Notes under the pieces: model-generated
What the model was told of the DNA's origin: nothing
Database searches by the model: none
What the model saw: the letters and a program-made list of their open reading frames with translations, nothing else
Translations under genes and position numbers: made by a program
DNA from: Euryarchaeota archaeon UBA605
Lineage (GTDB): Archaea > Thermoplasmatota > Poseidoniia > Poseidoniales > Thalassarchaeaceae
Reading direction: 5' to 3'
DNA length: 64,000 nt
Assembly: GCA_002504905.1 (NCBI GenBank)
Contig: DATY01000013.1
Location: 76,688 to 140,687, forward strand
Shown: one piece after another, positions 1 to 64,000 of the stretch
How the letters are laid out: each line of letters starts with the position of its first letter
How positions within the stretch are numbered: the first letter of the stretch is position 1

Positions 1-1
1 T

Positions 2-592
2 AAACCAATTCATCGTGGTGAATTTATCCTATATCGATTATTGGGTTATCTGGCAATTGTTGTTTCATACACTGTAATTTTAACTTTCATAATTGCTTTT
101 ATTACCTCAATAATTGGACCTGGAGAATCAATAATCCGACTCTCAGATTATCCCGTTTGGTTCGGAATCTCACTTTCTACAATATTAGTCTTGACAGCGT
201 ATGGTTCAGTTTTCAATACTGTGGGATTAGTCTTACCTCGATACGGGGTGTATCTTTGTATATTATTTGGAGTATGGGAATTTCTAATGGGTCTGTTCAC
301 AATCACTATTCCTAACTCTACTATTCCTATGCTATCCATTTCTCATTGGGCTATACAGATTATCGATGCTACTGTAATGATAGCTTGGAGTGATACAGCT
401 CTAATGCAGCAAAAAGCAAATGCTTTTGGTTTGGAAACTGGGATATCTTTCTTCTGGCATCCTCCAGTTCATACTCTGGGTACAGGAAGCCCTTTCGTTG
501 CATTAGTACTCAGCATAGTTTTCATTCTAATTTTCAGTTTAGGAATGATTTTGATTGGCCAATTAATTTTCAAAAGAAAGGAGATTATGTGA
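2..592 (+). CDS. ABC-2-type transporter permease, C-terminal part (5' truncated by window edge)
   Basis: Frame is open from position 2 (KPIHRGEFILYRLLGY, a typical permease 'KP.sR.e' segment). Several TM helices; ends in FKRKEI as such permeases often do. Confidence 0.7.
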   Translation, partial: KPIHRGEFILYRLLGYLAIVVSYTVILTFIIAFITSIIGPGESIIRLSDYPVWFGISLSTILVLTAYGSVFNTVGLVLPRYGVYLCILFGVWEFLMGLFTITIPNSTIPMLSISHWAIQIIDATVMIAWSDTALMQQKANAFGLETGISFFWHPPVHTLGTGSPFVALVLSIVFILIFSLGMILIGQLIFKRKEIM

Positions 593-598
593 TTAATT

Positions 599-1798
599 AT
601 GAATGATGAATTAACTAGATTTTCTGGAGATTATTCCTCATTGTGGCGCTTGGATATTATGCCATCTTTACCGCGACTTTCATGGTGGTGGTGGTGGGTT
701 ATTTTATTCATTCCTGATCCTGATAATCCTTCACGATCAAGACAATTGATGGTTCTATGGTCATCAAAAGAAACGCCAGCAATACGTGTCAATCATCATT
801 GGTGGAAACCAGGTTCAAGGATGAGGGTTGATGAACATGGAGGCCATGTAGTACCTGGAATGGTCTGCTCATGGTGGTATGATGGTAAGGAAATGCATGA
901 GCCTTTAGTAATGAAAGAATGTAAGATGGTGTCTTTAGATGATAAACATCCATTATGGCCTTCTGATGGATCTGGAGAAGGTTCCGGCGCAGTGATTCCC
1001 TTGGTTGATGATGATTTATCACTCGGTTTAACGAAAGGAAATAAGAAATTTTGGCTTAATCTGACTAGCGATAAAAGTGCCCAGAAAAATGGTGCTCCAA
1101 GTTCAATTAAGGCTGAACTTACTCCTTGGTGGGGGCCACCAAGTAAATTGACTTACAAGAATAATGTTTTCCTTTCCAATATGGGATATGATATATTGAG
1201 AATCCAGGGAACTAAAGCTTCTGTAGTAATTGATGGTGAAAAATTTGAAGGTACCGGATATTTCCAAAAAGTTAGCGTCCAGGCGCCAACTGTACCTTGG
1301 TTTTGGGGTATGTTGCATTTTGATGATGGTTCTTATCTAGACTGGTTCATGCCTCATATTTCATTTTCTTGTCTAAATATGGATGATAAACCTTGGAAAT
1401 TAAGGGATATTTTTAGGAAAAAAATGAGTGGCTCCGGTATATTTCATGACGCCAACAGAGATAACACTGAAGAATTTAATAATTGCGAAGTAGAATTAGT
1501 TGATCCCGAAGGAGACGAAGAAATATTATTCGATAATGATGGTAACAAATTACCAAAATTTAGAGTTCGTTTATGGAATGAAAAAACTAAGATTTCTTTA
1601 GAAGTCAGAGCCGCATCTCGGGCAAGATGGACCTTCGATCAGCCAACTCGTGCGGGAATGATTAGTCATCTTACTTACAATGAGTACCCTCTTGAATTAT
1701 TACGTATTTCAATTTCTGATGAGCAAGGGCTCCGAACAAAGGATGATTATTCATGGATTCATGGTAATGCTGAACATTCATGGGGATTATTACATTAG
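599..1798 (+). CDS. Hypothetical Trp-rich protein, possible tocopherol-cyclase/CrtC-like double beta-barrel fold
   Basis: 399-aa ORF with SWWWWW, SWWYDG, GYFQKV and PWFWGM aromatic motifs resembling the AttH/CrtC/VTE1 superfamily. Fold assignment is tentative. Confidence 0.5.
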   Translation: MNDELTRFSGDYSSLWRLDIMPSLPRLSWWWWWVILFIPDPDNPSRSRQLMVLWSSKETPAIRVNHHWWKPGSRMRVDEHGGHVVPGMVCSWWYDGKEMHEPLVMKECKMVSLDDKHPLWPSDGSGEGSGAVIPLVDDDLSLGLTKGNKKFWLNLTSDKSAQKNGAPSSIKAELTPWWGPPSKLTYKNNVFLSNMGYDILRIQGTKASVVIDGEKFEGTGYFQKVSVQAPTVPWFWGMLHFDDGSYLDWFMPHISFSCLNMDDKPWKLRDIFRKKMSGSGIFHDANRDNTEEFNNCEVELVDPEGDEEILFDNDGNKLPKFRVRLWNEKTKISLEVRAASRARWTFDQPTRAGMISHLTYNEYPLELLRISISDEQGLRTKDDYSWIHGNAEHSWGLLH

Positions 1799-1801
1799 GA
1801 T

Positions 1802-2725
1802 GTGGTTTTATTGAATGAAATTGTATCTGAATTCAGAGATTCTATTGATGAAGAATTGGTAAGGAGAAAGTTTTCTTCATTAAATGATGATGAAATTCCT
1901 GTTTGGATGGGTTCACCGACAGTCCTCTCATACTCTCCAAGGTATCTTCTTGCAGTAATTATTTTCTCTGTACATTTCATATTCTATCGAGTAGCAGTTA
2001 CTATTTTTGCAGAAGGAAAGGAAGGATTTTTTTACACATTTCTACGAATTATAGATCAGCTATTTGATTTAATTGACGTTTTCGCATTCATTATTGTAAT
2101 GCTATTTATTGCGAGGATTAATCATTTTCTTAATATCTCAACATCAAGTTTGAGGACAACTTTTTTCTTGATAATTGTCGGTTTAATTCCATCTGTTTGG
2201 TATATTGTGAATATAATTGACTGGATTTTAGTGCTAATAGGCAGAGAAGGGATAAACATCCCAGAATGGTTTGATACTTGGTTTCTAACTCTGGGAATAA
2301 TAACTTCCATGATTTTCTTGATTTATAATATCATTTCGCAATTTTCTTATTCATACCTAATTACTGATAAGAATATTTACATAAGGAGGAAAATTTTGCT
2401 ATTTTATAATTCAATCACAGTATTTAGGCTGGATGAATTAGTTAATCTCAAAACTCAGATGTCATTTTTTGGAAAAATAATAGGATATGGTAATATTTTA
2501 CCGATCACAGAAGAAAGTATAGAAATACAATCTAAAATCAAAGTTGAGAAATCTGGATTTCAAAAGATAATTCATTTTATCAGGTTGTTTATCTCTTATC
2601 AGAGGCCAAAAAAGGAGTTACCAATTAATCCTTCTGAGTGTATTTTTGGAGTTAGAAAGCCAATGATTGTATATGAATTAGTAAACGAATTAATAGATGA
2701 AAATAATATTGAAATAGAAATTTAG
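1802..2725 (+). CDS. Membrane protein with C-terminal bacterial PH (bPH_2-like) domain
   Basis: GTG start, several TM helices, then YSYLITDKNIYIRR...FFGKIIGYGNI matching the bPH_2 pattern. Confidence 0.65.
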   Translation: MVLLNEIVSEFRDSIDEELVRRKFSSLNDDEIPVWMGSPTVLSYSPRYLLAVIIFSVHFIFYRVAVTIFAEGKEGFFYTFLRIIDQLFDLIDVFAFIIVMLFIARINHFLNISTSSLRTTFFLIIVGLIPSVWYIVNIIDWILVLIGREGINIPEWFDTWFLTLGIITSMIFLIYNIISQFSYSYLITDKNIYIRRKILLFYNSITVFRLDELVNLKTQMSFFGKIIGYGNILPITEESIEIQSKIKVEKSGFQKIIHFIRLFISYQRPKKELPINPSECIFGVRKPMIVYELVNELIDENNIEIEI

Positions 2726-2779
2726 GTTTCCGCATTGTTATTAATGAAAAGGTATCGAGAGTACATTAGAGGGATTCAC

Positions 2780-3325
2780 ATGTCCGAAGAAGATATCATT
2801 ACAATTGCAGCACAACACATTACCAAAGGAGATTTCATGGGAGCCATGGAAATATTTGAGAATCATGTTAATGAAAATCCTAAAGATCCTGCTGGATATC
2901 ATGGTTGGGCTGAAGCAGCAATGTTTGAAATTCAAGAAAATGGTAATTTTGATGAAAAAGGAAATGATAGAATTAATGAGGGTAAAGTGCAGTCCTATCT
3001 TAGAAAAGCAGCAGGTTTAGAGCCAGATAACGCTGAATATCAGGCAGCATTTGCAAATGCCCTGATAGAGTTTGATCGTGTCCCTATGGCTGTTCGAGAA
3101 TTCAAGAAGTTGATTGAGCTTGGCAAGAAGATAGAAGATGTTGATGTTTCTTTCCATCTCTATGAGGCTGCTAAACAATTGATAGATTCAATTGATGTTA
3201 AAGTTGGTTATGATCGCAGTGAGCAGTTTGCTAGACAATTTATTCCCATTGCAATTGAATTCGCAATTTTAGGATTAGGTTTCTCATCTGTAGAGGAAGC
3301 AATGGAATATCTGACTGAGGAATAA
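2780..3325 (+). CDS. TPR-repeat protein
   Basis: ATG 2780 (MSEEDII). Helical repeats with NPKDPAGYHGWAEA and EPDNAEYQAAFANAL TPR signatures. Confidence 0.7.
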   Translation: MSEEDIITIAAQHITKGDFMGAMEIFENHVNENPKDPAGYHGWAEAAMFEIQENGNFDEKGNDRINEGKVQSYLRKAAGLEPDNAEYQAAFANALIEFDRVPMAVREFKKLIELGKKIEDVDVSFHLYEAAKQLIDSIDVKVGYDRSEQFARQFIPIAIEFAILGLGFSSVEEAMEYLTEE

Positions 3326-3339
3326 GGGGGGAATTCCGA

Positions 3340-4221
3340 TTGACTAGCGGCCGTATTATGGTCGCATTTGGTTATCATGGAAGTCACTTTCATGGTTCTC
3401 AGATTCAACCAGATGTTCCTACAGTGCAAAAGGCTATTGAAAACGCGTTAAGGAAGGTTAGTTGGTGGACTGATGGATGTCTAGAAATGTCCAGCAGAAC
3501 TGATGCTGGTGTTAGTGTAAGAATGAATCTTGCTTGTATAGACATACCAATTACGGTTTGGAATGAAGTAGAGAAAAAAACAATCCTTAGAGTTCTCAAT
3601 AATCGATTCCCTGAAGGTTTGTGCGCATGGAACTTGGTCAAAGTTGAATCTGATATCAGAAGCAGAGCTGCCATTAATAGGACATATCTTTATCGAACTG
3701 AATTAATTGAAGAATGGTCAGCAGGAATAGATGAAAAATTATTCATTGACTCTTGCAAATATATTGTCGGCACTCATAATTTTACAAATTTTTGTAAATT
3801 AGAAGAAGATAAGAATCCAATTCGTACCATTGATTTCTGTGAACCTTGGTACTCTTCTGATGGTAGAATAATTGGTATTCATATTAGTTCCGAGGCATTT
3901 TTATGGAATCAAGTTAGAAGAATAGCAGCGGCAATTACGGGTGTTGCAACTCGAAGAATTGATTTCGATTTATTCAAATCAGCATTACAAAATCCTGAAA
4001 CATCCTTAGATTTAGGAAGAGCACCCTCTAATGGCCTGATTCTTTGGTCGATTGAACACCAATTTTCTGAAAGAATGGGTTTAGATTGTAAACCAGACAC
4101 AACAGGTTTCTCTATGCCACCAGAAAAAAAATATCGATTTAAGAGATGGTTATCCATGGCGAAGTTAGAGATGGGGATGTTAATTGAAAGAGATTGGGAA
4201 TCTTCTCTTAATTTAATTTGA
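3340..4221 (+). CDS. truA: tRNA pseudouridine(38-40) synthase TruA
   Basis: GYHGSHFHGSQIQ, catalytic SRTDAGV, GTHNFTNF, FLWNQVRRI and APSNGLIL motifs. TTG start preceded by a G-rich RBS. Confidence 0.92.
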   Translation: MTSGRIMVAFGYHGSHFHGSQIQPDVPTVQKAIENALRKVSWWTDGCLEMSSRTDAGVSVRMNLACIDIPITVWNEVEKKTILRVLNNRFPEGLCAWNLVKVESDIRSRAAINRTYLYRTELIEEWSAGIDEKLFIDSCKYIVGTHNFTNFCKLEEDKNPIRTIDFCEPWYSSDGRIIGIHISSEAFLWNQVRRIAAAITGVATRRIDFDLFKSALQNPETSLDLGRAPSNGLILWSIEHQFSERMGLDCKPDTTGFSMPPEKKYRFKRWLSMAKLEMGMLIERDWESSLNLI

Positions 4222-4642
4222 TTTCTAATTTATCCCCATCATTACATGGAAGAGATTCTCTTAGAAATGAACCCGAAATTACTTCTGCTGTTTCCGTATG
4301 TCTTGTTAGGTCTGGAATCAATATTGCACATTCTATCCAATTTTTTCCATCGGACGAAATTTTGGCAAGAAAAGCCGTTGCTCCTCCAAAAGATTTACCA
4401 TCTCTTTCAAAACCTTTAATCCTAAGCGGCTTAGTTTTTAGTTTGACTTCACCTTCCTCAAGCCCTGATAAAATTCTTAAATCTTGATAGTTTGACAAAC
4501 TTGATTTTTCCATATCGAGGTTTAAGGTTCCAGGCCATGCACTGACTTTGAGAACTTTCTTAAATTGTTCTTGGTAATGTGGTTGAGCCATGAATATATG
4601 CGCTCTTCCTAGTCCGCTGGACACTTTGCCATACAGGTGCAT
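4208..4642 (-). CDS. ribK: CTP-dependent riboflavin kinase (archaeal, no HTH domain)
   Basis: GKVSSGLG...WPGTLNL...FGG...IPDLTRH...E...LRESL pattern of DUF120/RibK. Confidence 0.88.
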   Translation of the reverse strand: MHLYGKVSSGLGRAHIFMAQPHYQEQFKKVLKVSAWPGTLNLDMEKSSLSNYQDLRILSGLEEGEVKLKTKPLRIKGFERDGKSFGGATAFLAKISSDGKNWIECAILIPDLTRHTETAEVISGSFLRESLPCNDGDKLEIKLN

Positions 4643-4689
4643 GATTAACCGCCTATTTCTTCATTCAAGAGGCTTACCGCTAGAATATC

Positions 4690-5577
4690 CTATAATGTTA
4701 GCACATTGCCCATTTCGGCGATTTTCCAGCCATTAAGTTCAACAATTTTTCTTTGTTTTGAATTGATATCATTCACTGGATTTGAGTGATTTAGATGTAA
4801 AAATGAGATTTCAGGATCATCTTCCATTTTCTTACCAAGGAGTTGCAGACTATCTTGTATTGTAGGGTGTGGTATTTCTGAAATATTTCTCCCAGGTAAT
4901 TCCTCCATACTCCAGAAAGTTCCATCAATTAGTGCTTCATCGATATCAAAAATTCTGAAAAAATCTCTAACATTATCTTTCGAATAATATTCCAGTGTTT
5001 TTTCCCATGAATCTTGATCTGGCATAAATAAGATATTTCTTTCCTTTCCATTTATAATTATTGCAGAAGTATCTCCTAATTCACTTCTATGAGGGATAGG
5101 AATAAACTGTAGTGAAAAACCACATCCTTCTTTTGGCTCAAATGGTTGATAAAATTCCTTTGCATGTGTTCTAATATTGTCATCTTCAATCATTAATCTA
5201 ATATCACTTCTATTATCGAAATTTTTCTTATTTTCTCTACTAAGGAAGATATCAATTTTTTTTAATCCCATTACAGGTTTCCCAAATTGTCCAATACCTT
5301 CTATATGCCCTAGATGTAAGTGACTAATTGACACAGTTTCAGGAATAAATATTTCTTTACCTATTGTTGTCCAAATCATTAATTGCTCAGATAGATTTTT
5401 TGTAATTTCAATAATGTGCTTGGACCCATCAGACCCAATAACTCCTAAACATACAGGATATTTTCTTAATTTGAAATCTTTGTGAGCTTCCATACAAGTT
5501 CTACATGAACAACCAGATTGTGGGATGCCACCATCTTGAGCAGTACCCAATATTGTTACGCTAACTCCTGATGTCAT
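4690..5577 (-). CDS. PqqB-like metallo-beta-lactamase-fold hydrolase
   Basis: GTAQDGGIPQSGCSCRTC, SHLHLGH, PIPHRSE, DGTFWS, IPHP and HLNHSNP motifs. Likely start MTSGV at 5577. Confidence 0.8.
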   Translation of the reverse strand: MTSGVSVTILGTAQDGGIPQSGCSCRTCMEAHKDFKLRKYPVCLGVIGSDGSKHIIEITKNLSEQLMIWTTIGKEIFIPETVSISHLHLGHIEGIGQFGKPVMGLKKIDIFLSRENKKNFDNRSDIRLMIEDDNIRTHAKEFYQPFEPKEGCGFSLQFIPIPHRSELGDTSAIIINGKERNILFMPDQDSWEKTLEYYSKDNVRDFFRIFDIDEALIDGTFWSMEELPGRNISEIPHPTIQDSLQLLGKKMEDDPEISFLHLNHSNPVNDINSKQRKIVELNGWKIAEMGNVLTL

Positions 5578-5674
5578 CGGATATCCGTATGGGTCCCAAT
5601 CTTTAAATCGTCGATTACGAAAATAGTAATCATTCCATAGAAGCACCAATGAACCCTATCCTCTTGGCAGGTTC

Positions 5675-6856
5675 ATGGCTGCGGACACTTCATGGATGAC
5701 ATCACGTTTCAGCGAGATTAAAAAACAGGGTTTAGATTGGAATCCACCTACTCTAGAAACGTCCAATGATGCGAGATGTGTTATTGATGGTAAAGAGACA
5801 ATAATGCTTTCTTCAAATAACTATCTTAATCTAACAAATCATCCAAAGGTCATTGATGCTATGATTTCTGCTACACGCAAGTATGGGGCCGGTAGTGGCT
5901 CAGTTAGGGCAATAGCTGGTACAATGGATATTCATCTTGAAGCGGAGAAAAAAGTTGCTGAATTTAAGAAAGTAGAATCCTCTTTAATTTATTCCGCAGG
6001 TTATACTGTTAATGTGGGTTTAATTCCAACATTGGTTAGAGGTTCAGAAGATGTAATAATCAGTGATGAATTAAATCATGGCTCTATAATCGATGGAGTA
6101 AGGCTAACTAAAGCACGTAGAGGAGTTTATTCACATAATGATATGGGGGAATTGGAGGCAGTGCTCAAAGAAAACTCAGATGCTGAAAGAAAATTAATAA
6201 TCACTGATGGAGTATTTTCAATGGACGGAGACATAGCTCCATTGGATGAAATTAGTAAGTTAGCCGACGAATACAATTCAATGATTTTTGTCGATGACTG
6301 CCATGGAGAAGGTGTCTTAGGTGACAAAGGTGCAGGTATAGTTGATCACTTTAACTTACAGGGAAAAGTTGATTTCGAAGTTGGTTCATTTTCTAAAGCA
6401 TTAGGGGTCCAGGGAGGAATTCTTGCAGGCTCTAAGGAAGTCAGAAATCATGCACTGAATCACTCTAGATCATGGCTCTTGTCAGGTAGCCAACCACCCG
6501 GTGTTGCAGCGGCACAAAAAGCCGCAATTCAGGTTCTGATGAGTGAGCCTCAACATCATTCTAGGCTATGGGATAATACTAACTATTTCCGTAAAGAATT
6601 ACAATCACTAGGTTTTGATACAGGTTTTTCTGAAACTCCAATCATACCTATAATGTGTGGCGAATCCTTAGTAGCTAAACAATTATCTGAAGAACTTGGC
6701 AAGAGTAATATAATGGCAGGCGCAATAGTGTTTCCAATGGTTGCTAGAGATAGAGCCAGAGTAAGAACGCAAATGTCTGCTGGACTAAGTCGCGATGATC
6801 TAGATAGCGTACTTAGGGTTTTAGAAAACATTGGTCCTAAATTAAAATTAATATGA
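5675..6856 (+). CDS. kbl: PLP-dependent 2-oxoamine synthase (glycine C-acetyltransferase / AONS family)
   Basis: SSNNYLNL, SDELNHGSIIDG, DGVFSMDGD, VDDCHG, GSFSKALG and RVRTQMSA motifs. Confidence 0.8.
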   Translation: MAADTSWMTSRFSEIKKQGLDWNPPTLETSNDARCVIDGKETIMLSSNNYLNLTNHPKVIDAMISATRKYGAGSGSVRAIAGTMDIHLEAEKKVAEFKKVESSLIYSAGYTVNVGLIPTLVRGSEDVIISDELNHGSIIDGVRLTKARRGVYSHNDMGELEAVLKENSDAERKLIITDGVFSMDGDIAPLDEISKLADEYNSMIFVDDCHGEGVLGDKGAGIVDHFNLQGKVDFEVGSFSKALGVQGGILAGSKEVRNHALNHSRSWLLSGSQPPGVAAAQKAAIQVLMSEPQHHSRLWDNTNYFRKELQSLGFDTGFSETPIIPIMCGESLVAKQLSEELGKSNIMAGAIVFPMVARDRARVRTQMSAGLSRDDLDSVLRVLENIGPKLKLI

Positions 6857-6865
6857 GTTGTTATC

Positions 6866-7291
6866 ATGGTCCAAACCTCATCCTTAGATAAAAATACGAT
6901 TAATTCAATGTTGGAAAGAATAAATTCTGTTCCAATTACTGAAACCCTGAATATGAAAATATTGAGGCTCGATAAAGGTGAATGTGAGGCCTTTATTCCT
7001 AGAGATACCATGTGGGATGGAATTTTTGAAACATTCCATGGAGGAATTCTTGCTACAATCGCAGATAGCATTACTTGTTGGTCTATTTTAACAAAAATAG
7101 GTTCTGATCGAAAAGTTGCAACTACAGATTTTAATATTAGATTTTTACGACCTTGTAAGACTGATGTCAGATGTGTAGCTAAAGTGATCAAGGCAGGGCG
7201 AACATTGAGTCTGGCAGAAGCAGAGATTTTCGATATGGAAGGTAAAATAGTTGCAATTTCACAAGTAAATTATATTTCACTTGATTCATGA
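6866..7291 (+). CDS. PaaI-family hotdog-fold thioesterase
   Basis: FHGGILATIADS and TTDFNIRFLRP motifs; 141 aa. Confidence 0.88.
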   Translation: MVQTSSLDKNTINSMLERINSVPITETLNMKILRLDKGECEAFIPRDTMWDGIFETFHGGILATIADSITCWSILTKIGSDRKVATTDFNIRFLRPCKTDVRCVAKVIKAGRTLSLAEAEIFDMEGKIVAISQVNYISLDS

Positions 7292-7909
7292 ATCTAATTC
7301 TTCTATAGCATTCTCTAATTCGTTGAAATTTTGTTCACTTAACTCAGGATTTTCTTTTTCTAAATATATTGTCTTCTTCATACCCTCAAATGGATTTAAG
7401 TCTCTATCTATTCTTTCAATCATTCTCCACCTTGGGGCATAAGATATTTGGATATATATTGGCCCTGGAGAGATCAAAATGAAATATCCTAGTATTTGTA
7501 ATTCTTCAGGGGTAGAGAAAATTATCGTTATTGTAGTGATAAAGAATCCAACGAATGGCAATGGGTAGAGATATCTTCTCCTTCTTTCTAGCCTTACTGG
7601 CGGTATTTTTATCAAAGAAGAAATAACAGTTGAAATAGCACCCAATGAAGCACATAAAAGGATTATTATTAAGCTTTGAAAACCCCATTTCTCTAGTATA
7701 TCTATACTACTTTCAGAATTAGAGTTCCCATCATAAAACATTGGTAATAAAAGTGTTAAGTTTATTATAATTGCATAAACAATACCTACAAAAACTGGAC
7801 TTGAGATTGACAGAGAGTAATTCAAGAATAGTTGACTAATCGAGCCTCCTTCAAGCATATGCCTATGCTCATCATCGTATTCTTCGAGGCGTTCGCGCCA
7901 ATTAGGCAT
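7286..7909 (-). CDS. Hypothetical membrane protein
   Basis: 207-aa ORF with about 4 hydrophobic segments; fills the gap between genes. Confidence 0.6.
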   Translation of the reverse strand: MPNWRERLEEYDDEHRHMLEGGSISQLFLNYSLSISSPVFVGIVYAIIINLTLLLPMFYDGNSNSESSIDILEKWGFQSLIIILLCASLGAISTVISSLIKIPPVRLERRRRYLYPLPFVGFFITTITIIFSTPEELQILGYFILISPGPIYIQISYAPRWRMIERIDRDLNPFEGMKKTIYLEKENPELSEQNFNELENAIEELDS

Positions 7910-8061
7910 AATTTATTCCCTCAATACATTATCTTTCATCATTACGGGTAATTTAATTAAAAAATATTGATTTTTACCCGAATAGAATGATGCGATATTC
8001 TAAACTTAATATCGGAGATATTATGACTTAACTATATTGGGAGAGTATTTTGTGGTACTAG

Positions 8062-9231
8062 ATGAATGATGAAGATGTATTGTTTTCGATTACTGATAAG
8101 AATTTAGATTCTGGACTGAGGGGAGTACCAGTTGGAACTTGTCAAACTTCTTTTGTTGACCCTTATGAAGGGGTTCACTATGTCGGTTATCCTGTTGAAG
8201 ACTTGGTAAATATGGAAGAGGAAGATGTAATATTTTTACTGTTCTATAAGCGTCTACCAACTGAAGAAGAATCACAAGAGTTTCGTGCTGAATTAACACA
8301 GAGAGGGAAAAATATCCCTACAGGAGCACTAAGAGTTCTGGAATCCCTAACTCCCGGTAGCGGTCATCCTATGGAATGGCTTTCAATTGGAATTATGGCT
8401 TTAGGAACTGCGGAAAAAACCGGTGATACCAGGGCTGATGCGATGAATCTTATAGCTAGAATGCCCGAACTTATGGCTAGAATCTTCCGTTTAAGAGGAG
8501 GTGAGAAAGAGAAATTGAAGCCACGAAAACCCGGCCTAGGTTTAGTAGAAAATTTCGTACATATGATGGGTTTTGAAGGTAGTCAAGCGCGTGATATTGA
8601 GAGAGTTCTCAGATTCTTTTTCATTCTCCATATGGATCATGGCGGAGGAAATCTTTCAACATTCTCTGGTAAAGCAGTAGCTTCTGGATGGGCGTCAATT
8701 TACTCTTCTATTTCTAGTGCTATGAACGCTCTTTCAGGGCCTCTTCATGGTCAAGCCAATCAGGCATGTCTTGAGTTCGTCAAAAGAATTGGAACATCTG
8801 ACCATCAGGAAATTGAAGACTTTGTACGTACAGAATTAGCCAATCGTAGGAAAATTTATGGTTTTGGACATGGTGTTTTGAGAGCGGAAGACCCAAGAGC
8901 TCGCTTATTGTTTGAATTAGGTGATGAAATTTGCCCTGAACATGAATATTTCAAAATTGCTAGGGCATTGAGAGAAGTAATTCCTCCTATTCTAAGTGAA
9001 ATCCCAAAGATAAGTAATCCCTATCCAAATGTAGATATTGCTAGTGGAAGTTTACTACACTCAGTTGGTTTCAGGATGCCTGAATATTATACAACATTTT
9101 TTGGCTGGGCAAGAGTTGCAGGAATCAGTGCCCAAATACTTGATGAGAGAAATGCTAGAGATGGACGAGGTACTCCTATTTACAGGCCGAAATATATCCC
9201 TAAGAATCAACCATTAAGAAGAATTGAATAA
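8062..9231 (+). CDS. gltA: Citrate synthase
   Basis: GLRGV, HMDHGGGNLS, GPLHGQAN, YGFGHGVLR..DPR and PNVD motifs. Confidence 0.93.
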   Translation: MNDEDVLFSITDKNLDSGLRGVPVGTCQTSFVDPYEGVHYVGYPVEDLVNMEEEDVIFLLFYKRLPTEEESQEFRAELTQRGKNIPTGALRVLESLTPGSGHPMEWLSIGIMALGTAEKTGDTRADAMNLIARMPELMARIFRLRGGEKEKLKPRKPGLGLVENFVHMMGFEGSQARDIERVLRFFFILHMDHGGGNLSTFSGKAVASGWASIYSSISSAMNALSGPLHGQANQACLEFVKRIGTSDHQEIEDFVRTELANRRKIYGFGHGVLRAEDPRARLLFELGDEICPEHEYFKIARALREVIPPILSEIPKISNPYPNVDIASGSLLHSVGFRMPEYYTTFFGWARVAGISAQILDERNARDGRGTPIYRPKYIPKNQPLRRIE

Positions 9232-9232
9232 A

Positions 9233-10372
9233 TCATGAAGATCTATTTCTGTGCGATTTACCAGTTCCTCTATGTCCGATTATTCTTGGGGCTTCCCAGG
9301 GTAAACTCGATGATGAAGTTTCTTTTATTAATGATTCAATACTTCTCTCCCAAGACCATCTTTTCTTCCAATTAGATATGAAATCTAACCTTTCGCTGTT
9401 AGAAAGTTCATGCCAGGGAGGGATCTCTTTTTTCATTTCATTAACTTTGTTTAGATGTTGGTCGATTGGAGTGTCGTCTAATTCTTTTCGCTGTTTAATT
9501 GTTAGAGGTTGTGTAGCTGGTTTTGTCCATCTCGCGTGGCCCGAATCAAGAGTCACTGAAGTCGGAGCAAGATCATCCGTAAGTCCAGTTAACCCTGCAT
9601 CCAGTAACATTCTTTCAGCATTCGATTTAGAAGGCCAGACATAAATCGGATATCCTTTCCTAAATTTTGTCAGTCTTTCTAATTTCTTCCCTTGTAGACC
9701 AACTGTTCTACCTAAACTTAGGTTACTTTCAATTCCTTTGAGATATTGTAAAGAGCAAGGTAACATTGGAGATTTTTCTCTTCTTTGCTTTTCCATTAGT
9801 CTGGGTAGTGAATTTAGAATAAATGATGGAGTAGCAACGATTCTCTGTGATGTCCAATTACCCCATGAACGTATATTTGGCCTTAATCTACTAAATTTCA
9901 AATTAGTTTTCACTTTTTTAGATGCCGATATAATCTTCGGTTCAAACGAATAAATAACTGCGCCACTATCTGGTAAATCAATAGGTTCTAAGATTTCATT
10001 TAATTGTTCAATCATCTTAATCATATGTTTTTCTCTTTCATTTCCATTTAACCAACCTCCCGCTTTACCACTACTTGGATGTGGGGTCTTAAATTCAAAA
10101 CATGTGAATGCTCCCTCTTCAGTCCATCTTCTAATGAATTCTTTTTTCTCTAATAAATCATCTATTGGCTCTACATAATCAGGTAATTCATCCAACGTCA
10201 AACATTCGGGATATTCTCCAAATTCGGTTTTTGAATCATGATGGAGAACAAGTCGATTATCTTCCGATAATCTCAAATCTAATTCTACTCCATCGCATTC
10301 ACTCATTCCATAAACTAATGCTTCAACAGTATTTTCTCTGGGACGAATCCATTGACCATAATCTTCGTCCAT
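9233..10372 (-). CDS. Glycerophosphodiester phosphodiesterase family protein, circularly permuted
   Basis: Starts with RENT..A...GVELDLRLSEDNRLVLHHD, has FEFK and GLTDD, while the IIGHRG motif lies at the C-terminus. Confidence 0.8.
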   Translation of the reverse strand: MDEDYGQWIRPRENTVEALVYGMSECDGVELDLRLSEDNRLVLHHDSKTEFGEYPECLTLDELPDYVEPIDDLLEKKEFIRRWTEEGAFTCFEFKTPHPSSGKAGGWLNGNEREKHMIKMIEQLNEILEPIDLPDSGAVIYSFEPKIISASKKVKTNLKFSRLRPNIRSWGNWTSQRIVATPSFILNSLPRLMEKQRREKSPMLPCSLQYLKGIESNLSLGRTVGLQGKKLERLTKFRKGYPIYVWPSKSNAERMLLDAGLTGLTDDLAPTSVTLDSGHARWTKPATQPLTIKQRKELDDTPIDQHLNKVNEMKKEIPPWHELSNSERLDFISNWKKRWSWERSIESLIKETSSSSLPWEAPRIIGHRGTGKSHRNRSS

Positions 10373-10468
10373 ATCTCTTGCGAGAGATTATCTAATAATT
10401 AATTAAGCGTTTCTACAAGACTAATCCGCCCCAACGCTAAATAGTAAAAAAGTCAACGCGAGCCTAGT

Positions 10469-12274
10469 ATGAGCATGTCAGATACAATAGAACTTGACCG
10501 AGAATCAGATCCAATAGAAGTTAGAGGTTACGCTTTTTACGATTGGGCTAAATCAGCATTTGAGACCTCTGTAACCGTTGCAGTATTGCCTGCATGGTAT
10601 GCATATCTCTTCTTGAAGGCTAATGGATTAACAACAACCATTGGTTCTATAGAGATGCAAGGGGATGCTGTTTGGTCATTTGCAGTGGCAATTGGTACAC
10701 TTTTTATTGCAATCATTAGTCCATCTTTGGGTGTGATTGCTGATAGAAGAAGAATCAAGATGTGGTGGTTAAGAATACTCACCTATGTAGGTGCAGGTTC
10801 AACTTTCCTTCTAGCATTCGCTCCACTTTTACCTATTGAAACTCAGTGGGTATGGCTAATGGTATTCTTCATGCTAGCTAACGTAGGCCTCAATGGGGCT
10901 GGTGTATTCTACAATGCTCTTCTCCCACATATGGGTAAAGATGATGAGATGGATAGAATTTCTAATTTAGCATTTGCATATGGTTATCTCGGCGGAGGAA
11001 TTTTACTTCTGGTTCATCTTATTATGGTAATGACATTAACTGGAGATTGGGTAATTCCTTTCGTTATGGCTTCATCAGGTATATGGTGGTATAGTTTCGC
11101 TTTATTGACATTCAAATGGGTTCCTGAACCGCCAATTGAGAATGAGATGCCATCTTTAGGATTCGTTTCATCGGCAAAATTAGCAATTTCTGAGATTAAA
11201 AAAACTATTAGTGAAGTTGAAAAATTTAGAACACTCTTCATTTACATGCTAGCATACTTCTTCTTCATTGATGGAATTAATAGTGTGACTGCTCTTGGAG
11301 GTGTATTTGGATCAACTGTACTTGGAATAACAACTGTCGACTTGATTATTACAATTTTAGCAATTCAATTTGTAGCTTGGCCATCAGCATTATTGTTCAC
11401 TAGACTTGCAAGAAAATTGGGCACTAAATCTGCATTAAATATTTCTCTTGTTGGATGGGTTATACTTTGTTTTGCAGCCCTTTCTTTCGCTCCTCTCGAG
11501 TATTCTGATCATGCCGACTATCAAGTTCAATTACATGAAGAACCTGAAGAAGGAGTTTGGTACTTTACTCCTCATGAAAATCTACTTGATTTCCCTATAG
11601 CTCAGATTGAAGGTGGGGATGAGCAAGAGTGGGCAAAATTAAGTCTTGCAGGAATTGTTGAAGTCGATGAAGACTACACTGATACAGAAATTTACAAATG
11701 GGCTGGATTCAATGACGACAATGAACCTATAGCGATTAATTTAGGGGCACTAGGTTCAGATATAAATGATATAATTAATTCATTTGAAGATACTAGATTT
11801 TCTGTAAGCGCTATTTATGGTGATATGAGCGAAATTTCTGTTGTTGGCATAGACCATCCAACAAATCTAGGAGATGGTGTAATTGATATCATTCCGAGTA
11901 CAGTTAGAGATAAAGTTTGGGAACCTCTTGGCCTTACAGTTGGTCTACAATTCTTAATCCTAGGTTGTGCAATGGGTACATTGCTTGGCGGTTCTCAAGG
12001 GCTAGCAAGAAGTATGTTTGGTCAAATGGTTCCAGAAACTAGAAGTGCTGAATTCTTTGGTTTCTTTGGTTTCTTTGGAAAAGTTGCAGCATTCATCGGA
12101 CCATTGTTGTATGGTTTAATGACAGTAATGTTTGATAGTAGAGTTGGAATCTTATCTATAGCAATGCTAATCCTAATTGGAGCAGTAATGATGCGAATGG
12201 TTGATCTTGAGCAAGGACGCTTAGATGCACAAGCAGAAGATGCTAAAAATAGAGGAATTCAAACTGAAGATTGA
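10469..12274 (+). CDS. MFS transporter (UMF1/Atg22-like) with large inserted soluble loop
   Basis: YDWAKSAF, FYNALLP, FFIDG, GGSQGLARSMF...AEFFGFF...GP motifs of the UMF1 family. Confidence 0.88.
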   Translation: MSMSDTIELDRESDPIEVRGYAFYDWAKSAFETSVTVAVLPAWYAYLFLKANGLTTTIGSIEMQGDAVWSFAVAIGTLFIAIISPSLGVIADRRRIKMWWLRILTYVGAGSTFLLAFAPLLPIETQWVWLMVFFMLANVGLNGAGVFYNALLPHMGKDDEMDRISNLAFAYGYLGGGILLLVHLIMVMTLTGDWVIPFVMASSGIWWYSFALLTFKWVPEPPIENEMPSLGFVSSAKLAISEIKKTISEVEKFRTLFIYMLAYFFFIDGINSVTALGGVFGSTVLGITTVDLIITILAIQFVAWPSALLFTRLARKLGTKSALNISLVGWVILCFAALSFAPLEYSDHADYQVQLHEEPEEGVWYFTPHENLLDFPIAQIEGGDEQEWAKLSLAGIVEVDEDYTDTEIYKWAGFNDDNEPIAINLGALGSDINDIINSFEDTRFSVSAIYGDMSEISVVGIDHPTNLGDGVIDIIPSTVRDKVWEPLGLTVGLQFLILGCAMGTLLGGSQGLARSMFGQMVPETRSAEFFGFFGFFGKVAAFIGPLLYGLMTVMFDSRVGILSIAMLILIGAVMMRMVDLEQGRLDAQAEDAKNRGIQTED

Positions 12275-13068
12275 GATGTTGTAAAAAATTTATCGATCAA
12301 CAGTGCAACTTCCAATAATAATACAATTGGTCCTCCCACTAAGAACATTGAAATCGGGTCTGGAGGTGACAGTACAGCTCCTAGCAATAGTGCAAAAAAC
12401 CAGATTAATCCTCTATTTTCAGTCAAACTTGATCTACTAATTATCCCAGTTCTTAATAGTAATAATGTCACTAAAGGTGTTTGAAAACTCATTATAGATC
12501 CAAAGAAGAGACCTATAACAAATCCTAACCATGACTGTAATTGCCAAGTATTAGTTAATCCAACATTACTTGCATCATTTGCTAGAAAATCTAGAAGCAT
12601 TGGAATTAGTATATTATGAGCATAAATAGCCCCAATTATTCCTAGTCCAATCGAAGAAAGGGATACTAAAAATAAAATCAAAATTTTAGATTTTTTTTGG
12701 TTAATCTTTTCTGTATTGGATTTATTAATAATTTTACTTCCATTCCATGACATGTCTATAATTATCATAGTAAATGCCATTGCTATCGCTATCTGTGTTG
12801 CAATTCTTAATCGTAGTAAGATCACTTCCATAGGCTGAATAATAATTAATTCAACTCCCTCGGGAAGGTATCCGTTTGCTTGTAAAAACCAACTAATTAT
12901 ATCTCCTGAGATAGGATAACCTAATGCTAAACCAAAGATAAAGATACCAAAAATTAGAGTAATTCTACCTCTTAGATATCTAACTAGATTTACAAATTCA
13001 GCCATAGGGATAATGTCCCTCTGCCTGCCTTCCATGTAACTGCGTAGGCGTTCAGTTACTGAATACAT
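12259..13068 (-). CDS. tatC: Twin-arginine translocase subunit TatC
   Basis: Six TM segments, QPME, FQTPL and LSPPDPIS motifs. The ATG at 13068 removes the overlap with the upstream GTPase. Confidence 0.82.
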   Translation of the reverse strand: MYSVTERLRSYMEGRQRDIIPMAEFVNLVRYLRGRITLIFGIFIFGLALGYPISGDIISWFLQANGYLPEGVELIIIQPMEVILLRLRIATQIAIAMAFTMIIIDMSWNGSKIINKSNTEKINQKKSKILILFLVSLSSIGLGIIGAIYAHNILIPMLLDFLANDASNVGLTNTWQLQSWLGFVIGLFFGSIMSFQTPLVTLLLLRTGIISRSSLTENRGLIWFFALLLGAVLSPPDPISMFLVGGPIVLLLEVALLIDKFFTTSQSSV

Positions 13069-13082
13069 CGCTGATAGATTTT

Positions 13083-14198
13083 CTATCTTCTCAGTATTAT
13101 TGAGAGAATATCTCCATCTTTTAGAAGGTGATCTAGACCCACTCTTTGCCAATCGAATTTACCGCTCGGCCCTTTAACTCTTGCATATCTAAATTTTCTT
13201 ACGAAATCCCTATGTAATTTTACACAAACATCTCTTACTGTAGATGTATCTTTGATAATCAGTGGCTCTACTAAATCAGCTTCTTGACCTTGAGGCTTCA
13301 GAAAAATAGACATGAAACGTAAATTTTCAAATACAAAATCTTTCATATTCACAATACCTTTTCCTGTTTTTGCTGATACTTCAAGTACTGGCCAATTGAG
13401 TGGGATCATTTCCATAGTTCTTTGAATATCTTTTTCATTTGCTAAATCCACCTTATTAATTACCACGACTGCATTGCTGTAAACTCTATTTCCTGCCAAC
13501 GTGTCTACGATATGATCATCTGTCACATCTGTTCTCAATGTAACGGTTGCAGAAACAATTCCAAAACTTCTTACAATTTCTTGAATCTCTTCATGAGTTA
13601 GATTTGTTTGTTTAACTGTGGATCTAACAACGATACCACCTTTATTTGATCTTGTAATGAATACCTGAGGTTTCTTTTGGTTTAATCTCATACCTGCTCT
13701 CCATAATTCTAAGTCTAATATGTCGAAGTGAGATTCTTGGAACGGATCAAGAACGTATAATACCATATCTGCCCCTCTAATTACATTAAGAATCTCTTTC
13801 CCTCTACCTTTTCCTTCTGCTGCTCCTTTGATTAATCCTGGCAAATCAAGAATTTGTATCTTAGCACCTTTATGTTCCATCAAACCTGGAATACAAGTCA
13901 GTGTCGTAAATGCAAAATTTCCTACTTCTGATTCCACTTCTGTCAACTGAGATATAAGGCTTGATTTTCCAACGCTTGGAAAGCCCACTAATGCTACAGA
14001 GGCATCTCCTGATTTCTTAACTTCGAAACCTGGCCCGCCTCCACTAGATTTAGCGTGAGCCTGTGCTTTTTCTTTTCGCGCTTTAAGTGCTGCAATTTTA
14101 GCCTTCAATTTTCCAATATGGGCATTTGTAGCTTTATTTTTTTGCGTTTTTCCAATTTCTTCTTCCAGAGATTTGATTTGCTCATCGATTGTTGCCAT
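13083..14198 (-). CDS. DRG/OBG-family GTPase with TGS domain
   Basis: TQKNKATNAHIGKLKAK, GFPSVGKS, FTTL, DLPG, NKVD and a C-terminal TGS domain. Confidence 0.93.
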   Translation of the reverse strand: MATIDEQIKSLEEEIGKTQKNKATNAHIGKLKAKIAALKARKEKAQAHAKSSGGGPGFEVKKSGDASVALVGFPSVGKSSLISQLTEVESEVGNFAFTTLTCIPGLMEHKGAKIQILDLPGLIKGAAEGKGRGKEILNVIRGADMVLYVLDPFQESHFDILDLELWRAGMRLNQKKPQVFITRSNKGGIVVRSTVKQTNLTHEEIQEIVRSFGIVSATVTLRTDVTDDHIVDTLAGNRVYSNAVVVINKVDLANEKDIQRTMEMIPLNWPVLEVSAKTGKGIVNMKDFVFENLRFMSIFLKPQGQEADLVEPLIIKDTSTVRDVCVKLHRDFVRKFRYARVKGPSGKFDWQRVGLDHLLKDGDILSIILRR

Positions 14199-14317
14199 AA
14201 TTAATCTCCCCTTCGCAACCGATGCTCATGTGACTGGCCCAGTCATCTATTCTTCAATTGAATGCCTAACCGATAGTTCATTGTGTACTTCTCTTTGGCT
14301 AGGCCCGAGGTACGGAC

Positions 14318-14995
14318 ATGGCAGATGTAATTCTAAATCTTGTTCATCATTCTAATTTTAAAAAATTAGTATCATTACCCCTTCAAGAATTATTTGAAAA
14401 AGTAGAAGATAGCTCATTGAGAAATTATCGACCTGAATTAGATAATCGATTCCATAGAGATTTTGATGTTGATTTAGAAGGAGATATAATGGAATGGTCT
14501 GATAAAACTCCAGGTCTAGTATTATCTGATAATTTATATTCTCAACCAATTAAAGAATCAGAAATTGCTGAATTAACAATTCTTTTGGCGAAATGGTGTT
14601 CATTTTCGGAATGGCGTTGCTGGGATGCTCGTCTCTTTTTGTATGTTGAACCTATGTTGAAATACAATATTTCTAGTCCTAATGAATTCCTTAATTTTTC
14701 ATTATGGAATGATTTCATGAATTCGCTATCGAAAACTGATAGGAGATCCTACTCGGAATCAGTGGTTCTTGATTGGATGAGTAGGAGAGAAGAATTAGGG
14801 GAAACAATGGAGCCTTCCGAGGATCCTAGAATATTGCCTACTATGAATTCTCATAGAACTTCCAGTGAATCATTACACATATTTCTCAATAGTTTTGACT
14901 CAAAAGATATTAGTTTACTTATTGGTCGGGAATATTTAGAACATGAGTTATGGAGTCTTAATGGAAATTTTTTATACGGAGTGAAGGTGGATTAA
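14318..14995 (+). CDS. Hypothetical protein
   Basis: 225-aa ORF, co-oriented and 2 nt upstream of nadM. Confidence 0.6.
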   Translation: MADVILNLVHHSNFKKLVSLPLQELFEKVEDSSLRNYRPELDNRFHRDFDVDLEGDIMEWSDKTPGLVLSDNLYSQPIKESEIAELTILLAKWCSFSEWRCWDARLFLYVEPMLKYNISSPNEFLNFSLWNDFMNSLSKTDRRSYSESVVLDWMSRREELGETMEPSEDPRILPTMNSHRTSSESLHIFLNSFDSKDISLLIGREYLEHELWSLNGNFLYGVKVD

Positions 14996-14997
14996 GA

Positions 14998-15612
14998 ATG
15001 TCAAAATTACCTTTAATTCCACCCCCACCATCTGATTTTCCTGATTCTGGTTTTGTAGTTCTAGGGCGTTTCCAACCATTTCACAAAGGACATGCCGCAA
15101 TGATAATCGCTGCCGAAGAGATTCGTTTAGAAAATTACCCAGAATTGAAATTAATTATCGCAATTGGCTCTTCAAACAGAACTCAGACGCTAAAAAATCC
15201 TTGGTCCGAAACTGAAAGAATCGAGATGATAATGTATTGGCTTGAAAATGAAGCGAATTTCGATGCCACAATCGTATCTATTCCTGATATTGAAGATCCT
15301 CCAAATTGGGTTAGCCATGCAGAAAGATATCATGGAAAGTCTGGAGTATTGTTCAGTAGCGATATCAATACTTGTGAATTATATCAGGCATCAAAATGGT
15401 CGGTAATTTCAACCTCACTAATTGAAAGAGAGAGATTTGAAGGATGGAGAGTACGTGAGACAGCTAGAATGCTTTCTACAATAAATGACGAAGATGCTAT
15501 CAAAATGATTTTAGGACAATCTGTTCCGAAATCAATTATTGTTTTCTTAATTGAAAATGACTATCTAAAAAGACTAGCATTTTTGGGAGAAGGTGGAGAA
15601 CCTGTAGGTTAA
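14998..15612 (+). CDS. nadM: Nicotinamide-nucleotide adenylyltransferase (NadM type)
   Basis: GRFQPFHKGH, IAIGSSN, KNPWS..ER and IPDI...PNW motifs. Confidence 0.85.
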   Translation: MSKLPLIPPPPSDFPDSGFVVLGRFQPFHKGHAAMIIAAEEIRLENYPELKLIIAIGSSNRTQTLKNPWSETERIEMIMYWLENEANFDATIVSIPDIEDPPNWVSHAERYHGKSGVLFSSDINTCELYQASKWSVISTSLIERERFEGWRVRETARMLSTINDEDAIKMILGQSVPKSIIVFLIENDYLKRLAFLGEGGEPVG

Positions 15613-17675
15613 TTTTCTATTAGATCTTCGGGACTAAAATCACAATATCCGTTACAAGTATCTATAATTGTTCCATCGGATAGGAAATTGAATGCCATTT
15701 CCCTGGCTATTGGTAAAACACCTATTGCATCATGTGCTGGATGAGGCTCTTCACCGTATTCATTTCCTACTGGAGCTTGCAGGTATCCTCCATCAAAGAA
15801 TACTCCTACTGATCCTACATGCCCCTCATCTACAATATTGATTCCATAGGGTGTAATTGTTGATGAATTGAGTAAAGCGATATCGCCCGTTCTCATCATT
15901 CTTGCTGACGAGATATTAGAAATCTGTAAGTCAGAAATTGAAAATAAAGTCATCAATTCGAATGGTTGTATTTGATCATTGAAACCCCCTTTCCTCAAAC
16001 TCAAGAATGTGTCTGTTTCAGTCGAATCCCAAAGTGACTGCATTATTGACATTGCAACTGCTCTGTCTAATTGATTATCATATCCATATTCACTAGCGAA
16101 AACAAAATAGAATTTATCAAATTGTGTACATCTCTCAATAATATGTGAAAATGATGAACCTCCTGCCCACAATACTCCTCTATTCAAATCAGGAGATAAT
16201 CCAATTATTGAAGGCCCCCTCAAAGCCCCATTTGAATATCCAGTGTAAGTTGGATTTGTTGTGTTTACCATCTTCGTACCTTCTTCACCATTGTAAAAAT
16301 CAGGTAAATCAGAGCAGACTCCCATGAATGTTTTTATCATGACAACCTGATTAATCATTGCCTGCTCCAATCTTTCAGCCTGATGTTGGAAGTAGTGCAT
16401 GTTTAAAACAGCATATTCAACGCTTGCGAAATCATCATCTGCCCACCCATAAAAACTAGTTCCTAACATTGCAACATTATTTTCATTAGCCCATCCGCTG
16501 AGGCTATTTGTATTCCCATTTCCTAGGAATCCATGGCCCCAAATTATCAAATCAGCAGGTTCTTGACTTTCTACAGCAGAATATGGTATGACTAACCAGA
16601 ATGGAATCTCCCTATTTTCCACGAAAACCGGAGTTCTATCTTCTGCGGATGTTCTCCTAATTAGAGTCGGAGGAAAGAACGATTCTGTATATTGAGGTGC
16701 AGTAAAGGTTCCAGTAATCAGCCAGTGACTCGCATTCCCTCCTTTAGTTTTCATTTCATTAGATTCTATCGTACATCCTATCCCATTTCCAGTTCTCTCT
16801 AAAGCATCGTTCCTCATTGAAATCAGAGGTCCGATAATTGATTCAGTTGAAGAGGTGTGAAAACTCCAAGCGGTTTGTAGTTGATTAATTGAAATATCAG
16901 TATTTACTTCTATCCAAGAGAATAAATTTTGAAACGTAGATCTTCTATTTTCAATATCTAAGGATGAAGTAATTACTTGATCTCTTAATGCAGCAAAGCC
17001 TTCTGGAGTAGGGACTAATTCTCCATTCTCATCTGTTAAACCTGATATGATCACTACATATGGCGTATTATGTTCCAATGCTTTGATTGTTCTAATGTGA
17101 AGTATAGTCGGCTGATCAATCTCAGATCTTACATCAAGTTCTACCCAGTGAGGGACCAATTCTCCTGTTAATTTATTCATTAAAACTGTAGAGTGTCCGC
17201 TTTCCAAGCTTTTTGAAATACTATATTGTCCTGCTAATTGTGAGACATCAGGTTCTTTAGTAAAAGCAGTCATAATTTGTGTATTAGGACTTGCTCCATC
17301 CATCTGATTCAAAATTGGTATCTCTATAGGGTCAACTGTTCCTGAACCCGGTATAGTATTCGAAGAATAATGAATTCTCTTACCTGTAACTGTAGTTTGA
17401 TCATCAACTAGAAAAGCATCAGAAGGGAAAGGTAGCATACAATGAATTGAATTTGTATTATCACAACCATCAATATGTGGGATTTCAAGAATTTCCTGAG
17501 GCTCTTCGTACAAACAGCTTTCATCATCAATTGTAGCATTTTGATTGTAATTTAGTGCATTTGAATCAGTACAACCCAAAATTTCGAAAACCTCATCAGT
17601 TATCTCATCGTTAACAGCAGTACATCCCGAGAGCACCATGGATATACATAATAAAATCACGAGAATTCTATTCAT
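15609..17675 (-). CDS. Lipoprotein, alpha/beta-hydrolase with virulence-factor-lipase-like N-terminal domain
   Basis: Lipobox LSGC, GCTDSNALNYNQNATIDDESC motif, LPFPSD..L, oxyanion-type WGHGFLG, nucleophile elbow GYSNG, C-terminal PAHD. Confidence 0.7.
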   Translation of the reverse strand: MNRILVILLCISMVLSGCTAVNDEITDEVFEILGCTDSNALNYNQNATIDDESCLYEEPQEILEIPHIDGCDNTNSIHCMLPFPSDAFLVDDQTTVTGKRIHYSSNTIPGSGTVDPIEIPILNQMDGASPNTQIMTAFTKEPDVSQLAGQYSISKSLESGHSTVLMNKLTGELVPHWVELDVRSEIDQPTILHIRTIKALEHNTPYVVIISGLTDENGELVPTPEGFAALRDQVITSSLDIENRRSTFQNLFSWIEVNTDISINQLQTAWSFHTSSTESIIGPLISMRNDALERTGNGIGCTIESNEMKTKGGNASHWLITGTFTAPQYTESFFPPTLIRRTSAEDRTPVFVENREIPFWLVIPYSAVESQEPADLIIWGHGFLGNGNTNSLSGWANENNVAMLGTSFYGWADDDFASVEYAVLNMHYFQHQAERLEQAMINQVVMIKTFMGVCSDLPDFYNGEEGTKMVNTTNPTYTGYSNGALRGPSIIGLSPDLNRGVLWAGGSSFSHIIERCTQFDKFYFVFASEYGYDNQLDRAVAMSIMQSLWDSTETDTFLSLRKGGFNDQIQPFELMTLFSISDLQISNISSARMMRTGDIALLNSSTITPYGINIVDEGHVGSVGVFFDGGYLQAPVGNEYGEEPHPAHDAIGVLPIAREMAFNFLSDGTIIDTCNGYCDFSPEDLIEN

Positions 17676-17700
17676 ATCCTAACCAATAGAACTTTAGTTA

Positions 17701-18225
17701 TCAATTTTGGTCTTCAGTAACAATAACTTTGACCGGCCTTAAAACACGTTCATGGAACATATATCCCTGTTCAATTACTTCGATAACTGTGCCCGGTTCC
17801 TTTCCTTCGGGGGCAGGAATTACTGCAATTGCTTCCATGAATGAGGGGTTGAATACTTTATCTAAAGCATCAATCTTTTCTACTCCCTCATTTTCTAGAA
17901 CTAACTTCAATGTCTTCGCAGTCAAGTTAACTCCTTCAATAAATTTTTCTGATTCGCTATTCTCGATCGAAATTGCTTTTTCTAAATTATCCAATACTGG
18001 GAGTATTTTTGAAGCCAAATTCATACCTGAGAACTTCATCAAGGTATTTCTCTCCCTGGCATATCTTTGTCTTAGATTTACTAATTCAGCGGCAGAATAT
18101 TGTTTCTCTTTCTCTAATTCCTCAATTTTTCCCTCAAGAATTATTATTGGGTCTACAATTTCAATTTCATCTGATTTTTCTTCCTCAGATAACTCCTCAA
18201 TAGACTCGTCACCCTCTTCTGTCAT
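17701..18225 (-). CDS. grpE: Nucleotide exchange factor GrpE
   Basis: AELVNLRQR, LPVLDNLEKA, FNPSFMEA and QGYMFHERVLRPVKVIV motifs. Confidence 0.93.
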   Translation of the reverse strand: MTEEGDESIEELSEEEKSDEIEIVDPIIILEGKIEELEKEKQYSAAELVNLRQRYARERNTLMKFSGMNLASKILPVLDNLEKAISIENSESEKFIEGVNLTAKTLKLVLENEGVEKIDALDKVFNPSFMEAIAVIPAPEGKEPGTVIEVIEQGYMFHERVLRPVKVIVTEDQN

Positions 18226-18268
18226 GACCCTTGGTTTCAATCATCCTTCAAGAATCCGATGGTCCAAG

Positions 18269-20062
18269 TTATTCGAGATAGAAGTATTCTCCAGCAATCT
18301 TTTGTTCTCTATCTTTCCGACTATCTGGTTTATTGATTCGTGGTCTATGAGACTCATGATCTCTCCTGAAAGTTACATTAACATCTTTTAAGAATTTATT
18401 CATACCTTTTCTTAAACCTAGTGGGCCAATAGCATTTCCTACTTTTCCGCCTTCTCCATCAAAAACTAATAATGAATCACTTACTATATCAATAAAATAG
18501 ATGTCATGATCTATCACCATGGCAGCCTTTTCGTTGCTTTCCATGGTTCTTCTGATTGCTTTAGCAGCCTCCATCCTAGCATTTGCATCAAGATGTGCAC
18601 TTGGTTCGTCTAGGAGATATAAATCAGCCTCTTTTCCTAAGCAAATTACAATACTGACTGCTTGTAATTCTCCCCCAGACAACTTCTTAGCTCTCAATTC
18701 TAGTAATTGGTCAACTTGCAACGGTCTGACAACCTGTGTATGAAACTCACCAGTTCTCCATTTATGTCCTAATTCAGTATTCAACCAATCTTCTACAGTT
18801 CCTTCGAAATCAGTATTTACATGTTGAGGTTTGTATGAAACTTTTGCCTCCATTGTACACCAACCTTGATCTGGTTCGATTTCTCCCGCAATCATTTTCA
18901 CCATGGTAGTTTTTCCAGTTGCATTAGGCCCCACAACTCCTACAACTTCTGCACTCCTGACCATTCCTTGACCTGTCTTCAACTGGAAACTTCCCAGAGT
19001 TTTTTCCATATCTCCCCATTTTAGAATTGGTAAACCAACTTCTTCGCCTCTAACCCTACCTCTCAGGAATTGTATAGGTTTATCTCTAATTCTAACATTT
19101 TCTTCTTTTAAGAACCCTTCAAGGTATGCATTAATAGCGCTTCTAGTTGATCTAGCAGGAGTGAATATTCCGAAAGCTGCTCTTTCTCCGTATACAATGT
19201 GTAAAAGATCACATAAAACGTCTAGAATTGCTAAATCATGCTCCACTACAATTACTCTTTTACCCATCTCTGCTAAATTTTGTATTATCTTCACAATTCT
19301 CATTCTTTCATGTATATCAAGGTAAGATGAAGGCTCATCAAAGAAATATACTTCAGCCTCTTTTAGCATAGTCGCACATATGGCGACTCTTTGCAACTCC
19401 CCACCAGATAATTGCCCTATATTCCTGTCTAAGATATGTGTTATTGCTAATAATTCTGCATATTTCTCCAACTCATCTCTTTCATCAACTTTCTCAAGAA
19501 GTTCTCTAGCATTCCCATCAAAAATCTTAGGTAATTTATCAATATATTGTGGCTTAACAGCAATCCTAACTCCATCATCAGCGACCAATTTTAGATAGTC
19601 TCTCAATTCACCTCTAGGGAATGATTCAATGATATCATCCCATTCTGCAGAGTTAATAGTCCAGTCTCCTAAATTTGGTTGAATAGATCCAGATAACAGA
19701 TTTATTGCAGTAGATTTCCCCATCCCATTAGGGCCCAGTATTCCAACAACCTGCTCTTCTCTAGGCGCTGGTAGTCTAAATAATCTAAATCCATTTTGAT
19801 CATATCTATGGGTCATTTCTCCATCTAGTTCTTCCGGTAAATTTGTAATTATTAATGAATCAAAGGGACATTTATTCACACATATCCCACATCCTATGCA
19901 AAGAGGTTCAGAGATTATCGGTTTACCACTTGAATCATCAAGTATGATACATTCTATTCCATTCCTTACTGGTGGGCAATAAACCCAACATTCAGCGTTG
20001 CATTTTTCCGGGCTACACCTATCTTCAAGAAGTACAGCCACTCTCATATCATTATCTCCCAA
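18269..20062 (-). CDS. rli: Ribosome recycling ATPase ABCE1 (RLI)
   Basis: N-terminal Fe-S motifs CSPEKC...CP and CIGCGICVNKCPF, two ABC NBDs (GPNGMGKS, GPNATGKT, LSGGELQ). Confidence 0.96.
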   Translation of the reverse strand: MGDNDMRVAVLLEDRCSPEKCNAECWVYCPPVRNGIECIILDDSSGKPIISEPLCIGCGICVNKCPFDSLIITNLPEELDGEMTHRYDQNGFRLFRLPAPREEQVVGILGPNGMGKSTAINLLSGSIQPNLGDWTINSAEWDDIIESFPRGELRDYLKLVADDGVRIAVKPQYIDKLPKIFDGNARELLEKVDERDELEKYAELLAITHILDRNIGQLSGGELQRVAICATMLKEAEVYFFDEPSSYLDIHERMRIVKIIQNLAEMGKRVIVVEHDLAILDVLCDLLHIVYGERAAFGIFTPARSTRSAINAYLEGFLKEENVRIRDKPIQFLRGRVRGEEVGLPILKWGDMEKTLGSFQLKTGQGMVRSAEVVGVVGPNATGKTTMVKMIAGEIEPDQGWCTMEAKVSYKPQHVNTDFEGTVEDWLNTELGHKWRTGEFHTQVVRPLQVDQLLELRAKKLSGGELQAVSIVICLGKEADLYLLDEPSAHLDANARMEAAKAIRRTMESNEKAAMVIDHDIYFIDIVSDSLLVFDGEGGKVGNAIGPLGLRKGMNKFLKDVNVTFRRDHESHRPRINKPDSRKDREQKIAGEYFYLE

Positions 20063-20115
20063 GTATTTTACTCAATATATCTTCTATCATTCAGCCTAAA
20101 TTAGGCCTATTTTGT

Positions 20116-21366
20116 TCATAATGCAAAGAAACGAAATCTAACATAAATATATGCTGCTAGACCTATTTTTTCGGTTTTTGATAATTGTGTCCTTTCAGAA
20201 AAAACGTCCCCATGGTTTTTCTCTATTTTTTTCATTATCGAATGATAGAATGTAGTCATAGCCGCAGGGGAGTATCTACTAGATTTATCTAGAAGTGGAA
20301 ATAATTTCATCCCCCTCTCTCTATATTTATCTGCTCTCTTTATGTATTCTTTCACAAAAGGTTTCCATCCTGGATGTTTCAAGATATCTTTCCCATTTTT
20401 CAAATCTTCTTCTGAAATTCCATATCTGTTAAGATCCTCTATTGGAAGGTAAATCCTATCTCTCTCAATATCTTCAGCAACATCTCTTAGAATATTTGTT
20501 AATTGCATGTAGATGCCCCATGATTCCGCATATTCTTTCGCCCTTTTATCATCATAACCGTAAATCTCTATGCATACTAGACCAACGGTTGAGGCTACCT
20601 TGTAACAGTATGAATATAGGTCTTCAAAAGTTTCATATCTATTTCGATGAAAATCTTCTTCCATTCCACTTATCATATCATCCAATAATTGTCTAGAAAT
20701 TCCATATTTATTCACAGTATCTTTTAATGCGATAAAAATTGGATCAGTTGATGTCATTCTGCCATACGCAGTTGATAATTTCTTCCTGTAGTAGAATAAC
20801 TGTGACATTTTGTCATTGTAAGAAGATCTATCTAAGACTGGTACTCCCTCAATCAGTCTCTCAATTTTACTCCTGTATTCGATTGATTCCTGGTTTTCTT
20901 CGGAACCTCCCGGAAAATAATCTACATAATCGCCATCGGCAATATCATCAGCTCTCCTACAAAATGCATAGTAAGCCATTATAGATCTTCTTTCTTCTTC
21001 TGGTAGATATTTGAAAGAATGATAGAAATTTCCAGCTTCTCTACGAGTTAACTCTTCACAGTAATCGTATGCAGATTCTACAACATCTGATGGTAACTTA
21101 TTTTCTGACCACAAAGCGGCGTCAATATGTGAAAAAGGATTTACTAATTCTCCTCTAGAGCCAATCACTCCCATGAAGAAAGCACCTTCTCTCAGTGTTT
21201 CTAAAGCGGTAATACTGATTGCATGAACGGCTTCTTTAGTTACATTAACTGCTTTACGTACTCTTTCAATTGGAACAGAATTATTTTCATCGGATACTAA
21301 AGAAATAGATTTCCCAAGGTCATACATGACCTCTGGTTCGGAATCACTAATCTGTCCTCCCGGCAT
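20116..21366 (-). CDS. Phytoene/presqualene-diphosphate synthase (CrtB/HpnD-like)
   Basis: YCEELTRREAGNFYHSF, YAFCRRADDIAD, YCYKVASTVG and QLTNILRDVAED...RIYLP motifs. Confidence 0.88.
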   Translation of the reverse strand: MPGGQISDSEPEVMYDLGKSISLVSDENNSVPIERVRKAVNVTKEAVHAISITALETLREGAFFMGVIGSRGELVNPFSHIDAALWSENKLPSDVVESAYDYCEELTRREAGNFYHSFKYLPEEERRSIMAYYAFCRRADDIADGDYVDYFPGGSEENQESIEYRSKIERLIEGVPVLDRSSYNDKMSQLFYYRKKLSTAYGRMTSTDPIFIALKDTVNKYGISRQLLDDMISGMEEDFHRNRYETFEDLYSYCYKVASTVGLVCIEIYGYDDKRAKEYAESWGIYMQLTNILRDVAEDIERDRIYLPIEDLNRYGISEEDLKNGKDILKHPGWKPFVKEYIKRADKYRERGMKLFPLLDKSSRYSPAAMTTFYHSIMKKIEKNHGDVFSERTQLSKTEKIGLAAYIYVRFRFFAL

Positions 21367-21432
21367 ACTACTTTCATACCAAGCCCAATAGATTCATTAT
21401 TGAACTTCACGCAGGATTGTACAGCCCGTGAA

Positions 21433-22503
21433 TCATGATAAATTCATTTTTTTAGGGCTAATCCCAGTAATCGATAGCCAAATTGATTTCCTCATAATTT
21501 TTTTAATTTCTGATCTTGATACCTTAATTCGGTTTCCATAATCTAGTATATTTCCTTCCCTTAATAATTGTAATGTTCTTTGCCCAATTAGAACAGGTAT
21601 TAAGCACGAGAGACGTAGTCTAAACTGATTTCTTGGTAGCATTTTGATATAATCTACGGCCTCATCAAGATATTTCTCGGCTCTATCAATATAAGAATTA
21701 TACAAAGGTCTGAATTTTTCAATATTTTTCATTTCTAGAAGGTCTTGAGTAGTCATATCAATTCCATCAAGAGTCCTACTTGGAATGTAGCATCTCCCCA
21801 TTTTCAAATCTTCAGGTATATCTCTCAAAATATTGATTAATTGCAAGGACTTACCGAATTTTACTGCTTTTTCAAATAAAATCTCTTTTTTATGATCTCT
21901 CATTGTGAATAGGTGATTTAATGACATATGAGTCCAAAATTCACCAACACTCCCCGCAACCCTGTATGTGTAATCATCCAGTTCATTTTCATTCACTAAT
22001 GATATTATTTTTCCCTCTGATGCATTTGTGAATCTTTCTAAATCCAGTATTTGGCCACTAATAATGATTTGAAGTAATTTTCTTATTTCTTTTCTATCTG
22101 AATCATTTAATTTTTCTGATTTTTCTAAATAACTTATTGGTACAATCGCCTCTTTGAGCAATCTTGCTTCCGCAAAATCTTCCTGAATTTCTGCTAATTC
22201 AGAAAAATCTGGCATTGGATTTTTTTCATCTTGAATTCTTTGATTATATTCTTCGAGTAATTTTAGTAAAATCTTATTTTCGCCTACCTTAGAATCTGCA
22301 ATTGTATCTGACAAACGTGGAAGTAGATACCCTAAACTTATCTGTTTACGAATTTTTTTAGGTAAAACTTTCAAAGTCAAATAAAATGATCTTGAAGTTC
22401 CTTCCAATAGACTATCCATTATTTCTTCAGACTCGCCAACAGTTGACTCGCCCTTTGCCATGGAATCCTGAATACGTCTTATATCTAAGACTCTCGCATT
22501 CAA
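21433..22503 (-). CDS. Squalene-synthase-class (SQS/FdfT-like) isoprenoid synthase
   Basis: TSRSFYLTL (FLAP motif), RLSDTIAD, YTYRVAGSVGEFWT and LQLINILRDIPED..GRCYIP motifs. Confidence 0.85.
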   Translation of the reverse strand: MNARVLDIRRIQDSMAKGESTVGESEEIMDSLLEGTSRSFYLTLKVLPKKIRKQISLGYLLPRLSDTIADSKVGENKILLKLLEEYNQRIQDEKNPMPDFSELAEIQEDFAEARLLKEAIVPISYLEKSEKLNDSDRKEIRKLLQIIISGQILDLERFTNASEGKIISLVNENELDDYTYRVAGSVGEFWTHMSLNHLFTMRDHKKEILFEKAVKFGKSLQLINILRDIPEDLKMGRCYIPSRTLDGIDMTTQDLLEMKNIEKFRPLYNSYIDRAEKYLDEAVDYIKMLPRNQFRLRLSCLIPVLIGQRTLQLLREGNILDYGNRIKVSRSEIKKIMRKSIWLSITGISPKKMNLS

Positions 22504-22505
22504 GT

Positions 22506-23426
22506 TTATCTTAAACCACTATCTTTCAAAGCTTTGACGAGAACATTTCCAATTTCCGAGGGGTCTCTAGCAACATAAATTCCTGCTTCTTCAAATGCCT
22601 TGAATTTCTCTGCTGCAGTACCTTTTCCTCCTGAAATTATTGCACCTGCATGACCCATTCTTTTTCCAGGTGGGGCAGTCGAACCTGCAACGAAACCAAC
22701 TATGGGTTTTGTCATATTCTTTGATGCCCATTCCGCGGCTTCTTCTTCTGCCGAACCTCCGATTTCCCCAATCATTACTACTGCTACTGTTTGAGGATCT
22801 TTTTCAAAAGCGTCTAAACAATCGATAAAACCAGTTCCGTTAATCGGATCTCCGCCGATTCCTACACAAGTTGATTGCCCTTCCCCTACGCTCATAGTTT
22901 GTGCAACCGCTTCGTAGGTCAGAGTGCCTGATTTCGATACAATCCCTATTCTTCCCTTAGCATGAATAAATCCTGGCATTATCCCGGCTTTAGTACCACC
23001 ATTATCTCCAGGAGTGATTATACCAGGGCAATTTGGTCCAATTAACCTAACTCTCGAATATTGATTAACTCTAGCAACCGCTTTAACCATATCCAAAATA
23101 GGTATTCCTTCAGTAATACAAACGATCAACCCTTCACCTTTTTCTTGAAATGCATCTGCGGCTTCAATAATTGCTGCAGCAGCGAATCTAGCTGGGACAT
23201 AAATCAAGCTCACATCTGCCTCGGTAACTTCTAGTGCTTCTGAAACAGTATTGAAAACCGGGACTTTCTTATTTGGTAATTCTACAAACTGACCTCCTTT
23301 TCCTGGAGTGACTCCACCAACAACATTTGTATTATATTCATCCATTTTTGTCCCATGGAAAGTACCCTGTTTGCCAGTGATTCCTTGAATTAGGACTTTA
23401 CTATCTTCATGAATCCAGATTGACAT
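22506..23426 (-). CDS. sucD: Succinyl-CoA ligase alpha subunit
   Basis: [28 protein letters not shown] and RMGHAGA motifs. Confidence 0.96.
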
Positions 23427-24634
23427 TATTCCACACTCCTAGTAAGATATACAATTTTTTCCGCACCTTCTGCAAGAGTACTTGCCGTATGTACATCTAA
23501 ATCACAATTATCTAATACTTCTTTCCCTTCAACATGATTAGTTCCAGAAAATCTTACCACTAAAGGTACTTTCAATCCAAGATCATTTGATGCTTCTATC
23601 ACACTTCTAGCAACCATATCACATTGAATAATACCTCCAAAAATATTTACCAATATTCCTTCGACATTATCGTCTTCAAGTATAATTCCGAATGCAGTAG
23701 TTATTGATTCTCTAGTAGCTCCTCCACCAATATCGAGGAAATTTGCAGGCTCTCCACCATATAATTTTATCACATCCATTGATGCCATTGCAAGTCCAGC
23801 ACCGTTGACTAGACAACCAATGTTTCCGTCTAATTTGACGTATGACAAACCGTGGTCATGAGCCCTAGTCTCTACTTCCTCTTCCTCTGAATGATCTCTC
23901 ATTTCTTCCATCCAAGGATGTCTAAATGATGCATTATCATCAAAACTAACCTTTGCATCTAAAGCAATCATTTCTCCTGAATCGGACCTCACTAACGGAT
24001 TAATCTCAATCATAGAACAGTCCTTTTCAACGAATAATCTAGATAACGACTTTAGCATTGAAACTAATTCTTGTTTTGATTTCCCTTCTAAATCGAGCTT
24101 TTCTGCCATTTCGACAGCATCTTTTTCATTCAATCCATCTATTGGATGAGTCCAAATTTTATGAATTGCTTCTGGCGTGTTTTCTGCGACTTCTTCAATA
24201 TCCATACCTCCCTCAGTAGACGCCATGATTAGAATTGATTTTTCCTCTCTATCAACAAGTAGTGCCAAGTAATATTCATGAGCGATTGAGCAACCAGCTT
24301 CTACATACAAATTATTTACTATTTTTCCATCAGATCCTGTTTGTTTTGTCACAAGTCTTCTTCCAATAATATTTTCTGCATATTTTTCTACCTCTTCTCT
24401 AGAAAAAGCAATTTTTACTCCTCCTTCCATTACCAAATCGTCAGTTTCTTGGTCATAAAGAGTCCCTTTACCTCTACCTCCTGCATGAATTTGTGATTTT
24501 ACTGCTACTACCTTAGTTCCCAATTTGTCGTATGCATCAAGAGCATCGCTCACCGTTTTGCAATGTATTCCATCCTGAACTTTAACTCCCGCTTGCTTAA
24601 ACAGAATTTTACCTTGATATTCGTGAATATTCAT
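23426..24634 (-). CDS. sucC: Succinyl-CoA ligase beta subunit
   Basis: [40 protein letters not shown] and NIFGGI motifs. Confidence 0.96.
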
Positions 24635-24738
24635 ATCTCTCAACCTTCCGAGTGGAAGTCGCTCTTTGAACGATGCGCCTATCGATGTTCAAATCTTGGG
24701 CACGAAGTGCTGAAATCCATTGCCATATCCGGTGAAGT

Positions 24739-25701
24739 GTGGATGTAGTTGTTCTTGCTGGTGGATTCGGCACAAGACTGAGGCCTTGGACAGAAGGTAG
24801 AGCCAAGCCTTTGCTACCAGTTTTGGACAAAACTCTTCTAGAGAGAGTTGTTGAATGTGTTCCTTTTGATACGGTGGATAGAGTAATTATTGCTGCTGGT
24901 TACAGTGTCGAAGAAATGCAGGTTTTCTTTTCATCATCTAATCTTCCTTTTGAAGTAATAATCTCTGTCGAAGACGAGCCTTTAGGAACTGGTGGAGCCA
25001 TTTCTAAATCATTTGAGCATCTAACAGGAGATGGCCCTGTTCTAATTTTGAACGGAGATTTAGTTTCAAGTGTAGATGTTAATAATTTGTTGAATCATCA
25101 TATGAAAATGAATGCTTTAGCAACATTATCTCTATGGCACGTTGAAGATCCAAGTAGATTTGGAGTATGTGGTTTAGATAGCTCGGGAATGATAACTAAA
25201 TTCCAAGAAAAACCAGAACCAGGTACCGAATTTTCTAATCTCATTAATGCAGGATGTTATTTGATTGAGAGAGAAGTAATCGAATCTCTTTCTTCTGAAA
25301 AACACAGTATAGAAAGAGATGTATTTCCTGAAATTGCAAAATCAGGAAAAATGGCGGGATTAGAATTTAAGGGCTATTTTGTTGATGCTGGAACGCCATC
25401 TTCATTTATCGAAGCAACACAAGTATGTATCTCGAATAATAGATTCAATAAAGGGGAGTCAAATGAAGGAAACTGGTTCTTTGACAGCAATTTCATTACA
25501 TCTTCTCAGATTTCGGGATCGTCAATCTCCAGTGGTGTATCGATAGGCAATGATTGTGAAATTATTGATTGTGTGATTTTATCAGGAGCTACTATCGGAG
25601 ACGGATGCAAACTAACTAGGTGTTTGATAGGGGAATCGTCTAAGATTAATAATAATTCAGATATTTCCGACAAAGTCGTAGGACATGGAGAAATAGTCTA
25701 A
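24739..25701 (+). CDS. NDP-sugar pyrophosphorylase (mannose-1-P guanylyltransferase-like)
   Basis: LAGGFGTRLRP...AKPL, PLGTGGAI, FQEKP, INAGCY and DAGTP motifs; C-terminal hexapeptide repeats. Confidence 0.9.
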   Translation: MDVVVLAGGFGTRLRPWTEGRAKPLLPVLDKTLLERVVECVPFDTVDRVIIAAGYSVEEMQVFFSSSNLPFEVIISVEDEPLGTGGAISKSFEHLTGDGPVLILNGDLVSSVDVNNLLNHHMKMNALATLSLWHVEDPSRFGVCGLDSSGMITKFQEKPEPGTEFSNLINAGCYLIEREVIESLSSEKHSIERDVFPEIAKSGKMAGLEFKGYFVDAGTPSSFIEATQVCISNNRFNKGESNEGNWFFDSNFITSSQISGSSISSGVSIGNDCEIIDCVILSGATIGDGCKLTRCLIGESSKINNNSDISDKVVGHGEIV

Positions 25702-25728
25702 TTCATCCGTCACCATCATATCGGTATA

Positions 25729-26406
25729 ATGCCTCCCAGTTCCATGAAGGACGCGCTAATTGTCGTTAATTTCAAAACTTATCAAGAGGCGCATGGTGTC
25801 GCTGCTGAAGAATTAGCAATGATCATGCAAGATATAGAAACTGATGCTAGAATGGTTGCAGTAGTATCTGCTTTCGATCTATCCTCTGTGGCATCAGTTG
25901 CTCCTAATTTAGAAGTCTGGACTCAGCATTTAGACCCAATCAATTTCGGCTCAAATACTGGTTGGTTACATCCTCAAACTGCAATCCACAGAGGAGCAAA
26001 AGGAACTTTAATCAATCATGCTGAACATAAAGTTTCTATCGAACATATTGCGATGATTTTAGATAGCGTTCCGGAAAATTTCACTGTCTGTGCATGCGCA
26101 GCAGATATTGATGAAGCTAGAGCATTATCTGCATTAGAGCCGAATTATGTTGCAGTTGAACCTCCTGAATTAATCGGTGGCGATATTTCTGTTACAACTG
26201 CAGATCCAGAAATTGTAAGTGGAACGGCCAATGCTATACGTGAAATCAGTAAAAATGTAGGAATTCTATGCGGCGCAGGTGTCAAAAATGGAGATGATGT
26301 TTTGGCAGCAATTAATTTAGGAACCTCAGGAGTTCTTTTGGCCAGCGGAATAACTAAAGTTAGTGATCCACGAATGGCTCTAAATGATTTAATTTCTAAA
26401 ATCTAA
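25729..26406 (+). CDS. tpiA: Triosephosphate isomerase, archaeal type
   Basis: NFKTY, NHAEH, AVEPPELIG and GVLLASG motifs. Confidence 0.94.
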   Translation: MPPSSMKDALIVVNFKTYQEAHGVAAEELAMIMQDIETDARMVAVVSAFDLSSVASVAPNLEVWTQHLDPINFGSNTGWLHPQTAIHRGAKGTLINHAEHKVSIEHIAMILDSVPENFTVCACAADIDEARALSALEPNYVAVEPPELIGGDISVTTADPEIVSGTANAIREISKNVGILCGAGVKNGDDVLAAINLGTSGVLLASGITKVSDPRMALNDLISKI

Positions 26407-26457
26407 TTTTTTGCTAAATTATACAAACAATATCAGAGTGCTGAAAAATCAGTAGAA

Positions 26458-26565
26458 TCACTGTTTTGCTCTCTTTCTAGATGCTTTCCGGCGACGAAGC
26501 TTCTTCTTTCGCCATTTCCAGCGTTGGTTTCCTTGCTTCTTCCAGGCACGTGAACCTCGCTTCAT
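26458..26565 (-). CDS. rpl41e: Ribosomal protein eL41 (L41e), 35 aa, below the ORF-track cutoff
   Basis: Translates to MKRGSRAWKKQGNQRWKWRKKKLRRRKASRKRAKQ*, matching the archaeal L41e RWKWRKK.LRR pattern. Confidence 0.88.
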   Translation of the reverse strand: MKRGSRAWKKQGNQRWKWRKKKLRRRKASRKRAKQ

Positions 26566-26645
26566 GCAGCCCGCCGACCTACTGCCCCTATATGAGAGAT
26601 TTGTATTGTAAGAGATAACTCTGTAACTGAAAAATTATTCTTTAG

Positions 26646-26722
26646 TGGTGGGCGATACAGGATTCGAACCCATGTCATCGGCTTAGAAGGCCGATATGAT
26701 ATCCAGACTACACCAATCGCCC
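26646..26722 (-). tRNA. tRNA-Arg (TCT), CCA encoded
   Basis: Acceptor GGGCGAT/ATCGCCC, anticodon arm TCGGC-CTTCTAA-GCCGA, T-loop TTCGAAT, 3' ACCA. Confidence 0.95.
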
Positions 26723-26763
26723 TTGGACTGACGCGGCAGTATCTCTTTGATGAACCCTACACC

Positions 26764-27540
26764 TCAAACATTTTCCTGAAGTAGGTTATCTACAGCGTCT
26801 TCTAATACCTCTTGCATTTGATTAACATCATCTCCTGCACTATAATTTATCTCACCATCGTCTAATATATCGCTTCGAATATCTTTTACACTTCTACCAA
26901 TTTTTTTTGCTATTTCTTTCTTCTGACGAAGATTTTTTCTTCTCAATGTAAAAATATTTATCATTGCAGATAGGCTTCTAAGAATACTCTCCAATACTGC
27001 GATTAAGAATAGACTACTGATGAAAGATGTAGCAATCTCATTCAAACCACTGAATAATTCTTTTATCTCAGAAATTTGAACCTGCGCATCACCCACTAAG
27101 AACACACCAAGTACGCCGAAAGGTAACATTTTCGCCACATCTCTGGATAGATCTTCGGTCCAATAAGAAAGAATCCTTACAGCACCAACTACCGAAGTTG
27201 CGATTAGTGCATTCCTTGAATGATCAGCATCTGGAGATAATAATGTCAAAATGATTGCTAGAACTAAGGTCCAGAATGTAATCAATACAGGTACTACTAC
27301 AATATACTGTAAAACGAAAAGTATTGTTCTAGCATATTTTCTAACTCGTCCTGAAAGATTGTCAGAATAGTGGTTTAAATTTAATGTAATCAAATCTCTT
27401 TTAGCCAACGCTCTGTAAAAAATAAATACAAAAACCGAATAAACTGAAATTGCAACTATTGCACCTAAAGTAGGGTATGATTCTTCTATTATTATTTGGA
27501 ATAATTCCTCAACTTCCGACATATTACTTGGTAATTCCAC
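26764..27540 (-). CDS. Hypothetical membrane protein
   Basis: 258 aa, about 5 TM helices, charged C-terminal tail. Confidence 0.65.
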   Translation of the reverse strand: MELPSNMSEVEELFQIIIEESYPTLGAIVAISVYSVFVFIFYRALAKRDLITLNLNHYSDNLSGRVRKYARTILFVLQYIVVVPVLITFWTLVLAIILTLLSPDADHSRNALIATSVVGAVRILSYWTEDLSRDVAKMLPFGVLGVFLVGDAQVQISEIKELFSGLNEIATSFISSLFLIAVLESILRSLSAMINIFTLRRKNLRQKKEIAKKIGRSVKDIRSDILDDGEINYSAGDDVNQMQEVLEDAVDNLLQENV

Positions 27541-27578
27541 ATGCTACGGTATAAGTTTGTCATATTATGATTATGTGC

Positions 27579-28133
27579 TCATGACTTGAATGGTTTAGCA
27601 CATTTGGGGCATCTAGTCGGCATGGACACTCTTTTTCTTTCCCAAGTATAGCCACAATCGCCACATATCCACTGCCTCTCTGGTAATTTTTCAAGAACTC
27701 TTTCCCTCATTTCTTGCAATACCAATGAATCAGATAACTTTGGAGGAGGTGCTATCTCTGCAACTAGGTTAGCATGTATTTCTCCGTGATCTAATAATCC
27801 AGAAGCATGCAAAAGTTCGTGAGCTAATGTATGTCTGTATAGTTCAGAATCTCTTATCAACATCGGATTGAGACCCACAGTCACCGGCCCACAAGATAAC
27901 CTCAATTTCCTCCTTCGAAATAATTCATTAGAGTTATACTCAAAACGCGTCATCCCTAATCTTGAATCATTTTCATCAATCCAAATCATTGTCAGTTTCT
28001 TTTCTAAAAATTTGAGAAACGGGGCCTCTTTTTTATCTAATTTCTTCTTCAAAACTTTAATTAATTCTTTTGGGAAATCTGGTTGTTCAGGTAAATGGTT
28101 GTGTCCCATACTGTCTCCCGCTGCATCGCTCAT
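27579..28133 (-). CDS. SprT-like zinc metallopeptidase with C-terminal Zn ribbon
   Basis: TLAHELLHASGLLDHG (HExxH plus third His) and C-terminal CGDC...CPKC. Confidence 0.65.
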   Translation of the reverse strand: MSDAAGDSMGHNHLPEQPDFPKELIKVLKKKLDKKEAPFLKFLEKKLTMIWIDENDSRLGMTRFEYNSNELFRRRKLRLSCGPVTVGLNPMLIRDSELYRHTLAHELLHASGLLDHGEIHANLVAEIAPPPKLSDSLVLQEMRERVLEKLPERQWICGDCGYTWERKRVSMPTRCPKCAKPFKS

Positions 28134-28154
28134 ACCCTTGCCTATTCCATTTCC

Positions 28155-28161
28155 CTTAAAT
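28155..28161 (+). promoter_or_regulatory. Candidate TATA box for tRNA-Ala
   Basis: CTTAAAT about 26-32 nt upstream of the tRNA 5' end. Confidence 0.45.
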
Positions 28162-28186
28162 GGCCGTCGTATCTCCGATGTTTAAT

Positions 28187-28263
28187 GGGCGTGTGGCGCA
28201 GCTTGGAAGCGCGCTTCTTTGGCTAAGAAGAGGCCCCGAGTTCAAATCTCGGCTCGTCCACCA
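28187..28263 (+). tRNA. tRNA-Ala (GGC), CCA encoded
   Basis: G3-U70 pair and A73, D-arm GCGC/GCGC, anticodon arm CTTCT-TTGGCTA-AGAAG, T-arm CCGAG-TTCAAAT-CTCGG. Confidence 0.9.
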
Positions 28264-28524
28264 TTCGCAGAAATTTTTAATTCTTTTTTATGAAAACATT
28301 TTTGCCCCACATATCATTTTAGACAATTTCCTTTTTTTTCGAATACTCATTTGTTCTTTTTAGTTATAAATAAGTATAATATTCATAAAACAAATTTCCA
28401 AAAATATTAGATTATTATGTTCAAATGTATAATTTCTTATCTATATTTTATGAATTAAGGCACTTCAAGGAGTAATATCTCTTCAAACGAACAAATAATA
28501 AACCTAATCATCAGACGATGAGCT

Positions 28525-29538
28525 ATGGCAGATAAAGCAAAACTCGAATACATATGGCTAGATGGATATGAACCCACTCAGAGCATGAGAAGTAAGACAA
28601 TGATAGTTTCAGATTTCTCAGGCAATTTAGAAGATTGTAAGCAATGGTCATTTGATGGTAGTTCTACTAAGCAGGCGGAGGGCAACTCATCAGATTGTTT
28701 ACTAAAGCCAGTAGCAATTTATCCTGACCCAGACCGAATTAATGGCTACTTAGTAATGTGTGAAGTTTACAATGCCGATGGCACGCCTCATGCATCTAAC
28801 GGTAGAGCAACTATCGACGAAGATGATGATGATGATGATTTCTGGTTTGGATATGAACAAGAATATTTCTTGTGGGATCCAGAAACAAATCTTCCATATG
28901 GTTTCCCTAAAGATGCAACTGGGCAGGGTCAGTTTTATTGTTCTGTGGGAGCCTCAAACACTTTTGGCAGAGATATAATCGAAGCACATCTTGACATGTG
29001 TTTAGATGCTGGCTTGAATGTAGAGGGAATAAATGCAGAAGTTGCAGTTGGGCAATGGGAGTACCAAATATTTGCTAAGGGCGCCAAGAATGCAGGCGAT
29101 GAAATTTGGGTTTCTAGATATCTGGCTGAAAGAAATGCTGAGAAGTATGGTTTAGAAATTAATTGGCACCCTAAACCACTTGGCGCTACTGATTGGAACG
29201 GTTCTGGAATGCACGTAAACTTCTCTGATACTAAATTGAGAACTTCCGGGGATGAGGCAGTATTCAACAAAGTTTGTGAAGCATTCGGAGAGAATATTAA
29301 GAAACATATGGATGTTTATGGTGCTCACAATGAACAGAGACTAACAGGTCTTCATGAAACTCAATCAATTCATGAGTTCTCATACGGTGTTTCCGATAGA
29401 GGTGCATCAATTAGAATCCCTATTGGTACTGTTGAAGATGGTTGGATGGGTCGTTTAGAAGATAGAAGACCGTCATCTAATGGGGATCCCTACAAAATTG
29501 GTGCAGTTGTAATCAGTACCACAAAATCTACATATTGA
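28525..29538 (+). CDS. glnA: Glutamine synthetase, type II (GSII)
   Basis: 337 aa; LEYIWLDG, WSFDGSST, GYEQEY, GINAEV..GQWEYQ, WNGSGMH, RGASIRIP and LEDRRPSSNGDPY motifs. Confidence 0.93.
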   Translation: MADKAKLEYIWLDGYEPTQSMRSKTMIVSDFSGNLEDCKQWSFDGSSTKQAEGNSSDCLLKPVAIYPDPDRINGYLVMCEVYNADGTPHASNGRATIDEDDDDDDFWFGYEQEYFLWDPETNLPYGFPKDATGQGQFYCSVGASNTFGRDIIEAHLDMCLDAGLNVEGINAEVAVGQWEYQIFAKGAKNAGDEIWVSRYLAERNAEKYGLEINWHPKPLGATDWNGSGMHVNFSDTKLRTSGDEAVFNKVCEAFGENIKKHMDVYGAHNEQRLTGLHETQSIHEFSYGVSDRGASIRIPIGTVEDGWMGRLEDRRPSSNGDPYKIGAVVISTTKSTY

Positions 29539-30463
29539 TTTTTAACAATTTTACAACTTCATCAGCACAACCCCATGAAAGGGTTACTCCTGCTCCTCCA
29601 TGGCCATAATTGTGAATTACTTTCTTACCTTCTATAGATTCAAATTCTAATCTTACTTCGTTTCGAGAAGGCCTAAGTCCGACAGCTGTACCAACAATTT
29701 TCTCTCGATCTAATTCGGGCCATAAATTCTCACATTTAGAAAGAATATATTCTGTATCTTCCAATCTAACCTCTTCTTCCCAATCATCTCTTTGAGCAGT
29801 TCCTCCTAAGACTGTAACATCTCTACGTGGAATTGTATAAGTCAATGTCTCAGGTTTTTGATCGAATCTCCCAAATCCCGGATCTTGTTTGATATAGATA
29901 ACTTGACCTCTAACAGGTCTAAGCTGATCATCATCGCACAATTCTCTCCCTCCAAGGCCACAACAATTCACAATTAAATTCCCTGGAATATCTTGTAATT
30001 TAGAAAATTCTTTGATCTCATACTCTCCACCCATTTTTTCAAATTTTGATAATAGCCAAGGAAGATAGTGATTCATTTCAATTACAGGGGCTTCAATTTC
30101 CCATCCAAAATTATACCCATTGATTATCTCATTTTCCTCTAGAACTCTAAAATGAGGTATTTCTGAACTCCATCCAGGTAATTCACATTTTTCTTTCAAA
30201 TATTCTCTTCCTAATCGTAATGTGATACAATCAACATTTTCCTCATTTTTCAGCCTAATTAACTCATAGAATGTTTCTGATGACCATTTATTCGTTTTCT
30301 CAACTGGTTCAGCAAGGAATGGATACCACCATGCCGCAGCAATATCTGAAACAGTATTAGGGCTCATTTCTTTTGTCAAGATTGTAACTTCGAATCCTGA
30401 TTCTAAGAGTCTAATCGCAGTAGTTAATCCCGAAACTCCTGCGCCTAGTACTGTAATTTCCAT
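29528..30463 (-). CDS. D-amino-acid oxidase (FAD-dependent)
   Basis: GAGVSGLTTA, SDIAAAWW, RGQ, YTIPR, GLRPSR and the HNYGHGGAGVTLSWGCA DAAO signature. Confidence 0.9.
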   Translation of the reverse strand: MEITVLGAGVSGLTTAIRLLESGFEVTILTKEMSPNTVSDIAAAWWYPFLAEPVEKTNKWSSETFYELIRLKNEENVDCITLRLGREYLKEKCELPGWSSEIPHFRVLEENEIINGYNFGWEIEAPVIEMNHYLPWLLSKFEKMGGEYEIKEFSKLQDIPGNLIVNCCGLGGRELCDDDQLRPVRGQVIYIKQDPGFGRFDQKPETLTYTIPRRDVTVLGGTAQRDDWEEEVRLEDTEYILSKCENLWPELDREKIVGTAVGLRPSRNEVRLEFESIEGKKVIHNYGHGGAGVTLSWGCADEVVKLLKINM

Positions 30464-30548
30464 GTGTTGGAATAGAGGTATGGTAAATCATCTAGTCGGT
30501 ATGGCAACAATCTTAATGATTTGACATCTAGGAGGTTTAATTGATATC

Positions 30549-30734
30549 ATGCCAAAAGTCAGAAGGCCGAAAAAAGGTTGGTTTCGCCCCTCAAAAAAGA
30601 AACCTCGTCGTGGACCTGTTGTCCCTCCTAGTGAGAGAGGCCTCCCTCCATGCCCAGCATGTGGAGAATGGAGTATGCAGAAAGATAATTCTCGAAAAGA
30701 AATTTATTGTGGTGCATGTGGAGCAATCGCTTGA
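30549..30734 (+). CDS. Small basic protein with TFIIB-type zinc ribbon
   Basis: Strong GGAGGT RBS at 30531. Lys/Arg-rich N-terminus, CPACG...YCGACG. Confidence 0.7.
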   Translation: MPKVRRPKKGWFRPSKKKPRRGPVVPPSERGLPPCPACGEWSMQKDNSRKEIYCGACGAIA

Positions 30735-30778
30735 TTTCAATCGTAACTCCAATATGTCACACTCTCTCCGCCTTTAAT

Positions 30779-30843
30779 GTCGCAGTGATGAGGAACCGCA
30801 CCGGATGCCTTGGGTGTCGCGAGTGATGGGCGATCTGAGCGGC
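30779..30843 (+). ncRNA. Box C/D sRNA (stand-alone)
   Basis: C box GTGATGA 30785-30791, D box CTGA 30835-30838, terminal stem GTCGC/GCGGC and a k-turn geometry. GC-rich island in an AT-rich intergenic region. Confidence 0.75.
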
Positions 30844-30850
30844 TTCTAAG

Positions 30851-32461
30851 GTGAACGTATTGGACAGAATAGTGACTGATAATCAGGGTAGAAAATTACG
30901 TTTATTAGAACCCACTTCTTTGTCATCAGCACCTGAAGACTTCCAATTATCGAGACCTAGTAGACCTTTTAGAAGATATTTTTCTTTAGTTAGTAATTCA
31001 ATAATCATGGTTTTCCTTGTTCAAGCATTTTCTGCCCAGTTAATTGGTATTCTCGATGGAGAACCGCTATACGTTATTGGTTGTAGTTTTGTAACATTTC
31101 CATGTATAGCCTTGCTAATTTTTCTACATCGTCCCAAACTTATCGAAGTTAGATTATTAACATCAAATGAAAATGGTATGTATGCTCATCCAATTCCTGA
31201 AGGTGGCTCAATTCAGACATCCATTCCTACGAAAATGAATAGATTCTTAGTTAGGGATGATTCTATAATTGATACACCTCCATCATTTTGGATTTGGGTT
31301 ATTTTTGCAATTAGTCTTTGTATTTCATTTGTAATAGCAATAATTGAAATTATTGGAGGGGATTTAGGACTAATTTTTTCCTTAGTGATGGCTCTACCAA
31401 TGACTTTGATATTATTTTCTATCCCGGTTTATGCATGGTGGGCATCATCTAATTCCTGGATAGGTTTACCGACCCGCTTGAGAGATGCAGAATCATGGTT
31501 AATCGCGGGAATGGCAGCAGGTATACCTGCAATACTAATTAATAGCTGGTTGACTCCAAATTTGGTTCCTTCCTCTTGGTCCACAGAAGCAGAAAATTTC
31601 ATAATTTATACACTTAGTGCACCAATAGGTGAAGAAATCTTTAAATTCTTAGCAGTGGCGTGTTTTATTTCTTCAATTAAGGGTCCTAGAACAGGTTTCC
31701 AAGTCGGCTTTACGGTTGGTTTGGGATTTGCAGTTGCAGAAAATTTCCAATATCTATTACTCTCATATGGCGGTGGTGGATTTACGGGCTTATTTATTAC
31801 ATCATTAATCAGAGGAATTGGTTCTATTCCTGGTCATGCAGTTTGGACCTCATTCAGTGGTGCAGCATTGGGTTGGTGGGTCAGTGATCCCAATAATAAA
31901 GCAAAAATTATCTTATTTATCCAGAGATTTTCCTCTAGATCAATGAATATTATTGAAAGAATAGGAATTGATGTAGATATGGATGGCGATGTATCAGGAT
32001 ACGATGGTCCTGAGTATACGATGTTAACAGCTCTTGAAGAAGCCAAAAAACCATTTGAGGAGATAAGTTGGAAAGTATCCGGTGATAAATCTGAACAAAT
32101 ATTGACCTCACTTATTGATTTCAATAATAATCCAATGTGGTGGAGATCACCAGATAATGAAATAAATTCAGAAAGCTCTATCCAAATAATTGAAAATGAC
32201 ATTTCATTGAATAATAAACAAAAATTTAACATAATTCCTCCTAAATCTATTATTTTAGGTATTATTATTGCAATAGCTGGACATTCTTTATGGAATGGCT
32301 CAGGAATAGTTTTGTCAGAGCTCGGTACATTAATTGGTCTTAGCGAAAATATGATTATCTTCATATCTTTACTCTGGATTATTTTTTTAGTAGTAGCAGT
32401 TCTTTTTGTATCTTTATTACTTATGAGGGGAATCAGTACTATCTCAGATACTAGTAATTAA
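30851..32461 (+). CDS. PrsW-family intramembrane metalloprotease
   Basis: APIGEEIFK, GLGFAVAEN, GH..WT and final GHSLWN motifs; many TM helices. Confidence 0.85.
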   Translation: MNVLDRIVTDNQGRKLRLLEPTSLSSAPEDFQLSRPSRPFRRYFSLVSNSIIMVFLVQAFSAQLIGILDGEPLYVIGCSFVTFPCIALLIFLHRPKLIEVRLLTSNENGMYAHPIPEGGSIQTSIPTKMNRFLVRDDSIIDTPPSFWIWVIFAISLCISFVIAIIEIIGGDLGLIFSLVMALPMTLILFSIPVYAWWASSNSWIGLPTRLRDAESWLIAGMAAGIPAILINSWLTPNLVPSSWSTEAENFIIYTLSAPIGEEIFKFLAVACFISSIKGPRTGFQVGFTVGLGFAVAENFQYLLLSYGGGGFTGLFITSLIRGIGSIPGHAVWTSFSGAALGWWVSDPNNKAKIILFIQRFSSRSMNIIERIGIDVDMDGDVSGYDGPEYTMLTALEEAKKPFEEISWKVSGDKSEQILTSLIDFNNNPMWWRSPDNEINSESSIQIIENDISLNNKQKFNIIPPKSIILGIIIAIAGHSLWNGSGIVLSELGTLIGLSENMIIFISLLWIIFLVVAVLFVSLLLMRGISTISDTSN

Positions 32462-32492
32462 CAATTATCTTAAATGTTTATCCGAATCTTTC

Positions 32493-33263
32493 ATGACCTC
32501 TACCTTGGCGCAGAAGACTGGAATTAGCATGGACATAGGCGACGACAGAATAATTTCTATTATCCTTGTTTTAGCACTATTATTACTCTCAAGAGTTAGG
32601 GATCTTTTAGATAATAGTGGCTTATTTGCAGCTACTATTACCGGTCTAACAGTTTCTTTGATGGGTCATTGGACCTGGTTGGTTCTCCTTTTCATATTCC
32701 TTGTAATTGGTTCTCTGGCAACAAAATGGAAAATGGAAGAGAAAAAGTTACTTTCATTGGAAGAGGCGAATGAAGGTCTAAGAAGTTGGAAAAATGTATT
32801 AGCTAATGGCGGTGCTGTATCATTATTGGCCATATACAATTTCATTTATCCTGATCAAGAATGGATTTATTTTGCAGCCATATCTAGTATTTCTGTAGCA
32901 TTGTCTGATACCTTAGCATCTGAAATTGGGTCATTAGATAACAGGACTAGAAGTATCACTACTCTTCAATCTGTACCTGCAGGTACTAATGGAGGAATGT
33001 CACCTACAGGAACTGTCGCAGCGTTAGTAGGTGCAATTATTATCTCAATTTTTGGAGTAATTCTTTCCCCAGAAAATTTAATAATTTCTGAAATAGAATT
33101 ATTTTTCCTATTATCATTAATCGGGTGGCTTGGATGCCAAGTTGACTCACTTTTGGGTGCGCTATTAGAGAATAGAGGATATCTTGGAAAACACAGTGTG
33201 AATTTTATTGCAACATTTTCCGGCTCACTAATGGCAATATTTTTCTATTATCAATTCCTATGA
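32493..33263 (+). CDS. DUF92 / TIGR00297 membrane protein
   Basis: RSWKNVLANG, SDTLASEIG, GTNGGMSPTG, DSLLGALLE and VNFIAT motifs. Confidence 0.88.
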   Translation: MTSTLAQKTGISMDIGDDRIISIILVLALLLLSRVRDLLDNSGLFAATITGLTVSLMGHWTWLVLLFIFLVIGSLATKWKMEEKKLLSLEEANEGLRSWKNVLANGGAVSLLAIYNFIYPDQEWIYFAAISSISVALSDTLASEIGSLDNRTRSITTLQSVPAGTNGGMSPTGTVAALVGAIIISIFGVILSPENLIISEIELFFLLSLIGWLGCQVDSLLGALLENRGYLGKHSVNFIATFSGSLMAIFFYYQFL

Positions 33264-33302
33264 ACTAATTAGCGCTGACTTTGAGTAATAAAAGGTGCTG
33301 GC

Positions 33303-35636
33303 ATGAGCATGAGTGGCAGAAAGTCAAGTAAGGTATTTCTATCATTCTCAATAATTTCATTGATTTTTTTATCTTTAATTAGTGCTTCTTCAGCACAAAT
33401 TATAGCTCCAGAAGGTCCGGGGATAGAATGGGAAAAGCCTGACAGCCATCGACTTTTTCTCAAGGGTGACGCATCATCTCCTTTCCTAGATAATAATTGG
33501 AGTTCTTTGACTGGGCAACCTATCGGTTCTATAGATTTTCAAAAAACTGTAGGCTCAACAAATTTGATTGATATCCAATCGGCGCCGCTAACGGAAAATA
33601 TTAATTTTAATGGTAATATTACAGTTCATCTTTTTGCATCATTAGATGTAGCAAACGATGGGTGTAAATTTTCCAATGTTATTCCTGGCTCTCCTTTGGG
33701 CTCTGAGACTAAATTCTTGGTGTCACTTTCATTAGGAAATAATCAAATTCTTACAGATACAGAGACTAATTCTATTGTGATGGAGGAATCATTTACCTTG
33801 GCTCATGAATTTTTGATTGACGTAAATAACGTCAATGCTACTCTTCAGAAGGGAGATTTAATTGGACTAAGAATTGATGTCATACATGACTGTGCTCAGA
33901 CCGGAGTTTTATGGTGGGATACTTATGATGCAACTACTGGAATAGAATTTAAAGGAGAACTAATTTATCCTGAGTTAGATCAGACAGTTGACCCAAATGG
34001 GATAATCAGAGTCGAATTTACTCCAAATTCCCCTTGGGGAAATGATCTTTATATCTCCCAAGTCTTAGAGGTAATAGGTCCGGTTGAATGGCAAGATATG
34101 ATACATGGAAATGCTGATGAGAATACCAGATTAGATCATTTTGAGACACCACATGGGATTAGAGTTGATGAATTGAATCGGACAGTTCTGACTTGGTCAT
34201 CTCAAAGTAGACTATCTCCAGGTAAGTATATGATTGATAGTTGTTACAAATTGTCAGATCAAGACCCTGGAGAAACTTGTGACTTGATTGGGGTACTTAG
34301 ATTTGAAGTTCTAGAACCCGAACCATCTCTACTTAATGGTACATGGGCGGCAATTTTAATTCCATTAAGTATTATTTTCTGGATCGGTATTTCTATGAAA
34401 GAAGCTTTACTTCCTTTACCTGCATATGGAGTAATTTTGTTATTAGCATTGACAACTTTGGGCCCGGCAATGAATTTACCGGATATTGATTTCGAGGAAC
34501 CAAGATTTGAGGGAGCATCTCCTTCGTTCTCATTGTATGAGCATGGTGAGAGTCAAGAGTTGGTAGAATTCAGTGAATTGTTATCAAATTATGATGCCAT
34601 AGTAATTGGACTATTTACCCCTAGTTCTCCATATGCTGAAATTCAGAGGGTCGATTTCGAGATTGCTCAGAAAGTAATTGATGATGATGTAGCGTTTATC
34701 CAAATTGCAACGGGTGAAGGAGTAAATAGCCTAGATTTAGAGGAGTTAGTTAATCAAATTAATGGTAGTTGGCCTGTCTTAATGGATACTCCAGATTCAT
34801 CAGTGGGGAAATCATTCCCTAGTAGAGCTTCTGATTCAGTTTTCGTCATAGACTCAGCCGGATTTATTTCATCATGGAAACCTGGGACAATGTCTTCACA
34901 GTCAATAGAAGATGCTGTTGAATCATCTTATTATGGTTCAGGGAATCTGCCTCTAGATTTATTAGGCCTGATTATTGGAACAACCTTTCTTCCCCTTGTG
35001 GTATTAGCAATGCCAAGAGGTGATAAATATGAAATTCCAGATTCTCCACTAATTCCAGGGGCAGGCTCAGTACTCACATTGTATTCATCTAGTATTGGAT
35101 TTGCTCTTTGGGCATTACCAATATCTTTATTGTCAATATTAGGATTTGGTTCATATTGGCTTTACATTGAGATTTTACTGAGTTTAATTCTTATCTATCA
35201 CGGTATTTCGATGTTAATTAGAGGCGGTATTAAAGAAATAGAAATAATTGGGAAAGTAATTTATTCTAAATTACCGGAACCTTATCAAATATGGTGGAAA
35301 GAAAATAAATTTTTAGACGATATGTACTTAGGACTATGGATTGCATGGTTACTATGGCTTAGAGTACCTAGCTCAATTCCGCAGGCTATTGGCGCAGTTG
35401 GGAGATCGGGATTAATAGGATTCTTAATTTGTATAATATTTTTCTTTGGTTATATGTTAATGGCTGGTTTAGTTGCAGTTATTTTCAGAACTATTTTAGT
35501 TATTGTAGGGGATTTCACAAGAATTTTGGGTTCATTGAGCGTTGGTCTAAGGCCGCGTGCATGGGGATTAACTTGTGCAATTCTTGGAGTTTGGGTATTA
35601 ATTAGCATACTCACTGGTCCTTTAATGATAAAATAA
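33303..35636 (+). CDS. Membrane-anchored protein: extracellular beta domains plus Cys-less redoxin-like and CcdA-like membrane domains
   Basis: Signal peptide, soluble region, 2 TM helices, PSFSL...IGLFTPSSPYA...WPVLMD...FVIDSAG redoxin pattern, then about 6 TM helices. Confidence 0.55.
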   Translation: MSMSGRKSSKVFLSFSIISLIFLSLISASSAQIIAPEGPGIEWEKPDSHRLFLKGDASSPFLDNNWSSLTGQPIGSIDFQKTVGSTNLIDIQSAPLTENINFNGNITVHLFASLDVANDGCKFSNVIPGSPLGSETKFLVSLSLGNNQILTDTETNSIVMEESFTLAHEFLIDVNNVNATLQKGDLIGLRIDVIHDCAQTGVLWWDTYDATTGIEFKGELIYPELDQTVDPNGIIRVEFTPNSPWGNDLYISQVLEVIGPVEWQDMIHGNADENTRLDHFETPHGIRVDELNRTVLTWSSQSRLSPGKYMIDSCYKLSDQDPGETCDLIGVLRFEVLEPEPSLLNGTWAAILIPLSIIFWIGISMKEALLPLPAYGVILLLALTTLGPAMNLPDIDFEEPRFEGASPSFSLYEHGESQELVEFSELLSNYDAIVIGLFTPSSPYAEIQRVDFEIAQKVIDDDVAFIQIATGEGVNSLDLEELVNQINGSWPVLMDTPDSSVGKSFPSRASDSVFVIDSAGFISSWKPGTMSSQSIEDAVESSYYGSGNLPLDLLGLIIGTTFLPLVVLAMPRGDKYEIPDSPLIPGAGSVLTLYSSSIGFALWALPISLLSILGFGSYWLYIEILLSLILIYHGISMLIRGGIKEIEIIGKVIYSKLPEPYQIWWKENKFLDDMYLGLWIAWLLWLRVPSSIPQAIGAVGRSGLIGFLICIIFFFGYMLMAGLVAVIFRTILVIVGDFTRILGSLSVGLRPRAWGLTCAILGVWVLISILTGPLMIK

Positions 35637-35707
35637 ATCCTAATTTTTTGTTGAACTCACTACACCGTGAGCATCATAAGAGTGATGTCTTTCGAAGTAT
35701 TACCCTT

Positions 35708-35896
35708 GGGGGTATAGTATAACTTGGTAGTACAGCGGGCTCCAGTTGCACGGGAATGACGACGAATAAGTGATCTGATGGTATTGATGACCAACTGGAG
35801 CACTGACCCGTCGCAACCCGAGAGCGTGCAATTACCGAGTGCACGCTAAGCGGAAGATACCCGCTGATCTGGGTTCAAATCCCAGTGCCCCCACCA
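35708..35896 (+). tRNA. tRNA-Trp (CCA) with 113-nt intron (35746-35858) at position 37/38
   Basis: Acceptor GGGGGTA/TGCCCCC-ACCA, GCGGG-CTCCAG^...^A-CCCGC anticodon arm, T-arm CTGGG-TTCAAAT-CCCAG. Confidence 0.95.
35750..35811 (+). ncRNA. Intron-encoded box C/D guide RNA of pre-tRNA-Trp
   Basis: C ATGACGA 35756, D' CTGA 35775, C' TTGATGA 35784, D CTGA 35803, stem ACGGG/CCCGT. The D guide CAACTGGAGC pairs with GCTCCAGTTG, placing the +5 target on C34. Confidence 0.9.
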
Positions 35897-35973
35897 TATA
35901 ATTTAATCAGATACTTTGTAATTAAGATACTACGAAGGATAGGTTTGAAGGACAAATTGGTTTGCCGAGAATC

Positions 35974-38076
35974 ATGGAAAGGGCGGTCGTCGCAATTTTA
36001 CTCGTATTATTACTCCTGACGCCTTTAACTGGAAGTATTGCTGAAGGTGATGTTTATACTGACGATTCAAATGATTTCCAAATTTTTAGTTATGGTCAAA
36101 CAACTGAAATTCCACATCAAGAAATGATTCCTTGGGATAATTCAATACCATGGTGGGAAACTACTATGCTTGATTCGGATCGGAATGGAGTTCATGATTC
36201 ACTAATTAACGAAACTGGAATAGTAAATCTTGGTTTATCGTATTCTAGAGATGTAACTAGATTAGACATAGAATCGCTTTCATTATTGGGTATAAATGTC
36301 AATTTAGAGTTACCATCTGTTGATGCATTATTAATCGGAGGAGTCTCTGTAGAGAAAATAGAAGAAATTTCTAAACTCGATGGTATCGTAATGATCGAAA
36401 GATATGGCTCAGTTGTATTTTATGGAGATATACAAACTCCTTCCGTTAAAGCAAAGAATTCTTCTGAATATTCTCTAGGGGCATGGGATTTAGGTGTGAG
36501 CGGGAATGGTATGAATATTGCTCTAGTAGATACAGGTGTTGATAATGAACATCCTGGACTTAGTGATAAATTTATAGCTGGTTATGATGCAGTTTGTTAT
36601 GTTCACACAGATCCAACCTGTCTTCTTTCAAATCCACTAAGAGAAGATGATGGTTCTTTTGATCCGGATGATGCCAATCAGCATGGAACAGCATGTATGG
36701 GGATGGCCAGTGCAACAGGTATAGAGGCTGATGGTAGCCAATCGGAATTTTATGGGGCCGCACCTAATGCAACTCTGGTAGATATCAGAATAGGAACAGA
36801 TGTTGGTGCTGGGCCTTTCGAGAATTATCTTCTTGAACAGGAGTTTTATGAATCTGCGATGAATGGTCTGCAATGGGTAATTGATCATCATGACGATGCT
36901 TGGCCCGGTGTATCAGAGGAATATTATGGAATTGATATTATTTCTCTATCTTGGGGTATTACAAGCCATGAAAATGGTGGATCAGATGGTTCTGACATGC
37001 ATAGTCGTATTCTTGATGAAGCAATGAATGAAGGAATTATTGTTTCTGTAGCTGCAGGAAATGATGGTCCTAATAATGATGGACTTTCAGGAATGGGATC
37101 TTCGGATTTGTCGGTTACAGTGGGAGCCACTGATGACCAGAACACAGTAACACGTGAAGACGATACAATCGCAGGTTATTCTTCTCGTGGCCCTAGAAAA
37201 GATAATGGTGACGGCAATCCTCTAAATGAGTTGAAGCCAGAAATTAGTGCTCCAGGATCAAATATCATTCAAGCTGAAGGATGTGTTACGAGTGGCGGTT
37301 GTTCAAATTTATTCAATGATGCTTCCGATAATTCCTACACTGGTCGTGGTTCAGGTACTTCCTATGCTACTCCCGCTGTTTCAGGGGTAATGGCACTTGT
37401 ATGGGAGGCCAATGAAAATTTGTCTACAATGCAACTCAAAGAAATTTTGAAACACACTGCAGAAAGACGTGGCGAACCAAGTCTTCCTGAGGTAGACCCA
37501 TATTGGAATAGAGATTTTGGGTTTGGTATGGTTGACGCATATTCTGCAACATTGCTGGCAATACATATTAGAGAATCTGGAACCACAGAATTAATAGATC
37601 CAGGAATTCAGAATCATTTACTTTCATTCAATACCACTGAAAGTATCAAATTAGTAGGTCATTCATGGAGTTCATCTGGTTCAGTTGAATCAGTTAATTT
37701 CAGAGTAGATAATGGTGAATGGTTGATGGCTAATTTTAATTCATCAGTAGTTGAAGTAGGTCCAATAACTCCTTTTGAATGGTATGTTGAAATAGATCAG
37801 AATAAATTTTCTAAGGGTGTACATATATTAGAAGTGGTTGCTTTTTCTTCATCTCAACAGTCTCTTCCAGTAGTATTTCAATTTGAGAGTGAAGGTGAAA
37901 TTTCTTCTTCATATGATTTCTCAAGTATGATATATATCTTAATTGCAATTATTGTAATTATTTGGCTATCTATATTTTTATCAATTAAATTAGGTTATTT
38001 AGAAAGATTTTCTGATTTTCCATACTTTTCTTCATCTAAAAGTAACCTTCCTATTGATGCTGAAATTATAGAATAA
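35974..38076 (+). CDS. S8 (subtilisin-family) serine protease, signal peptide and C-terminal TM anchor
   Basis: Catalytic VDTG, HGT and GTSYATP motifs, AAGNDG oxyanion motif, C-terminal hydrophobic helix. Confidence 0.93.
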   Translation: MERAVVAILLVLLLLTPLTGSIAEGDVYTDDSNDFQIFSYGQTTEIPHQEMIPWDNSIPWWETTMLDSDRNGVHDSLINETGIVNLGLSYSRDVTRLDIESLSLLGINVNLELPSVDALLIGGVSVEKIEEISKLDGIVMIERYGSVVFYGDIQTPSVKAKNSSEYSLGAWDLGVSGNGMNIALVDTGVDNEHPGLSDKFIAGYDAVCYVHTDPTCLLSNPLREDDGSFDPDDANQHGTACMGMASATGIEADGSQSEFYGAAPNATLVDIRIGTDVGAGPFENYLLEQEFYESAMNGLQWVIDHHDDAWPGVSEEYYGIDIISLSWGITSHENGGSDGSDMHSRILDEAMNEGIIVSVAAGNDGPNNDGLSGMGSSDLSVTVGATDDQNTVTREDDTIAGYSSRGPRKDNGDGNPLNELKPEISAPGSNIIQAEGCVTSGGCSNLFNDASDNSYTGRGSGTSYATPAVSGVMALVWEANENLSTMQLKEILKHTAERRGEPSLPEVDPYWNRDFGFGMVDAYSATLLAIHIRESGTTELIDPGIQNHLLSFNTTESIKLVGHSWSSSGSVESVNFRVDNGEWLMANFNSSVVEVGPITPFEWYVEIDQNKFSKGVHILEVVAFSSSQQSLPVVFQFESEGEISSSYDFSSMIYILIAIIVIIWLSIFLSIKLGYLERFSDFPYFSSSKSNLPIDAEIIE

Positions 38077-38128
38077 TGGAAGTCTACAATACACTCCTTT
38101 CATATCTCGGTGCATATGTCCGCAGGTC

Positions 38129-39271
38129 ATGGTGCGCTTCTCAGATAGAGCAAATAGTATCCGTCCGACAGGTGTTAGGAGAATGTTTGATCTTGCTGGG
38201 GATGATGCTATTCAGTTTGGTTTAGGCGAGCCAGACTTCCAACCTCCACCATTAGCAATTAAGGCATTTTCGAAGGCTATGGAAGATGGTAGGAATAAAT
38301 ATACTACTACGGCGGGGCTCCCTGAATTGAGGAAAAAAATAGCTGAAACTTGGCATCATAGAGATTCTAATTTAGATGAAAGTAACGTATGTATTACCAT
38401 GAGTGGAACAAATGCATTACTAGATATTTTCCTTGCATTAGTTAATCCCGGAGATAATGTACTAATTCCAGAGCCATATTTTCCATTATATCCTACAGAT
38501 GTAGTTCTATGCGGTGGAGAGGCAAATATGTATCCTTGTCATTTTGAGAATGGTTTTGTGCCCACAATTGAAGATCTAGAATCTAGAATTAACGAGAATA
38601 CTATTGCAATCCTTTACAATTTTCCCAGTAATCCAACAGGAGGAAACGTCACAGAAGAACAAAGAGATAAACTTGTTAAGTTTGCTCAAGAGAACGATTT
38701 ATGGCTAATTACAGATGAAGTCTATGATAAGATAATTTATGATTCTGAACATGTATCATTCCTGGGTGCCGGCTATGAAAAAGTAATAATGATTAATTCT
38801 TTTTCTAAGACCTTTGCAATGACCGGTTGGAGAATTGGTTATTTGCTATCTCCTGATTTAGAGGCTATGGGCCAGTTGACGAAAATGCAGTATTATGTTA
38901 CTGCGTGCAGTAATGATGCAATGCAATATGCGGTTTTAGAAGCTTTAGAAAAAGCTAGTGACTATCCTGCTGAGATGTGTGCAGAGTTCAAGAAAAGGAG
39001 AGATCTTATCTGTAGTAGATTGAATTCAATGCCGAATGTTTCTTGCAATATTCCAACAGGCGCATTTTATGTATTTCCAAAATTTGATATTCCTGGATAT
39101 AATAGTGAAGAGTTGGCAATGAAAATGCTAGAAGGAGGAGTTTTATGCTCCCCAGGTACTGCTTTCGGACAGGCGGGAGAAGGACATCTTAGATTTGCCT
39201 ACACCATATGTCAAGAAGATATTTCTAGAGGAATGGATAGAGTAGAAGAAATAATTTTAAAATTAATTTAG
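38129..39271 (+). CDS. Class I/II PLP aminotransferase (aspartate aminotransferase-like)
   Basis: GEPDF, NFPSNPTG, TDEVYD and SFSKTFAMTGWRIG motifs. Confidence 0.92.
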   Translation: MVRFSDRANSIRPTGVRRMFDLAGDDAIQFGLGEPDFQPPPLAIKAFSKAMEDGRNKYTTTAGLPELRKKIAETWHHRDSNLDESNVCITMSGTNALLDIFLALVNPGDNVLIPEPYFPLYPTDVVLCGGEANMYPCHFENGFVPTIEDLESRINENTIAILYNFPSNPTGGNVTEEQRDKLVKFAQENDLWLITDEVYDKIIYDSEHVSFLGAGYEKVIMINSFSKTFAMTGWRIGYLLSPDLEAMGQLTKMQYYVTACSNDAMQYAVLEALEKASDYPAEMCAEFKKRRDLICSRLNSMPNVSCNIPTGAFYVFPKFDIPGYNSEELAMKMLEGGVLCSPGTAFGQAGEGHLRFAYTICQEDISRGMDRVEEIILKLI

Positions 39272-39280
39272 GAGTTAAAT

Positions 39281-39496
39281 ATGAGTATTTTTCTTTCATA
39301 TGGCTTAGGAATAGTAACTCTAGTCCTGTCTTGGTTTTTACTCAAAGACTTACTCCTTGCTAGTATAGTGGTTTTTACCTCATCCTCAATATTTTTGTAT
39401 TTTCAAGGACCTAATGCTATTGCTTTCTCTCTTTGTTTATCAAATGGATGGATAATCCTCAATACAATAATTGACAAATTATTTCCTGTTAATTAA
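39281..39496 (+). CDS. Small membrane protein
   Basis: 71 aa, hydrophobic, AGGAG RBS upstream, follows the aminotransferase. Confidence 0.55.
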   Translation: MSIFLSYGLGIVTLVLSWFLLKDLLLASIVVFTSSSIFLYFQGPNAIAFSLCLSNGWIILNTIIDKLFPVN

Positions 39497-40602
39497 TCAA
39501 ATAAATTGAATGGAATATCTATCATTCTTCCTTCTTCGTCATCTTTTTCATCACTAGGATTAATGTGATCTTCTATTCCTCTTTCCTCATTTTTTCCTTC
39601 AAATTGTATGCCGACTTCTTGTTTTAATTTGGGGATAGGAAGGCTCTGCTGAGAGAGATTCTCTAAATCATCTTCTTTATTTTTCATCCAGGGGGAAAGT
39701 CCATTTGACCCCCCTAAAACACTAATTGTAGTGAATGCTGCCATAGGTAAAACAGAAATCGCAACTAAAAAATCAATAATTGCAGTATCTGGAACCTGTG
39801 CTTCTGGAGCAACAAAATTTAAGATTACTCCTTCCAATTGAACATCATGCCATTGTGATATATCAATTCCTAAAGAAGTTAATGAAAACTGTAGAATGGC
39901 CCTGGCACAAGCCCATAATATGATTACAGGAAGAATCCAAGAGATTTTTGTGATTCTCCATAGTATTTTTCTAAACATTGCAGCAAATCCTACAAATTGG
40001 GATGAAATGACTGGTTGTACTCTAAATGAAACCCACAAACCAATAATATAGCCGAGCATTCCGAGTTCGAATGCACTATCCTTTCTAATCAGATCTTCCG
40101 GAATACCTTCCATTATTATTAATGGTATTGAAATTAATAGAACCTGTGAAGGCACAGCAAGTAATTGCAATCCTCCATGTACCGCAAACAATTCTGACTG
40201 ATCACTTTTTATTCTGTTGGCAACTAATCTGCTCATTTTTCCATAAGGACTCGAATAAGCAGCCATTTTGGCTCTATCAATAAGTTCTGGATCATATTTT
40301 CTTCTACTCAGTCCCAAAGTGGCTATCCAACCTCCTCTTTCAACTACTGATGAGGGTCGAAAACCTCCAATGATTAGTGCTAATGCAAGGCAGATAATTC
40401 CATATGTTAATCCCGAAACTAAAATCCAGTAGAAGAGTTCTGCTCTTATCGAAATACCAAAGTTCTCTCTATCTATGTCTATTAGATAAGTAAGTGAGAA
40501 ACCTATTATTGGAATTATTGTAATTTGGATAAGCAAAATAAGTGCTAATCCTAATCTATGAGAAAGACTAGCCCTACCCTCCATATTCTTCACGCAACTC
40601 AA
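39493..40602 (-). CDS. Hypothetical polytopic membrane protein
   Basis: 369-aa ORF, about 6 TM helices, acidic C-terminal tail. Confidence 0.65.
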   Translation of the reverse strand: MSCVKNMEGRASLSHRLGLALILLIQITIIPIIGFSLTYLIDIDRENFGISIRAELFYWILVSGLTYGIICLALALIIGGFRPSSVVERGGWIATLGLSRRKYDPELIDRAKMAAYSSPYGKMSRLVANRIKSDQSELFAVHGGLQLLAVPSQVLLISIPLIIMEGIPEDLIRKDSAFELGMLGYIIGLWVSFRVQPVISSQFVGFAAMFRKILWRITKISWILPVIILWACARAILQFSLTSLGIDISQWHDVQLEGVILNFVAPEAQVPDTAIIDFLVAISVLPMAAFTTISVLGGSNGLSPWMKNKEDDLENLSQQSLPIPKLKQEVGIQFEGKNEERGIEDHINPSDEKDDEEGRMIDIPFNLFD

Positions 40603-40752
40603 TTAATCCATAAGTCCTTCATTGTAATTAATCAATAAGTATGGTTTTAGTTGGTATTTTTTATTTTTCATCACTCCCCCCTATCTAATTAATCACGAAC
40701 TTTTACCCCCAACATTCTTACACGATTTCTATACCGAATAGACTTGTTAATC

Positions 40753-43700
40753 ATGCGTATGCTAACTCCTGTCTTCGTATTGTCAATTTTGATTATGATG
40801 AGTTTATCTCCGATGTTTGTCGGTTCTGAATTACAGGATAATGAAAATAGAGATGATATAGGGCCTAAATCCTTGATTGATTTTGAGATTTCATCAATAG
40901 AAATTGGAAATCAAACAAGGGATGCTATGGAGTGGACTCAACCAGATGGCTCCATTATTGAATACATTATGAGGGATGAAACAATCCAAATTAATGTAAC
41001 ATATACTCAAGCAGGCTCATCCGGTCAACCAGCAGCGGCAGAAGGCTATCTTCAGATTTGGCATCCTGTAGGTTTTATGATAGCTGAATATAACGTTAGT
41101 ATGCTTCTTTCGGGTTTCCAATCTTTGAAAGCAACTTTTGTCTGGACGCCGAGTTCAGCTCACAGTGCTTTGGATGAGAATGGATATCTAGTTGGTGGAA
41201 TTATTCTAAGAGGCATAGTTGATGGAGGATTAGCCGATGATACAGAATCAAATAATGAAATGGATCGTTATATCCCAGTTGCAATGTGGAACGATCCTAT
41301 GGAAAATGGTTTTTGTGGTGATGTTGATGGAGATAATGTAATTGATTGTACAAATCAACTACAAGCAAATGTACCTACTTGGGTAGGTGCTGGATACGAT
41401 TCATCTGGACAATTATCATCAGACCCTGATAGTTTTGGCCACTGGAGAATGGAAAATTCATCTAGTGAAGAAGGAGAGAATCATTGGAGAGTTTCCCGTC
41501 CTGGGGCTAATTATGCCAGCAATCGACATGATAGACTCTGGTGGGGCTGGTTTACTCCTTTTGATAATTGTAATGAACCCGGACATGGACTTGGACTTGG
41601 AACTCTAGATTCTGCGGTCAGTTCAAACTATGGGAATAATTTCTGTAAGATTCGACTCAAAGGTTTCGATTTCTTAACAATCCAATTGGTGACAAATGCA
41701 TGGGGTGAGATGGCAGCAGGTGATGAAATGAGAATTGAAGCCGACTCAGGAGGTGTTAAAGAATTCTACAATTTTTCTTCCCAGTCACTTTCAACTACTG
41801 GTGAATGGACCCAATTAGTTTGGAATATGACTGAAGTCCACTCCTCTGCCGAGTATACTTTAGCTTTCAAATTTGATTCTAATAGCTCATTCTCAAGTCA
41901 GGGGATACAAATAGATTCATTCAAAATTTTTGCTATTGAGAAAGTACCTCAATATACTCTAGATTTTGATTGTGATGATCCTCTTCCAAATTCTTACTTA
42001 GTAGTTCCATCTGATCCGAATCCTCCTTCATTATATTGCAATATCAAGAATAATGGATATGTGGATATTACATTGAGACTTTATACAGAAGTAACTAATC
42101 GTTCATGGATGTATGATTTCCCATTGAGAATTGATTCCAATAACCCTGTAGATCATGATAATTATGTAATTACTAAAGTCATTCCTGCTCTCAGTTACAT
42201 GGATACTTGGTTCAATCTTACAATTCCTGACGCTTCTGGAGTACAAGATTTGTATTGGGATGTTTGGGTAAATGATGGAGTTACTAACCTCACTAAAGAG
42301 TATGTCAGTTTACCGGTTTCGGTAATGCCTGCCTATTCAAGTAAATTAAGGCAGGTCACGCTACAGAATCCTGCGGCAACTCTTGAGCCAGGAGCAAGTG
42401 GGGCAATTCCTATGTCTTTCAAAAATACAGGTAATCAAATAGCAACATGGAGTTTTGATGCAGCATGGCCTAATATCGACTGGGTAGATAATGCAGACAT
42501 TAAATGGTATTACAATGGTTCACAGGTTTCTACTTTAGAACTAGCCTTAACTGATGATGTATTAATTGATGCAGTAATCACAGCACCGCCTCAAGTTTCT
42601 CCTGGAACGTATTCAGTTACATTACTTGCGTCGGGTGTCTCTCCGGCTCAATATCTTGCTGAATGGCAAGTGAATATTGTTGTTCCAGTTTACTCTGATT
42701 TAGTTATAGAGCCAGAAGTTTTCAATTTGGTAGCCCCCGCAGATAATTCTCTGAGGTTAATAGAAATTAGGTTAGTTAATAATGGAAATTCACCTGAATC
42801 ATTCGATTTAAGTATTCAAGCCGACTGGAAATTAGGATTGGAAATGAATACTGAACAGACGTTTGAAATAGATCCATTCGGAGGAGATACTACTGTAACT
42901 ATGCTTCTTCCAATGCCATACGGTATTGTAGCTGAAACTTATTCAATAATATTGACTGCGTCTAGTAAATTAAACTCTGAATATCAAATGTCATCTCAAA
43001 TGTTATTGACTGTTCCGGAAACAAATTTAGTTGAAGTTGAAGATCTAAATATGTTAGATGAGGTTTTCCGCGGTGGTGACGACCCTAGAACTGTCAATTG
43101 GCGCATATGGAATAGAGGAAATGTTGCAGATTCTTTTGAAATATCCTTTGATCATTTTTCCGATGTTTCAGCTTCAGCAGTAGGTCTAAATGATGGCAAG
43201 ACACCATATATTAATCCTGGAGAGTCTCATAACTTAACTGTAAGATATTCATTTAGCTCATTGACTTTCGGCGATAGAACAATTTCAATGACCGCAACTA
43301 GCGTTCTCTCTCAGAATTCTGAATCTTTAGTTTCTGGCACAGGTAATGCTGATTTTCAGGTAGGTGCTCAAGGTTGGATTACTTTGACTCCTCCAGCGAT
43401 TGTTGAGATTAGAGAGGGTGGCAATGATGTTGAGATTACTTTTACTGTCAAGAACGAGCATCCTACAGACGCTCAGTTACTAAGAGCAGACATCGATAGA
43501 AATTCTAATATTTTCTATAATATTGTCGACGCTAGAGTTGATACCGGAGATCAAAACTTTGTTTTGGAAGCCCAATCTATGAGAGAAATTACAGTCTATC
43601 TAACAGCAACTGATGAAAATCTGAGGAATTTAAATAATAATTCTGAGATATTCAAGTTACCTCTTAATGTCGATGGAGATATAGACAAAGTTTCAATGTC

Positions 43701-44184
43701 TGCTAGTATTCAAATGTTCAAAATCGATCCAGTCGATCCAGGGACTAATGCAGGAGAATATGCTGGAATAGCTGGTAATATTATATTCATATTAATCGGT
43801 TTAGTGATTTTAGTTGCTGTTTTATTAGCAACTTTCAGAATAATGCGAAGCGCCTCTTCGCCTTTAGAGGAAATATCAACTTTTGATGACTATGAGTATA
43901 CTCAAGGGAATAATTTCAACCCACCCTCTTTACCAACAGCCCCTGAATTACCTTCTGAGGACAAAGTTGCAAATTCAATGTATGGCGGTTCTGAAGAAAT
44001 ATTCAAACAACCTGCACCACCATTACCTCCTGTACAAAGTCCTGACGAAGAATTACCAGAGGAAGTAGAAAATAATCCACCCAGTGCGCCTGAGGTTCCT
44101 GAATCAGGGTTGCCAGACGGATGGACTATGGAACAATGGGTTCATTACGGTCAAGCATGGATTGATCAGCAGAATGAATCTTAA
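40753..44184 (+). CDS. Large membrane-anchored surface protein with Ig-like (CARDB/NEW3-like) repeats
   Basis: Signal peptide, repeated N.GN...F.L Ig-like modules, C-terminal TM, Pro-rich linker and GLPDGWTMEQWVHYG tail. Confidence 0.75.
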   Translation: MRMLTPVFVLSILIMMSLSPMFVGSELQDNENRDDIGPKSLIDFEISSIEIGNQTRDAMEWTQPDGSIIEYIMRDETIQINVTYTQAGSSGQPAAAEGYLQIWHPVGFMIAEYNVSMLLSGFQSLKATFVWTPSSAHSALDENGYLVGGIILRGIVDGGLADDTESNNEMDRYIPVAMWNDPMENGFCGDVDGDNVIDCTNQLQANVPTWVGAGYDSSGQLSSDPDSFGHWRMENSSSEEGENHWRVSRPGANYASNRHDRLWWGWFTPFDNCNEPGHGLGLGTLDSAVSSNYGNNFCKIRLKGFDFLTIQLVTNAWGEMAAGDEMRIEADSGGVKEFYNFSSQSLSTTGEWTQLVWNMTEVHSSAEYTLAFKFDSNSSFSSQGIQIDSFKIFAIEKVPQYTLDFDCDDPLPNSYLVVPSDPNPPSLYCNIKNNGYVDITLRLYTEVTNRSWMYDFPLRIDSNNPVDHDNYVITKVIPALSYMDTWFNLTIPDASGVQDLYWDVWVNDGVTNLTKEYVSLPVSVMPAYSSKLRQVTLQNPAATLEPGASGAIPMSFKNTGNQIATWSFDAAWPNIDWVDNADIKWYYNGSQVSTLELALTDDVLIDAVITAPPQVSPGTYSVTLLASGVSPAQYLAEWQVNIVVPVYSDLVIEPEVFNLVAPADNSLRLIEIRLVNNGNSPESFDLSIQADWKLGLEMNTEQTFEIDPFGGDTTVTMLLPMPYGIVAETYSIILTASSKLNSEYQMSSQMLLTVPETNLVEVEDLNMLDEVFRGGDDPRTVNWRIWNRGNVADSFEISFDHFSDVSASAVGLNDGKTPYINPGESHNLTVRYSFSSLTFGDRTISMTATSVLSQNSESLVSGTGNADFQVGAQGWITLTPPAIVEIREGGNDVEITFTVKNEHPTDAQLLRADIDRNSNIFYNIVDARVDTGDQNFVLEAQSMREITVYLTATDENLRNLNNNSEIFKLPLNVDGDIDKVSMSASIQMFKIDPVDPGTNAGEYAGIAGNIIFILIGLVILVAVLLATFRIMRSASSPLEEISTFDDYEYTQGNNFNPPSLPTAPELPSEDKVANSMYGGSEEIFKQPAPPLPPVQSPDEELPEEVENNPPSAPEVPESGLPDGWTMEQWVHYGQAWIDQQNES

Positions 44185-44273
44185 ATCATAGTTTTTTGAT
44201 TTCAACTTATTGTGGGAGGCCTTATGAGGGTCTCTTAAGTGGCCCGAATCCCAATACAGGTGGCTGATTTCTA

Positions 44274-45884
44274 ATGTACAATGGACAACAACCAATTTTT
44301 ATCCTAAAAGAAGGCACTGAAAGAACTAGTGGACGTTCTGCTCAGAGTAATAATATTGCAGCAGCTAAGGCAGTAGCAGATTCTGTCCGTTCTACTTTAG
44401 GTCCTAAAGGAATGGATAAAATGTTAGTTGACGGAATGGGAGATGTAGTAATAACAAATGATGGAGCTACAATATTAAAGCAAATGGATATAACCAATCC
44501 TGCTGCAAAGATGATAATTGAGGTTGCTAAAACACAAGAACAGCATTGTTTTGACGGTACTACAAGTGCTGTTGTAATCGCAGGAGAATTATTGAAAAGA
44601 AGTGAAGATTTAATAGATCAGAATGTACATCCTACAGTAATTTGTGAGGGTTTCCGTTTAGCCGCAGAAAAGGCTGCTGAGTTAATTGAAAGTCATTCAC
44701 TTGAGACAAACGAACAAATGTTATCAGAAGTTGCAAAAACTGCATTAACTGGTAAGAGTGCTGGAGCAGTGAAGGAATTTTTAGCGGATATCTGTGTTAA
44801 AGCAGTTCTATCTGTAGCACAGGAAGTAGATAATGAAACTATTGTAGATCTTGACGACGTTAAAGTTGAGAAGAAGCAAGGAGGCTCTATAGGTAGTAGT
44901 ACATTGGTTGATGGAATTATTCTCGATAAAGAGAGAGTCCACTCAGGTATGCCAAAAGTAGTTAATGATGCTAAAATAGCGTTAATAAATTCCGCTATAG
45001 AAGTCAAGAAAACAGAGGTAGATGCTAAAATCCAAATTACAGACCCAAATATGTTATCTCAATTTTTGGATGAAGAAGAATCATATCTTAAATCTTTAGT
45101 TGAAACCATTCAATCTTCTGGAGCTACTGTAGTAATTTGTCAAAAGGGAATTGATGACCTAGCTCAGCATTATATGTCAAAATCAGGTTTGATGGCTATT
45201 AGAAGGGCCAAGAAAAGTGATATGGAGGCACTTTCTAAAGCAACTGGTGGGAAGATAATTACCAATATTGATGATTTATCATCTGATGATTTAGGGTATG
45301 CATCTAAAGTCGATGAGCGCAAAATTGGTGAATCAGATATGATATTTATTACAGGATGTAAAGATGCAAAGAGTGTTTCAGTACTTCTAAGAGGCGGTAC
45401 TGAGCATGTCATTGATGAGATTAATCGTGCATTTGATGATGCCATTGGTGTCGTGGCTGTAGCCTATGAAGATGGTGCAGTATTAACAGGTGGAGGTTCC
45501 GTCTTAGCAGCAATTAGTAGATCATTAAGGTCATATGCAGAAGGAATTGGCGGTAGAGAGCAGATGGCCATAGAGGCTTTTTCAGGTGCTCTAGAAGTTA
45601 TTCCAAGGACATTGGCAGAAAATGCTGGTCTAGATCCTGTAAACACTATAATTGATCTTAGAAAAGCACATTCTGAAGGTAAATCTGAGTTTGGAGTTAA
45701 TGTTTACCAAGGTGGAGTAGCTAATATGGCTAAAAGTAAGGTATTCGAACCTAGCAGAGTAGTCGACCAGGCAATACAATCTGCTACTGAGACCGCAGTA
45801 ATGATTCTCAGAATTGACGACGTAATTTCCAGTAAAGCATCAGGCGCAATGGAAGGCGGAGATTTTGACGGTATGGGGATGTAA
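44274..45884 (+). CDS. thsA: Thermosome (group II chaperonin) subunit
   Basis: [35 protein letters not shown] and ILRIDDVI motifs. Confidence 0.96.
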
Positions 45885-45982
45885 GTCATACTATTCATTG
45901 ACTTAATTTCATCACTTCAACACGCTACATTCAATAATCGCCGATTGCTCGAAGTATTGCCCTTAGTGGTATAGGTGATTCT

Positions 45983-48160
45983 ATGTCGGCCGTCCGTTCT
46001 CTCTTAGTGCTGTTTGGTTCTCAATCTGGTAATGCAGAAGATCTTGCATCTAAAATTGGAAAACTGGCTCCAAAATATGGTCTTGAAGCGACAGTAAAAG
46101 GGATGGATGAAATTCAGATTAGTGATATGGCGGAGCAAAAAAGAATAATGATTTGCTGTAGTACTTGGGGTGAAGGAGAGCAGCCTGATAATGCTGAGGA
46201 CTTGTGGATTTCTGCAAACGCTGATGACTCTCCTTCAATGAATGGTGTAAATTTTTCAGTACTAGCACTTGGAGATACCTCGTATGAGTTATTTTGTGAA
46301 TCCGGTAAAGAATGGGACTCTTGGTTAGAGTCTAAGGGCGGTTTCAGAATAAGTCAACGTGTCGATTGTGACGTTGATTATGAGGCCCCTGCTAAATTAT
46401 GGATAGATGAGACTTTAGCAAGAATGGGCGCAGTGGATGACTCCGGTATTTTCCAAGAAAGTTTAGTTGAAGACGTTAAGAGTAATGCTTCTGGTAATAT
46501 TTCGAATAAAATAGAACCAGAGTCGAAAGTTTCAGAATCATCAATTGAGATTTCAACAGATGGTGACCGTTCAATGACTATTCTCTTTGGTTCTCAATCT
46601 GGAAACGCGGAAGGTCTAGCTGCAAAATTTGCAAAGCAAGCTGCTAATTATGGTTTAGATGCTGAAGTTGCTGATATGGATGGCTTCGATTTATCATCAT
46701 TATCATCGAAAAAGAGAGTACTGATAATCTGCTCTACATGGGGTGAAGGAGAGCAACCTGATAATGCTGAGGAATTATGGCAGAAAGCAGTTTCAGCATC
46801 TCCAGGCTTACTTAATGGAGTTCATTATTCAGTTCTAGCACTTGGAGATACCTCGTATGATTTATTTTGTGAATCAGGTAAGGAGTGGGATAAAAGATTC
46901 GAAGAGTTAGGAGCCACAAGACTGGTTGACCGAGTAGATTGTGATGTAGATTTTGATAAAATTTCACAAGCTTGGGCCGAAGAAGCACTTGCTTCAATGG
47001 CGGCAGTTGATGGAGAAGGTATCTTCCATGAAGAAATGGTTCAGGCAATTAAAGACTCAATTACATCTGACTCTGTTGGAGCCTCTGGTGAAGATGGCTT
47101 TACGGTCCCAGATATCAAGTCAGAATCCATTCGTGCTGAAATTACTATTTTTAGATATGATCCTTCTTCCTCAACAACTGGGAAAGATACCTGGATTTGT
47201 GCATTACCCGGACATATGTCTATTCTAGATGTTCTCAGAACTCTGAAAAATACTCAGGATGGCTCACTAACATTCAGAGACGGTTCATTAGATGATCCAA
47301 CTACCGCGATTACAATTAATGGTAGGCATGTCCTACCTGGTAATCTCAGACTAGATCTGGCGGCCCCAATCCGTGACGGTGGTATCAGTATCAGAATAGA
47401 ACCGCTAAATGGTTTTGAAGTAATCCGAGATTTAGTAGTCGATCATTGGGCTCTTGAAACTAAGAGAGAGTCAAGTAAACCTTGGATGGTATCTGCAACT
47501 AGAAAGGGATTGAGTACTCCTCAAGGTGCAATTGGTTCTATGTCCCCTCTAGTAGCCTCAGAGCTTCATTCAATGACTGATATTCACAGTTATCCGATTC
47601 TTCATTCTTCTTCCGATGCAACTTCCCATTCTGAAGAATATCTCGGACCATCTATTATCTCTCATGCATGGGCGAGAAGAAATGATCCACGTATCTCTTC
47701 TAGTAAAAAGAAGGAAATTGAGAATCTCCTTGATTCTTCAAATGGAATTAAAGCAGAAACTGATTTATCCTCAATAAGAAGGCAAGGTAAAGGTACTGTA
47801 ATTCATGATGCGCTGTTAAACTGTAAAACTTCTACTTTGGCAAGAACAGGCTATAATGGAAGACATGGAAAGCATGTTTGGTGGTATGCTGTAACGGTCA
47901 AAAGTAGCGGTAAAGTGAATGATACGGTATTGTATAGGCAAGTTCTCGGTCCTGTAGGGTTGATAGGAAATCTTTTCTCTGGAGTCACTGCTAGAATGGT
48001 ACTTGGCTTCACTAGAAACGGAGGAAAAATGATCAATGATATTTTAGCTCTAATAGCTCCTCCAGCAGGGCTCGGTAAGATGCCTCGTCAGTTTAATTCT
48101 TCTGTGAAAAATCACCATGAAGTGGTAGCAATATTCAATGAGATGGATGGTCGTTTTTAA
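45983..48160 (+). CDS. Double flavodoxin fused to a degenerate (Cys-less) SdhB/FrdB-like domain
   Basis: Two GSQSGNAE / STWGEGEQPDNA / LGDTSY..FC FMN-binding domains, then IFRYDP...ILDVL...DGSLTFR...ING...IEPL.GFEVIRDLVVD matching SdhB but without Fe-S cysteines. Confidence 0.8.
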   Translation: MSAVRSLLVLFGSQSGNAEDLASKIGKLAPKYGLEATVKGMDEIQISDMAEQKRIMICCSTWGEGEQPDNAEDLWISANADDSPSMNGVNFSVLALGDTSYELFCESGKEWDSWLESKGGFRISQRVDCDVDYEAPAKLWIDETLARMGAVDDSGIFQESLVEDVKSNASGNISNKIEPESKVSESSIEISTDGDRSMTILFGSQSGNAEGLAAKFAKQAANYGLDAEVADMDGFDLSSLSSKKRVLIICSTWGEGEQPDNAEELWQKAVSASPGLLNGVHYSVLALGDTSYDLFCESGKEWDKRFEELGATRLVDRVDCDVDFDKISQAWAEEALASMAAVDGEGIFHEEMVQAIKDSITSDSVGASGEDGFTVPDIKSESIRAEITIFRYDPSSSTTGKDTWICALPGHMSILDVLRTLKNTQDGSLTFRDGSLDDPTTAITINGRHVLPGNLRLDLAAPIRDGGISIRIEPLNGFEVIRDLVVDHWALETKRESSKPWMVSATRKGLSTPQGAIGSMSPLVASELHSMTDIHSYPILHSSSDATSHSEEYLGPSIISHAWARRNDPRISSSKKKEIENLLDSSNGIKAETDLSSIRRQGKGTVIHDALLNCKTSTLARTGYNGRHGKHVWWYAVTVKSSGKVNDTVLYRQVLGPVGLIGNLFSGVTARMVLGFTRNGGKMINDILALIAPPAGLGKMPRQFNSSVKNHHEVVAIFNEMDGRF
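46166..46860 (+). repeat. Internal direct repeats between the two flavodoxin domains (573-nt period)
   Basis: 26-nt perfect repeat at 46262-46287 / 46835-46860 and a 35-nt repeat with 1 mismatch at 46166-46200 / 46739-46773. Confidence 0.9.
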
Positions 48161-49020
48161 TGGCTCTAAAATACGCATATCATCCTGGAAATGTCGCACA
48201 CTCAGGATCTCCAGAAGTCGCAGATTCTATGGTCCCTCTAGCTAAGTCATTGGGAATCAAACTCACATTTCTTGACGGTGCAACAAGTTGTGGTGCTGGA
48301 ATAATTAGGCAAGCTAACAAAAAGTTACAATTAGCCTTGAATGCAAGAATTTTTGCTCAGGCTGAATCGCTAGGACTGGAAATAATGACTCCCTGCGCTT
48401 CCACAGCGGGTAACCTTTCCGAAGATTTATTGCAATTGAAGTCGGATCCAATTTTACTAGCAGAGATTAACGAGATATTGGCAAAGACATGCGGAATGAA
48501 GTTCACGGGAGAAACTTCGGTGAATCATTTGTTGCATGTAATTGTAGATGAAATCGGAATTGATAAAGTCAAATCTATGGTAGTGAACCCTATTGATTTT
48601 AGAGTTGCTTCATATTATGGACCTAACATGCAACAAGATGGATTCTGTGGAGGAGATGACGTCTATGATCCAAATTATATGGAACAGTTGATGAGTGTTT
48701 TAGGAGGAGTACCAGTTGCATGGGACTCAAGAATGCAAAGTGTTGGTGCACCTAGTCTTCTATCTGAAGAACCAACAGTTCTAAGATTATCTGCCTCAGT
48801 ACTTAATGATGCTAAATCAGAAGGTGCTCAATTAATAGTTAGTGCCTGTAATTTATCCCATTCAGTAATGGATATATATCAAGGCAAAGCATCCCAAAGA
48901 ACTGGATTAAGGACAAATATTCCAGTTGTTCATCTTTGTGAAATCTTGACCTTTGCATTAGGGCATTATAATACTAGATTCGCCCAATTAAGGACAAGAG
49001 TAATGGTCATTGGAGATTAA
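48160..49020 (+). CDS. HdrB/SdhE-like two-CCG-domain protein with degenerate cysteine motifs
   Basis: YAYHPG, SCGAG, TPCAS, VASYYG, VSACNLSH and IPVVHLCEIL..ALG follow the HdrB layout. Start overlaps the upstream stop (TAATG). Confidence 0.8.
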   Translation: MALKYAYHPGNVAHSGSPEVADSMVPLAKSLGIKLTFLDGATSCGAGIIRQANKKLQLALNARIFAQAESLGLEIMTPCASTAGNLSEDLLQLKSDPILLAEINEILAKTCGMKFTGETSVNHLLHVIVDEIGIDKVKSMVVNPIDFRVASYYGPNMQQDGFCGGDDVYDPNYMEQLMSVLGGVPVAWDSRMQSVGAPSLLSEEPTVLRLSASVLNDAKSEGAQLIVSACNLSHSVMDIYQGKASQRTGLRTNIPVVHLCEILTFALGHYNTRFAQLRTRVMVIGD

Positions 49021-49021
49021 T

Positions 49022-50773
49022 TTATTCTTTTTCCCCATATTCTTCTAGTCCTCTCTGTCCAGTTGGCCTATACCTCTTTGCCTCAATTTCAATTGAGTTA
49101 TGTTTTTCTATATTTCCAACTTCATTCAAGTCAATTTGTTTCATTTTGGGGCGATAATTCTCTCTTTCTTCTTTAATAAATTTAGTCGCTGAGATCACTT
49201 CATTGTCCTGTATAATATCAAAATTCTGAATATTAGACAGGTCAATGTGATTTTTTCTTGGTAATTTTTTCCTAACTCTTTGAACTGATCTATACATATT
49301 TCGCTCCTTTTTTTGGGCTGCTAGTCTCATATTTTCATCACGGGTACCTTCTGCAATCAAGACCATAACTTCTCCTTCTCTATGTCTTCCTGTTCTCCCC
49401 CTTCTTTGTATTGTCCTAATCTCACTCCCCACTGGTTCGTAGAATATCACAAGATCAGCACTGGGGATGTCTAGTCCTTCTTCGGCAACAGAAGTCGCTA
49501 CCAAAACATTGTATTCTCCTTCTCTGAATTTATTCAAAACATCAATCTGCTCTCTTGGTTTGAGTCCTTTCTTCCCTGCTCTTTCGGACTGACCTATCAT
49601 TTGAATTGACTTCACTCCATTCAAGTCAATCAATGCTTTTTCTAAAGCCTCAACTGTATTCCTGAACGAAGCAAAAACAATAATCTTGCTATTAGGATCT
49701 CTTCTTAATCTATGTCTTACTAACCTTCTTACGGTTCCAACCTTATTATGAATTTCTTCCATATTCATTAATGATTTTCTCAATTCAATTATTCTCTTAT
49801 CCTTATGAAAGTTCTGAATAGATTTACTAGGGTTATTCCTCATTTCTGCAGATATATCTAAAAATTCTCTTGCAGCTGTTATTCCTTGAGTTAGAAGGTG
49901 ATTAATTAGATGATTTAAAGTCATAGCGGTTGCTATATTCGATACAGAGGAGTATCCCCTAACATCACCTAATTTAATCGAATGTTGTGCCCTACTCATG
50001 GCTTCTTTTAATCCTCCAAATGAGGGTGGTCCAGTCCTAATATACTTCCCGAGTCTTCTTTCTCTATCTACAATACCATTAATCCATAGTTCTAAAGGAT
50101 TAACCAATATTTGGATTTTTTCAGGAACATTAACTAGTATTTCCTCTATTTCTAAACCGGAAAGATAATTTTTCAACATTGGGTCATCCGACTTTCTGAT
50201 ATGGATCCTTTCAATTTCTAGTCTACTACAAATTTCATTGACCATCATTGCATTAGATCCAGGGCTAGCAGTGGCGCCGAAAATAATGCCATTTTTTGAG
50301 GAGGCATTGAACATCTCAGCTGATTGAACCATTGCATGTTTGCCAGTAGAATGATGTGCTTCATCTAAAATCAATAATGAACATTCTTCCAATGATAAGA
50401 TTCCATTTAACACATCATTACGTACAACCTGAGGAGTTGCCACTATTATCTTCGATTTTTTCCATAAACCCTCACGTTTCTTAGGGAGATTACCTCCTGT
50501 AATTGATACTGCCTCAACATTTTTGATAACTTTCTTCAAGTCTTTTAGATGTTGATCTACTAATGCACTGGTCGGCGCAATAAATAAGATCCATCCATTT
50601 CTTTCGCGTAATTTTTCAGCAATTAACATCCAAGAAACAGCAGTTTTTCCTGCTGCTGTAGGTAGCACAAGTAACATTGATCCAGATAGTGCCTCATCTA
50701 CTGCCTCTAATTGATAAGCTCGGCCTTCAATTACGTCTTCAACTAACTCAGTATGTTGAACCACGTGCCTCAT
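49022..50773 (-). CDS. hef: Hef/FANCM-like SF2 helicase (no C-terminal ERCC4 nuclease domain)
   Basis: RAYQ, LPTAAGKT, LDEAHH, TASPG, ATSVAEEGLDIP and QRRGRTGR motifs. Confidence 0.88.
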   Translation of the reverse strand: MRHVVQHTELVEDVIEGRAYQLEAVDEALSGSMLLVLPTAAGKTAVSWMLIAEKLRERNGWILFIAPTSALVDQHLKDLKKVIKNVEAVSITGGNLPKKREGLWKKSKIIVATPQVVRNDVLNGILSLEECSLLILDEAHHSTGKHAMVQSAEMFNASSKNGIIFGATASPGSNAMMVNEICSRLEIERIHIRKSDDPMLKNYLSGLEIEEILVNVPEKIQILVNPLELWINGIVDRERRLGKYIRTGPPSFGGLKEAMSRAQHSIKLGDVRGYSSVSNIATAMTLNHLINHLLTQGITAAREFLDISAEMRNNPSKSIQNFHKDKRIIELRKSLMNMEEIHNKVGTVRRLVRHRLRRDPNSKIIVFASFRNTVEALEKALIDLNGVKSIQMIGQSERAGKKGLKPREQIDVLNKFREGEYNVLVATSVAEEGLDIPSADLVIFYEPVGSEIRTIQRRGRTGRHREGEVMVLIAEGTRDENMRLAAQKKERNMYRSVQRVRKKLPRKNHIDLSNIQNFDIIQDNEVISATKFIKEERENYRPKMKQIDLNEVGNIEKHNSIEIEAKRYRPTGQRGLEEYGEKE

Positions 50774-50867
50774 AGGTTACCAACCTCAAGGACAGGGTTC
50801 AAAATAGTTACACCGCTCGGCTTTTTCATTAATCATAGTTTAACAGTAATATTTGATTCCCGATTCT

Positions 50868-51065
50868 TTCATAAAGGGATGGTAGGTCGCAAAGCCGCTC
50901 ACAACGTGAGGTACCAGACACTATAGGGCAATGCAAAAGCAACCCACAGACCAAAATCACACTCGTGTTTTTGGTTCGGTGTCACGGTGTCTCCCTAGCG
51001 TTAAGAGCCCGGCAAAATGCCGTACTGCGGCATGAAGTTGGTAATTAAAAAAGGAGGAAGCAAAA
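50868..51065 (+). promoter_or_regulatory. Promoter and long structured 5' leader of the ribosomal protein operon
   Basis: TATA-like TTCATAAA at 50868. Hairpins at 50898-50910, 50950-50975 and 51017-51033; AGGAGG RBS before rpl3. Confidence 0.5.
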
Positions 51066-52145
51066 ATGGCTGACCGTAGTAAACCCCGTCGTGGTAGCAT
51101 GGGCTTTAGCCCTAGAAAAAGGGCAATTAGACCGTATGGTCGTATAACATCATGGCCGGAAACAGATGCATCAGAGATAAGAGTACAGGGATTTGCTGGT
51201 TGGAAGGCAGGAATGACTCATGTTTTAATTCGAGATACGAATCCTCATTCCACTTCTGCCGGGCAAGAAATTAGGAAGGCAGTTACAGTTGTTGAAGCAC
51301 CGCCTATGAGTGTTCTAGCAGTTAGAGGTTACAAAATGACTCCATATGGTATGCAAACTTCTGGTGAGTTTTGGATAAATGCATCAGATGAAGGTCCAGA
51401 AGGATTGATGCCTCGTTTTGCTAATCAAACACGTGGTGAACGTGATGCAGAAGAAGGTCGTAAACCGGAAAAGAGAGCAGGAAGAATTCCTGGCAGAAAT
51501 AATGGATCTTCTGAAGCAGCTTTTGAGGCTCTAGTTAATTCAGATTTGTGTGATGTCCGTCTTATTGTTGCAACTCAACCTGCAATGGTTAAGAGTATTA
51601 ATAGTAAGACTCCTGAAATAATGGAGGTAGGTTTGGTTGGTGGAGACAATAATGAAAAATTAATGTGGGCCAAAGATCGTTTAGGCGGGACTATCACTGT
51701 TTCTGATGTTTATGATATAGGCACTGAAATTGATGTCATTGGTGTTACCAAAGGTAAAGGTTGGCAAGGTTCAATTAAAAGATGGGGAATCAAGCTTCTC
51801 AGTCACAAAAATAGTAAACGCAGAAGGCAAGGTGGAAATATGGGTGACTTCGGTACAGGATATGTTAGGAAAACTATCCGCCAAGCAGGTCAAACAGGTT
51901 ACCATCAGAGGACTGAAATGAATAAAAGAATTCTTAGAATTTCAAAACCTGATGAATCAGATATCACCCCTGAAGGTGGTTTCTTACATTATGGTGAAGT
52001 ATCAAATGATTACATGATTATTGAAGGTAGTCTTCCTGGACCTGCTAAGCGTATGTTGAGATTCAGAGACGCTATTAGGCCTAGAGCCAGTAAACCAGAA
52101 GTTGATTTGACTTATGTCAGTACTTCGTCAAAGCAGGGGGTCTGA
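51066..52145 (+). CDS. rpl3: 50S ribosomal protein uL3
   Basis: PRRGSMGFSPRKRA, GWKAGMTH, TKGKGWQG and GQTGYHQRTE motifs. Confidence 0.96.
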   Translation: MADRSKPRRGSMGFSPRKRAIRPYGRITSWPETDASEIRVQGFAGWKAGMTHVLIRDTNPHSTSAGQEIRKAVTVVEAPPMSVLAVRGYKMTPYGMQTSGEFWINASDEGPEGLMPRFANQTRGERDAEEGRKPEKRAGRIPGRNNGSSEAAFEALVNSDLCDVRLIVATQPAMVKSINSKTPEIMEVGLVGGDNNEKLMWAKDRLGGTITVSDVYDIGTEIDVIGVTKGKGWQGSIKRWGIKLLSHKNSKRRRQGGNMGDFGTGYVRKTIRQAGQTGYHQRTEMNKRILRISKPDESDITPEGGFLHYGEVSNDYMIIEGSLPGPAKRMLRFRDAIRPRASKPEVDLTYVSTSSKQGV

Positions 52146-52149
52146 ATAG

Positions 52150-53028
52150 ATGAAAGTAAAAACATACAACCTAATGTCAAATGTTGAACAGGAAGAGTTA
52201 GATGCTGGATTATTAGCAGAATCTTATGTTGTAGAAACTACTGACGGTAAAGCTATGAATCTACCATCAATTTTCGAATCAGAAATACGTGAAGATCTAG
52301 TAAGATCTGCTGTCCATGCATCTCGTGCTAATCGAAGGCAGTCATATGGTCATAATGAACACGATGGTAAGCGTGCTCCTCAGCCAGGAATGAAACATTC
52401 TGTAGAATGGTGGGGCAAGGGTCGCGGTGTGTCCAGAATCATGAGAAAAACAGGTCAGAGAACTGGTGCTCAAAATCCACACACACGAGGCGGCCGAAGA
52501 GCACATGGGCCTAAAGTGGCCAAAGATTGGTCACAGAAATTAAACACCAAGCAGAAAATACTCGCTCGTAATTCTGCTATTGCAGCAACTGCTAATCCTG
52601 AGATGGTTTCATCTCGAGGTCATAACTTTGAAGATAATGTTAGATTCCCAATCATTATCGATTCATATACAGAATCTCGTGAAGGCTCGTTAGAGAAATT
52701 CTCTGTAGAATCTTTACCATTACAAAATTCTACAAGGAAGTTTGTGGCCATGATGGAAGGTCTGGGACTTGGTGCTGATTTGATTAGAGCAAAATCCGGA
52801 AGGACAATTCGTGCAGGAAAGGGTACAATGAGAGGTAGAAAATATCGTACACCAAAGAGTATTTTACTCGTCGTTGCAAATCGAGATGGCTTACACAAAG
52901 CCGCGAGAAATGTTCCTGGAGTTGATGTTGTGGCTGCAAAAGATTTGTGTGCAGAAGACCTTGCTCCTGGTGGAGATTTAGGTAGACTTACCGTCTGGAC
53001 TAAATCAGCTATAGAGGCAATGGAGTGA
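52150..53028 (+). CDS. rpl4: 50S ribosomal protein uL4
   Basis: EWWGKGRGVSRI, GGRRAHGPK, RAGKGTMRGR and LAPGG..GRLT motifs. Confidence 0.95.
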   Translation: MKVKTYNLMSNVEQEELDAGLLAESYVVETTDGKAMNLPSIFESEIREDLVRSAVHASRANRRQSYGHNEHDGKRAPQPGMKHSVEWWGKGRGVSRIMRKTGQRTGAQNPHTRGGRRAHGPKVAKDWSQKLNTKQKILARNSAIAATANPEMVSSRGHNFEDNVRFPIIIDSYTESREGSLEKFSVESLPLQNSTRKFVAMMEGLGLGADLIRAKSGRTIRAGKGTMRGRKYRTPKSILLVVANRDGLHKAARNVPGVDVVAAKDLCAEDLAPGGDLGRLTVWTKSAIEAME

Positions 53029-53033
53029 TAAAA

Positions 53034-53324
53034 ATGGTAAATCCTTATGATATAATTTTGATGCCTTGGATTACTGAGAAAACTCTGGAAGCTCGTAGAG
53101 TCGCAGATTTAGATAATAATTACAGAGAAAATAATAACCGAATTGAGTTTATTGTTCGTCGTGAATCTACAAAAAAGCAAATTCGTGAAGCTGTGGAAAT
53201 GCTCTTAGATGTTAAAGTCGCTAAGGTAAATACAAAAATTACGATTACAGGTAAGCATGCAAGTATTAGACTTGCTGAAGGATATGATGCAGAGGAGGCC
53301 GCGCTTAAGTTAGGCGCTTTCTGA
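53034..53324 (+). CDS. rpl23: 50S ribosomal protein uL23
   Basis: PWITEK, FIV....TK.QI..AVE and KVNT motifs; operon position. Confidence 0.92.
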   Translation: MVNPYDIILMPWITEKTLEARRVADLDNNYRENNNRIEFIVRRESTKKQIREAVEMLLDVKVAKVNTKITITGKHASIRLAEGYDAEEAALKLGAF

Positions 53325-53333
53325 GGTGGTATT

Positions 53334-54062
53334 ATGGGTAAAAGAACAAGATCACAGCGTAGAGGCTCGAGTCCTAAAAATAAAGTTTCAAGTCATAGAT
53401 TCCCTGCTATGAATAAGCTTCCAAGAGTAAGTGAGGAAATTGCAGAAGTTGTAGACTTGATTCATAGCCCAGTCCACACAACACCACTTGCTAAAATTAA
53501 GTTTGAAGATGGAAAAGTAGGTCATATGGCGGCTCCAGAAGGTATATCAGTGGGACAAAATATTGCCTTTGGTGATAATGTATCATTGAGGCCTGGAAAT
53601 GTCACAACCTTAGATAAGATTCCTGAAGGTACTCCTGTTTGTAATGTCGAATTAAGGCCGGGCGATGGAGGTAAACTTGCACGTTCTGGTGGTAATTCAG
53701 CTATATTAGAAACTAGAATGGAAAATAAAGTTCGGGTTAGACTACCTAGTGGTCGTTTGAAAGAATTAAATGCGAAATGTAGAGCAACAATTGGTGTACT
53801 CTCAGGTCATGGAAGAACAGAGAAGCCACTGATGAAAGCAGGTGCAGCGCACTACAGAGCAAAAGCTCGTGGTAAGTTGTATCCAACCGTAAGCGGTGTT
53901 GCAATGAACCCTGTAGATCACCCTCACGGTGGTGGAAACCATCAAGCAGTTCATGGGCCAAACTCAGTTAGTAGAAATGCTCCGCCTGGTAAAAAGGTTG
54001 GAAATATTGCTCCTAGAAGAACAGGTCGTGGTCGTGTAAGGGCGAAAGATGAGGAGGTATAA
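53334..54062 (+). CDS. rpl2: 50S ribosomal protein uL2
   Basis: MGKR...QRRG and [14 protein letters not shown] motifs. Confidence 0.96.
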
Positions 54063-54064
54063 GT

Positions 54065-54565
54065 ATGGCAAGAAAATCCAAGAAAATGTTCCGTTCACCT
54101 AAATTAGCACGTAGACAGGCTAGAAAGCGTCGTTCTCAAATATCTGAACGCCGTAAGAAAGAATTTTTGTGGAGAGGTTACACTATTGAAGAGTTGAAAC
54201 AGATGCCCCTGTATCCTCCTGAAGACGATTTGAGTGCTATTTGTATAGCGACCTTAATGCCTTCACGCGCCAAGAGATCATTATCTCGTGGGCTGAATCT
54301 TGATTGCGAAAAATTACTTGAGAAGATTAGAAATAATTCCTCAGGAAAAGTAATCAAAACACATTCTAGAAGAATGTATGTTCTACCAGAGATGGTAGGT
54401 ACAACCATCGGAATTCATAATGGTAAGGATTTCGTTAATGTAGAAATTATTCCAGAAATGATAGGTCATGCTTTAGGTGAATTTGCAATGACAAGAAGTT
54501 CTGTAACACACACCGGACCTGGTGTTGGTGCTACAAGATCTTCTACACACGTGGCATTGAAGTGA
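54065..54565 (+). CDS. rps19: 30S ribosomal protein uS19
   Basis: [22 protein letters not shown] and IGHALGEF motifs. Confidence 0.94.
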
Positions 54566-54574
54566 GGTGAAAAA

Positions 54575-55099
54575 ATGAGTAGAATAACAGGTAAATCACA
54601 ATCCGGGTACACACAACTTCTTGAAGGTTCAAACTTAGTTTCAGCGCGTGCAGTAAATGTCGATGTTCATCAGAAACATTGTCTTCATATCGCTAAAGCA
54701 TTGCGTGGAATGAATGCTTCCGATGCGATTTCTTATCTAGAAGATGTAATTGCAGAAAAGAGAGCAATTCCCTACACCCGTCGTACTCGAAGAGGGCGTG
54801 GAGGCAATACCATGGCTGGGCATCGTAAAGGAAAAATGGGTCCAGGAAAGTATCCTCGAAAGGCTTCTAAAGTTTTCATTAAGCTGATAAATAGTGCAAT
54901 GGACAATGCTCGTCAAAGGTATGATACAATAGAACCTGATGAAATGATCATTACTCATCTTGCATCCCATAGAGGACAAATACACAGAGGATGGAGACCT
55001 CGTGCTCAAGGGCGTGCAACTCCTGAAAATCATTATCAAGTAAATATTGAAATATTCTTAGAACATTTTGGTGAGGAAGAAGAAGAGGATGAATTCTGA
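54575..55099 (+). CDS. rpl22: 50S ribosomal protein uL22
   Basis: GKYPRKAS and PRAQGRAT motifs; operon position. Confidence 0.94.
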   Translation: MSRITGKSQSGYTQLLEGSNLVSARAVNVDVHQKHCLHIAKALRGMNASDAISYLEDVIAEKRAIPYTRRTRRGRGGNTMAGHRKGKMGPGKYPRKASKVFIKLINSAMDNARQRYDTIEPDEMIITHLASHRGQIHRGWRPRAQGRATPENHYQVNIEIFLEHFGEEEEEDEF

Positions 55100-55109
55100 G
55101 GTGTAGAAA

Positions 55110-55859
55110 ATGAAGCAAAATACAATTAGAAATTTCATTAATCGAAATGTAGAACGTCAATTAGTACGTGAGTATTTACTGAAAGAGACAGAGCGTGCAG
55201 GATTCGGCGGACTTGATTTCAATAGGACACCAGAAGGAACAAAAGTAACTCTTCATGCTGAACAAGTTGGCCGTGTAATAGGTCGCAGAGGCAAAGTCAT
55301 ACATGAGTTACAACGCAGACTGCAAGAAGACTTCAATTTAGAGAACCCTCATCTTGAAGTAACAGAGATTGAAGAACAACGTCTGAATGCCCAGGTGATG
55401 GCTAGCCGACTTGCTAGTTCGTTGGAAAGAGGTTGGTTTTTCCGTAGAGCTGGTCATAGTACTGCACAGAACATAATGGATGCTGGTGCTAGAGGATGTT
55501 TGGTAATTATTTCTGGAAAGATCACCGGTGCAAGACATAGGGTTGAGAAGTTCCAGAAGGGACATATCAAGTTCTGTGGAGAGACCGCATTAGAGTTCAT
55601 GGATACAGGTTTCTCGGTTTGTGTTAAGAAGCTCGGAACAATTGGTTGTACTGTTAGAATAATGCGTAAAGGGATACAACTCCCTCACGAAATTAATATC
55701 CATGAGCGTCACGAAGTGGGACTCGATCCAATTGCTGAGGTTTCAATGATTGAAGCACCTTCTGAAGAACCAAATGAGTCAGTTGCTGAAGAAGTTGTTG
55801 ATTCAGTTCTACAAAAGATGGCAGATATTGAGACTGCTGAAATCAAGGAGGAAGAGTGA
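55110..55859 (+). CDS. rps3: 30S ribosomal protein uS3
   Basis: KH domain (GRVIGRRG), FRRAG and SGKITG motifs. Confidence 0.95.
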   Translation: MKQNTIRNFINRNVERQLVREYLLKETERAGFGGLDFNRTPEGTKVTLHAEQVGRVIGRRGKVIHELQRRLQEDFNLENPHLEVTEIEEQRLNAQVMASRLASSLERGWFFRRAGHSTAQNIMDAGARGCLVIISGKITGARHRVEKFQKGHIKFCGETALEFMDTGFSVCVKKLGTIGCTVRIMRKGIQLPHEINIHERHEVGLDPIAEVSMIEAPSEEPNESVAEEVVDSVLQKMADIETAEIKEEE

Positions 55860-56063
55860 ATGACACACCTATCTTCTAGAGAAATAGATGGCATGAATGT
55901 CGAACAGAGGCAGCGTCGCTTAGAAGAACTTCGTGATGAAATGCTTCAACTGCGCGCACAACAAGCGCTCGGTGGTTCAATGTCAGATTCAGGATCATAC
56001 AAAGCGACAAGACGTAGTATTGCTCGTTTGTTAACAAAAATGAATGAGGATTCAAAGGAGTAG
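55860..56063 (+). CDS. rpl29: 50S ribosomal protein uL29
   Basis: 67 aa, RRSIARLLT motif; operon position. Confidence 0.9.
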   Translation: MTHLSSREIDGMNVEQRQRRLEELRDEMLQLRAQQALGGSMSDSGSYKATRRSIARLLTKMNEDSKE

Positions 56064-56069
56064 AAATAA

Positions 56070-56369
56070 ATGGCAGGTATATGCAATCTATGTGGATTAC
56101 CGGATGAGTTATGTATTTGTCAAGAAATAGCAAAGGAACAACAAAAAGCAATAATTTCAGTAGTTAGAAGGAGGTATGGGAAAATGGTTACAATCGTTGA
56201 AGGAATTGATGATGTAGCTATTGATATCAATAAACTCGCTAAGATTCTGAAAGGTGCTTGTGCTGCAGGCGGCACAGTAAAAGATCGTACCATTGAATTA
56301 CAAGGAGAGCATAAGAAAAGAGCTGCAAAAGTCCTTGAACAAAATGGATACCAAGTGGAGGTAAGATAA
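56070..56369 (+). CDS. sui1: Translation initiation factor aIF1/SUI1
   Basis: CNLCGLPDELC, RRYGKMVT, ACAAGGTVK and IELQG motifs. Confidence 0.93.
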   Translation: MAGICNLCGLPDELCICQEIAKEQQKAIISVVRRRYGKMVTIVEGIDDVAIDINKLAKILKGACAAGGTVKDRTIELQGEHKKRAAKVLEQNGYQVEVR

Positions 56370-56629
56370 TGTCTGATTCAATACACATGCCTTTCTTAGC
56401 AAGAAATATTCATGTCACGGAATCAACTGATCCTACTCTAGTAGGTATTTCTGGACAGGTTATAGAAGAAACCCGCCGAACTATAGTAATACAAACATCT
56501 AATGGGAATAAAACTCTAGCTAAAGATGTAATCAATTTCAAACTCGATTCAGAGAATAAGGTCATTCAAGGTTTTACGGTAACCCAAAGGCCAGAAGATC
56601 GAATAAACCGTAAATATAGGAGGAACTAA
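56369..56629 (+). CDS. rnp1: RNase P protein component 1 (Rpp29/Pop4)
   Basis: GISGQVIEET and RPEDRI motifs; canonical position between SUI1 and S17. Confidence 0.88.
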   Translation: MSDSIHMPFLARNIHVTESTDPTLVGISGQVIEETRRTIVIQTSNGNKTLAKDVINFKLDSENKVIQGFTVTQRPEDRINRKYRRN

Positions 56630-56630
56630 A

Positions 56631-56957
56631 ATGCGTGATATTGGAGTAGATGTAAAGACACCTGAAGGTGAATGGGATGGTGATGAAAATTGTCCATTCA
56701 ATGGTAGTCTAAGGGTTCGTGGTCAAATTATTGAAGGTACTGTGTACTCAAATAATATGTCCGGGTCAATAGTTGTTGAAAGAGAAATGACTCGTTACAT
56801 GAAGAAATATGAAAGATACGAAAAGCGTACTCGAAGATATCCTGCACATCTACCATCATGTATAGGTGAAGTTAATCCTGGAGACTTCGTAAGAATAATG
56901 GAATGTAGACCGTTATCAAAAACGGTTAAGTTTTGTGTGATTGAGAAAGGTGATTAG
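56631..56957 (+). CDS. rps17: 30S ribosomal protein uS17
   Basis: CPFNG...RG, KYERYEKR and ECRPLSKT motifs. Confidence 0.95.
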   Translation: MRDIGVDVKTPEGEWDGDENCPFNGSLRVRGQIIEGTVYSNNMSGSIVVEREMTRYMKKYERYEKRTRRYPAHLPSCIGEVNPGDFVRIMECRPLSKTVKFCVIEKGD

Positions 56958-56958
56958 A

Positions 56959-57357
56959 ATGAAGGGTATTTCAAGTAAAGTAACTAAGGCATTACCAACA
57001 CAAGCTAAATTAGATTGTGCAGATAATACCGGAGCAAAAGTTGTTCAACTAATTAACGTGTTAAAGAAAGGAGGAGTTGCTGGCCGATATCCTGCAGCAG
57101 GTGTTGGTGATATGATTCGTGTAACTGTCAGAAGAGGAACTCCCGAAACAAGAAGACAAATATTCACAGCAGTAATTATTCGTCAATCAAGGCCATTCCG
57201 AAGAGTTGATGGTACATGGGCTAGATTTGAAGATAATGCATGTGTATTAACAAATGAACGTGGAGATGTTCAGGGGTCTGATATCAAAGGTCCTGTTAGT
57301 AGAGAGGCTGCAGAGCGATGGCCGAGAATAGCCGCTACAGCAAAACAAATTGTATGA
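56959..57357 (+). CDS. rpl14: 50S ribosomal protein uL14
   Basis: CADNTGAK, GVGD, FEDNACV and KGPVSRE motifs. Confidence 0.96.
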   Translation: MKGISSKVTKALPTQAKLDCADNTGAKVVQLINVLKKGGVAGRYPAAGVGDMIRVTVRRGTPETRRQIFTAVIIRQSRPFRRVDGTWARFEDNACVLTNERGDVQGSDIKGPVSREAAERWPRIAATAKQIV

Positions 57358-57367
57358 GGTGTAATGA

Positions 57368-57799
57368 ATGACAACAAAGAATCCTGGAAAAAACCGTCTT
57401 TCACAAAGTAAAGCTCCAATCCATGTCAAGCGTAAGCGCATGAGAGCTAGATTGATTACAGATGATCCTAATCTTCAGAATATCCGAACTGTTACAGTTC
57501 GTGTAGGTGATGAGGTAGAGGTCTTAAGAGGAGATTTTGGAAATCCAAATAGTGTTAAATCAGATTCTAAAGGTAAAAGATTGGGTCAATCCAGAGGACG
57601 TGCTGGGCTCAAATCTAAAGTGAATCGAGTTGATACTTCAAGCGGGCGTATATTTGTAGATGGTCTTACAATAACAACTGCAGATGGTAAAGAAGAAGCA
57701 ATCCCAATTCATCCATCAAATCTGGTTGTCACAGCTTTGTATGAAGGAGATCCTGTAAGAATTAAACAATTGATTGAAAGAGGAGGTGTATTAGAATGA
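57368..57799 (+). CDS. rpl24: 50S ribosomal protein uL24
   Basis: VRVGDEVEVLRGD (KOW) and IHPSNL motifs. Confidence 0.93.
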   Translation: MTTKNPGKNRLSQSKAPIHVKRKRMRARLITDDPNLQNIRTVTVRVGDEVEVLRGDFGNPNSVKSDSKGKRLGQSRGRAGLKSKVNRVDTSSGRIFVDGLTITTADGKEEAIPIHPSNLVVTALYEGDPVRIKQLIERGGVLE

Positions 57800-58494
57800 G
57801 TAGCAGCCATATTAAGCGTTTAATGATGCCAAGAAGTTGGCCATTACCTAGAAAAACTTCAGTTTGGGTACAAAAACCAGATCCTTGCGGACATAGTATA
57901 GAGAAATGTATGCCTATGGGCATCATCCTACGTGACATTATTGGAGTAGCCCATAATCGTAGAGAAGCAAAGAAAATTCTTCATTCTAGAAAAATTATGG
58001 TGGATGGTAGAATTGAAACTGCTATCGGTCGAGGAGTAGGATTAATGGACGTTTTAACTGTCGGAGATGACAATTATCGTTGTATTTTAGATTTGAATGG
58101 TAAACTAAGATATAGGCCAATAAGTGCTAAAGAAGCCTCCTCTAAAATCTGCCGAATTATGGGTAAAACAACAATTTCTGGTGGTAAAACACAATTACAT
58201 CTCCATGATGGTAGGAACATTATTTTCGATTCTAATCCAGATTATAAATCTGGAGATAGTGTTGTAATTTCACTTCCTGAACAAGAAATATTATCTCATC
58301 ACAAATTCGAAGAGGGTGCACTTTCATACTTGACTGGAGGTTCTCATATAGGAGAGACTGCAACAGTAAAATCCCACGAAATTAAACGTTCATCAAAAGA
58401 TAATGAAGTTACCTTTGATGATTTTGGTACAATAGCCGATTATGTGTTTATAATTGGTAACATGAAAGATATTCCTTTGGAGGTGAATGAATGA
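57796..58494 (+). CDS. rps4e: 30S ribosomal protein eS4
   Basis: HIKRL..PRSW, S4 domain, QLHLHDGRN motif. Confidence 0.95.
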   Translation: MSSSHIKRLMMPRSWPLPRKTSVWVQKPDPCGHSIEKCMPMGIILRDIIGVAHNRREAKKILHSRKIMVDGRIETAIGRGVGLMDVLTVGDDNYRCILDLNGKLRYRPISAKEASSKICRIMGKTTISGGKTQLHLHDGRNIIFDSNPDYKSGDSVVISLPEQEILSHHKFEEGALSYLTGGSHIGETATVKSHEIKRSSKDNEVTFDDFGTIADYVFIIGNMKDIPLEVNE

Positions 58495-59015
58495 GTGAAT
58501 CAGGTACAATGCTCGATCCAAGAATCACTAAAGTTACCGTTAACATTGGTGTTGGAGAAGGTGGACAGAGACTACAGTTAGCAGAACAAGTTCTAGAACT
58601 GATCACTGGACAAAAACCTGTAAGGACTCTTTCTACAAGTACGAATAGAGATCTAGGGACTCGTGTTGGTGGGCCAATAGGCTGTAAGGTGACAATGCGA
58701 GATTCAGAAAAGGTGTCATCATTCCTTAAAGATGCATTTTGGGTACGTCAAAATACTCTTCCTGGATATAATTTTGATCAATCAGGGAATCTTTCATTTG
58801 GAATTTCAGATTATACTGATTTCCCCGATCAAAAATATGATCCAGATATTGGTATATTTGGTATGGATGTCAATATTGTATTAGAGCGCCCTGGACACCG
58901 TGTTTCACGTCGTCGTCGTCGTAATACAAAGGTTGCCAGAAATCATCGAGTAATTCGTGATGAATGCAAGCAGTGGTTTGTAGATAACTTTGGAATTACA
59001 ATAGTGGAGGAGTGA
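58491..59015 (+). CDS. rpl5: 50S ribosomal protein uL5
   Basis: KVTVNIGVGE, GNLSFGI and YDPDIGIFGMD motifs. Confidence 0.96.
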   Translation: MSESGTMLDPRITKVTVNIGVGEGGQRLQLAEQVLELITGQKPVRTLSTSTNRDLGTRVGGPIGCKVTMRDSEKVSSFLKDAFWVRQNTLPGYNFDQSGNLSFGISDYTDFPDQKYDPDIGIFGMDVNIVLERPGHRVSRRRRRNTKVARNHRVIRDECKQWFVDNFGITIVEE

Positions 59016-59018
59016 AGC

Positions 59019-59171
59019 ATGGCAAGAGATCATGGAGAAGAGATTGGAAGAACAGTTGGCTGTAGGAGATGTGGCCGTCGTAGAGGTATGATTCGTCGAC
59101 ATGGACTTAGGTTATGTCGCCAGTGCTTCAGAGATGTAGCTCCAAGTATAGGATTTAAGAAAAACAGTTGA
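59019..59171 (+). CDS. rps14: 30S ribosomal protein uS14 (zinc-binding type), 50 aa, below the ORF-track cutoff
   Basis: Translates to [50 protein letters not shown]. Confidence 0.95.
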
Positions 59172-59183
59172 GGTGATAAGAAG

Positions 59184-59573
59184 ATGCAATTTGACCCATT
59201 AAATGACGCTTTTACCCGTATTTTCAATGCGGAGAATGCAGGTCACTATGAAGTGACAGTAAGGCCAGCAAGTAAATTATTAGGAAGTATGCTATCAATA
59301 ATGCAGAAATCAGGATATGTAGGTGAATATGAAGCATTAAGTGATGGCCGTGGAGGAGGTTACAGAATTGAATTAGTCGGTGCTATTAATCGCTGTGGAA
59401 TTATCAAACCTAGATATTCTGTACAAAGATCAGAATATGAAAAGTGGGAATCTAGATATTTGCCTGCGCAAGATTTTGGACTTCTGATAATGTCAACTAA
59501 TCAAGGTGTTATGAACCATTATGAAGCAAAGAAGGAGAGGATTGGTGGGCGTTTACTCGCATACATATTCTAG
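59184..59573 (+). CDS. rps8: 30S ribosomal protein uS8
   Basis: DPLNDA, INRCGIIKPR and STNQGVM motifs. Confidence 0.95.
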   Translation: MQFDPLNDAFTRIFNAENAGHYEVTVRPASKLLGSMLSIMQKSGYVGEYEALSDGRGGGYRIELVGAINRCGIIKPRYSVQRSEYEKWESRYLPAQDFGLLIMSTNQGVMNHYEAKKERIGGRLLAYIF

Positions 59574-59585
59574 GGGGGAAAAATT

Positions 59586-60137
59586 ATGGTGAAATTAGAT
59601 AAAGTAGCACATCACATTGCATTACCCGATGGTGTAAGTGCGTCTTTGGATGGTGATAATGTGACAATCGCCAAGGAAGGCACTTCAGTATCTCGTGAGT
59701 TCCGTCATCCTAGATTAGATGTGAAGCAAGTTGATGGAGGTTTAGAAGTATTTTGTGATCTTCCCAGACGTTCAGAGAGAGCTTTGGCGGGTACTTGGAA
59801 CGCTCATTTGAATAATATGGTAAGAGGAGTTGATACCGGTTTCGAATATCGATTACAGGCAGTCTATTCTCACTTCCCAATGACTATCAAGGTTCAAGGA
59901 AACAAATTAACAGTAACTAATCTCTTTGGAGAAAAGGTTCCACGTGTAGCAAAACTCCCTTGGACTCCTGGGGAAGTTGAAGTCCGAGTTGAAAATAAGA
60001 CTGATATCTTGGTAAAAGGCTCTGATAGAGAAAAAGTAGGTCAAACTGCAGCAAATATAGAGAGGTGCTGTGTAGTTAAGAAGAGAGATAGGCGTGTATT
60101 CCAAGATGGTATATACATAGTTTCTAAGGGAGCATAA
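59586..60137 (+). CDS. rpl6: 50S ribosomal protein uL6
   Basis: YSHFPM, NLFGEK, GQTAANIE and DRRVFQDGIY motifs. Confidence 0.96.
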   Translation: MVKLDKVAHHIALPDGVSASLDGDNVTIAKEGTSVSREFRHPRLDVKQVDGGLEVFCDLPRRSERALAGTWNAHLNNMVRGVDTGFEYRLQAVYSHFPMTIKVQGNKLTVTNLFGEKVPRVAKLPWTPGEVEVRVENKTDILVKGSDREKVGQTAANIERCCVVKKRDRRVFQDGIYIVSKGA

Positions 60138-60149
60138 GGAGGTAATAGT

Positions 60150-60800
60150 ATGGAATATGAAAGTATGACTGTTGCGCAATTAAAGGAATTATTAAGGGAA
60201 GCAAACTTACCCGTTTCAGGAAATAAAAGTGCACTTATAGAAAGACTAAGCCAAAATAGTGCTCCTGTAGAATCTCCTGAAGAGGATTTTATTGAAGATG
60301 AAGATTTCGAAGAAACATTCGATGATGAAGATGACTTCTTTGATGAAGATGATTGGGATGATGTCCACACAGCTAGACAGAAACCAGTATTAGATGAAGA
60401 AACAAAAGCGAATTTAGCAATTAGGACTTCTCAAATGAAAAAACAGCCTAAGTTCCGTCGTCAAGAGTGGTATAGATACCAACGTCTTTCAAAATCTGGC
60501 TGGAGGAAACCAAAAGGAATGCAGTCTAAACAAAGATTGAACATGAAATATCGTACTCCAATGGCAAGAGTTGGATATGGGAAAATTTCAGCAGTCAGAG
60601 GTCTTCATTCATCAGGTTTTGAGGATGTTCTCGTAAATCAACCAAGTGACTTAGACGGACTTGATCCTGAACGCCAAGCAGTTCGTGTAGGTGCAAGTGT
60701 AGGGAACAGGAAGAGAGCTAAAATTCATGATCGAGCAGATGATTTAGGTCTTCGTGTACTTAATCGCCGAAAAATTACTAGGAAAGGTGATATCCAATGA
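60150..60800 (+). CDS. rpl32e: 50S ribosomal protein eL32 with N-terminal SAP domain and acidic linker
   Basis: Core PKFRRQEW...WRKPKG.QSKQR...GYG...RGLHSSG. N-terminus MTVAQLKELL...LPVSGNKSALIERL. Confidence 0.93.
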   Translation: MEYESMTVAQLKELLREANLPVSGNKSALIERLSQNSAPVESPEEDFIEDEDFEETFDDEDDFFDEDDWDDVHTARQKPVLDEETKANLAIRTSQMKKQPKFRRQEWYRYQRLSKSGWRKPKGMQSKQRLNMKYRTPMARVGYGKISAVRGLHSSGFEDVLVNQPSDLDGLDPERQAVRVGASVGNRKRAKIHDRADDLGLRVLNRRKITRKGDIQ

Positions 60801-61273
60801 TAATTTCTAATCAGAAAAGAATGGCTGCTCAGATACTTTCAAAGAAAGAAGGAAGAGAGGTAGGAGTTCATCGTGTTTGGATTAATCCCGATTATCTTGA
60901 TGAAGTCAGTACTGCTGTTCAAAAGGCAGATATTCGTCAATTAATAGATGAAGGCTTAATCAAAGCTAGACCAATAAAGGGAACCAGCCGTGGTAGAGCT
61001 AGGAATGTGGCTGCACAAAAAGCAAAGGGTCGTAGAAAAGGACCTGGGTCGAGGAAAGGAACAAGAAACTCTAGAGATCCAAAGAAAAACCGCTGGATGC
61101 GCTTAATTCGTGCTCAAAGAAGAGTTTTGAAAGATATGAGGGGTGATGAAATCTTAACTCCTAGTGAATACAGATATTACTACAGAAAGGCAAAGGGAGG
61201 TTCATACCGTTCCGTTGCTCATATGCGTACCAACATGGGTTTGGATGGTATAAAAATTGGAGGCGATGAATAA
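60797..61273 (+). CDS. rpl19e: 50S ribosomal protein eL19
   Basis: QKRMAA, RVWINP and KGRRKGPGSRKG motifs. Confidence 0.95.
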   Translation: MIISNQKRMAAQILSKKEGREVGVHRVWINPDYLDEVSTAVQKADIRQLIDEGLIKARPIKGTSRGRARNVAAQKAKGRRKGPGSRKGTRNSRDPKKNRWMRLIRAQRRVLKDMRGDEILTPSEYRYYYRKAKGGSYRSVAHMRTNMGLDGIKIGGDE

Positions 61274-61785
61274 TGGCACATGGTAAGAATCAGAGATTAA
61301 GATTCAAGAGACGTCGTGAAGGAGAAACTGATTACAGAAGAAGAATGAAACTCCTTAGAGGAGAGACCCCAAGAGCTGTAGTTAGAGTATCAAATACTCA
61401 AACTACTTGCCAATTAGTTGAATTTAATCCTGAAGGAGATATTATTTTAGCATCTGTAACTGGTAAAACTCTGGTTGACAAATATTCTTGGCCAAATGAT
61501 ATATCCAGAAAATCAGTTCCAGCAAGTTATCTGACAGGCTATGCTCTTGCAAAGAATGCTATTTCTTCAGGACATGATAGTGCAATTCTTGATATCGGGT
61601 TATCCGCATCAACAAGAGGTAGTAGAGTATTTGCGGCATTGAGAGGAATGGTAGATGCTGGGTTAGAAATCCCTCATGGAGAAGAGGTATTACCAGATGA
61701 TGGTCGGATACATGGAACGCATATTGATGATTCAATGGCTGACAATGTTAAGAAATCAATTAAGGCAATTGAGGGGGAAAAATAA
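61273..61785 (+). CDS. rpl18: 50S ribosomal protein uL18
   Basis: RRREGETDYRRR, YLTG and LDIG motifs. Confidence 0.95.
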   Translation: MAHGKNQRLRFKRRREGETDYRRRMKLLRGETPRAVVRVSNTQTTCQLVEFNPEGDIILASVTGKTLVDKYSWPNDISRKSVPASYLTGYALAKNAISSGHDSAILDIGLSASTRGSRVFAALRGMVDAGLEIPHGEEVLPDDGRIHGTHIDDSMADNVKKSIKAIEGEK

Positions 61786-62549
61786 TGAGTGATGAAGAAA
61801 ATAATGAGGTAATTCAACTAGCTCCCGGTTTAGCTGCAGCACTGGCTCCTCCTTCTGAATCCAATGATACTAGAGGGCGAAGAGGACCTGATCCACTTGC
61901 TGGATTAAGAAGTTGGGTACCTCGTACGAGACTCGGTCACATGGTTATGAGTGGAGAAATTACTACTTACGAACAAGCCGTAGATTCAGGTTTCCCAATT
62001 AGAGAAGTTGAGATAGTAGATGCTTTACTTCCTGATTTGACTGATGATGTTCTTGGAGTAAATATGATTCAAAGAATGACTGATTCAGGTCGTCGTGTAA
62101 GATTCAACGTATTGTGTGTTGTTGGAAATGGTGATGGATATGTTGGTTTGGCAGTTTGTAAAGGAAAGGAAGTTTCTAGTGCAATTCGTAAAGCTATCGA
62201 CAAGGCTAAATTAAATCTAATTCCAGTGATGAGAGGAAATGGTTCATGGGAATCATCCGAAGGACCTGGTAATTCTGTTCCATTCAAAGTTACAGGACGC
62301 TCAGGCTCAACAAGAATTACTCTAATGCCGGCTCCAGCAGGTAAAGGGCTAGTAATTGGCGACTATGGCCGAAGAGTGCTTACATTAGCAGGTATTACTG
62401 ACGTTTGGGCCCGCTCAGCAGGACAAACTCGTACCACTATTAACTTTGCAAGAGCCACTTTTAATGCTCTTGTTGAATTAAATAGAACTAAAATTACAGA
62501 TGGTGACCGTGAGAGGTTAAATATCACTAAAGGGAGGAAAATGCAATGA
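61785..62549 (+). CDS. rps5: 30S ribosomal protein uS5
   Basis: WVPRTRLG, QRMTDSGRR and PAPAGKG motifs. Confidence 0.95.
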   Translation: MSDEENNEVIQLAPGLAAALAPPSESNDTRGRRGPDPLAGLRSWVPRTRLGHMVMSGEITTYEQAVDSGFPIREVEIVDALLPDLTDDVLGVNMIQRMTDSGRRVRFNVLCVVGNGDGYVGLAVCKGKEVSSAIRKAIDKAKLNLIPVMRGNGSWESSEGPGNSVPFKVTGRSGSTRITLMPAPAGKGLVIGDYGRRVLTLAGITDVWARSAGQTRTTINFARATFNALVELNRTKITDGDRERLNITKGRKMQ

Positions 62550-63016
62550 CTTATCTTGTTATTAGAGCTAGAAGTGACCGAGGAGTTACCAAGAAAATCA
62601 AAGATACTATGATGATGCTTAATCTAACGCGTGTCAATCATGCCACACTAGTGCCCGAGAATGTAACTTATCTCGGAATGTTGAAGAAATCAAAGGATTA
62701 TATTACTTGGGGAGAGGTTGATGCGGAAACTATTGAGACATTACTAAAAGAAAGAGGGAGAATGGTTGGAGACAAGCCTGTTGATGACGCTACAATCAAA
62801 GCATGTAGTAAATACAAAACAGTTGCAGCCTTCTCTAAAGCAATGGCTGCGGGTGAAGCTACCATGAAGGATGTTGAAGGGTTAAAACCTATTTTTAGAT
62901 TACACCCACCACGTGGTAGTAAAGGATGGGGTGGCATCAAAAGATCATACACTGTTGGTGGTGCTTTAGGATTCAGAGGTGAAGCTATTTCTGATCTTGC
63001 AGGGAGAATGCTCTGA
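62546..63016 (+). CDS. rpl30: 50S ribosomal protein uL30 (archaeal long form)
   Basis: LNLTRVNH, DYITWGE and FRLHPPRG motifs. Confidence 0.94.
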   Translation: MTYLVIRARSDRGVTKKIKDTMMMLNLTRVNHATLVPENVTYLGMLKKSKDYITWGEVDAETIETLLKERGRMVGDKPVDDATIKACSKYKTVAAFSKAMAAGEATMKDVEGLKPIFRLHPPRGSKGWGGIKRSYTVGGALGFRGEAISDLAGRML

Positions 63017-63027
63017 GGTGAATATAT

Positions 63028-63444
63028 ATGGTATCTAGAACAAATAAATTTCGTGGTCGCTCACGCTATCACGGTCGTGGAAAGAAAGCAGGTCGAGGCG
63101 CTGGTAAGCGTGGAGGCCGAGGTAATGCTGGAATAAACAAACATCGTGTTATGACTAGAATCAAGTATATGCCCGGTCATTGGGGTATGCACGGATTCAA
63201 TAGAGATCCTAGCTTGAGAGTAGTTAACGTTTCTATCAATCTTCAGCAAGTCGAAGAGATGGCTGATGGCAAAGATATCAATTTAACAGAGCTTGGTTAT
63301 GATAAGTTACTAGGTAAAGGTAAGATTAACAAGGCTCTCAACATTACAGTTAATGAAGCAAGTTCTCTTGCTGTTAAGAAAGTTGAAGCTGCTGGTGGCA
63401 TAGTTAATCTTGCTGACAGTGATGATGAATGGGAAGAAGAGTAA
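63028..63444 (+). CDS. rpl15: 50S ribosomal protein uL15
   Basis: RGAGKRGGRGNAG, KLLGKG and KVEAAGG motifs. Confidence 0.95.
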   Translation: MVSRTNKFRGRSRYHGRGKKAGRGAGKRGGRGNAGINKHRVMTRIKYMPGHWGMHGFNRDPSLRVVNVSINLQQVEEMADGKDINLTELGYDKLLGKGKINKALNITVNEASSLAVKKVEAAGGIVNLADSDDEWEEE

Positions 63445-63471
63445 ACTTAGAATCAGTAAGGAGTGAATCTA

Positions 63472-64000
63472 ATGGTAGATAGAAAACCTAACGTTATTGG
63501 AACTGCAATAATGGGTTCAATATACTGGGGGATGTTATTCTACTGGCTTCGTGATGATCTTCTAGATGGAGCACCCGATGAACAAATGAGAGCACTAAGA
63601 ATGTTCTTGGTTTCAATACCATATGTTGCTTACATAATGTGGTGTGCAATGACTGATTTACCTGAAAATATTAGAGATACTCCATATTTAGGGCGTATGT
63701 TTAAGCCAGGTATTTGGCTTATTTCTGTAATAGGTTTAGCATATTGGGGCTGGATCGATAAGGCAGCTGTTGGATTTTTACTAGTTGGAGTAGCACTGCT
63801 TGGTGTTGCTGTTGCTATGGCTCTGGTCTGCCTTTTGTATTCAGGTTCTGAAAGCAGTCGATTGTACGGTCTCAGTAGATTTGTGGATGTTTATCCAAGT
63901 ATAACCAAACCAGAAGGACACGTAAGATTTAATCAGAAATTATGGACTACCACACTTGTTCTAATAATTTACTTTATGATGACAAATGTCATGATCTATG
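63472..64000 (+). CDS. secY: Preprotein translocase SecY (3' truncated) with about 125-aa hydrophobic N-terminal extension
   Basis: Follows rpl15. The canonical SecY start YPSITKPEGHVRFNQKLWTT.LVLIIYF appears only after about 135 residues of continuous ORF from ATG 63472. Confidence 0.88.
   Translation, partial: MVDRKPNVIGTAIMGSIYWGMLFYWLRDDLLDGAPDEQMRALRMFLVSIPYVAYIMWCAMTDLPENIRDTPYLGRMFKPGIWLISVIGLAYWGWIDKAAVGFLLVGVALLGVAVAMALVCLLYSGSESSRLYGLSRFVDVYPSITKPEGHVRFNQKLWTTTLVLIIYFMMTNVMIY

Follow-up and report, generated by a model that had tools for sequence, protein, structure and literature searches.

In glycerophosphodiester phosphodiesterases (GDPDs) of canonical order, the strand that carries the HRG motif comes first and is followed by a short loop and then by the ENT motif. 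The locus described here raises the question of whether an archaeal protein of this family carries that strand at the opposite end of its chain, and whether a protein built in this way would still be an active phosphodiesterase. The former had been proposed in a first-pass annotation of the DNA, according to which β-strand 1 and its catalytic histidine now stand at the C terminus.

Reading frame, element order, and conservation

The window, i.e., the whole stretch of 64,000 nucleotides that was analyzed, contains an intact open reading frame on the reverse strand (9233..10372; TGA stop at 9233–9235), which encodes a GDPD-family protein of 379 residues. The protein begins with MDEDYGQWIRPRENT, just before the PRENT element, and its C-terminal sequence is ...LPWEAPRIIGHRGTGKSHRNRSS, with PRIIGHRGTGK as the ending. 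An in-frame stop codon is found 5 codons upstream of the ATG, and no HRG is encoded upstream of this start in any of three frames over 330 nt, as the first-pass annotation had stated. A divergent gene starts at 10469, on the upstream side.

The protein matches the Pfam family PF03009 (GDPD) with a score of 30.7 bits, above the family cut-off of 23.6. The match spans profile positions 10–159 only, which indicates that the first strand of the domain is not located at the N terminus of the protein. A profile of the permuted family matches the known structure 2pz0 (E = 1e-8), and hhalign comparisons of the permuted families with a canonical-order profile gave probabilities of 99.5 to 99.9. The canonical order, with the HRG strand first, is not found in this protein, in which HRG corresponds to residues 367–369 of 379. 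Because HRG is located at the C-terminal end and is lacking at the N-terminal end, we classified the protein as a permuted variant rather than as an ordinary GDPD.

The first conserved element of the chain is PRENT (residues 11–15; 10328..10342, reverse strand, as are all elements described here), in which P11, E13, and N14 are invariant or nearly so. The next element, GVELDL (residues 28–33; 10274..10291), is a predicted barrel strand with the putative ExD metal ligands E30 and D32, and it is followed by LHHD (residues 43–46; 10235..10246), a hairpin strand with the invariant H45 as the likely second catalytic histidine. In a profile alignment, E30, D32, and H45 pair with E44, D46, and H59 of 2pz0. 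The barrel strand FEFK (residues 92–95; 10088..10099) carries the invariant E93, by motif the third metal ligand, and K95, and would be the counterpart of the IEIK strand, again judged by its motif. GLTGLTDD (residues 260–267; 9572..9595), with the invariant residues G260 and D266, corresponds to β8, the last canonical strand. From there, a Trp-rich helical region of 94 residues (268–361; 9290..9571) leads to PRIIGHRGTGK (residues 362–372; 9257..9289), the putative relocated β1 with a strand at 364–367 in the model and the catalytic pair His367–Arg368. The chain ends in a variable tail (residues 373–379; 9236..9256), which has pLDDT values below 50 for residues 376–379 and would represent the cut end of the ancestral β1–α1 loop. 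The first-pass annotation had read a start before RENT, the motifs GVELDL, LHHD, FEFK, and GLTDD, a helical linker of about 90 residues, and a C-terminal PRIIGHRG at nucleotides 9266–9289. All motifs were recovered where it had placed them, the coordinates of the last one are exact, and the linker, for which four helices are predicted, comprises 94 residues between D267 and P362.

A protein search yielded 141 relatives with lengths of 371 to 379 residues from many independent marine assemblies, the record names including Candidatus Thalassarchaeum, Euryarchaeota archaeon, and Thermoplasmatota archaeon. In 23 relatives, with identities down to 47%, both the C-terminal R-[IV]-[IV]-G-H-R-G and the N-terminal P-x-E-N are invariant. 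An exhaustive profile search added approximately 18 more divergent full-length representatives. In an alignment of 33 sequences, with identities down to 32%, the invariant residues are H45, E56, E93, K95, F143, P165, G260, and D266, as well as R281, W282, W320, R363, H367, R368, G369, and G371, while E13, N14, E30, and D32 reach 90% conservation or more. Among 246 full-length sequences of the permuted GDPD family, 245 have HRG within their last 30 residues, and none (0/246) has it within the first 60 residues, the arrangement in homologs that the first-pass annotation had named as a sign of misassembly.

In the lone exception among the 246, P0098, the tail is divergent, apparently as the result of a frameshift in this single record. 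We found nothing in favor of the idea that the permuted order arose through an error of assembly, gene calling, or sequencing frame. Against this idea stand hundreds of independent assemblies with the same length and the same order, closed or nearly closed genomes that carry the gene (e.g., the single-contig genomes G003 and G027), and the stop codons upstream of the ATG. The order of the elements is real; an artifact has practically no chance of being the explanation and is refuted.

A six-frame search of whole genomes covered 121 genomes of the Poseidoniales (Marine Group II), of which 120 contain this form of the protein, hereafter the long form; all of the 21 genera represented have it (21/21). 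At E ≤ 1e-20, no long form was detected outside the Poseidoniales in the sampled genomes of the phylum. A long-form permuted GDPD, in an open frame of 390 residues, was observed at 3959–5128 of locus L028, which belongs to a sediment metagenome-assembled genome (MAG) named “Methanobacteriota archaeon Guaymas_26” (G373). The canonical order is seen in all of the retrieved bacterial relatives that have an HRG, in which this motif lies upstream of ENT (12/12), and in a second GDPD-like gene of the same genome, the 200-residue product of which has an N-terminal GHRLG followed by ENT, ExD, HDD, and ExK.

De-permutation and the predicted barrel

When the C-terminal segment was placed ahead of the rest of the sequence computationally, the Pfam score of the protein increased from 30.7 to 36.5–39.4 bits, and the match began at profile position 1. 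All five other members analyzed, which include long and short forms, also gained (5/5; 6/6 with the present protein), their scores going from 53 to 55.4, from 19.9 to 26.5, from 35.9 to 37.2, from 42.1 to 42.6, and from 32.7 to 35.1 bits. The gain is modest in some members and ranges from +0.5 to +8.7 bits overall.

Profile–profile alignments were made with hhalign, using a profile of five canonical-order GDPDs as the template. De-permutation increased the local score of the long family from 164.6 to 187.3 (+22.7) and that of the short family from 156.3 to 177.0 (+20.7), and the start of the match on the template shifted from column 21–22 to column 10. In these alignments, RiIGHRGxGk is paired with the canonical iiHRG strand, and PENT is paired with PENT. 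The joined termini appear as an insert of 12 residues in the long form and of only 4 residues in the short form. The profile alignment places the cut site in the loop between β1 and helix 1.

Structure prediction with AlphaFold2 (AF2), based on the 33-sequence alignment, gave a mean pLDDT of 92.2 and a pTM of 0.91, and all five models had values above 90. With only the 23 close sequences as input, the pLDDT was 62.9, values falling below 50 at the C terminus and throughout the second half of the chain. The long strands of the model, as assigned by DSSP, comprise residues 28–35, 89–94, 138–142, 159–162, 204–207, 243–246, 262–265, and 364–367, and the model also contains a hairpin at 41–43, which is the carrier of the HD histidine in GDPDs. 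The block of residues 361–370 has a pLDDT of 96, and the number of eight barrel strands is reached only if the C-terminal strand, 364–367, is counted. Isolated β-bridge residues at positions 12 and 372 would fit an arrangement with the two chain ends side by side, although we take this as a suggestion only.

In a Foldseek search against the PDB, the top 14 matches were all GDPDs (1o1z, 7e0v, 4oec, 2pz0, 3qvq, and others), with TM scores, normalized by target, of 0.51 to 0.68. The predicted fold is a TIM barrel of the GDPD type. Since Foldseek aligns structures sequentially, the relocated strand is beyond what such an alignment shows. The first-pass annotation had made the proposal depend on where a model would put the C-terminal HRG. 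In the model, the C-terminal segment is not disordered and forms an eighth long strand; that this strand docks at the place of β1 we infer from the strand count, the local confidence, and the placement of the catalytic residues. Mutual information (MI with APC, 245 sequences) between residues 364–366 and the rest of the protein gave top-ranking pairs that look phylogenetic, and the strand is nearly invariant; because it hardly varies, and with an Neff of about 72, covariation is uninformative here. For the central claim that β-strand 1 and the catalytic histidine have become C-terminal, conservation, de-permutation, the AF2 model, and the Foldseek matches all point in the same direction.

Active site, helical region, and alternative explanations

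The complete catalytic inventory of canonical GDPDs is present, namely two histidines, an arginine, three acidic metal ligands, and a lysine. The best-supported reading of the sequence is that of an active, metal-dependent GDPD that would use the usual general acid/base chemistry of the family. No signal peptide and no hydrophobic or transmembrane segment is evident when the sequence is read by eye, and the lack of such an N terminus suggests that the enzyme is probably cytoplasmic. Taking all observations together, we consider it highly probable that the protein is a cytoplasmic, probably active, metal-dependent GDPD with a circularly permuted TIM barrel.

According to this model, the chain would start in what is usually the loop after β-strand 1, at P-x-E-N-T, and strands 2 to 8 would follow in their normal order. 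The helical region of 94 residues would come after β8, and β-strand 1 (R-I-I-G-H-R-G) would form the end of the chain, where it is expected to dock between strands 8 and 2 and thereby close the barrel. The closing strand would bring His367 and Arg368 next to E13 and N14, the ligands E30, D32, and E93, and the residues His45 and K95. The chemistry would be that of canonical GDPDs, in which two histidines act as general acid and base to convert a glycerophosphodiester to glycerol phosphate and an alcohol. A consequence of this architecture would be that the active site is complete only after the last 15 or so residues have been made and have docked.

Four helices are predicted by AF2 for residues 268–361. 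Conserved positions in this region are R281–W282, W320, W341, and P358–W359, and comparison of the region with Pfam and with PDB sequences gave no match. The region starts directly after β8, at the catalytic face, and it could possibly act as a lid, as a substrate-selecting element, or, if the substrate is a lipid, as an interfacial element. In a protein encoded at 3950–5032 of locus L027 (an uncultured Poseidoniales MAG), the helical region is some 25 to 28 residues shorter, and the first two helices are missing. For three genera (g5, g11, and g17), matches are split over the helical region, which is either shorter in these genera or too divergent to align. Together, L027 and these genera indicate that the length of the insert is variable within the Poseidoniales.

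Three other explanations of the protein deserve consideration, the strongest of which concerns its substrate. The protein could be a lipid-acting, GDPD-like phospholipase of the lysophospholipase D type, with the Trp-rich region serving as a lid that binds membranes or selects head groups. Such a function would make sense of the tryptophan content of the helical region (6 of 94 residues, 6.4%, compared with 2.2% outside this region), with several of these tryptophans being conserved, and of the position of the invariant R281–W282 right after β8, at the catalytic face; moreover, Foldseek also matches a lysoplasmalogen phospholipase D (7ymp) and a lysophosphatidylglycerol phospholipase D (8ghh), at lower rank. 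On the other hand, the best matches, in structure as well as in sequence, are soluble GDPDs, a signal peptide or transmembrane segment is not evident, and the helical region is partly missing in some Poseidoniales, as in L027. We consider a lipid-acting enzyme unlikely.

The remaining two explanations concern the C-terminal strand itself. The helical region could be an arm that donates the HRG strand in trans, such that, in a domain-swapped oligomer, each strand would complete the barrel and the active site of a neighbor. A linker of 94 residues is far longer than is needed for joining β8 to β1, for which the Heimdallarchaeota form described below has about 18 residues, and the AF2 model, being that of a monomer, is blind to swapping. 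However, this monomer model is confident throughout, linker and strand included (pTM 0.91), and the short-linker form shows that members of the family are able to close the barrel in cis; we regard donation in trans as improbable. More improbable still is a C-terminal HRG that is conserved for reasons unrelated to β1, such as binding by the tail, on a barrel that lacks the canonical β1 histidine and that would be non-catalytic or use another mechanism. This idea draws on the fact that the position of the strand is deduced and on the small Pfam gains in some members (from +0.5 to +8.7 bits across those analyzed); yet the motif is the hydrophobic-hydrophobic-G/A-H-R-G signature of the family, aligned profile to profile, the other catalytic residues are conserved, which would be unexpected in a pseudoenzyme, and strand 364–367 is needed to bring the strands of the model to eight. 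The permuted, probably active GDPD is the preferred explanation, and it is the one considered in what follows.

Short form, gene context, and glycerol-phosphate metabolism

Among the weaker matches of the profile search are four proteins of 252 to 280 residues (P0237, P0256, P0217, and P0270) that are permuted in the same manner. In this short form, approximately 18 residues separate β8 from the HRG strand, and there is no helical region. A scan with one genome per species detected the full-length short form in six MAGs recorded as Heimdallarchaeota (Asgard archaea) or simply as archaea. In each of the corresponding loci (L021–L026), the match lies at about 4001–4820 and corresponds to about 270 residues. 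The short forms begin with L-P-N-[TE] and end with I-I-A-H-R-G-[TS]-G, and no HRG was found upstream of them in the six loci; neither did we find conserved neighbors of the short-form gene in Heimdallarchaeota. The long and short forms are collinear from ENT to β8 (hhalign probability 99.85%; E = 1.2e-30). We know of no description of this short permuted GDPD of Heimdallarchaeota.

A maximum-likelihood tree was built on the shared core, after removal of the HRG strand and the insert, using 27 permuted sequences and 17 canonical ones, the latter taken only from the nearest matches. A single branch (SH-aLRT 90) separates all 27 permuted sequences from the 17 canonical ones, so that one change of state suffices. 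Most likely, a single permutation occurred in a common ancestor of the long form and the compact Heimdallarchaeota form, the SH-aLRT value of 90, which is below 95, representing moderate support, and the expansion of the linker would, most likely, have taken place later, in the line leading to the Poseidoniales. Transfer between the Poseidoniales and Heimdallarchaeota lineages, as an alternative to linker expansion by descent, is also consistent with the data.

In 12 of 12 loci across the Poseidoniales, citrate synthase is arranged tail-to-tail with the permuted GDPD, with TatC on the other side. In the window, a gene for an Atg22-like MFS transporter of 601 residues (10469–12274, forward strand) is divergent from the GDPD gene. 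This transporter lies between GDPD and TatC in one family of Poseidoniales only; in the other family, TatC is directly adjacent. Gene context was considered as a clue to function and rejected, since what is conserved is gene order, with no operon partner. The TatC reading frame (12259–13152, reverse strand) has a TTG start and overlaps the end of a Drg-type GTPase frame (13083–14198, reverse strand) by 70 nt; translation of TatC probably begins downstream of the start that the longest open reading frame would suggest. Two further frames in the window, at 7286–7909 (reverse strand; 207 residues) and 14318–14995 (forward strand; 225 residues), have no Pfam match and have syntenic homologs across the Poseidoniales.

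The second GDPD-like gene, with GHRLG, is located at 1444–2046 of locus L001 (reverse strand), a locus with a masked stretch at 2291–2999; together with its upstream gene, it is found at 6415–7425 of contig C24 in genome G000. This canonical-order gene for 200 residues lies directly downstream of, and on the same strand as, gpsA, which encodes an NAD-dependent glycerol-3-phosphate (G3P) dehydrogenase. The same adjacency is seen on contig C4 of genome G069, and the two genes possibly form a gpsA–GDPD operon.

The distribution of the enzymes for the two glycerol phosphates was compared with that of the permuted GDPDs. In the Poseidoniales, which have the long form, PF13685 (the G1PDH family) was detected in 0 of 21 genomes, and PF07479 (GpsA, of the bacterial type) in 18 of 21, including all of those of high quality (7/7). 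A sister family of the same class, with no permuted GDPD, has PF13685 in 6/8 and GpsA in 0/8 genomes. In the Guaymas MAG (L028/G373), which carries the long form, GpsA is present and PF13685 is absent, and the Heimdallarchaeota genomes with the short form have PF13685 in 6/6 and GpsA in 0/6 cases. PF13685 was detected in all archaeal control genomes (4/4). The first-pass annotation had suggested that the enzyme of an archaeon with ether lipids may act on unusual glycerophosphodiesters. In view of the counts for the Poseidoniales, the ordinary background of ether lipids based on sn-glycerol-1-phosphate (G1P) should not be presumed for this order, and a GDPD that yields G3P would fit their apparent metabolism. 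The co-occurrence of the long form with GpsA and with the lack of G1PDH comes from essentially one lineage, so that it provides a lead only and may reflect shared ancestry. One could speculate that the long form, with its Trp-rich region as a lid, helps supply the glycerol-phosphate backbone of Marine Group II lipids through an unusual regio- or stereochemistry, for example, by generating sn-glycerol-1-phosphate from glycerophosphoglycerol; we consider this a long shot. If true, sn-glycerol-1-phosphate released from the head-group side would feed ether-lipid synthesis without G1PDH.

Compared with canonical GDPDs (PF03009, of the UgpQ/GlpQ type, including 2pz0, 1o1z, 4oec, 7e0v, and 3qvq), the permuted GDPD has the same TIM-barrel fold, as judged from the model and Foldseek, and the same catalytic inventory (HRG histidine and arginine, ENT, ExD, HD, and ExK), on the basis of which the same chemistry is predicted. 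In contrast to them, the long form is shifted cyclically by one strand, with β1 being last, and has the 94-residue helical region and an idiosyncratic center (residues 163–240). The short form of Heimdallarchaeota shares the permuted order with the long form, whereas its genomic background differs in that G1PDH is present and GpsA is absent. The GDPD-like lipid phospholipases D, i.e., 7ymp, 8ghh, and the spider SicTox enzyme, have the same fold and catalytic core in canonical strand order, and extra elements near their catalytic face select lipid head groups; they are weaker structural matches than the soluble GDPDs, and the helical region bears no sequence similarity to them.

Natural permutations of TIM barrels include the GH70 glucansucrases relative to the GH13 α-amylases and transaldolase relative to the class I aldolases. 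In these cases too, the shift is cyclic and the active site is kept, although the superfamilies and the cut points are different. As permuted TIM barrels have thus been seen in other superfamilies, what is new here is limited to a variant of GDPD. To our knowledge, natural circular permutations that relocate a catalytic strand are rare. In full-text literature searches, we came across neither a circularly permuted GDPD or PI-PLC-like phosphodiesterase nor any discussion of a GDPD in Poseidoniales; one paper treats GDPD as a toxin domain only, with the usual order HRG, E, ExD, D, H (PMC3482391).

The permuted GDPD is likely to interest specialists in protein evolution or archaeal lipid metabolism, its chemistry probably being ordinary. 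An active site that would be finished by the last 15 or so residues makes the protein a useful test case for the folding and evolution of TIM barrels, and the long form and the Heimdallarchaeota form provide a natural series of linkers, the shortest of about 18 and the longest of about 94 residues, around one rewiring. Because standard domain models cover only part of the domain, proteins of this kind are under-annotated, some records being labeled “hypothetical protein.” The permuted GDPD is a core gene of the Poseidoniales, which are among the most abundant archaea of the surface ocean, and their genotype, with GpsA and without G1PDH, puts the long form near the question of the glycerol-phosphate backbone that these archaea use.

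Follow-up and report, generated by a model that had tools for sequence, protein, structure and literature searches.

A squalene-synthase-like gene occupies the hpnC slot beside an hpnD orthologue at a probable squalene-synthesis locus of Marine Group II archaea

The window, a 64,000-nucleotide stretch of the Euryarchaeota archaeon UBA605 genome, contains two neighbouring SQS_PSY genes, termed B and A here, which the listing of open reading frames places in tandem and co-oriented on the minus strand after sucCD. A sequence-only reading of this DNA had described such a pair, lying in the same orientation directly downstream of sucCD, and this was borne out: Pfam SQS_PSY matched A with 229 bits and B with 151 bits (cutoff 26), and B starts 2 nt past the sucD stop codon. 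The term ‘head-to-head’ in the title of that reading concerns the 1'-1 condensation reaction and not the gene order, which is tandem. Every motif that it had quoted for the two proteins was located, and the features of the locus are as follows.

23426-24643, minus strand: sucC, succinyl-CoA ligase (Pfam ATP-grasp_2, Ligase_CoA and CoA_binding across sucC and sucD)
22506-23426, minus strand: sucD, succinyl-CoA ligase; sucCD (22506-24643) is the upstream edge of a conserved frame
21433-22503, minus strand: B, 356 aa, TTG start, SQS_PSY; divergent squalene-synthase-like protein of FdfT/Sqs type
22384-22395, minus strand: B flap motif SRSF (aa 37-40), equivalent to human SQS S51-F54, invariant in the B-family alignment A1
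22294-22308, minus strand: B first Asp-rich motif DTIAD (aa 66-70), D66 and D70 invariant in alignment A1
21808-21822, minus strand: B second Asp-rich motif DIPED (aa 228-232), D228 and D232 invariant in alignment A1
21574-21609, minus strand: B segment SCLIPVLIGQRT, counterpart of human SQS FCAIPQVMAIATL
21367-21432, minus strand: B-A intergenic spacer, 66 nt
20116-21366, minus strand: A, 416 aa, ATG start; HpnD orthologue (presqualene diphosphate synthase type)
21082-21366, minus strand: A N-terminal extension (aa 1-95), about 90-95 aa, without a transmembrane segment
A, aa 113-118: motif NFYHSF
A, aa 140-144: motif DDIAD
20824-20934, minus strand: A insertion after DDIAD (aa 145-181), about 35 aa, adding a helix at aa 159-171
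A, aa 295-299: motif DVAED
18269-20062, minus strand: ABCE1/RLI ATPase (Pfam Fer4_RLI and two ABC_tran), downstream edge of the conserved frame

B reached no NCBIfam equivalog cutoff, scoring 62.8 bits on squal_synth TIGR01559 (cutoff 286.75; the alignment spans the full length of B) and 74 bits on HpnC TIGR03464 (cutoff 250.45), and a profile search gave 35 bits against the HpnC structure 4hd1. Its AF2 model (pLDDT 90.4) had human, T. cruzi and A. flavus SQS as top Foldseek matches in the PDB (TMq 0.72-0.74, with a full-length fit over about 330 columns), with CrtM at 0.60-0.64. Proteins of Burkholderia, Cupriavidus and Caballeronia were 35-38% identical to B over about 90% of its length. On this evidence, and on the tree described below, we assign B to a divergent squalene-synthase clade of FdfT/Sqs type. 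Translation of B probably begins at the ATG at 22461 or at 22419, since the family is conserved only from about aa 28 on and the model has low pLDDT over residues 1-20.

Taking the residues implicated in human SQS catalysis from PMC4823828, we found that B keeps the equivalents of S51, S53, Y73, R77, D80, D84, Y171, Q212, R218, D219, D223 and R228, and that a K-x-x-R is present in its JK-loop region. S51, S53, Y171, Q212 and both DxxxD motifs show no variation across the B family. The exceptions are F288 and Q293: when a Burkholderia family member was aligned to human SQS and combined with alignment A1, which gave the correspondence of SCLIPVLIGQRT with FCAIPQVMAIATL, the family had Ser, Ala or Thr at the F288 position (Ser299 in B) and Val or Ile at the Q293 position (Val in B). 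The residue mutated in the PSPP-complex structures of human SQS is F288 (F288A in 3wej, F288L in 3wek), and Ser or Ala at this position together with Val at the other suggests that the second-step chemistry of B may differ from that of canonical SQS.

For A, the best NCBIfam model was HpnD TIGR03465, matched in two stretches with 220.5 bits; that this lies under the cutoff (278.6) is attributable to the insertion of about 35 aa, which splits the match in two. Cyanobacterial CrtB came second, the scores on NF045686, NF042419 and NF045921 being 196, 129 and 115 bits against cutoffs of 480-550. The best annotated relative in a tblastn search of a plasmid collection was a Streptomyces HpnD (33% identity, E = 5e-42), with CrtB at about 1e-24. 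The N-terminal extension, which the sequence-only reading had put at roughly 85 aa, is present and slightly longer (about 90-95 aa), aa 97 being the first residue aligned to CrtM and aa 108 the first in the Pfam domain. Its residues 1-30 are variable and disordered, and residues 33-92 (21091-21270 of the window) form a conserved block in which R37, V40, A46, T53, L74, P77, F78, A83, W86 and P92 are invariant across both families in alignment A2; in the AF2 model, residues 1-29 fall below a pLDDT of 50 and residues 30-90 lie at 56-78. By sequence comparison, the extension is missing from bacterial HpnD and from a paralogue of A in the same genome, termed C. The insertion after DDIAD, also noted in the earlier reading, is missing from every bacterial HpnD compared and is shared with C. 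Kyte-Doolittle values were at most 1.2 in every 19-residue window of A and B, revealing no membrane anchor in either protein.

The class assignments made from motifs for both proteins were upheld by a tree, obtained in a quick search with SH-aLRT as its only support and with long reference branches. A deep split (99) separated B, the bacterial FdfT-type proteins, human SQS and a haloarchaeal SQS-like protein from CrtB/M, HpnC, HpnD, A and C. B and human SQS fell in one clade (99), and B was nested among the bacterial FdfT-type proteins (98-100). A and C branched together (95) within the HpnD/HpnC reference group (SH-aLRT 91), which held no CrtB/M references and in which the branching order relative to the HpnD references was not fixed. 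The phylogeny of A tracked the split between the families irrespective of which gene stood beside it, and the A of the window was sister to that of genome G148, which has an hpnE-hpnC locus. A was present in all 106 Poseidoniales genomes sampled, and we class it as a vertically inherited HpnD orthologue. The two genes were also considered as an HpnC/HpnD pair; this was rejected, given the low HpnC score of B (74 bits) and the separate clade that true HpnC proteins of Poseidoniales form.

Paralogue C is 41% identical to A and lies on contig C29, where a crtI-family gene (473 bits) and an ABA4-like gene are found at a distance of about 1 kb. That neither hpnE nor crtI could be recognised in the window, as the sequence-only reading had stated, is consistent with the whole genome, whose single Amino_oxidase gene is on contig C29; tblastn found no HpnE, HpnC or SHC in this genome. 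C also adjoins crtI in more than 20 other genomes; a class-wide search with C at a threshold of 1e-85 missed the more divergent crtI-linked copies. C is the likely phytoene synthase of its own genome, and A was rejected for that role because C stands beside crtI. A crtI-ABA4 cluster with no C nearby was seen in five Poseidoniaceae genomes (G018, G127, G141, G012 and G024), the first three of which have only one A-like gene genome-wide; in genera without C, A may have a phytoene side activity. Genomes devoid of crtI, G002, G121, G022, G076 and G028 among them, retain both A and B. The genome of the window encodes a rhodopsin. The blh profile PF15461 matched nothing in it and nothing in its controls, and the lycopene cyclase profile PF05834 gave weak N-terminal Rossmann matches.

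Comparison of Poseidoniaceae loci, that of the window included, revealed a constant frame, sucC-sucD-[X]-A-ABCE1, with sucCD upstream of a variable slot X and ABCE1 downstream of A. Three fillings of X were seen: hpnE-hpnC (G062, G132 and G148, the last a member of the window's genus), hpnE-B (G066, G078, G110 and G120) and B alone (the window, G135, G133, G121, G014, G126, G018 and G109). A single genus displays all three. In G024, hpnE-hpnC lies upstream of A-ABCE1, and the stretch compared stops short of sucCD. The middle gene of loci without B is a true HpnC (280-297 bits on TIGR03464, cutoff 250), and the Poseidoniales hpnE genes are above the TIGR03467 cutoff. Across the 106 Poseidoniales genomes, 14 had hpnE-hpnC, 7 had hpnE-B and 83 had B alone, the other 2 falling outside this tally. 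The complete hpnE-hpnC-A cluster at the same locus, whose A orthologues are 54-85% identical to the A of the window, thus accounts for about 13% of the sample, including one genome of the window's genus and excluding the window's own; in G148, G062 and G132 it is seen inside the sucCD...ABCE1 frame. B holds the hpnC(+hpnE) slot in 90 of the 106 genomes, with hpnE still kept in 7 of the 90, and an HpnE-like match (E <= 1e-30) is missing in about 78% of all Poseidoniales genomes. B has therefore replaced hpnC, and in most lineages hpnE too, at exactly the same chromosomal slot. A accompanies B in all 90 B-bearing genomes and adjoins it throughout the order, even where B is inverted.

The B-type clade extends to Burkholderiaceae, Acidobacteria, Verrucomicrobiota and other bacteria, and we scored co-occurrence in 50 bacterial genomes with a B-type gene, from about eight phyla. 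An HpnD-family gene was found in 46 of them (35 above the cutoff, most others at 254-276 bits), and nearly all carriers had a single HpnD-family match, which implies that HpnC is absent. HpnE exceeded its cutoff in 7 carriers, all Burkholderiaceae, was weaker in 5 and had no match in 38 (E <= 1e-30). This lopsided loss, with HpnD kept, HpnC gone and HpnE mostly gone, favours a relay between A and B. The co-occurrence of the B-type gene with HpnD is not in itself proof of dependence. B and hpnD stood in tandem in only 4 of 74 bacterial loci (Terriglobales, Limnohabitans, Ramlibacter and one proteobacterial metagenome-assembled genome); no hpnD was found among the neighbours of the B-type gene of a marine Limisphaerales genome.

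[quoted passage not shown] It is from the comparisons above that we infer which step each enzyme takes, which cofactor is used and that the product is a C30 compound. Were B to take PSPP to squalene, the hydroxysqualene step of HpnC and the flavoprotein HpnE would become unnecessary. The sequence-only reading had offered either separate squalene and phytoene routes or a two-enzyme PSPP relay making a novel hydrocarbon; the relay best fits synteny and co-occurrence, its novel product does not, ordinary squalene being expected, and the separate routes were not supported, given C beside crtI, the A orthologues in hpnE-hpnC-A clusters and the retention of A and B without crtI. One observation that counts against the relay is that 7 Poseidoniales and the Burkholderiaceae have hpnE as well as a B-type gene, which would fit a hydroxysqualene-forming B at least there.

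An unlikely but substantial alternative is that B is a self-sufficient squalene synthase, making squalene from two FPP and NADPH, and that A is kept for another job, for example as a versatile C30/C40 condensing enzyme feeding CrtI in genomes that have no dedicated phytoene synthase, or as a redundant source of PSPP. The full-length SQS-like fold of B and its conserved residues for both half-reactions, the Y171 equivalent included, would suit such an enzyme, and PMC7306690 regards Sqs as functionally displacing HpnCDE. A versatile A would also account for the genomes with crtI-ABA4 and no nearby C, three of which have one A-like gene, and the branching of C with A means that the lineage can probably evolve phytoene synthase activity. 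A self-sufficient B predicts, however, that hpnD would be lost about as often as hpnC, whereas 46 of the 50 bacterial carriers and all 90 archaeal ones retain HpnD and nearly all have lost HpnC; moreover, A persists in genomes without any crtI and adjoins B order-wide, inverted B genes included. Fully independent routes, with B supplying squalene for the membrane and A supplying phytoene for carotenoids and retinal, seem highly improbable to us: CrtB is the second-best model for A, JGI labels its homologues ‘phytoene synthase’ and a rhodopsin is encoded, but A is closer to HpnD than to CrtB, its orthologues sit in hpnE-hpnC-A clusters and are kept where crtI is missing, and it is C that repeatedly neighbours crtI and, in this genome, an ABA4-like gene.

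The residual hpnE genes bear on a further reading, in which B would act like HpnC, converting PSPP by hydrolysis and rearrangement to hydroxysqualene, with the alcohol or a derivative as the end product in genomes without HpnE. B does occupy the HpnC slot, its residue at the F288 position is non-aromatic, and hpnE lies beside B in 7 Poseidoniales and beside hpnD in Burkholderiaceae without hpnC; against this, B is SQS-like by tree and structure and far from HpnC, and nothing HpnE-like was matched in the bulk of Poseidoniales or in 38 of the 50 bacterial genomes with a B-type gene. These HpnE-less carriers include hopanoid-producing Cupriavidus, for which squalene itself is a requirement, and we give the HpnC-like reading scarcely any credence. 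It is also very doubtful, if marginally less so, that the pair acts on geranylgeranyl diphosphate (GGPP), or on a mixture of FPP and GGPP, as a split prephytoene/PSPP-like relay to C40 lycopaoctaene-type or C35 hybrid hydrocarbons, with the Poseidoniales-specific extension and insertion of A adapting it to a longer substrate or to docking of B. GGPP dominates the isoprenoid pool of such an archaeon.

The relay from A to B resembles the bacterial three-enzyme pathway HpnC-HpnD-HpnE (Pan et al. 2015, as described in PMC7306690 and PMC5462960) in its first step, A being an HpnD orthologue and the conversion of two FPP to PSPP presumably the same; it differs in that the genome of the window has B instead of hpnC and hpnE, and that A carries about 90 extra aa at its N-terminus and about 35 aa inserted after DDIAD. 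A second parallel is a lone HpnD with FdfT/Sqs in Paraburkholderia, Caballeronia, Cupriavidus, Acidobacteria, Verrucomicrobia, Rokubacteria and others (PMC5462960, PMC7306690), where the B-type protein is 35-45% identical to B and HpnD is likewise kept, HpnC lost and HpnE usually lost; unlike at most of the bacterial loci compared, B of Poseidoniales is the immediate neighbour of hpnD, at the position once held by hpnC/hpnE. The gene content, Sqs-type plus HpnD, has been published (PMC7306690, Santana-Molina 2020), as has the relay hypothesis for Acidobacteria, with FdfT turning PSPP directly into squalene (PMC5462960, Sinninghe Damste 2017), so that the finding is real but largely known and is no new kind of system. 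We found the slot swap, the B-A adjacency and the conserved N-terminal extension of A in neither PMC7306690 nor PMC5462960. Compared with eukaryote-type SQS (FDFT1; 1ezf, 3vj8 and 3wca), B shares fold, length, the SRSF flap and both Asp-rich motifs, but is only about 20% identical, lacks the C-terminal membrane anchor, F288 and Q293, and in every case has a separate PSPP synthase alongside it.

Marine Group II, which ranks among the most abundant archaea of the plankton, has so far escaped cultivation, and its lipids therefore have to be deduced from genomes; the locus most likely implies that these archaea synthesize squalene, and by which route. It presents a natural three-state series at one slot, from hpnE-hpnC-hpnD through hpnE-B-hpnD to B-hpnD, which, with the retention of HpnD over about eight bacterial phyla, is strong comparative evidence for a putative ‘third route’ to squalene, in which HpnD would make PSPP and an FdfT-type enzyme would reduce it. 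The locus also supplies convenient gene pairs for examining this route.

A split squalene synthesis was reportedly described in Botryococcus braunii by Niehaus and colleagues in 2011, with the enzymes SSL-1 and SSL-2. The likeness to A and B is a functional analogy only, one SQS-family enzyme giving PSPP and a second reducing and rearranging it to squalene. The origins are independent: the SSLs are recent SQS paralogues (family context in PMC4823828), whereas it is the deepest split of the family that separates A from B.

Between sucCD and the ABCE1 gene of the window lie two genes, B and A, that are clear members of Pfam SQS_PSY (cutoff 26 bits).

Genes at the locus (window coordinates)
23426–24643, minus strand, sucC
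22506–23426, minus strand, sucD
21433–22503, minus strand, B, 356 aa (SQS_PSY, 151 bits)
20116–21366, minus strand, A, 416 aa (SQS_PSY, 229 bits)
18269–20062, minus strand, ABCE1
17701–18240, minus strand, grpE

The sucD stop codon is 2 nt from the start of B, and the spacers between B and A and between A and ABCE1 are 66 and 53 nt. All of the A and B motifs quoted in the sequence-only reading were found at the positions it gave. Annotated homologues belong to Poseidoniaceae, Thalassarchaeaceae or Poseidoniales, which identifies the organism as a member of Marine Group II. The window also holds a 688-aa ORF (15609–17675, minus strand) with a lipoprotein-like N-terminal signal (MNRILVILLCISMVLSGC) and no Pfam match at E ≤ 0.01.

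A tblastn survey of 40 fetched loci with sucC, sucD, HpnE, HpnC, B, A and ABCE1 revealed that the Poseidoniaceae share an unchanging gene order, sucC-sucD-[X]-A-ABCE1, in which X takes three forms.

Fillings of the slot among Poseidoniales genomes
Type 1, X is hpnE-hpnC (14/106): G148 (of the window's genus), G062, G132, and G024 with sucCD outside the fetched stretch
Type 2, X is hpnE-B (7/106): G066, G078, G110, G120, and two Thalassarchaeaceae with B and an inverted hpnE
Type 3, X is B alone (83/106): the window, G135, G133, G121, G014, G126, G018, G109 and others

Two of the 106 genomes, with A at a contig edge, were left unclassed. All three types occur within one genus, g6. B adjoined A in 26 of the 26 B-bearing loci fetched, inverted relative to A in a few (G086, G102); for Poseidoniales, this contradicts the statement that there is no Sqs in the vicinity of HpnD (PMC7306690). 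HpnE, HpnC and squalene-hopene cyclase were all absent from the window's own genome, G000, a 1.44-Mb assembly that is 85% complete (absence calls, in this and the other MAGs, are subject to incompleteness); the lack of hpnE remarked in the window from sequence alone extends to the assembly.

A was present in 106 of 106 Poseidoniales genomes of our 151-genome class sample (54–100% identity, with conservation that includes the N-terminal region from about residue 20–33) and was found in none of the sampled Marine Group III genomes. Among 16 B-less Poseidoniales, 14 carry a true HpnE (TIGR03467, 284–346 bits, cutoff 283) 1.1–1.4 kb upstream of A, and the gene between them is a true HpnC (three proteins scored 280–297 bits on TIGR03464, cutoff 250; each of the 14 shares 58–68% identity with the query, the G024 HpnC). 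For A itself the top NCBIfam model is HpnD (220.5 bits, under the cutoff because the insertion in A splits the match), and the top annotated match in a plasmid collection is a Streptomyces HpnD within an hpnC-hpnD-hpnE-shc cluster.

Our tree, which came from a quick search and has long branches to the references, was split most deeply (support 99) between B, its bacterial relatives, human squalene synthase (SQS) and a haloarchaeal SQS-like protein on one side and HpnC, HpnD, CrtB, CrtM, A and C, a third G000 paralogue, on the other, so that the two genes, initially read as synthases of different classes, fall on opposite sides. A and C group together (95) among the HpnC and HpnD sequences, separate from the CrtB and CrtM references. 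Within it, A branches by the two Poseidoniales families irrespective of the upstream gene, and the window copy is sister to that of G148, a genome with hpnE-hpnC. By orthology and context, A belongs to the HpnD lineage, though it fails the curated score.

The archaeal protein has peculiarities of its own. Residues 1 to about 30 vary between orthologues and have predicted disorder. Residues 33–92 form a block conserved in both families (invariant R37, V40, A46, T53, L74, P77, F78, A83, W86 and P92 in the A-family alignment, A2), for which the model shows three short helices with only moderate confidence. A further helix comes from the insertion that follows DDIAD, about 35 aa long. Neither extension nor insertion occurs in any bacterial HpnD compared, including four in tandem after a B-type gene, and no membrane segment is predicted in A or B; that the extension serves to dock a partner or to associate with membranes would be speculative. 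Thalassarchaeaceae orthologues (for example, L018:1345–2652) have an extra C-terminal tail of about 18 aa, (F/L)LxPxWxGLARIGxLPxV (A2 columns 489–506), which is absent from Poseidoniaceae copies and from that of the window.

A genome-wide PF00494 search found three SQS_PSY members in G000. C (340 aa, 41% identical to A) has the same insertion as A behind the first Asp-rich motif, without the N-terminal extension. On contig C29 it adjoins an ABA4-like gene, and the sole Amino_oxidase gene of G000, a crtI-family desaturase (473 bits, cutoff 238), is about 1 kb away. The whole carotenoid cluster spans L006:7342–10970.

Carotenoid cluster of G000 (locus L006, contig C29)
7342–8910, plus strand, crtI-family desaturase (TIGR02734)
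8913–9506, 197-aa ORF, no family match
9517–9945, ABA4-like gene
9948–10970, minus strand, paralogue C (PF00494)

More than 20 further Poseidoniales genomes have a C-type copy directly beside crtI. The position of C beside crtI makes it the phytoene synthase candidate, one that could supply the G000 rhodopsin (C23:17668–18348), and A and B therefore need another explanation. As C groups with A in the tree, this putative archaeal phytoene synthase seems to have evolved from an HpnD-like protein. PF15461 (beta-carotene dioxygenase family) had no match in G000, but none in control genomes either. G002 (98% complete), G121 (97%), G022, G028, G076, G092, G095, G104, G117 and other Poseidoniales lack crtI, yet every one of these retains A and nearly all retain B. 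The pair is not a carotenoid module, and the separate phytoene route through A once proposed is not supported. The crtI-ABA4 clusters of Poseidoniaceae loci L069 (G018), L070 (G127), L071 (G141), L072 (G012) and L073 (G024) had no C-type synthase within 3–6 kb on each side (less at contig ends), and G018, G127 and G141 have a single A-like gene genome-wide; here phytoene or diapophytoene might come from A moonlighting, or CrtI might act on squalene.

B passed no NCBIfam equivalog cutoff. Poseidoniales B is monophyletic (100) and nested among bacterial proteins (98), the nearest named relatives being from Burkholderia, Cupriavidus and Caballeronia (35–38% identity over about 90% of the length), annotated 'farnesyl-diphosphate farnesyltransferase' or 'phytoene/squalene synthase family'. 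Members also turned up, when species-representative genomes were scanned, in Acidobacteria, Chloroflexota, Nitrospirales, Methylomirabilota/Rokubacteria, Binatia, Verrucomicrobiota and Elusimicrobia. A confident AlphaFold model (pLDDT 90.4) of B best matched, over the full length, squalene synthases of human, T. cruzi and A. flavus (TMq 0.72–0.74, against 0.60–0.64 for CrtM). Key SQS residues are S51, S53, Y171, Q212 and two DxxED motifs (PMC4823828). Mapped through a Burkholderia family member aligned with human SQS and the B-family alignment (A1), B keeps the SRSF flap, Y73, R77, both Asp-rich motifs, Y171, Q212, R218 and R228, while F288 and Q293 are replaced by Ser/Ala and Val. B belongs to the FdfT/Sqs clade whose members occur alongside a lone HpnD, though it fails the canonical SQS model. 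In homologues P0030 and P0065 the loop that precedes the conserved DR..IR helix is longer by some 38 aa (for example, EDRELNQEDLERLALIANGGEGGANKVSIETIRNYNIA; A1 columns 148–186).

We searched 50 bacterial genomes with a B-type gene for HpnD and HpnE. An HpnD-family gene was found in 46 (35 over the curated cutoff, most others at 254–276 bits), and most of the 50 gave a single HpnD-model match at E ≤ 1e-30; as HpnC proteins score 160–178 bits on that model and would show, HpnC is absent from most carriers. HpnE exceeded its cutoff in only seven, all Burkholderiaceae with the gene directly beside hpnD. The arrival of a B-type gene is thus followed nearly always by loss of hpnC and in most cases by loss of hpnE, whereas hpnD hardly ever disappears. 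Such asymmetry is what a relay would predict, in which HpnD (A) makes presqualene diphosphate (PSPP) and B converts it to squalene, and the pair probably works like a split squalene synthase. Were B a complete squalene synthase, the retention of hpnD over hpnC and hpnE would be hard to explain. Because some lineages retain hpnE next to B, hydroxysqualene may still arise as a by-product or intermediate; we rate a purely HpnC-like B as of low probability, because B is far from HpnC (only 35 bits to the HpnC structure 4hd1 in a profile search) and most carriers lack HpnE.

Neither the combination of genes nor the proposed mechanism is new to the literature: Sinninghe Damste et al. (PMC5462960) raised the same relay, which they termed untested, as an alternative for Acidobacteria with hpnD and fdfT but neither hpnC nor hpnE, and Santana-Molina et al. 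(PMC7306690) reported that Poseidoniia have Sqs together with a degenerate HpnCDE set, which they ascribed to displacement after lateral transfer. We did not find in these papers the replacement at a single fixed slot with every intermediate state in one genus, the consistent B–A adjacency in Poseidoniales and a few bacteria, or the B-type/HpnD/HpnE co-occurrence counts.

Bacterial loci offer parallels to the archaeal arrangements. Seven Burkholderiaceae genomes (Caballeronia, Paraburkholderia and Burkholderia; G151–G154, G160, G161 and G191, at L074–L077, L083, L084 and L125) have hpnD followed directly by hpnE, no HpnC-range match and an FdfT-type gene elsewhere, a counterpart of the archaeal hpnE-B-hpnD state. 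Mycetohabitans (L057) has hpnD-shc with neither hpnC nor hpnE alongside. A B-type gene is followed by hpnD, in the archaeal order and with short gaps, in a Terriglobales MAG (L108:2974–4946), Limnohabitans sp. DM1 (L131:3004–4844), a proteobacterial MAG (RAM1; L137:2998–4828) and a Ramlibacter MAG (L141:1422–3271), and the pair may be transferred as a single module.

What the first reader, a model, noticed from the sequence alone, without database searches (positions are those of the whole stretch)
45983..48160. Tandem flavodoxins fused to an SdhB-like domain stripped of all Fe-S cysteines: candidate iron-free electron wire
Seen in sequence: two CysJ/MioC-type flavodoxin domains (about 45995-46430 and 46574-47005) precede a domain (from about 47129) that tracks the succinate dehydrogenase/fumarate reductase Fe-S subunit closely outside the cluster-binding motifs (IFRYDP, ILDVL, DGSLTFR, ING, IEPL.GFEVIRDLVVD, KPW, YLGP, DPR). 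The [2Fe-2S] motif (normally SCREGICGSC...LAC) reads DGSLDDPTTA...VLPG. The [4Fe-4S] motif (CILCxCCxxxCP) reads IHSYPILHSSSDA, and the [3Fe-4S] motif (CxxxxxCxxxCP) is also gone. Only 2 Cys remain in the whole domain. A tail resembling HdrC/type-E SdhB (RHGKHVWW...SGKVND) follows. Established: SdhB needs about 11 Cys ligands, and marine microbes replace Fe-S ferredoxin with flavodoxin under iron limitation. Inference: the fold is kept as a docking scaffold while FMN domains replace the Fe-S chain. This would be an iron-sparing SDH/Hdr-like complex or a repurposed electron-transfer module; I know of no description of such a system.
Basis: partly seen in the sequence, partly recalled or inferred. 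Interest (0 to 1): 0.92.

Follow-up and report, generated by a model that had tools for sequence, protein, structure and literature searches.

The report
Cluster-free SdhB/SdhE pair, tethered flavodoxins
All Marine Group II archaea sampled carry a strongly conserved two-gene module built from succinate-dehydrogenase parts that has lost its iron-sulfur ligands and instead carries fused flavodoxin or ferredoxin domains, the outermost of which near-identical strains swap; its function is untested.

Summary
ORF 45983-48160 (725 aa) consists of two CysJ-type flavodoxin domains with intact FMN motifs, an SdhB-like two-domain body in which every cluster cysteine is replaced, and a tail homologous to that of long-form (type-E-like) SdhB. 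It overlaps by one base (TAATG) a 286-aa HdrB/SdhE-like gene that keeps 3 of 10 CCG cysteines.

The pair is not decaying. It is present in 95 of 95 sampled Poseidoniales genomes and absent elsewhere. Synteny is fixed, and dN/dS is about 0.01-0.06 in most segments of both genes.

The genome has a complete, cysteine-intact sdhCAB elsewhere. Many relatives carry a [4Fe-4S] ferredoxin head. Tethered FMN domains cannot replace a buried cluster chain in place.

The data support a cluster-free scaffold carrying one or two tethered carriers. The outermost carrier is a cassette, ferredoxin or flavodoxin, exchanged between genomic backgrounds that are 94-97% identical.

New lead: an order-specific SdhA-like flavoprotein has the same phyletic pattern and has lost its dicarboxylate-binding residues. 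It is a candidate third subunit, but this is unproven.

No paper describing the module was found. Earlier agents of this scan reported the same module in other genomes.

The parts
45983..48160 (+). Fusion gene (725 aa): Fld1 - linker - Fld2 - linker - cluster-free SdhB-like body - conserved tail ('SdhB*')
   Evidence: ORF; domain hits; orthologues 59-93% identical in 80 species representatives
45998..46417 (+). Flavodoxin module 1 (about residues 6-145), the swappable 'head'. FMN motifs GSQSGNAE 12-19, STWGEGEQPDNAE 60-72 and LGDTSY 96-101 are present.
   Evidence: It is replaced by a [4Fe-4S]-type ferredoxin or is absent in relatives. Fld1 modules form a single paralogue clade. By eye, roughly two-thirds of its residues match the Fld domain of this genome's CysJ-like reductase (not computed).
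46574..47002 (+). Flavodoxin module 2 (about residues 198-340), the mostly constant carrier. The same three FMN motifs sit at 203-210, 251-263 and 287-292.
   Evidence: Pfam best stretch 200-323. Matches the E. coli CysJ FMN domain 1YKG at E 2e-24 with the motifs aligned. dN/dS 0.01-0.06.
47135..47452 (+). SdhB N-domain homologue ([2Fe-2S] domain fold, about residues 385-490) without ligands. The former cluster loop reads FRDGSLDDPTTA...VLPG.
   Evidence: Fer2_3 E 1.2e-10; Cys column census; AF2 pLDDT 72-85; lowest dN/dS of all segments, 0.011-0.038
47453..47827 (+). SdhB C-domain homologue (about residues 491-615). The former [4Fe-4S] motif now reads IHSYPILHSSSDA (534-546). The former [3Fe-4S]/second [4Fe-4S] motif now reads ETDLSSIRRQG (592-602).
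   Evidence: The replacement residues S544 and E592 are invariant in 194 sequences (renumbered).
47828..48157 (+). Conserved C-terminal tail (about residues 616-725: GRHGKHVWWY...SSGKVNDT...GFTRNGG...APPAGLGKMP...HHEVVAIFNEMDGRF). Probably the element that binds SdhE*.
   Evidence: Homologous to the tail of cysteine-intact long-form SdhB. AF2 cannot fold it alone (pLDDT 27-42). dN/dS 0.014-0.047. No PDB match. The binding role is inferred.
48160..49020 (+). HdrB/SdhE-like CCG protein (286 aa, 'SdhE*'), translationally coupled through the TAATG overlap at 48158-48162. Seven of the 10 cluster Cys are replaced.
   Evidence: TIGR03288 E 1e-36 and MFR SdhE E 2.5e-32, both far below cut-off. PDB HdrB 8rvv_B E 3e-32. 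AF2 pLDDT 87, Foldseek TM 0.87 and rmsd 2.4 A to HdrB. Cys census over 81 orthologues. Overlap read. The gene follows the fusion gene in 81 of 83 loci, with a 1-nt overlap in 68.

Best explanation
The two genes encode a heterodimeric scaffold, SdhB*-SdhE*, without iron-sulfur clusters. It descends from the iron-sulfur subunit and the CCG 'anchor' subunit of a non-classical (type-E / Tfr-like) succinate dehydrogenase or fumarate reductase. In the ancestor of Poseidoniales both proteins lost their cluster ligands but kept their folds and their mutual contact (the long SdhB tail, translational coupling).

The only recognisable redox centres left are the fused N-terminal carriers: a mostly constant FMN flavodoxin (Fld2) next to the scaffold, and an outer 'head' that is a second flavodoxin (as here), a [4Fe-4S]-type ferredoxin, or absent.

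The module therefore most likely works as a docking platform that holds mobile one-electron carriers next to a partner enzyme, not as a wire through the SdhB body. Electrons would pass between an external low-potential partner and the head, then to Fld2, then to a partner bound where SdhA normally sits. The best partner candidate is the order-specific, catalytically remodelled SdhA-like flavoprotein encoded elsewhere in the genome.

The ferredoxin/flavodoxin head is an exchangeable cassette. It fits a strain-level iron-economy polymorphism; this window carries the all-flavin allele.

Shown: domain architecture, ligand loss, fold retention, selection, distribution, cassette exchange.
Inferred: heterodimer formation, direction and partners of electron flow, the iron rationale, the SdhA* partnership.
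For: Architecture and ligand loss.

Folds kept: SdhB-like by profile and Foldseek. SdhE* models with pLDDT 87 and TM 0.87 to HdrB.

FMN motifs are intact in both flavodoxins.

Functional constraint: dN/dS 0.01-0.06 in most segments and never above 0.13 outside the linkers, including the cysteine-less ones; it is lowest in the SdhB N-domain, which in complex II contacts SdhA (the contact is established knowledge). The replacement residues are themselves invariant.

Core gene pair: 95/95 sampled Poseidoniales, 0/10 in the sister order, none elsewhere in the phylum. 311 species representatives matched. Synteny thermosome-SdhB*-SdhE*-helicase-rpl3 is fixed.

Coupling: 1-nt overlap in 68 of 81 loci. 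The tail is unfoldable alone.

Swappable head: Fld-Fld 39, Fd-Fld 21 and Fld 17 among 80 species. At least 24 Fd/Fld switches on the C-domain tree of 188 proteins. Fld1 forms one old paralogue clade. Proteins 98% identical in the C-terminal part differ only in the head. The DNA flanks are 94-97% identical around a 591- versus 405-nt replaced segment.

Partner candidate SdhA*: present in 91/95 Poseidoniales and none outside at E<=1e-45. It is orthologous across both families and distinct from SdhA and NadB. It has lost the covalent-FAD His and the His355/Arg390 equivalents.

Possible electron donors in the genome: a 2-oxoacid:ferredoxin oxidoreductase alpha subunit and a CysJ-like diflavin reductase.
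Against: No direct evidence that SdhB* and SdhE* bind each other, or bind SdhA*. A multimer prediction could not be run.

The rate-covariation test was underpowered and inconclusive: SdhA*-SdhB* r 0.09-0.35, against 0.17-0.48 for the SdhB*-SdhE* positive control.

SdhA* is never adjacent to the pair. Many unrelated order-specific core genes would share its phyletic profile.

SdhE* keeps three invariant original Cys (C44, C79, C230) plus an invariant C163 and nearly invariant H8 and H14. It may therefore still hold a metal or a small cluster.

The former [4Fe-4S] and [3Fe-4S] pockets of SdhB* are lined by invariant H, S, D, E and R residues, which could bind some other cofactor.

No link between head type and environmental iron was tested.
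Confidence: 0.45

Rival explanations
1. The SdhB*/SdhE* body is still an electron conductor or catalyst. It would use non-cysteine ligands (His, Asp, Glu, Ser) or the residual cysteines to hold a different metal centre or an organic cofactor, so the complex would be a true oxidoreductase with a new active site.
For: Invariant polar residues sit at the former cluster sites of SdhB*: H529, S544 and D545 at the old [4Fe-4S] site, and E592, D594 and R600 at the old third-cluster site. SdhE* keeps C44, C79 and C230 and has gained an invariant C163 and nearly invariant H8/H14. Selection on these segments is very strong.
Against: No known cofactor motif was recognised by Pfam or NCBIfam. The [2Fe-2S] loop, the first station of any wire coming from SdhA, varies in sequence between the two families. 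Invariant charged residues are equally well explained as salt bridges filling the emptied pockets.
Confidence: 0.2
2. SdhB* docks on the cell's ordinary SdhA in place of the normal SdhB. This would give a soluble or peripheral flavodoxin/ferredoxin-linked fumarate reductase or succinate dehydrogenase, which is the first reader's iron-sparing SDH.
For: The SdhA-facing N-domain is the most constrained segment. The canonical SdhA is intact. A swap of ferredoxin for flavodoxin is a known iron-sparing move (established knowledge).
Against: The canonical sdhCAB operon is complete and its SdhB has all cluster cysteines, so nothing needs replacing. With no cluster in SdhB*, the FAD of SdhA would be shielded from a tethered FMN by the SdhB* body itself. 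A dedicated divergent SdhA paralogue with the same distribution exists.
Confidence: 0.12
3. The module has a redox-sensing or regulatory, non-catalytic role. The carrier domains would report the redox state of the ferredoxin/flavodoxin pool, and the cluster-free scaffold would pass this on by binding some target.
For: The pseudo-enzyme character of both the SdhB* and SdhE* bodies. No catalytic partner is encoded in the operon.
Against: No DNA-binding or signalling domain was found. Tandem carriers and interchangeable ferredoxin/flavodoxin heads are typical of electron transfer chains, not sensors.
Confidence: 0.1
4. The module is a decaying remnant, a pseudogene in progress, of an ancestral SDH or Tfr.
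For: Loss of all catalytic ligands.
Against: dN/dS 0.01-0.06 in most segments. Intact ORFs in 95/95 sampled genomes of an order with small genomes of 1.2-2.2 Mb. Invariant replacement residues. Conserved translational coupling.
Confidence: 0.01

Closest known systems
Non-classical (type E) succinate:quinone oxidoreductase SdhABEF of Sulfolobus/Acidianus, and the SdhABE methylmenaquinol:fumarate reductase of Campylobacter/Wolinella (long-form SdhB plus CCG subunit SdhE)
   Same: A two-domain SdhB fold with a C-terminal tail, followed by a two-CCG-domain HdrB-like subunit. The best NCBIfam relatives are dhsB/PRK12576/PRK12577 and MFR SdhE. The tail is homologous to long-form SdhB. SdhE of Sulfolobus solfataricus is reported to bind a [4Fe-4S] cluster through its CCG domains (PMC2754724 abstract).
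   Different: All SdhB cluster cysteines and 7 of 10 CCG cysteines are gone. No sdhA or sdhF lies in the operon. One or two carrier domains are fused to the N-terminus. Scores lie far below every family cut-off (54 bits against 88 for dhsB; 112 against 500 for MFR SdhE).
Thiol:fumarate reductase TfrAB and heterodisulfide reductase HdrBC of methanogens
   Same: An SdhB-like or ferredoxin-like subunit is combined with an HdrB-type CCG module. SdhE* superposes on solved HdrB at TM 0.87. There are weak TfrB hits.
   Different: HdrB binds two non-cubane [4Fe-4S] clusters with 10 Cys, of which only 3 remain here. The tail shows no detectable similarity to solved HdrC. Poseidoniales are aerobic heterotrophs with no CoM/CoB chemistry (established knowledge).
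FMN domains of diflavin reductases (CysJ, cytochrome P450 reductase) and MioC-type flavodoxins
   Same: Both flavodoxin modules match the cysJ/MioC models and the solved CysJ FMN domain, with intact phosphate-loop and ring-stacking motifs. As in diflavin reductases, the FMN domain would swing on a linker between donor and acceptor.
   Different: No FAD/NADPH (FNR-like) domain follows. Instead the carriers are fused to a cluster-free SdhB homologue. The genome has a separate, complete CysJ-like protein.
Ferredoxin-to-flavodoxin replacement under iron limitation in marine phototrophs (isiB/fld versus petF)
   Same: An Fe-S carrier and an FMN carrier are functionally interchangeable. Here the exchange happens at the head position between near-identical strains.
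   Different: Here it is a domain cassette inside a fusion protein, fixed per genome, not a regulated pair of genes. A link to iron has not been tested.

Membership tests
Succinate dehydrogenase / fumarate reductase iron-sulfur subunit (SdhB/FrdB, TIGR00384) | Two-domain fold: N-terminal plant-ferredoxin-like domain plus C-terminal helical domain | tested here: met
   Fer2_3 above the Pfam cut-off. Profile match to solved SdhB/FrdB over positions 6-243, E 1.5e-16. Top 31 Foldseek hits are all SdhB/FrdB (the model has modest confidence).
Succinate dehydrogenase / fumarate reductase iron-sulfur subunit (SdhB/FrdB, TIGR00384) | Eleven or so cysteines ligating [2Fe-2S], [4Fe-4S] and [3Fe-4S]/[4Fe-4S] | tested here: not met
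   All 12 conserved Cys columns are non-Cys in the window protein and in 194 relatives; the exception is one column where 27 relatives have a single Cys.
Succinate dehydrogenase / fumarate reductase iron-sulfur subunit (SdhB/FrdB, TIGR00384) | Score above the curated family cut-off | tested here: not met
   54.1 bits against a cut-off of 88. The genome's canonical SdhB scores 141.6.
Succinate dehydrogenase / fumarate reductase iron-sulfur subunit (SdhB/FrdB, TIGR00384) | Encoded with and bound to an SdhA flavoprotein | tested here: inconclusive
   No sdhA in the operon. A divergent SdhA-like gene with the same phyletic profile exists elsewhere. The covariation test was inconclusive.
HdrB / SdhE CCG-domain proteins (PF02754, TIGR03288, NF042965) | Duplicated CCG-domain fold | tested here: met
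   The CCG Pfam hit is above cut-off for the N-terminal repeat only. Full-length match to solved HdrB, E 3e-32. Model TM 0.87, rmsd 2.4 A.
HdrB / SdhE CCG-domain proteins (PF02754, TIGR03288, NF042965) | Two CX(n)CCGX(m)CXXC motifs (10 Cys) binding Fe-S clusters | tested here: not met
   Seven of 10 are replaced by invariant N, S, T, P, S, V, S. Only C44, C79 and C230 are kept.
Flavodoxin (PF00258; CysJ/MioC type) | Flavodoxin fold with the FMN phosphate loop (S/T-x-S/T-G-N) and the aromatic stacking loops | tested here: met
   Two stretches, 210.9 bits in all against a cut-off of 25. Motifs aligned to the CysJ FMN domain 1YKG. Motif positions. FMN binding itself was not tested.
Sulfite reductase flavoprotein CysJ (TIGR01931) | FMN domain followed by FAD and NADPH binding domains; score above cut-off | tested here: not met
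   279 bits against a cut-off of 668, and only profile positions 45-204 are matched. No FNR-like domain is present.

The most novel reading that the evidence does not exclude
Poseidoniales run a second, order-specific 'shadow complex II'. In it all three subunits of an ancestral type-E SDH/Tfr have been rebuilt. SdhA* keeps FAD but has a new substrate. SdhB* and SdhE* carry no iron-sulfur cluster. Electrons leave or enter through tethered flavodoxin or ferredoxin domains. In alleles like the one in this window the whole oxidoreductase would be flavin-only, free of iron, and strains would toggle its outermost carrier between an iron and a non-iron version according to iron supply.
Probability: 0.2. 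Interest if true: 0.9.

Novelty: new variant of a known kind. Interest (0 to 1): 0.72.

Why it matters
Poseidoniales (Marine Group II) are among the most abundant archaea of the surface ocean and remain uncultured, so their core genes of unknown function matter. This module is in every genome sampled and under very strong selection, yet databases label it only as "flavodoxin domain-containing protein" or "SDH-like Fe-S protein".

If the scaffold reading is right, it is a clear natural case of an Fe-S electron-transfer subunit turned into a cluster-free docking platform.

It would also be the first case I know of in which ferredoxin and flavodoxin alternate as a domain cassette within one protein among near-identical strains. 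That makes iron economy in a heterotrophic archaeon directly testable by plotting allele frequency against dissolved iron in ocean metagenomes.

The candidate partner SdhA* gives a concrete starting point for biochemistry.

Tried and rejected
1. A complex prediction using a natural in-frame SdhB*-SdhE* fusion ORF (987 aa, L111) was abandoned. MAFFT misaligned the separate SdhB* and SdhE* rows onto each other. That fusion also lacks the last 29 tail residues and may be an assembly artefact.

2. Rate covariation between SdhA*, SdhB*, Fld2, SdhE* and four neighbour controls was run on 30-36 genomes. Even the SdhB*-SdhE* positive control was weak, so the result is inconclusive.

3. The HdrC-like reading of the tail found no PDB match at E<=10.

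4. NadB (C26:89943-91580) as the orphan flavoprotein partner was rejected. It scores above the nadB cut-off and is an ordinary L-aspartate oxidase.

5. The pseudogene reading is rejected by dN/dS and distribution.

7. Four literature searches and two papers checked found no description of the module.

8. The neighbours of SdhA*, an unknown 473-aa membrane protein and a PlsC-type acyltransferase, gave no functional hint.

9. Antisense and overlapping small ORFs inside the gene (46812-47048 on the minus strand, 46953-47228 on the plus strand, 47851-48036 on the minus strand) were treated as chance ORFs inside a strongly constrained coding region.
Full report
**What is in the window.**
The finding's coordinates are exact. 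A 725-aa ORF runs from 45983 to 48160 on the + strand. It is preceded by a GGTGAT Shine-Dalgarno-like sequence. Its TAA stop overlaps the ATG of a 286-aa ORF at 48160-49020 (TAATG).

Pfam and NCBIfam find two CysJ/MioC-type flavodoxin domains (Flavodoxin_1 E 1e-62). They also find a Fer2_3 domain at residues 387-489 and an SdhB/FrdB match over 391-578 that lies far below the family cut-off (54 bits against 88).

Residues 385-725 contain only two cysteines, C406 and C614.

The downstream protein matches HdrB (TIGR03288 E 1e-36) and MFR SdhE (E 2.5e-32), again far below cut-off.

**Ligand loss.**
The protein was aligned with cysteine-intact long-form SdhBs and with this genome's own SdhB. All 12 conserved cluster-cysteine columns are non-Cys in the window protein and in 194 family members. 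The only exception is one [2Fe-2S] column in which 27 members have a single Cys.

- The [2Fe-2S] loop reads FRDGSLDDPTTA...VLPG.
- The [4Fe-4S] motif reads IHSYPILHSSSDA.
- The third-cluster motif reads ETDLSSIRRQG.
- Some replacements are themselves invariant (S544, E592).

In the downstream protein, 7 of the 10 HdrB cluster cysteines are replaced by residues that are invariant or nearly so (N11, S43, T82, P155, S194, V195, S233) across 81 orthologues. C44, C79 and C230 are kept, and a new C163 is conserved. H8 and H14 are nearly invariant. A small residual metal site in this protein therefore cannot be excluded.

**Folds are kept.**
A profile of the family matches solved SdhB/FrdB chains over both domains (E 1.5e-16).

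An AlphaFold2 model of residues 375-725 has pLDDT 65-85 over the SdhB-like part but 27-42 over the last 100 residues. Its top 31 Foldseek hits are all SdhB/FrdB chains at probability 1.00. Global TM-scores are low (0.27-0.41) because the domain arrangement is poorly defined.

The downstream protein models confidently (pLDDT 87, pTM 0.87). It superposes on solved HdrB at TM 0.87 and rmsd 2.4 A.

The tail aligns with the tail of cysteine-intact long-form SdhB of the PRK12577/PRK12576 type. It matches no solved chain, HdrC included.

The tail is highly conserved, cannot be folded alone, and precedes a translationally coupled gene. I therefore infer that it binds the CCG protein. This is not shown.

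**Not a decaying copy.**
The family profile finds the gene in 95 of 95 sampled Poseidoniales genomes (both families). It finds none in 10 genomes of the sister order. Elsewhere in Thermoplasmatota it finds only weak hits to ordinary SdhB. A degenerate-pattern scan of species representatives found 311 loci.

Synteny is fixed: thermosome, fusion gene, CCG gene, convergent helicase, then the rpl3 ribosomal operon. The CCG gene follows in 81 of 83 loci, with a one-base overlap in 68.

Pairwise dN/dS against nine relatives is about 0.01-0.06 in most segments: both flavodoxins, the cysteine-less SdhB-like domains, the tail and the CCG protein. It reaches 0.13 in the SdhB C-domain in the more distant comparisons. 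Only the inter-domain linkers are looser. dS is near saturation, so the values are approximate, but they are clearly far below 1. The lowest values are in the SdhB N-domain, which in complex II contacts SdhA (established knowledge).

**The genome does not need an SDH replacement.**
Contig C20 carries a membrane-subunit gene, an SdhA with every catalytic hallmark, and a 253-aa SdhB with all cluster cysteines, scoring 141.6 bits against the cut-off of 88. Cysteine-intact CCG proteins also exist elsewhere. The organism therefore makes Fe-S proteins normally, and the module is not "the" SDH made iron-free.

**The carriers are modular.**
Among the 80 closest species representatives the N-terminal architecture is:

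| Architecture | Count |
|---|---|
| Fld-Fld | 39 |
| Fd-Fld | 21 |
| single Fld | 17 |
| truncated or masked | 3 |

Fd-only and Fd-Fd forms also exist. The ferredoxin head has a CxxCxxC...CP motif.

On a tree of the C-terminal domain of 188 proteins, at least 24 changes between Fd-Fld and Fld-Fld are needed. Yet the Fld1 modules form essentially one clade, distinct from Fld2 (2 changes). The two head types are therefore old alleles moved around by recombination, not repeated inventions.

The exchange is seen directly. Proteins 98% identical in the C-terminal part differ only in the head. Two contigs, L113 and L114, are 94-97% identical at the DNA level on both flanks, and only a 591-nt (flavodoxin) versus 405-nt (ferredoxin) segment is non-homologous.

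Single-Fld forms look like deletions between the two repeats. For example, L017 appears by eye to join the start of Fld1 to the body of Fld2 at the shared FGSQSGNAE motif.

Both flavodoxins of the window protein have intact FMN motifs aligned to the solved CysJ FMN domain. By eye, roughly two-thirds of Fld1's residues match the FMN domain of a complete CysJ-like diflavin reductase encoded on C20 (not computed).

**A candidate third subunit.**
Besides canonical SdhA and a bona fide NadB, the genome encodes a 485-aa SdhA-family protein at C2:32197-33654. It scores far below every family cut-off.

Its orthologues occur in 91 of 95 sampled Poseidoniales and nowhere else at E<=1e-45. They are distinct from SdhA and NadB in both families.

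Aligned to E. coli FrdA, it lacks the covalent-FAD histidine and the equivalents of His355 and Arg390 (HGANRL reads HGDGYL). It also has a shortened capping domain. It cannot be a succinate, fumarate or aspartate enzyme.

All three subunits of an SDH-like ancestor therefore exist as remodelled, order-specific paralogues. The gene is never adjacent to the pair.

A rate-covariation test on 30-36 genomes was inconclusive. SdhA*-SdhB* gave r 0.09-0.35, the SdhB*-SdhE* positive control only 0.17-0.48, and controls scattered over a similar range. The partnership is a lead, not a result.

**Mechanism.**
The best-supported reading is a cluster-free SdhB*-SdhE* scaffold holding one or two tethered one-electron carriers beside a partner, most plausibly SdhA*. 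In this reading the carriers, not the SdhB body, do the electron transfer.

Possible donors encoded in the genome are a 2-oxoacid:ferredoxin oxidoreductase and the CysJ-like reductase.

This window carries the all-flavin allele. Whether iron drives the polymorphism was not tested.

The rivals are listed with their odds in the Rival explanations section: a non-Cys cofactor in the body, docking on canonical SdhA, and a sensor role.

**Comparison and novelty.**
The nearest known systems are the type-E SdhABEF and MFR SdhABE enzymes and methanogen TfrAB/HdrBC. The module shares their folds and gene order, but it fails their defining features (cluster ligands, family cut-offs). It should not be annotated as a member of any of them.

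Four full-text searches and two papers checked found no description. Sources name it only "flavodoxin domain-containing protein" or "SDH-like Fe-S protein".

Earlier agents of this scan reached the same core reading on other genomes.

**Limits.**
The SdhB* model is of modest confidence. dS is saturated for most comparisons.

Noticed in passing
own genome contig C2:32197-33654 (+), outside the window: A 485-aa SdhA/NadB-family flavoprotein specific to Poseidoniales. It lacks the covalent-FAD His and the dicarboxylate-binding His/Arg, has a short capping domain, and in this family has no recognisable SdhA C-terminal domain. It is flanked by a conserved unknown 473-aa membrane protein and a PlsC-type acyltransferase.
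   Followed up: partly
L111:2371-5334 (genome G149, contig C27): A single 987-aa ORF fuses the Fld-Fld-SdhB* gene in frame to the SdhE* gene and lacks the last 29 residues of the otherwise invariant tail. It is either a real fusion or deletion, or a MAG assembly artefact.
   Followed up: partly
own genome contig C20:67527-69377 (+), outside the window: A complete CysJ-like diflavin reductase (FMN + FAD/NADPH). Its FMN domain is the closest paralogue seen of the Fld1 head, with roughly two-thirds of residues matching by eye. It may be the evolutionary source of the head, or a redox partner.
   Followed up: no
L017 (534 aa form) and L021 (566 aa form), loci: Single-flavodoxin variants arise in two ways. 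One looks like a chimaera joining Fld1 to Fld2 at the shared FGSQSGNAE motif (unequal crossing-over). The other is a deletion of Fld2 that leaves Fld1 joined directly to SdhB*.
   Followed up: partly
window 40744-44184 (+): A 1146-aa secreted or membrane-anchored protein with only faint Ig-like hits and a proline/glutamate-rich C-terminal tail after a transmembrane segment. It is conserved upstream of the thermosome in relatives.
   Followed up: no
window 49022-50773 (-), compared with L113:7037-9610 (-): The convergent Hef-like helicase is 583 aa here, with a helicase core only. In Poseidoniaceae it is 857 aa and carries an ERCC4 nuclease domain. The nuclease domain therefore appears to be missing in this family.
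   Followed up: no

Follow-up and report, generated by a model that had tools for sequence, protein, structure and literature searches.

What remains for a protein with the double CCG fold of HdrB and SdhE to do when most of its motif cysteines are gone? This question is raised by a gene in a stretch of 64,000 nucleotides (the window) of the genome of Euryarchaeota archaeon UBA605, which belongs to the Thalassarchaeaceae of the order Poseidoniales. The gene (48160-49020, plus strand) encodes a cysteine-poor, HdrB/SdhE-like protein of 286 amino acids, here referred to as state B, and lies directly downstream of a partner gene of 725 codons (45983-48160, plus strand). As the original prediction had noted and the ORF list and sequence agree, the ATG of the CCG gene overlaps the TAA stop codon of the partner gene by one base, giving TAATG at 48158-48162 (plus strand), and this overlap is a predicted translational coupling of the two genes. 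The same 1-nt overlap is found in 27 of 46 related loci, and the remaining loci have a spacer of 5-21 nt, often TGAGGAGAAnnATG. Further neighbors are a thermosome gene on the side of the partner gene (44274-45884), a Hef-like helicase gene that is convergent to the CCG gene (49022-50773) and the rpl3/rpl4 operon. No sdhA, hdrA or hdrC is present among the neighbors at this locus, consistent with the earlier claim that an adjacent sdhA or hdrA gene is missing. Source databases label the orthologs in conflicting ways, as heterodisulfide reductase B family, succinate dehydrogenase cytochrome b subunit or hypothetical protein, and these labels do not fit.

The proposed homology to HdrB and SdhE is supported by multiple comparisons. 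Pfam CCG (PF02754) matches a single stretch, residues 5-81, with 36.2 bits against a threshold of 20.6. No Pfam CCG match was obtained for the second domain, indicating that this domain has become too degenerate for detection. The NCBIfam models for HdrB are matched below their cut-offs (TIGR03288, 126.6 bits with a cut-off of 345.15; NF041780, 24.6 bits with a cut-off of 450), as is the SdhE/MfrE model NF042965 (112.6 bits with a cut-off of 500), which is matched over 266 of 282 positions with E=2.5e-32. The AF2 model (pLDDT 89.4) has the two-domain alpha/beta fold of HdrB, and in Foldseek it aligns with HdrB 8rvy_B with E=1.4e-19 and a TM-score of 0.86. From the alignments to HdrB and to the orthologs, domain 1 spans residues 1-140 (48160-48579, plus strand) and domain 2 residues 141-286 (48580-49017, plus strand).

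A residue-by-residue alignment to HdrB 8rvv_B (E=3e-32) bears out the motif readings that had been made for both domains, with three of the ten CCG-motif cysteines left. In domain 1, the first cysteine is replaced by asparagine (N11 in YAYHPGN, residues 5-11), the CC pair has become SC (S43 and C44 in ATSCGAG, residues 41-47) and CxxC has become CxxT (C79 and T82 in TPCAST, residues 77-82). In domain 2, the corresponding changes are cysteine to proline (P155 in SYYGPN, residues 151-156), CC to SV (S194 and V195 in QSVGAP, residues 193-198) and CxxC to CxxS (C230 and S233 in SACNLS, residues 228-233). Domain 1 therefore retains two of five cysteines and domain 2 one of five, and neither copy of the twofold C-Xn-CCG-Xm-CXXC motif is complete. 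The positions that supply five cysteines to each of the two noncubane [4Fe-4S] clusters of HdrB are thus mutated. The remaining cysteines are C44 (codon 48289-48291), C79 (codon 48394-48396) and C230 (codon 48847-48849), all on the plus strand, of which C79 and C230 are the first cysteines of the two former CxxC motifs. We infer from this loss of ligands that the complex is metal-poor, although a small putative metal site could still be built from C79, C230 and H234 together with C44, a position occupied by Asp in other lineages.

The partner protein consists of two flavodoxin domains, a cysteine-less SdhB-like domain of the long, type-E-like form and a conserved C-terminal extension, as identified by Pfam (Flavodoxin_1 twice and Fer2_3), NCBIfam (SdhB families), profile and alignment comparisons. 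The SdhB-like part matches SdhB chains at profile level with E=1e-14 and has their fold (TMt about 0.77), and the alignment showed no Fe-S cysteine ligands in this part in any lineage. The FMN-loop motifs of the flavodoxins are intact. In this order, one-electron carrier domains, ferredoxin and/or flavodoxin, are joined to the SdhB-like protein via a flexible linker. Only in the cysteine-poor Thalassarchaeaceae has the N-terminal ferredoxin domain been swapped for a second flavodoxin or lost, and in the genus of this genome a second flavodoxin stands in its place. This swap implies that electron carriage is still selected. With the cluster ligands lost and the ferredoxin domain replaced, FMN appears to be the sole redox cofactor of the module in this genome.

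A carrier-bearing partner also bears on a very unlikely explanation, in which the CCG protein is a non-redox, two-thiol enzyme of the racemase or isomerase kind with one catalytic cysteine in each pseudo-symmetric alpha/beta domain. The cysteines would stand at helix N-termini (TPC79A and SAC230N), as in Asp/Glu racemases, and the stretch IVSACNLSH presumably resembles the racemase motif ACNTA. In addition, PF01177 weakly matches residues 212-274 (E=0.097) and is precomputed for two orthologs, and Glu/Asp racemases are the next Foldseek fold class after the CCG proteins (E about 1e-3). However, the PF01177 match of 12.9 bits is far below the cut-off of 31, the Foldseek TM-scores are only 0.32-0.37 with an rmsd of about 10 Å, and the position of the cysteines at strand ends is simply inherited from the CxxC motifs of HdrB. 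The obligatory fusion partner, moreover, holds electron carriers that have been swapped like for like. With a sub-threshold Pfam match and a TM-score of about 0.33, this explanation was kept as a minor rival.

The gene is not a relic of a single strain. It is present as a single copy with an intact frame in 151 of 151 Poseidoniales genomes from 22 genera, and the fusion gene lies directly upstream in 48 of 48 loci compared by BLAST and also in 46 of the longer GTDB loci, a statement that covers the loci whose upstream flank was included. The CCG gene and its partner form a pair that is part of the core genome throughout Marine Group II. Median dN/dS values of the CCG gene in the three cysteine states are 0.048, 0.044 and 0.035, equally low in the cysteine-poor and the cluster-bearing states, and purifying selection on the gene is strong. 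All 113 distinct orthologs have C79 and C230, with solely Cys or Asp at position 44, and 43 to 45 columns of the protein are invariant across the order, among them H234, D238, Y240 and Q241 in domain 2. The loss of seven of ten ligand cysteines and the failure of Pfam to find domain 2 could suggest a decaying, strain-specific pseudogene. With 151 of 151 frames intact, dN/dS about 0.05, these invariant columns and a confidently predicted fold, decay was rejected and retains next to no probability. The original prediction that the loss of cysteines is neither random nor strain-specific has thus withstood the proposed comparisons of synteny, co-occurrence and dN/dS (about 0.04-0.05); neither close relatives with full motifs nor a separation of the two genes was encountered.

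The nearest relatives examined that have a full set of cysteines are the SdhE proteins of SdhA-SdhB-SdhE operons in other Thermoplasmatota, with about 31% identity. One other Thermoplasmatota genome has SdhA, a long SdhB and a ten-cysteine SdhE in a single operon, and this long SdhB contains all Fe-S cysteines as well as the same C-terminal extension as the partner protein. The module is best explained as having descended from the paired SdhB and SdhE subunits of a type-E succinate:quinone oxidoreductase, in a TfrB-like arrangement. Throughout the order, the module lacks an SdhA flavoprotein. Neither a carrier-SdhB fusion that still contains the Fe-S cysteines nor the module itself outside the order was found among 86 matches from a collection of 5.8 billion proteins or in 301 Thermoplasmatota genomes; in the latter, ordinary SdhB alone matched the partner outside the order, and only weakly. 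No published description of this two-protein module was found in the literature searched.

The CCG protein might also serve the canonical succinate dehydrogenase of this genome as its SdhE-type anchor or quinone site. Some databases label the orthologs as a succinate dehydrogenase/fumarate reductase cytochrome b subunit, and the NCBIfam match to the SdhE of methylmenaquinol:fumarate reductase reaches E=2.5e-32, but its score of 112.6 is far under the cut-off of 500. The sdhA and sdhB genes are located on another contig (C20), beside a gene for a multi-pass hydrophobic protein of 290 amino acids of their own, and the SdhB encoded there is the short form of 253 amino acids, which lacks the extension found in SdhE-partnered SdhB. 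As the CCG gene adjoins the fusion gene and never sdhA in any related locus examined, a role in the canonical enzyme is very improbable.

The loss of cysteines was stepwise. Domain 2 retains one of five cysteines in every Poseidoniales lineage. Domain 1 has kept all five in basal lineages of all three families, two of five in the clade of this genome and, in most Poseidoniaceae, where Asp has taken the place of C44, one of five. As read from the alignments, this distribution shows that all SdhB cluster ligands and four of the five domain-2 cysteines had disappeared before the order radiated, and that the last complete cluster site, in domain 1, was lost later, in the clade of this genome and in most Poseidoniaceae. 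In the basal lineages, the complete five-cysteine motif would hold one cluster. The idea of a parallel, coordinated loss in both subunits is therefore only partly upheld: the loss is lineage-wide and took place under purifying selection, but it was not simultaneous. Outside the clade, 97 of 109 full-length representative relatives contain all ten cysteines and none has fewer than seven, allowing for an alignment offset at the second CC, indicating that the cysteine-poor state is a real peculiarity of the Poseidoniales clade.

In the tree of the CCG protein, the cysteine-poor states B and C group together, and the final 110 residues of the partner give the same aberrant topology, which speaks for a complex of the two proteins. 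As its cause, lateral transfer of the entire operon was rejected, since trees of the thermosome and of the first approximately 250 aligned columns of the SdhB-like part agree with the families. Either convergence or the transfer of a shorter tract may be responsible.

Complex formation was approached by co-folding the SdhB-like part and the CCG protein as one read-through construct, using an alignment of 23 loci that was read through the in-frame stop codon. A mixed alignment of partner and CCG sequences had been discarded because MAFFT misaligned it (10-22% identity). The construct reached a pTM of 0.77, and the quality is moderate, with a mean pLDDT of 75 for the best model and 60-67 for the other four; the conserved C-terminal extension of the partner was modeled below a pLDDT of 50. 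In Foldseek, the read-through model aligned across both parts with EtfD and 3kwl. An apparent natural fusion of the two genes in one genome (G019) was rejected as evidence for a complex: the final 27 codons of the partner gene are missing there through a frame-shifting deletion, and in a sister single-cell genome, L113, both genes are normal.

The chance that the CCG subunit of this SdhB-SdhE descendant is a putative FMN-fed site of the thiol/disulfide type is judged to be about even. The two domains of the subunit would still enclose a substrate pocket. Electrons would reach this pocket from the tethered FMN domain, and the conserved thiols, by themselves or assisted by a small metal site, would perform a disulfide-type reduction, with quinone reduction at the pocket being less likely. 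The subunit would then be an iron-free successor of the HdrB/SdhE-type site. A direct feed of this kind has been proposed for the ETF flavin and the CCG-domain site, cluster D2, of EtfD (PMC13083937). In HdrB, the bridging catalytic cysteines are the second cysteines of each CxxC, C81 and C234 (PMC13083937). Exactly these positions are lost here (T82 and S233), which counts against catalysis. The FMN of flavodoxins is normally a one-electron carrier, making direct two-electron disulfide chemistry awkward. In addition, the cluster-bearing relatives share many of the invariant residues of the pocket, which could be structural.

The main rival is a redox-inert scaffold or anchor, in which the core merely docks the tethered flavodoxin or ferredoxin onto a membrane or another enzyme, and packing or a structural zinc site would explain the conservation of C79 and C230. 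The core has lost every known electron-relay cofactor, and there is a precedent in SdhE, which is described as a monotopic anchor of type-E succinate dehydrogenase and contains a zinc site with S3(O/N)1 coordination (PMC2754724); C44, C79 and C230 together with H234 would make exactly S3N. The C-terminal extension of the partner, conserved but not confidently modeled, could touch the membrane or a partner. Yet a Kyte-Doolittle scan, which addresses hydrophobic segments and not amphipathic binding to a membrane, shows no segment of transmembrane-like hydrophobicity in either protein and no strongly hydrophobic or anchor segment in the CCG protein; the highest 19-residue means are 1.2 for the CCG protein and 1.4 for the partner. 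The complete five-cysteine site in basal lineages indicates that the ancestor of the module was redox-active at the CCG subunit, and dN/dS is as low in the cysteine-poor as in the cluster-bearing state. A purely inert scaffold is judged somewhat less likely than the FMN-fed site.

The FMN-fed site has a bolder and decidedly more tentative extension, namely a candidate new kind of oxidoreductase. An Fe-S wire and a noncubane-cluster site would have been turned stepwise into an iron-free, flavin-only enzyme, in which tethered flavodoxins directly feed C79 and C230 in the former heterodisulfide/quinone pocket, where H234 and C44 or Asp44 may also take part. If true, the living gradation from state A to B and C, along with the exchange of ferredoxin for flavodoxin, would record how a catalytic Fe-S site was remodeled to spare iron. 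The archaea of Marine Group II are uncultured and among the most abundant planktonic archaea, and the gene pair is universal and lineage-defining in them. Their order presents a natural series in which the Fe-S sites of a catalytic-type subunit go from one to zero and a flavodoxin takes the place of ferredoxin. An active module would show how cofactor-light chemistry can stand in for a noncubane-cluster active site and would be a clear example of iron economy at the level of enzyme architecture; an inert one would be a well-defined pseudoenzyme that serves as a scaffold for tethered electron carriers.

Multiple known systems resemble this module in part. SdhE (formerly SdhC) of the Sulfolobus/Acidianus SdhABEF complex and MfrE of the Campylobacter 8-methylmenaquinol:fumarate reductase are likewise proteins of approximately 285 amino acids with two CCG-type domains, encoded directly after a long-form SdhB-type gene. 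In these systems, the operon includes SdhA and the SdhB bears clusters, whereas the CCG protein described here keeps three of ten motif cysteines in an operon without SdhA, and its SdhB-like partner lacks Fe-S ligands and is fused to flavodoxins. HdrB of the CoB-CoM heterodisulfide reductase (5odc_B and 8rvy_B) has the same fold (TM-score 0.86, rmsd 2.3-2.5 Å over approximately 275 residues) with 28-30% sequence identity, and the NAR motif, H123, D238 and Q241 are conserved. Unlike HdrB, the CCG protein lacks both noncubane [4Fe-4S] ligand sets, including the equivalents of C81 and C234; in place of hdrC and hdrA, its neighbors are the thermosome, the flavodoxin-SdhB-like fusion and the helicase, and its host is an aerobic heterotroph and not a methanogen.

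TfrB of thiol:fumarate reductase is a single chain with an SdhB-like part and two CCG domains, that is, the same two modules in the same order. PRK06259 (488 positions) is matched by both proteins, by the fusion at 5-177 and by the CCG protein at 265-367. In contrast to TfrB, the modules are divided over two genes, flavodoxins have been added, and both a TfrA gene and Fe-S ligands are missing. The best structural neighbor outside the Hdr proteins is 3kwl (TMt 0.66), an uncharacterized protein of 514 amino acids from Helicobacter pylori (PMC3397514), which aligns with both parts of the read-through model, the CCG part and the helical SdhB-like one, and has no detectable sequence similarity (E=1.9). 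EtfD/HdrD-type proteins, such as Mycobacterium smegmatis EtfD (9ojn), share the CCG double domain and the proposed flavin feed and were matched in Foldseek; EtfD contains clusters, heme b and transmembrane helices, whereas the CCG protein has none of these. In EtfD, one CCG motif is naturally modified from CC to CT and holds a linear [3Fe-4S] cluster, indicating that CCG sites tolerate remodeling of their ligands (PMC13083937).

The CCG protein gene (ORF 48160-49020, + strand, 286 aa) directly follows its partner gene (ORF 45983-48160, + strand, 725 aa), in which Pfam recognizes two Flavodoxin_1 domains and a Fer2_3/SdhB-like region, and which matches the SdhB families of NCBIfam with E ~1e-14. 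The ATG of the CCG gene overlaps the TAA stop codon of the partner by 1 base (TAATG), and the start noted in the overlap with the flavodoxin fusion is borne out by the ORF coordinates. At the other end (window positions 49018-49024), a single base separates the CCG stop codon (49018-49020) from the stop of the convergent Hef-like helicase gene (end 49022), leaving no space for separate terminators. Pfam detects the CCG domain in residues 5-81 only (36.2 bits); the HdrB model TIGR03288 and the MFR anchor SdhE model NF042965 are matched end to end, with 126.6 and 112.6 bits, far under their cut-offs of 345 and 500, respectively. The top solved relative is HdrB 8rvv_B (E=3e-32). In the alignment with this chain, the ligand positions are N11, S43, C44, C79 and T82 in domain 1 and P155, S194, V195, C230 and S233 in domain 2, and the original reading that about three of the ten motif cysteines are left is thus confirmed (3/10).

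The CCG gene is present as a single copy in 151 of 151 Poseidoniales genomes, covering 22 genera and 3 families with 47-92% identity, and a pattern-based scan of the species genomes in GTDB confirmed 560 relatives. The predicted co-occurrence with the flavodoxin/SdhB-like partner holds in all loci compared: the partner lies directly upstream in 48/48 loci of the BLAST comparison, in 46 of the longer GTDB loci, and at all three places examined for a 68%-identical ortholog. The same 1-nt stop/start overlap is observed in 27 of these 46 GTDB loci, and the others have spacers of 5-21 nt, often TGAGGAGAAnnATG. The gene order thermosome, partner, CCG gene, convergent helicase and rpl3 operon is conserved. 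A full Poseidoniales gene pair (66% identity, 721-aa partner upstream) is also found on a contig labelled 'Chloroflexota bacterium SP4360' (L108, PBAZ01000031.1), which in all likelihood is an MGII contig placed in the wrong bin.

Among 113 distinct CCG orthologs, three states of domain 1 can be distinguished. State A (17 sequences) has 5/5 motif cysteines (PGC..SCCGAG..TPCAxCQGNM), state B (79 sequences, including this genome) has 2/5 (N, SC, CxxT), and state C (17 sequences) has 1/5 (N, (S/G)D, Cxx(A/S)). In domain 2, where the former CC corresponds to positions 194/195, C230 is the sole motif cysteine left in all 113 orthologs. The only invariant motif cysteines are C79 and C230, each the first cysteine of a former CxxC, and residue 44 is either Cys or Asp. 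The tree of the adjacent thermosome gene agrees with the three GTDB families, and on this tree state A is basal in every family, with state B nested in Thalassarchaeaceae and state C in Poseidoniaceae. State A at the base of every family, and C230 as the only domain-2 motif cysteine throughout, place a complete domain-1 cluster site in the order's ancestor, whose domain 2 was already degenerate. Pairwise NG86 dN/dS values of the CCG gene are 0.02-0.06 within the genus, with medians of 0.048, 0.044 and 0.035 in the three Cys states, and 43-45 columns of the protein are invariant across the order. As judged from these sequence comparisons, this is a strongly constrained core gene, and the low medians and its single copy in every genome agree with the prediction that the cysteine loss is not random decay.

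The names attached to its closest homologs identify the organism as a Marine Group II archaeon (Poseidoniales, family Thalassarchaeaceae). The loss is specific to this protein and not genome-wide, because two further CCG proteins in this genome (assembly of 1.44 Mb, 85% complete) have intact CCG-type motifs, one with CS for the first CC. They are located at C16:57241-57867, ~19 kb upstream of the window, and at C17:8976-9542. One is an EtfD/HdrD-like open frame of 698 aa that has hydrophobic helices at its N terminus, the motif CxxCxxCxxxCP twice and a pair of CCG domains, in which the first CC is CS (GCSGD), resembling the linear-[3Fe-4S] motif described in mycobacterial EtfD. The other, a membrane protein of 929 aa, combines two ferredoxin motifs with a pair of complete CCG domains. 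On contig C20, the genome has a canonical sdhA and a short sdhB, directly downstream of a gene for a 290-aa multi-pass hydrophobic protein (C20:6493-7365, - strand), which is not matched by any Pfam family at E<=0.1 and is a candidate unrecognized SDH membrane subunit.

In the alignment, no Fe-S ligand cysteines are present in the SdhB-like part of the partner in any lineage. In most lineages, the partner consists of an N-terminal CxxCxxC...CP ferredoxin domain, one flavodoxin and the SdhB-like part. The ferredoxin domain is kept in all state-A partners examined and in all state-C partners except one. Its replacement by a second flavodoxin occurs in state B only (at least 16 loci, including this genome), and partners that have lost the N-terminal domain altogether are almost confined to state B. 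With the ferredoxin exchanged for a flavodoxin, the whole module here has no recognizable Fe-S site and two predicted FMN sites. The predicted parallel loss of metal sites stands insofar as both subunits are affected, but it was not one step: the partner lacks the cysteines in every lineage, whereas state A retains those of the domain-1 cluster. A fourth carrier architecture is found in one basal genome of family f2 (locus L054, G001:C5, ORF 6867-8618, - strand), whose partner (583 aa) carries a pair of ferredoxin-type CxxCxxC domains but lacks a flavodoxin motif. In locus L081 of one MAG (G019:C27, ORF 2371-5334), deletion of the last ~27 partner codons and a frameshift merge both genes into a 987-aa ORF; the near-identical single-cell genome of L113 has the normal two genes, and the merged ORF probably reflects faulty assembly or a mutation private to this MAG.

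The next full-length relatives of the CCG protein among 1.84 billion representative proteins share only 33-37% identity, and 97 of 109 have all ten motif cysteines. A search of eight genomes from the sister family within this class did not find the SdhB-like part of the partner, and elsewhere in the phylum it matches ordinary SdhB alone, weakly. Among 5.8 billion proteins, no cysteine-bearing intermediate of the partner was found, only Poseidoniales-type fusions. Another Thermoplasmatota genome (L075) encodes homologs in one operon: SdhA (559 aa), a long SdhB (332 aa) and an SdhE (296 aa) with 10 Cys. This SdhB has all Fe-S cysteines, resembles PRK12576/12577 and shares the C-terminal extension of the partner. 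The module represents a derived SdhB-SdhE pair with tethered carriers in place of SdhA.

The AlphaFold2 model of the CCG protein, run with 23 orthologs, has a pLDDT of 89.4 and a pTM of 0.88. In Foldseek against the PDB, HdrB chains rank first (TM 0.85-0.87, rmsd 2.4-3.1 A), followed by the Helicobacter pylori protein 3kwl, LutA and EtfD; Glu/Asp racemases reach only E ~1e-3 and TM ~0.33. The model indicates that the HdrB scaffold is kept despite the ligand loss. In 23 loci, the partner and CCG genes are in frame, with a stop codon and three codons between them; reading the stop as Gly gave a paired alignment (A3), with which the SdhB-like part and the CCG protein of locus L093 were folded. 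The best model has a mean pLDDT of 75 and a pTM of 0.77 (the other four, pLDDT 60-67), with low confidence for the conserved C-terminal extension of the partner. Its SdhB-like core aligns with SdhB/FrdB chains (TMt 0.72-0.78) and the whole model, over both parts, with 3kwl (TMt 0.66) and EtfD, giving moderate support for an HdrC/HdrB-like association.

In the CCG tree, states B and C group together with 99 SH-aLRT (97 with each protein half alone), and AU tests reject monophyly of Thalassarchaeaceae (p=0.0015) and Poseidoniaceae (p=0.006). The last ~110 residues of the partner also group B with C (88 SH-aLRT); the preceding 250 aligned columns reject this clade (p=7.7e-6 and p=0.0013), and their tree agrees with the families. 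This switch possibly reflects a single loss of the domain-1 cluster, after which a tract with the partner 3' end and the CCG gene displaced the resident copy across families. Two independent losses are also possible, followed by convergence of the CCG protein and the segment of the partner contacting it. With either history, the two proteins evolve in concert.

An intact fold, strong constraint, a carrier-bearing partner, stepwise ligand loss and a like-for-like carrier swap together form a description of the module that is very probably correct. No description of this Poseidoniales module was found in the literature, the source-database labels of the CCG orthologs conflict, and a hydrophobic anchor segment was looked for and not found. 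The CCG protein is best filed as a cluster-poor form of the CCG/HdrB/SdhE kind, apparently not described before. The uncharacterized 3kwl (514 aa), without sequence similarity to the read-through model (m4a0d00a4d4ca), superposes on its helical SdhB-like and CCG parts and may be a further relative of the HdrBC architecture that lacks clusters. According to the literature, ~8 A separate the clusters of the two CCG domains, the cluster of one domain can be ligated by a residue from the motif of the other, and direct feeding of a CCG cluster by a flavin has been proposed (PMC13083937); SdhE has an additional zinc site with S3(O/N)1 coordination (PMC2754724). By a tentative thiol/flavin mechanism, a tethered FMN domain would reduce a substrate in the cleft between the two domains, where C79 and C230, either alone or together with C44/Asp44 and H234, could act as thiols or form a small metal site. 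The alternative, that the CCG protein is an inert docking subunit, is judged about as probable, each being less likely than not. In HdrB, the heterodisulfide is cleaved between two noncubane clusters, the bridging residue being the second Cys of each CxxC (PMC13083937), and it is these bridging cysteines that are lost in the CCG protein here.
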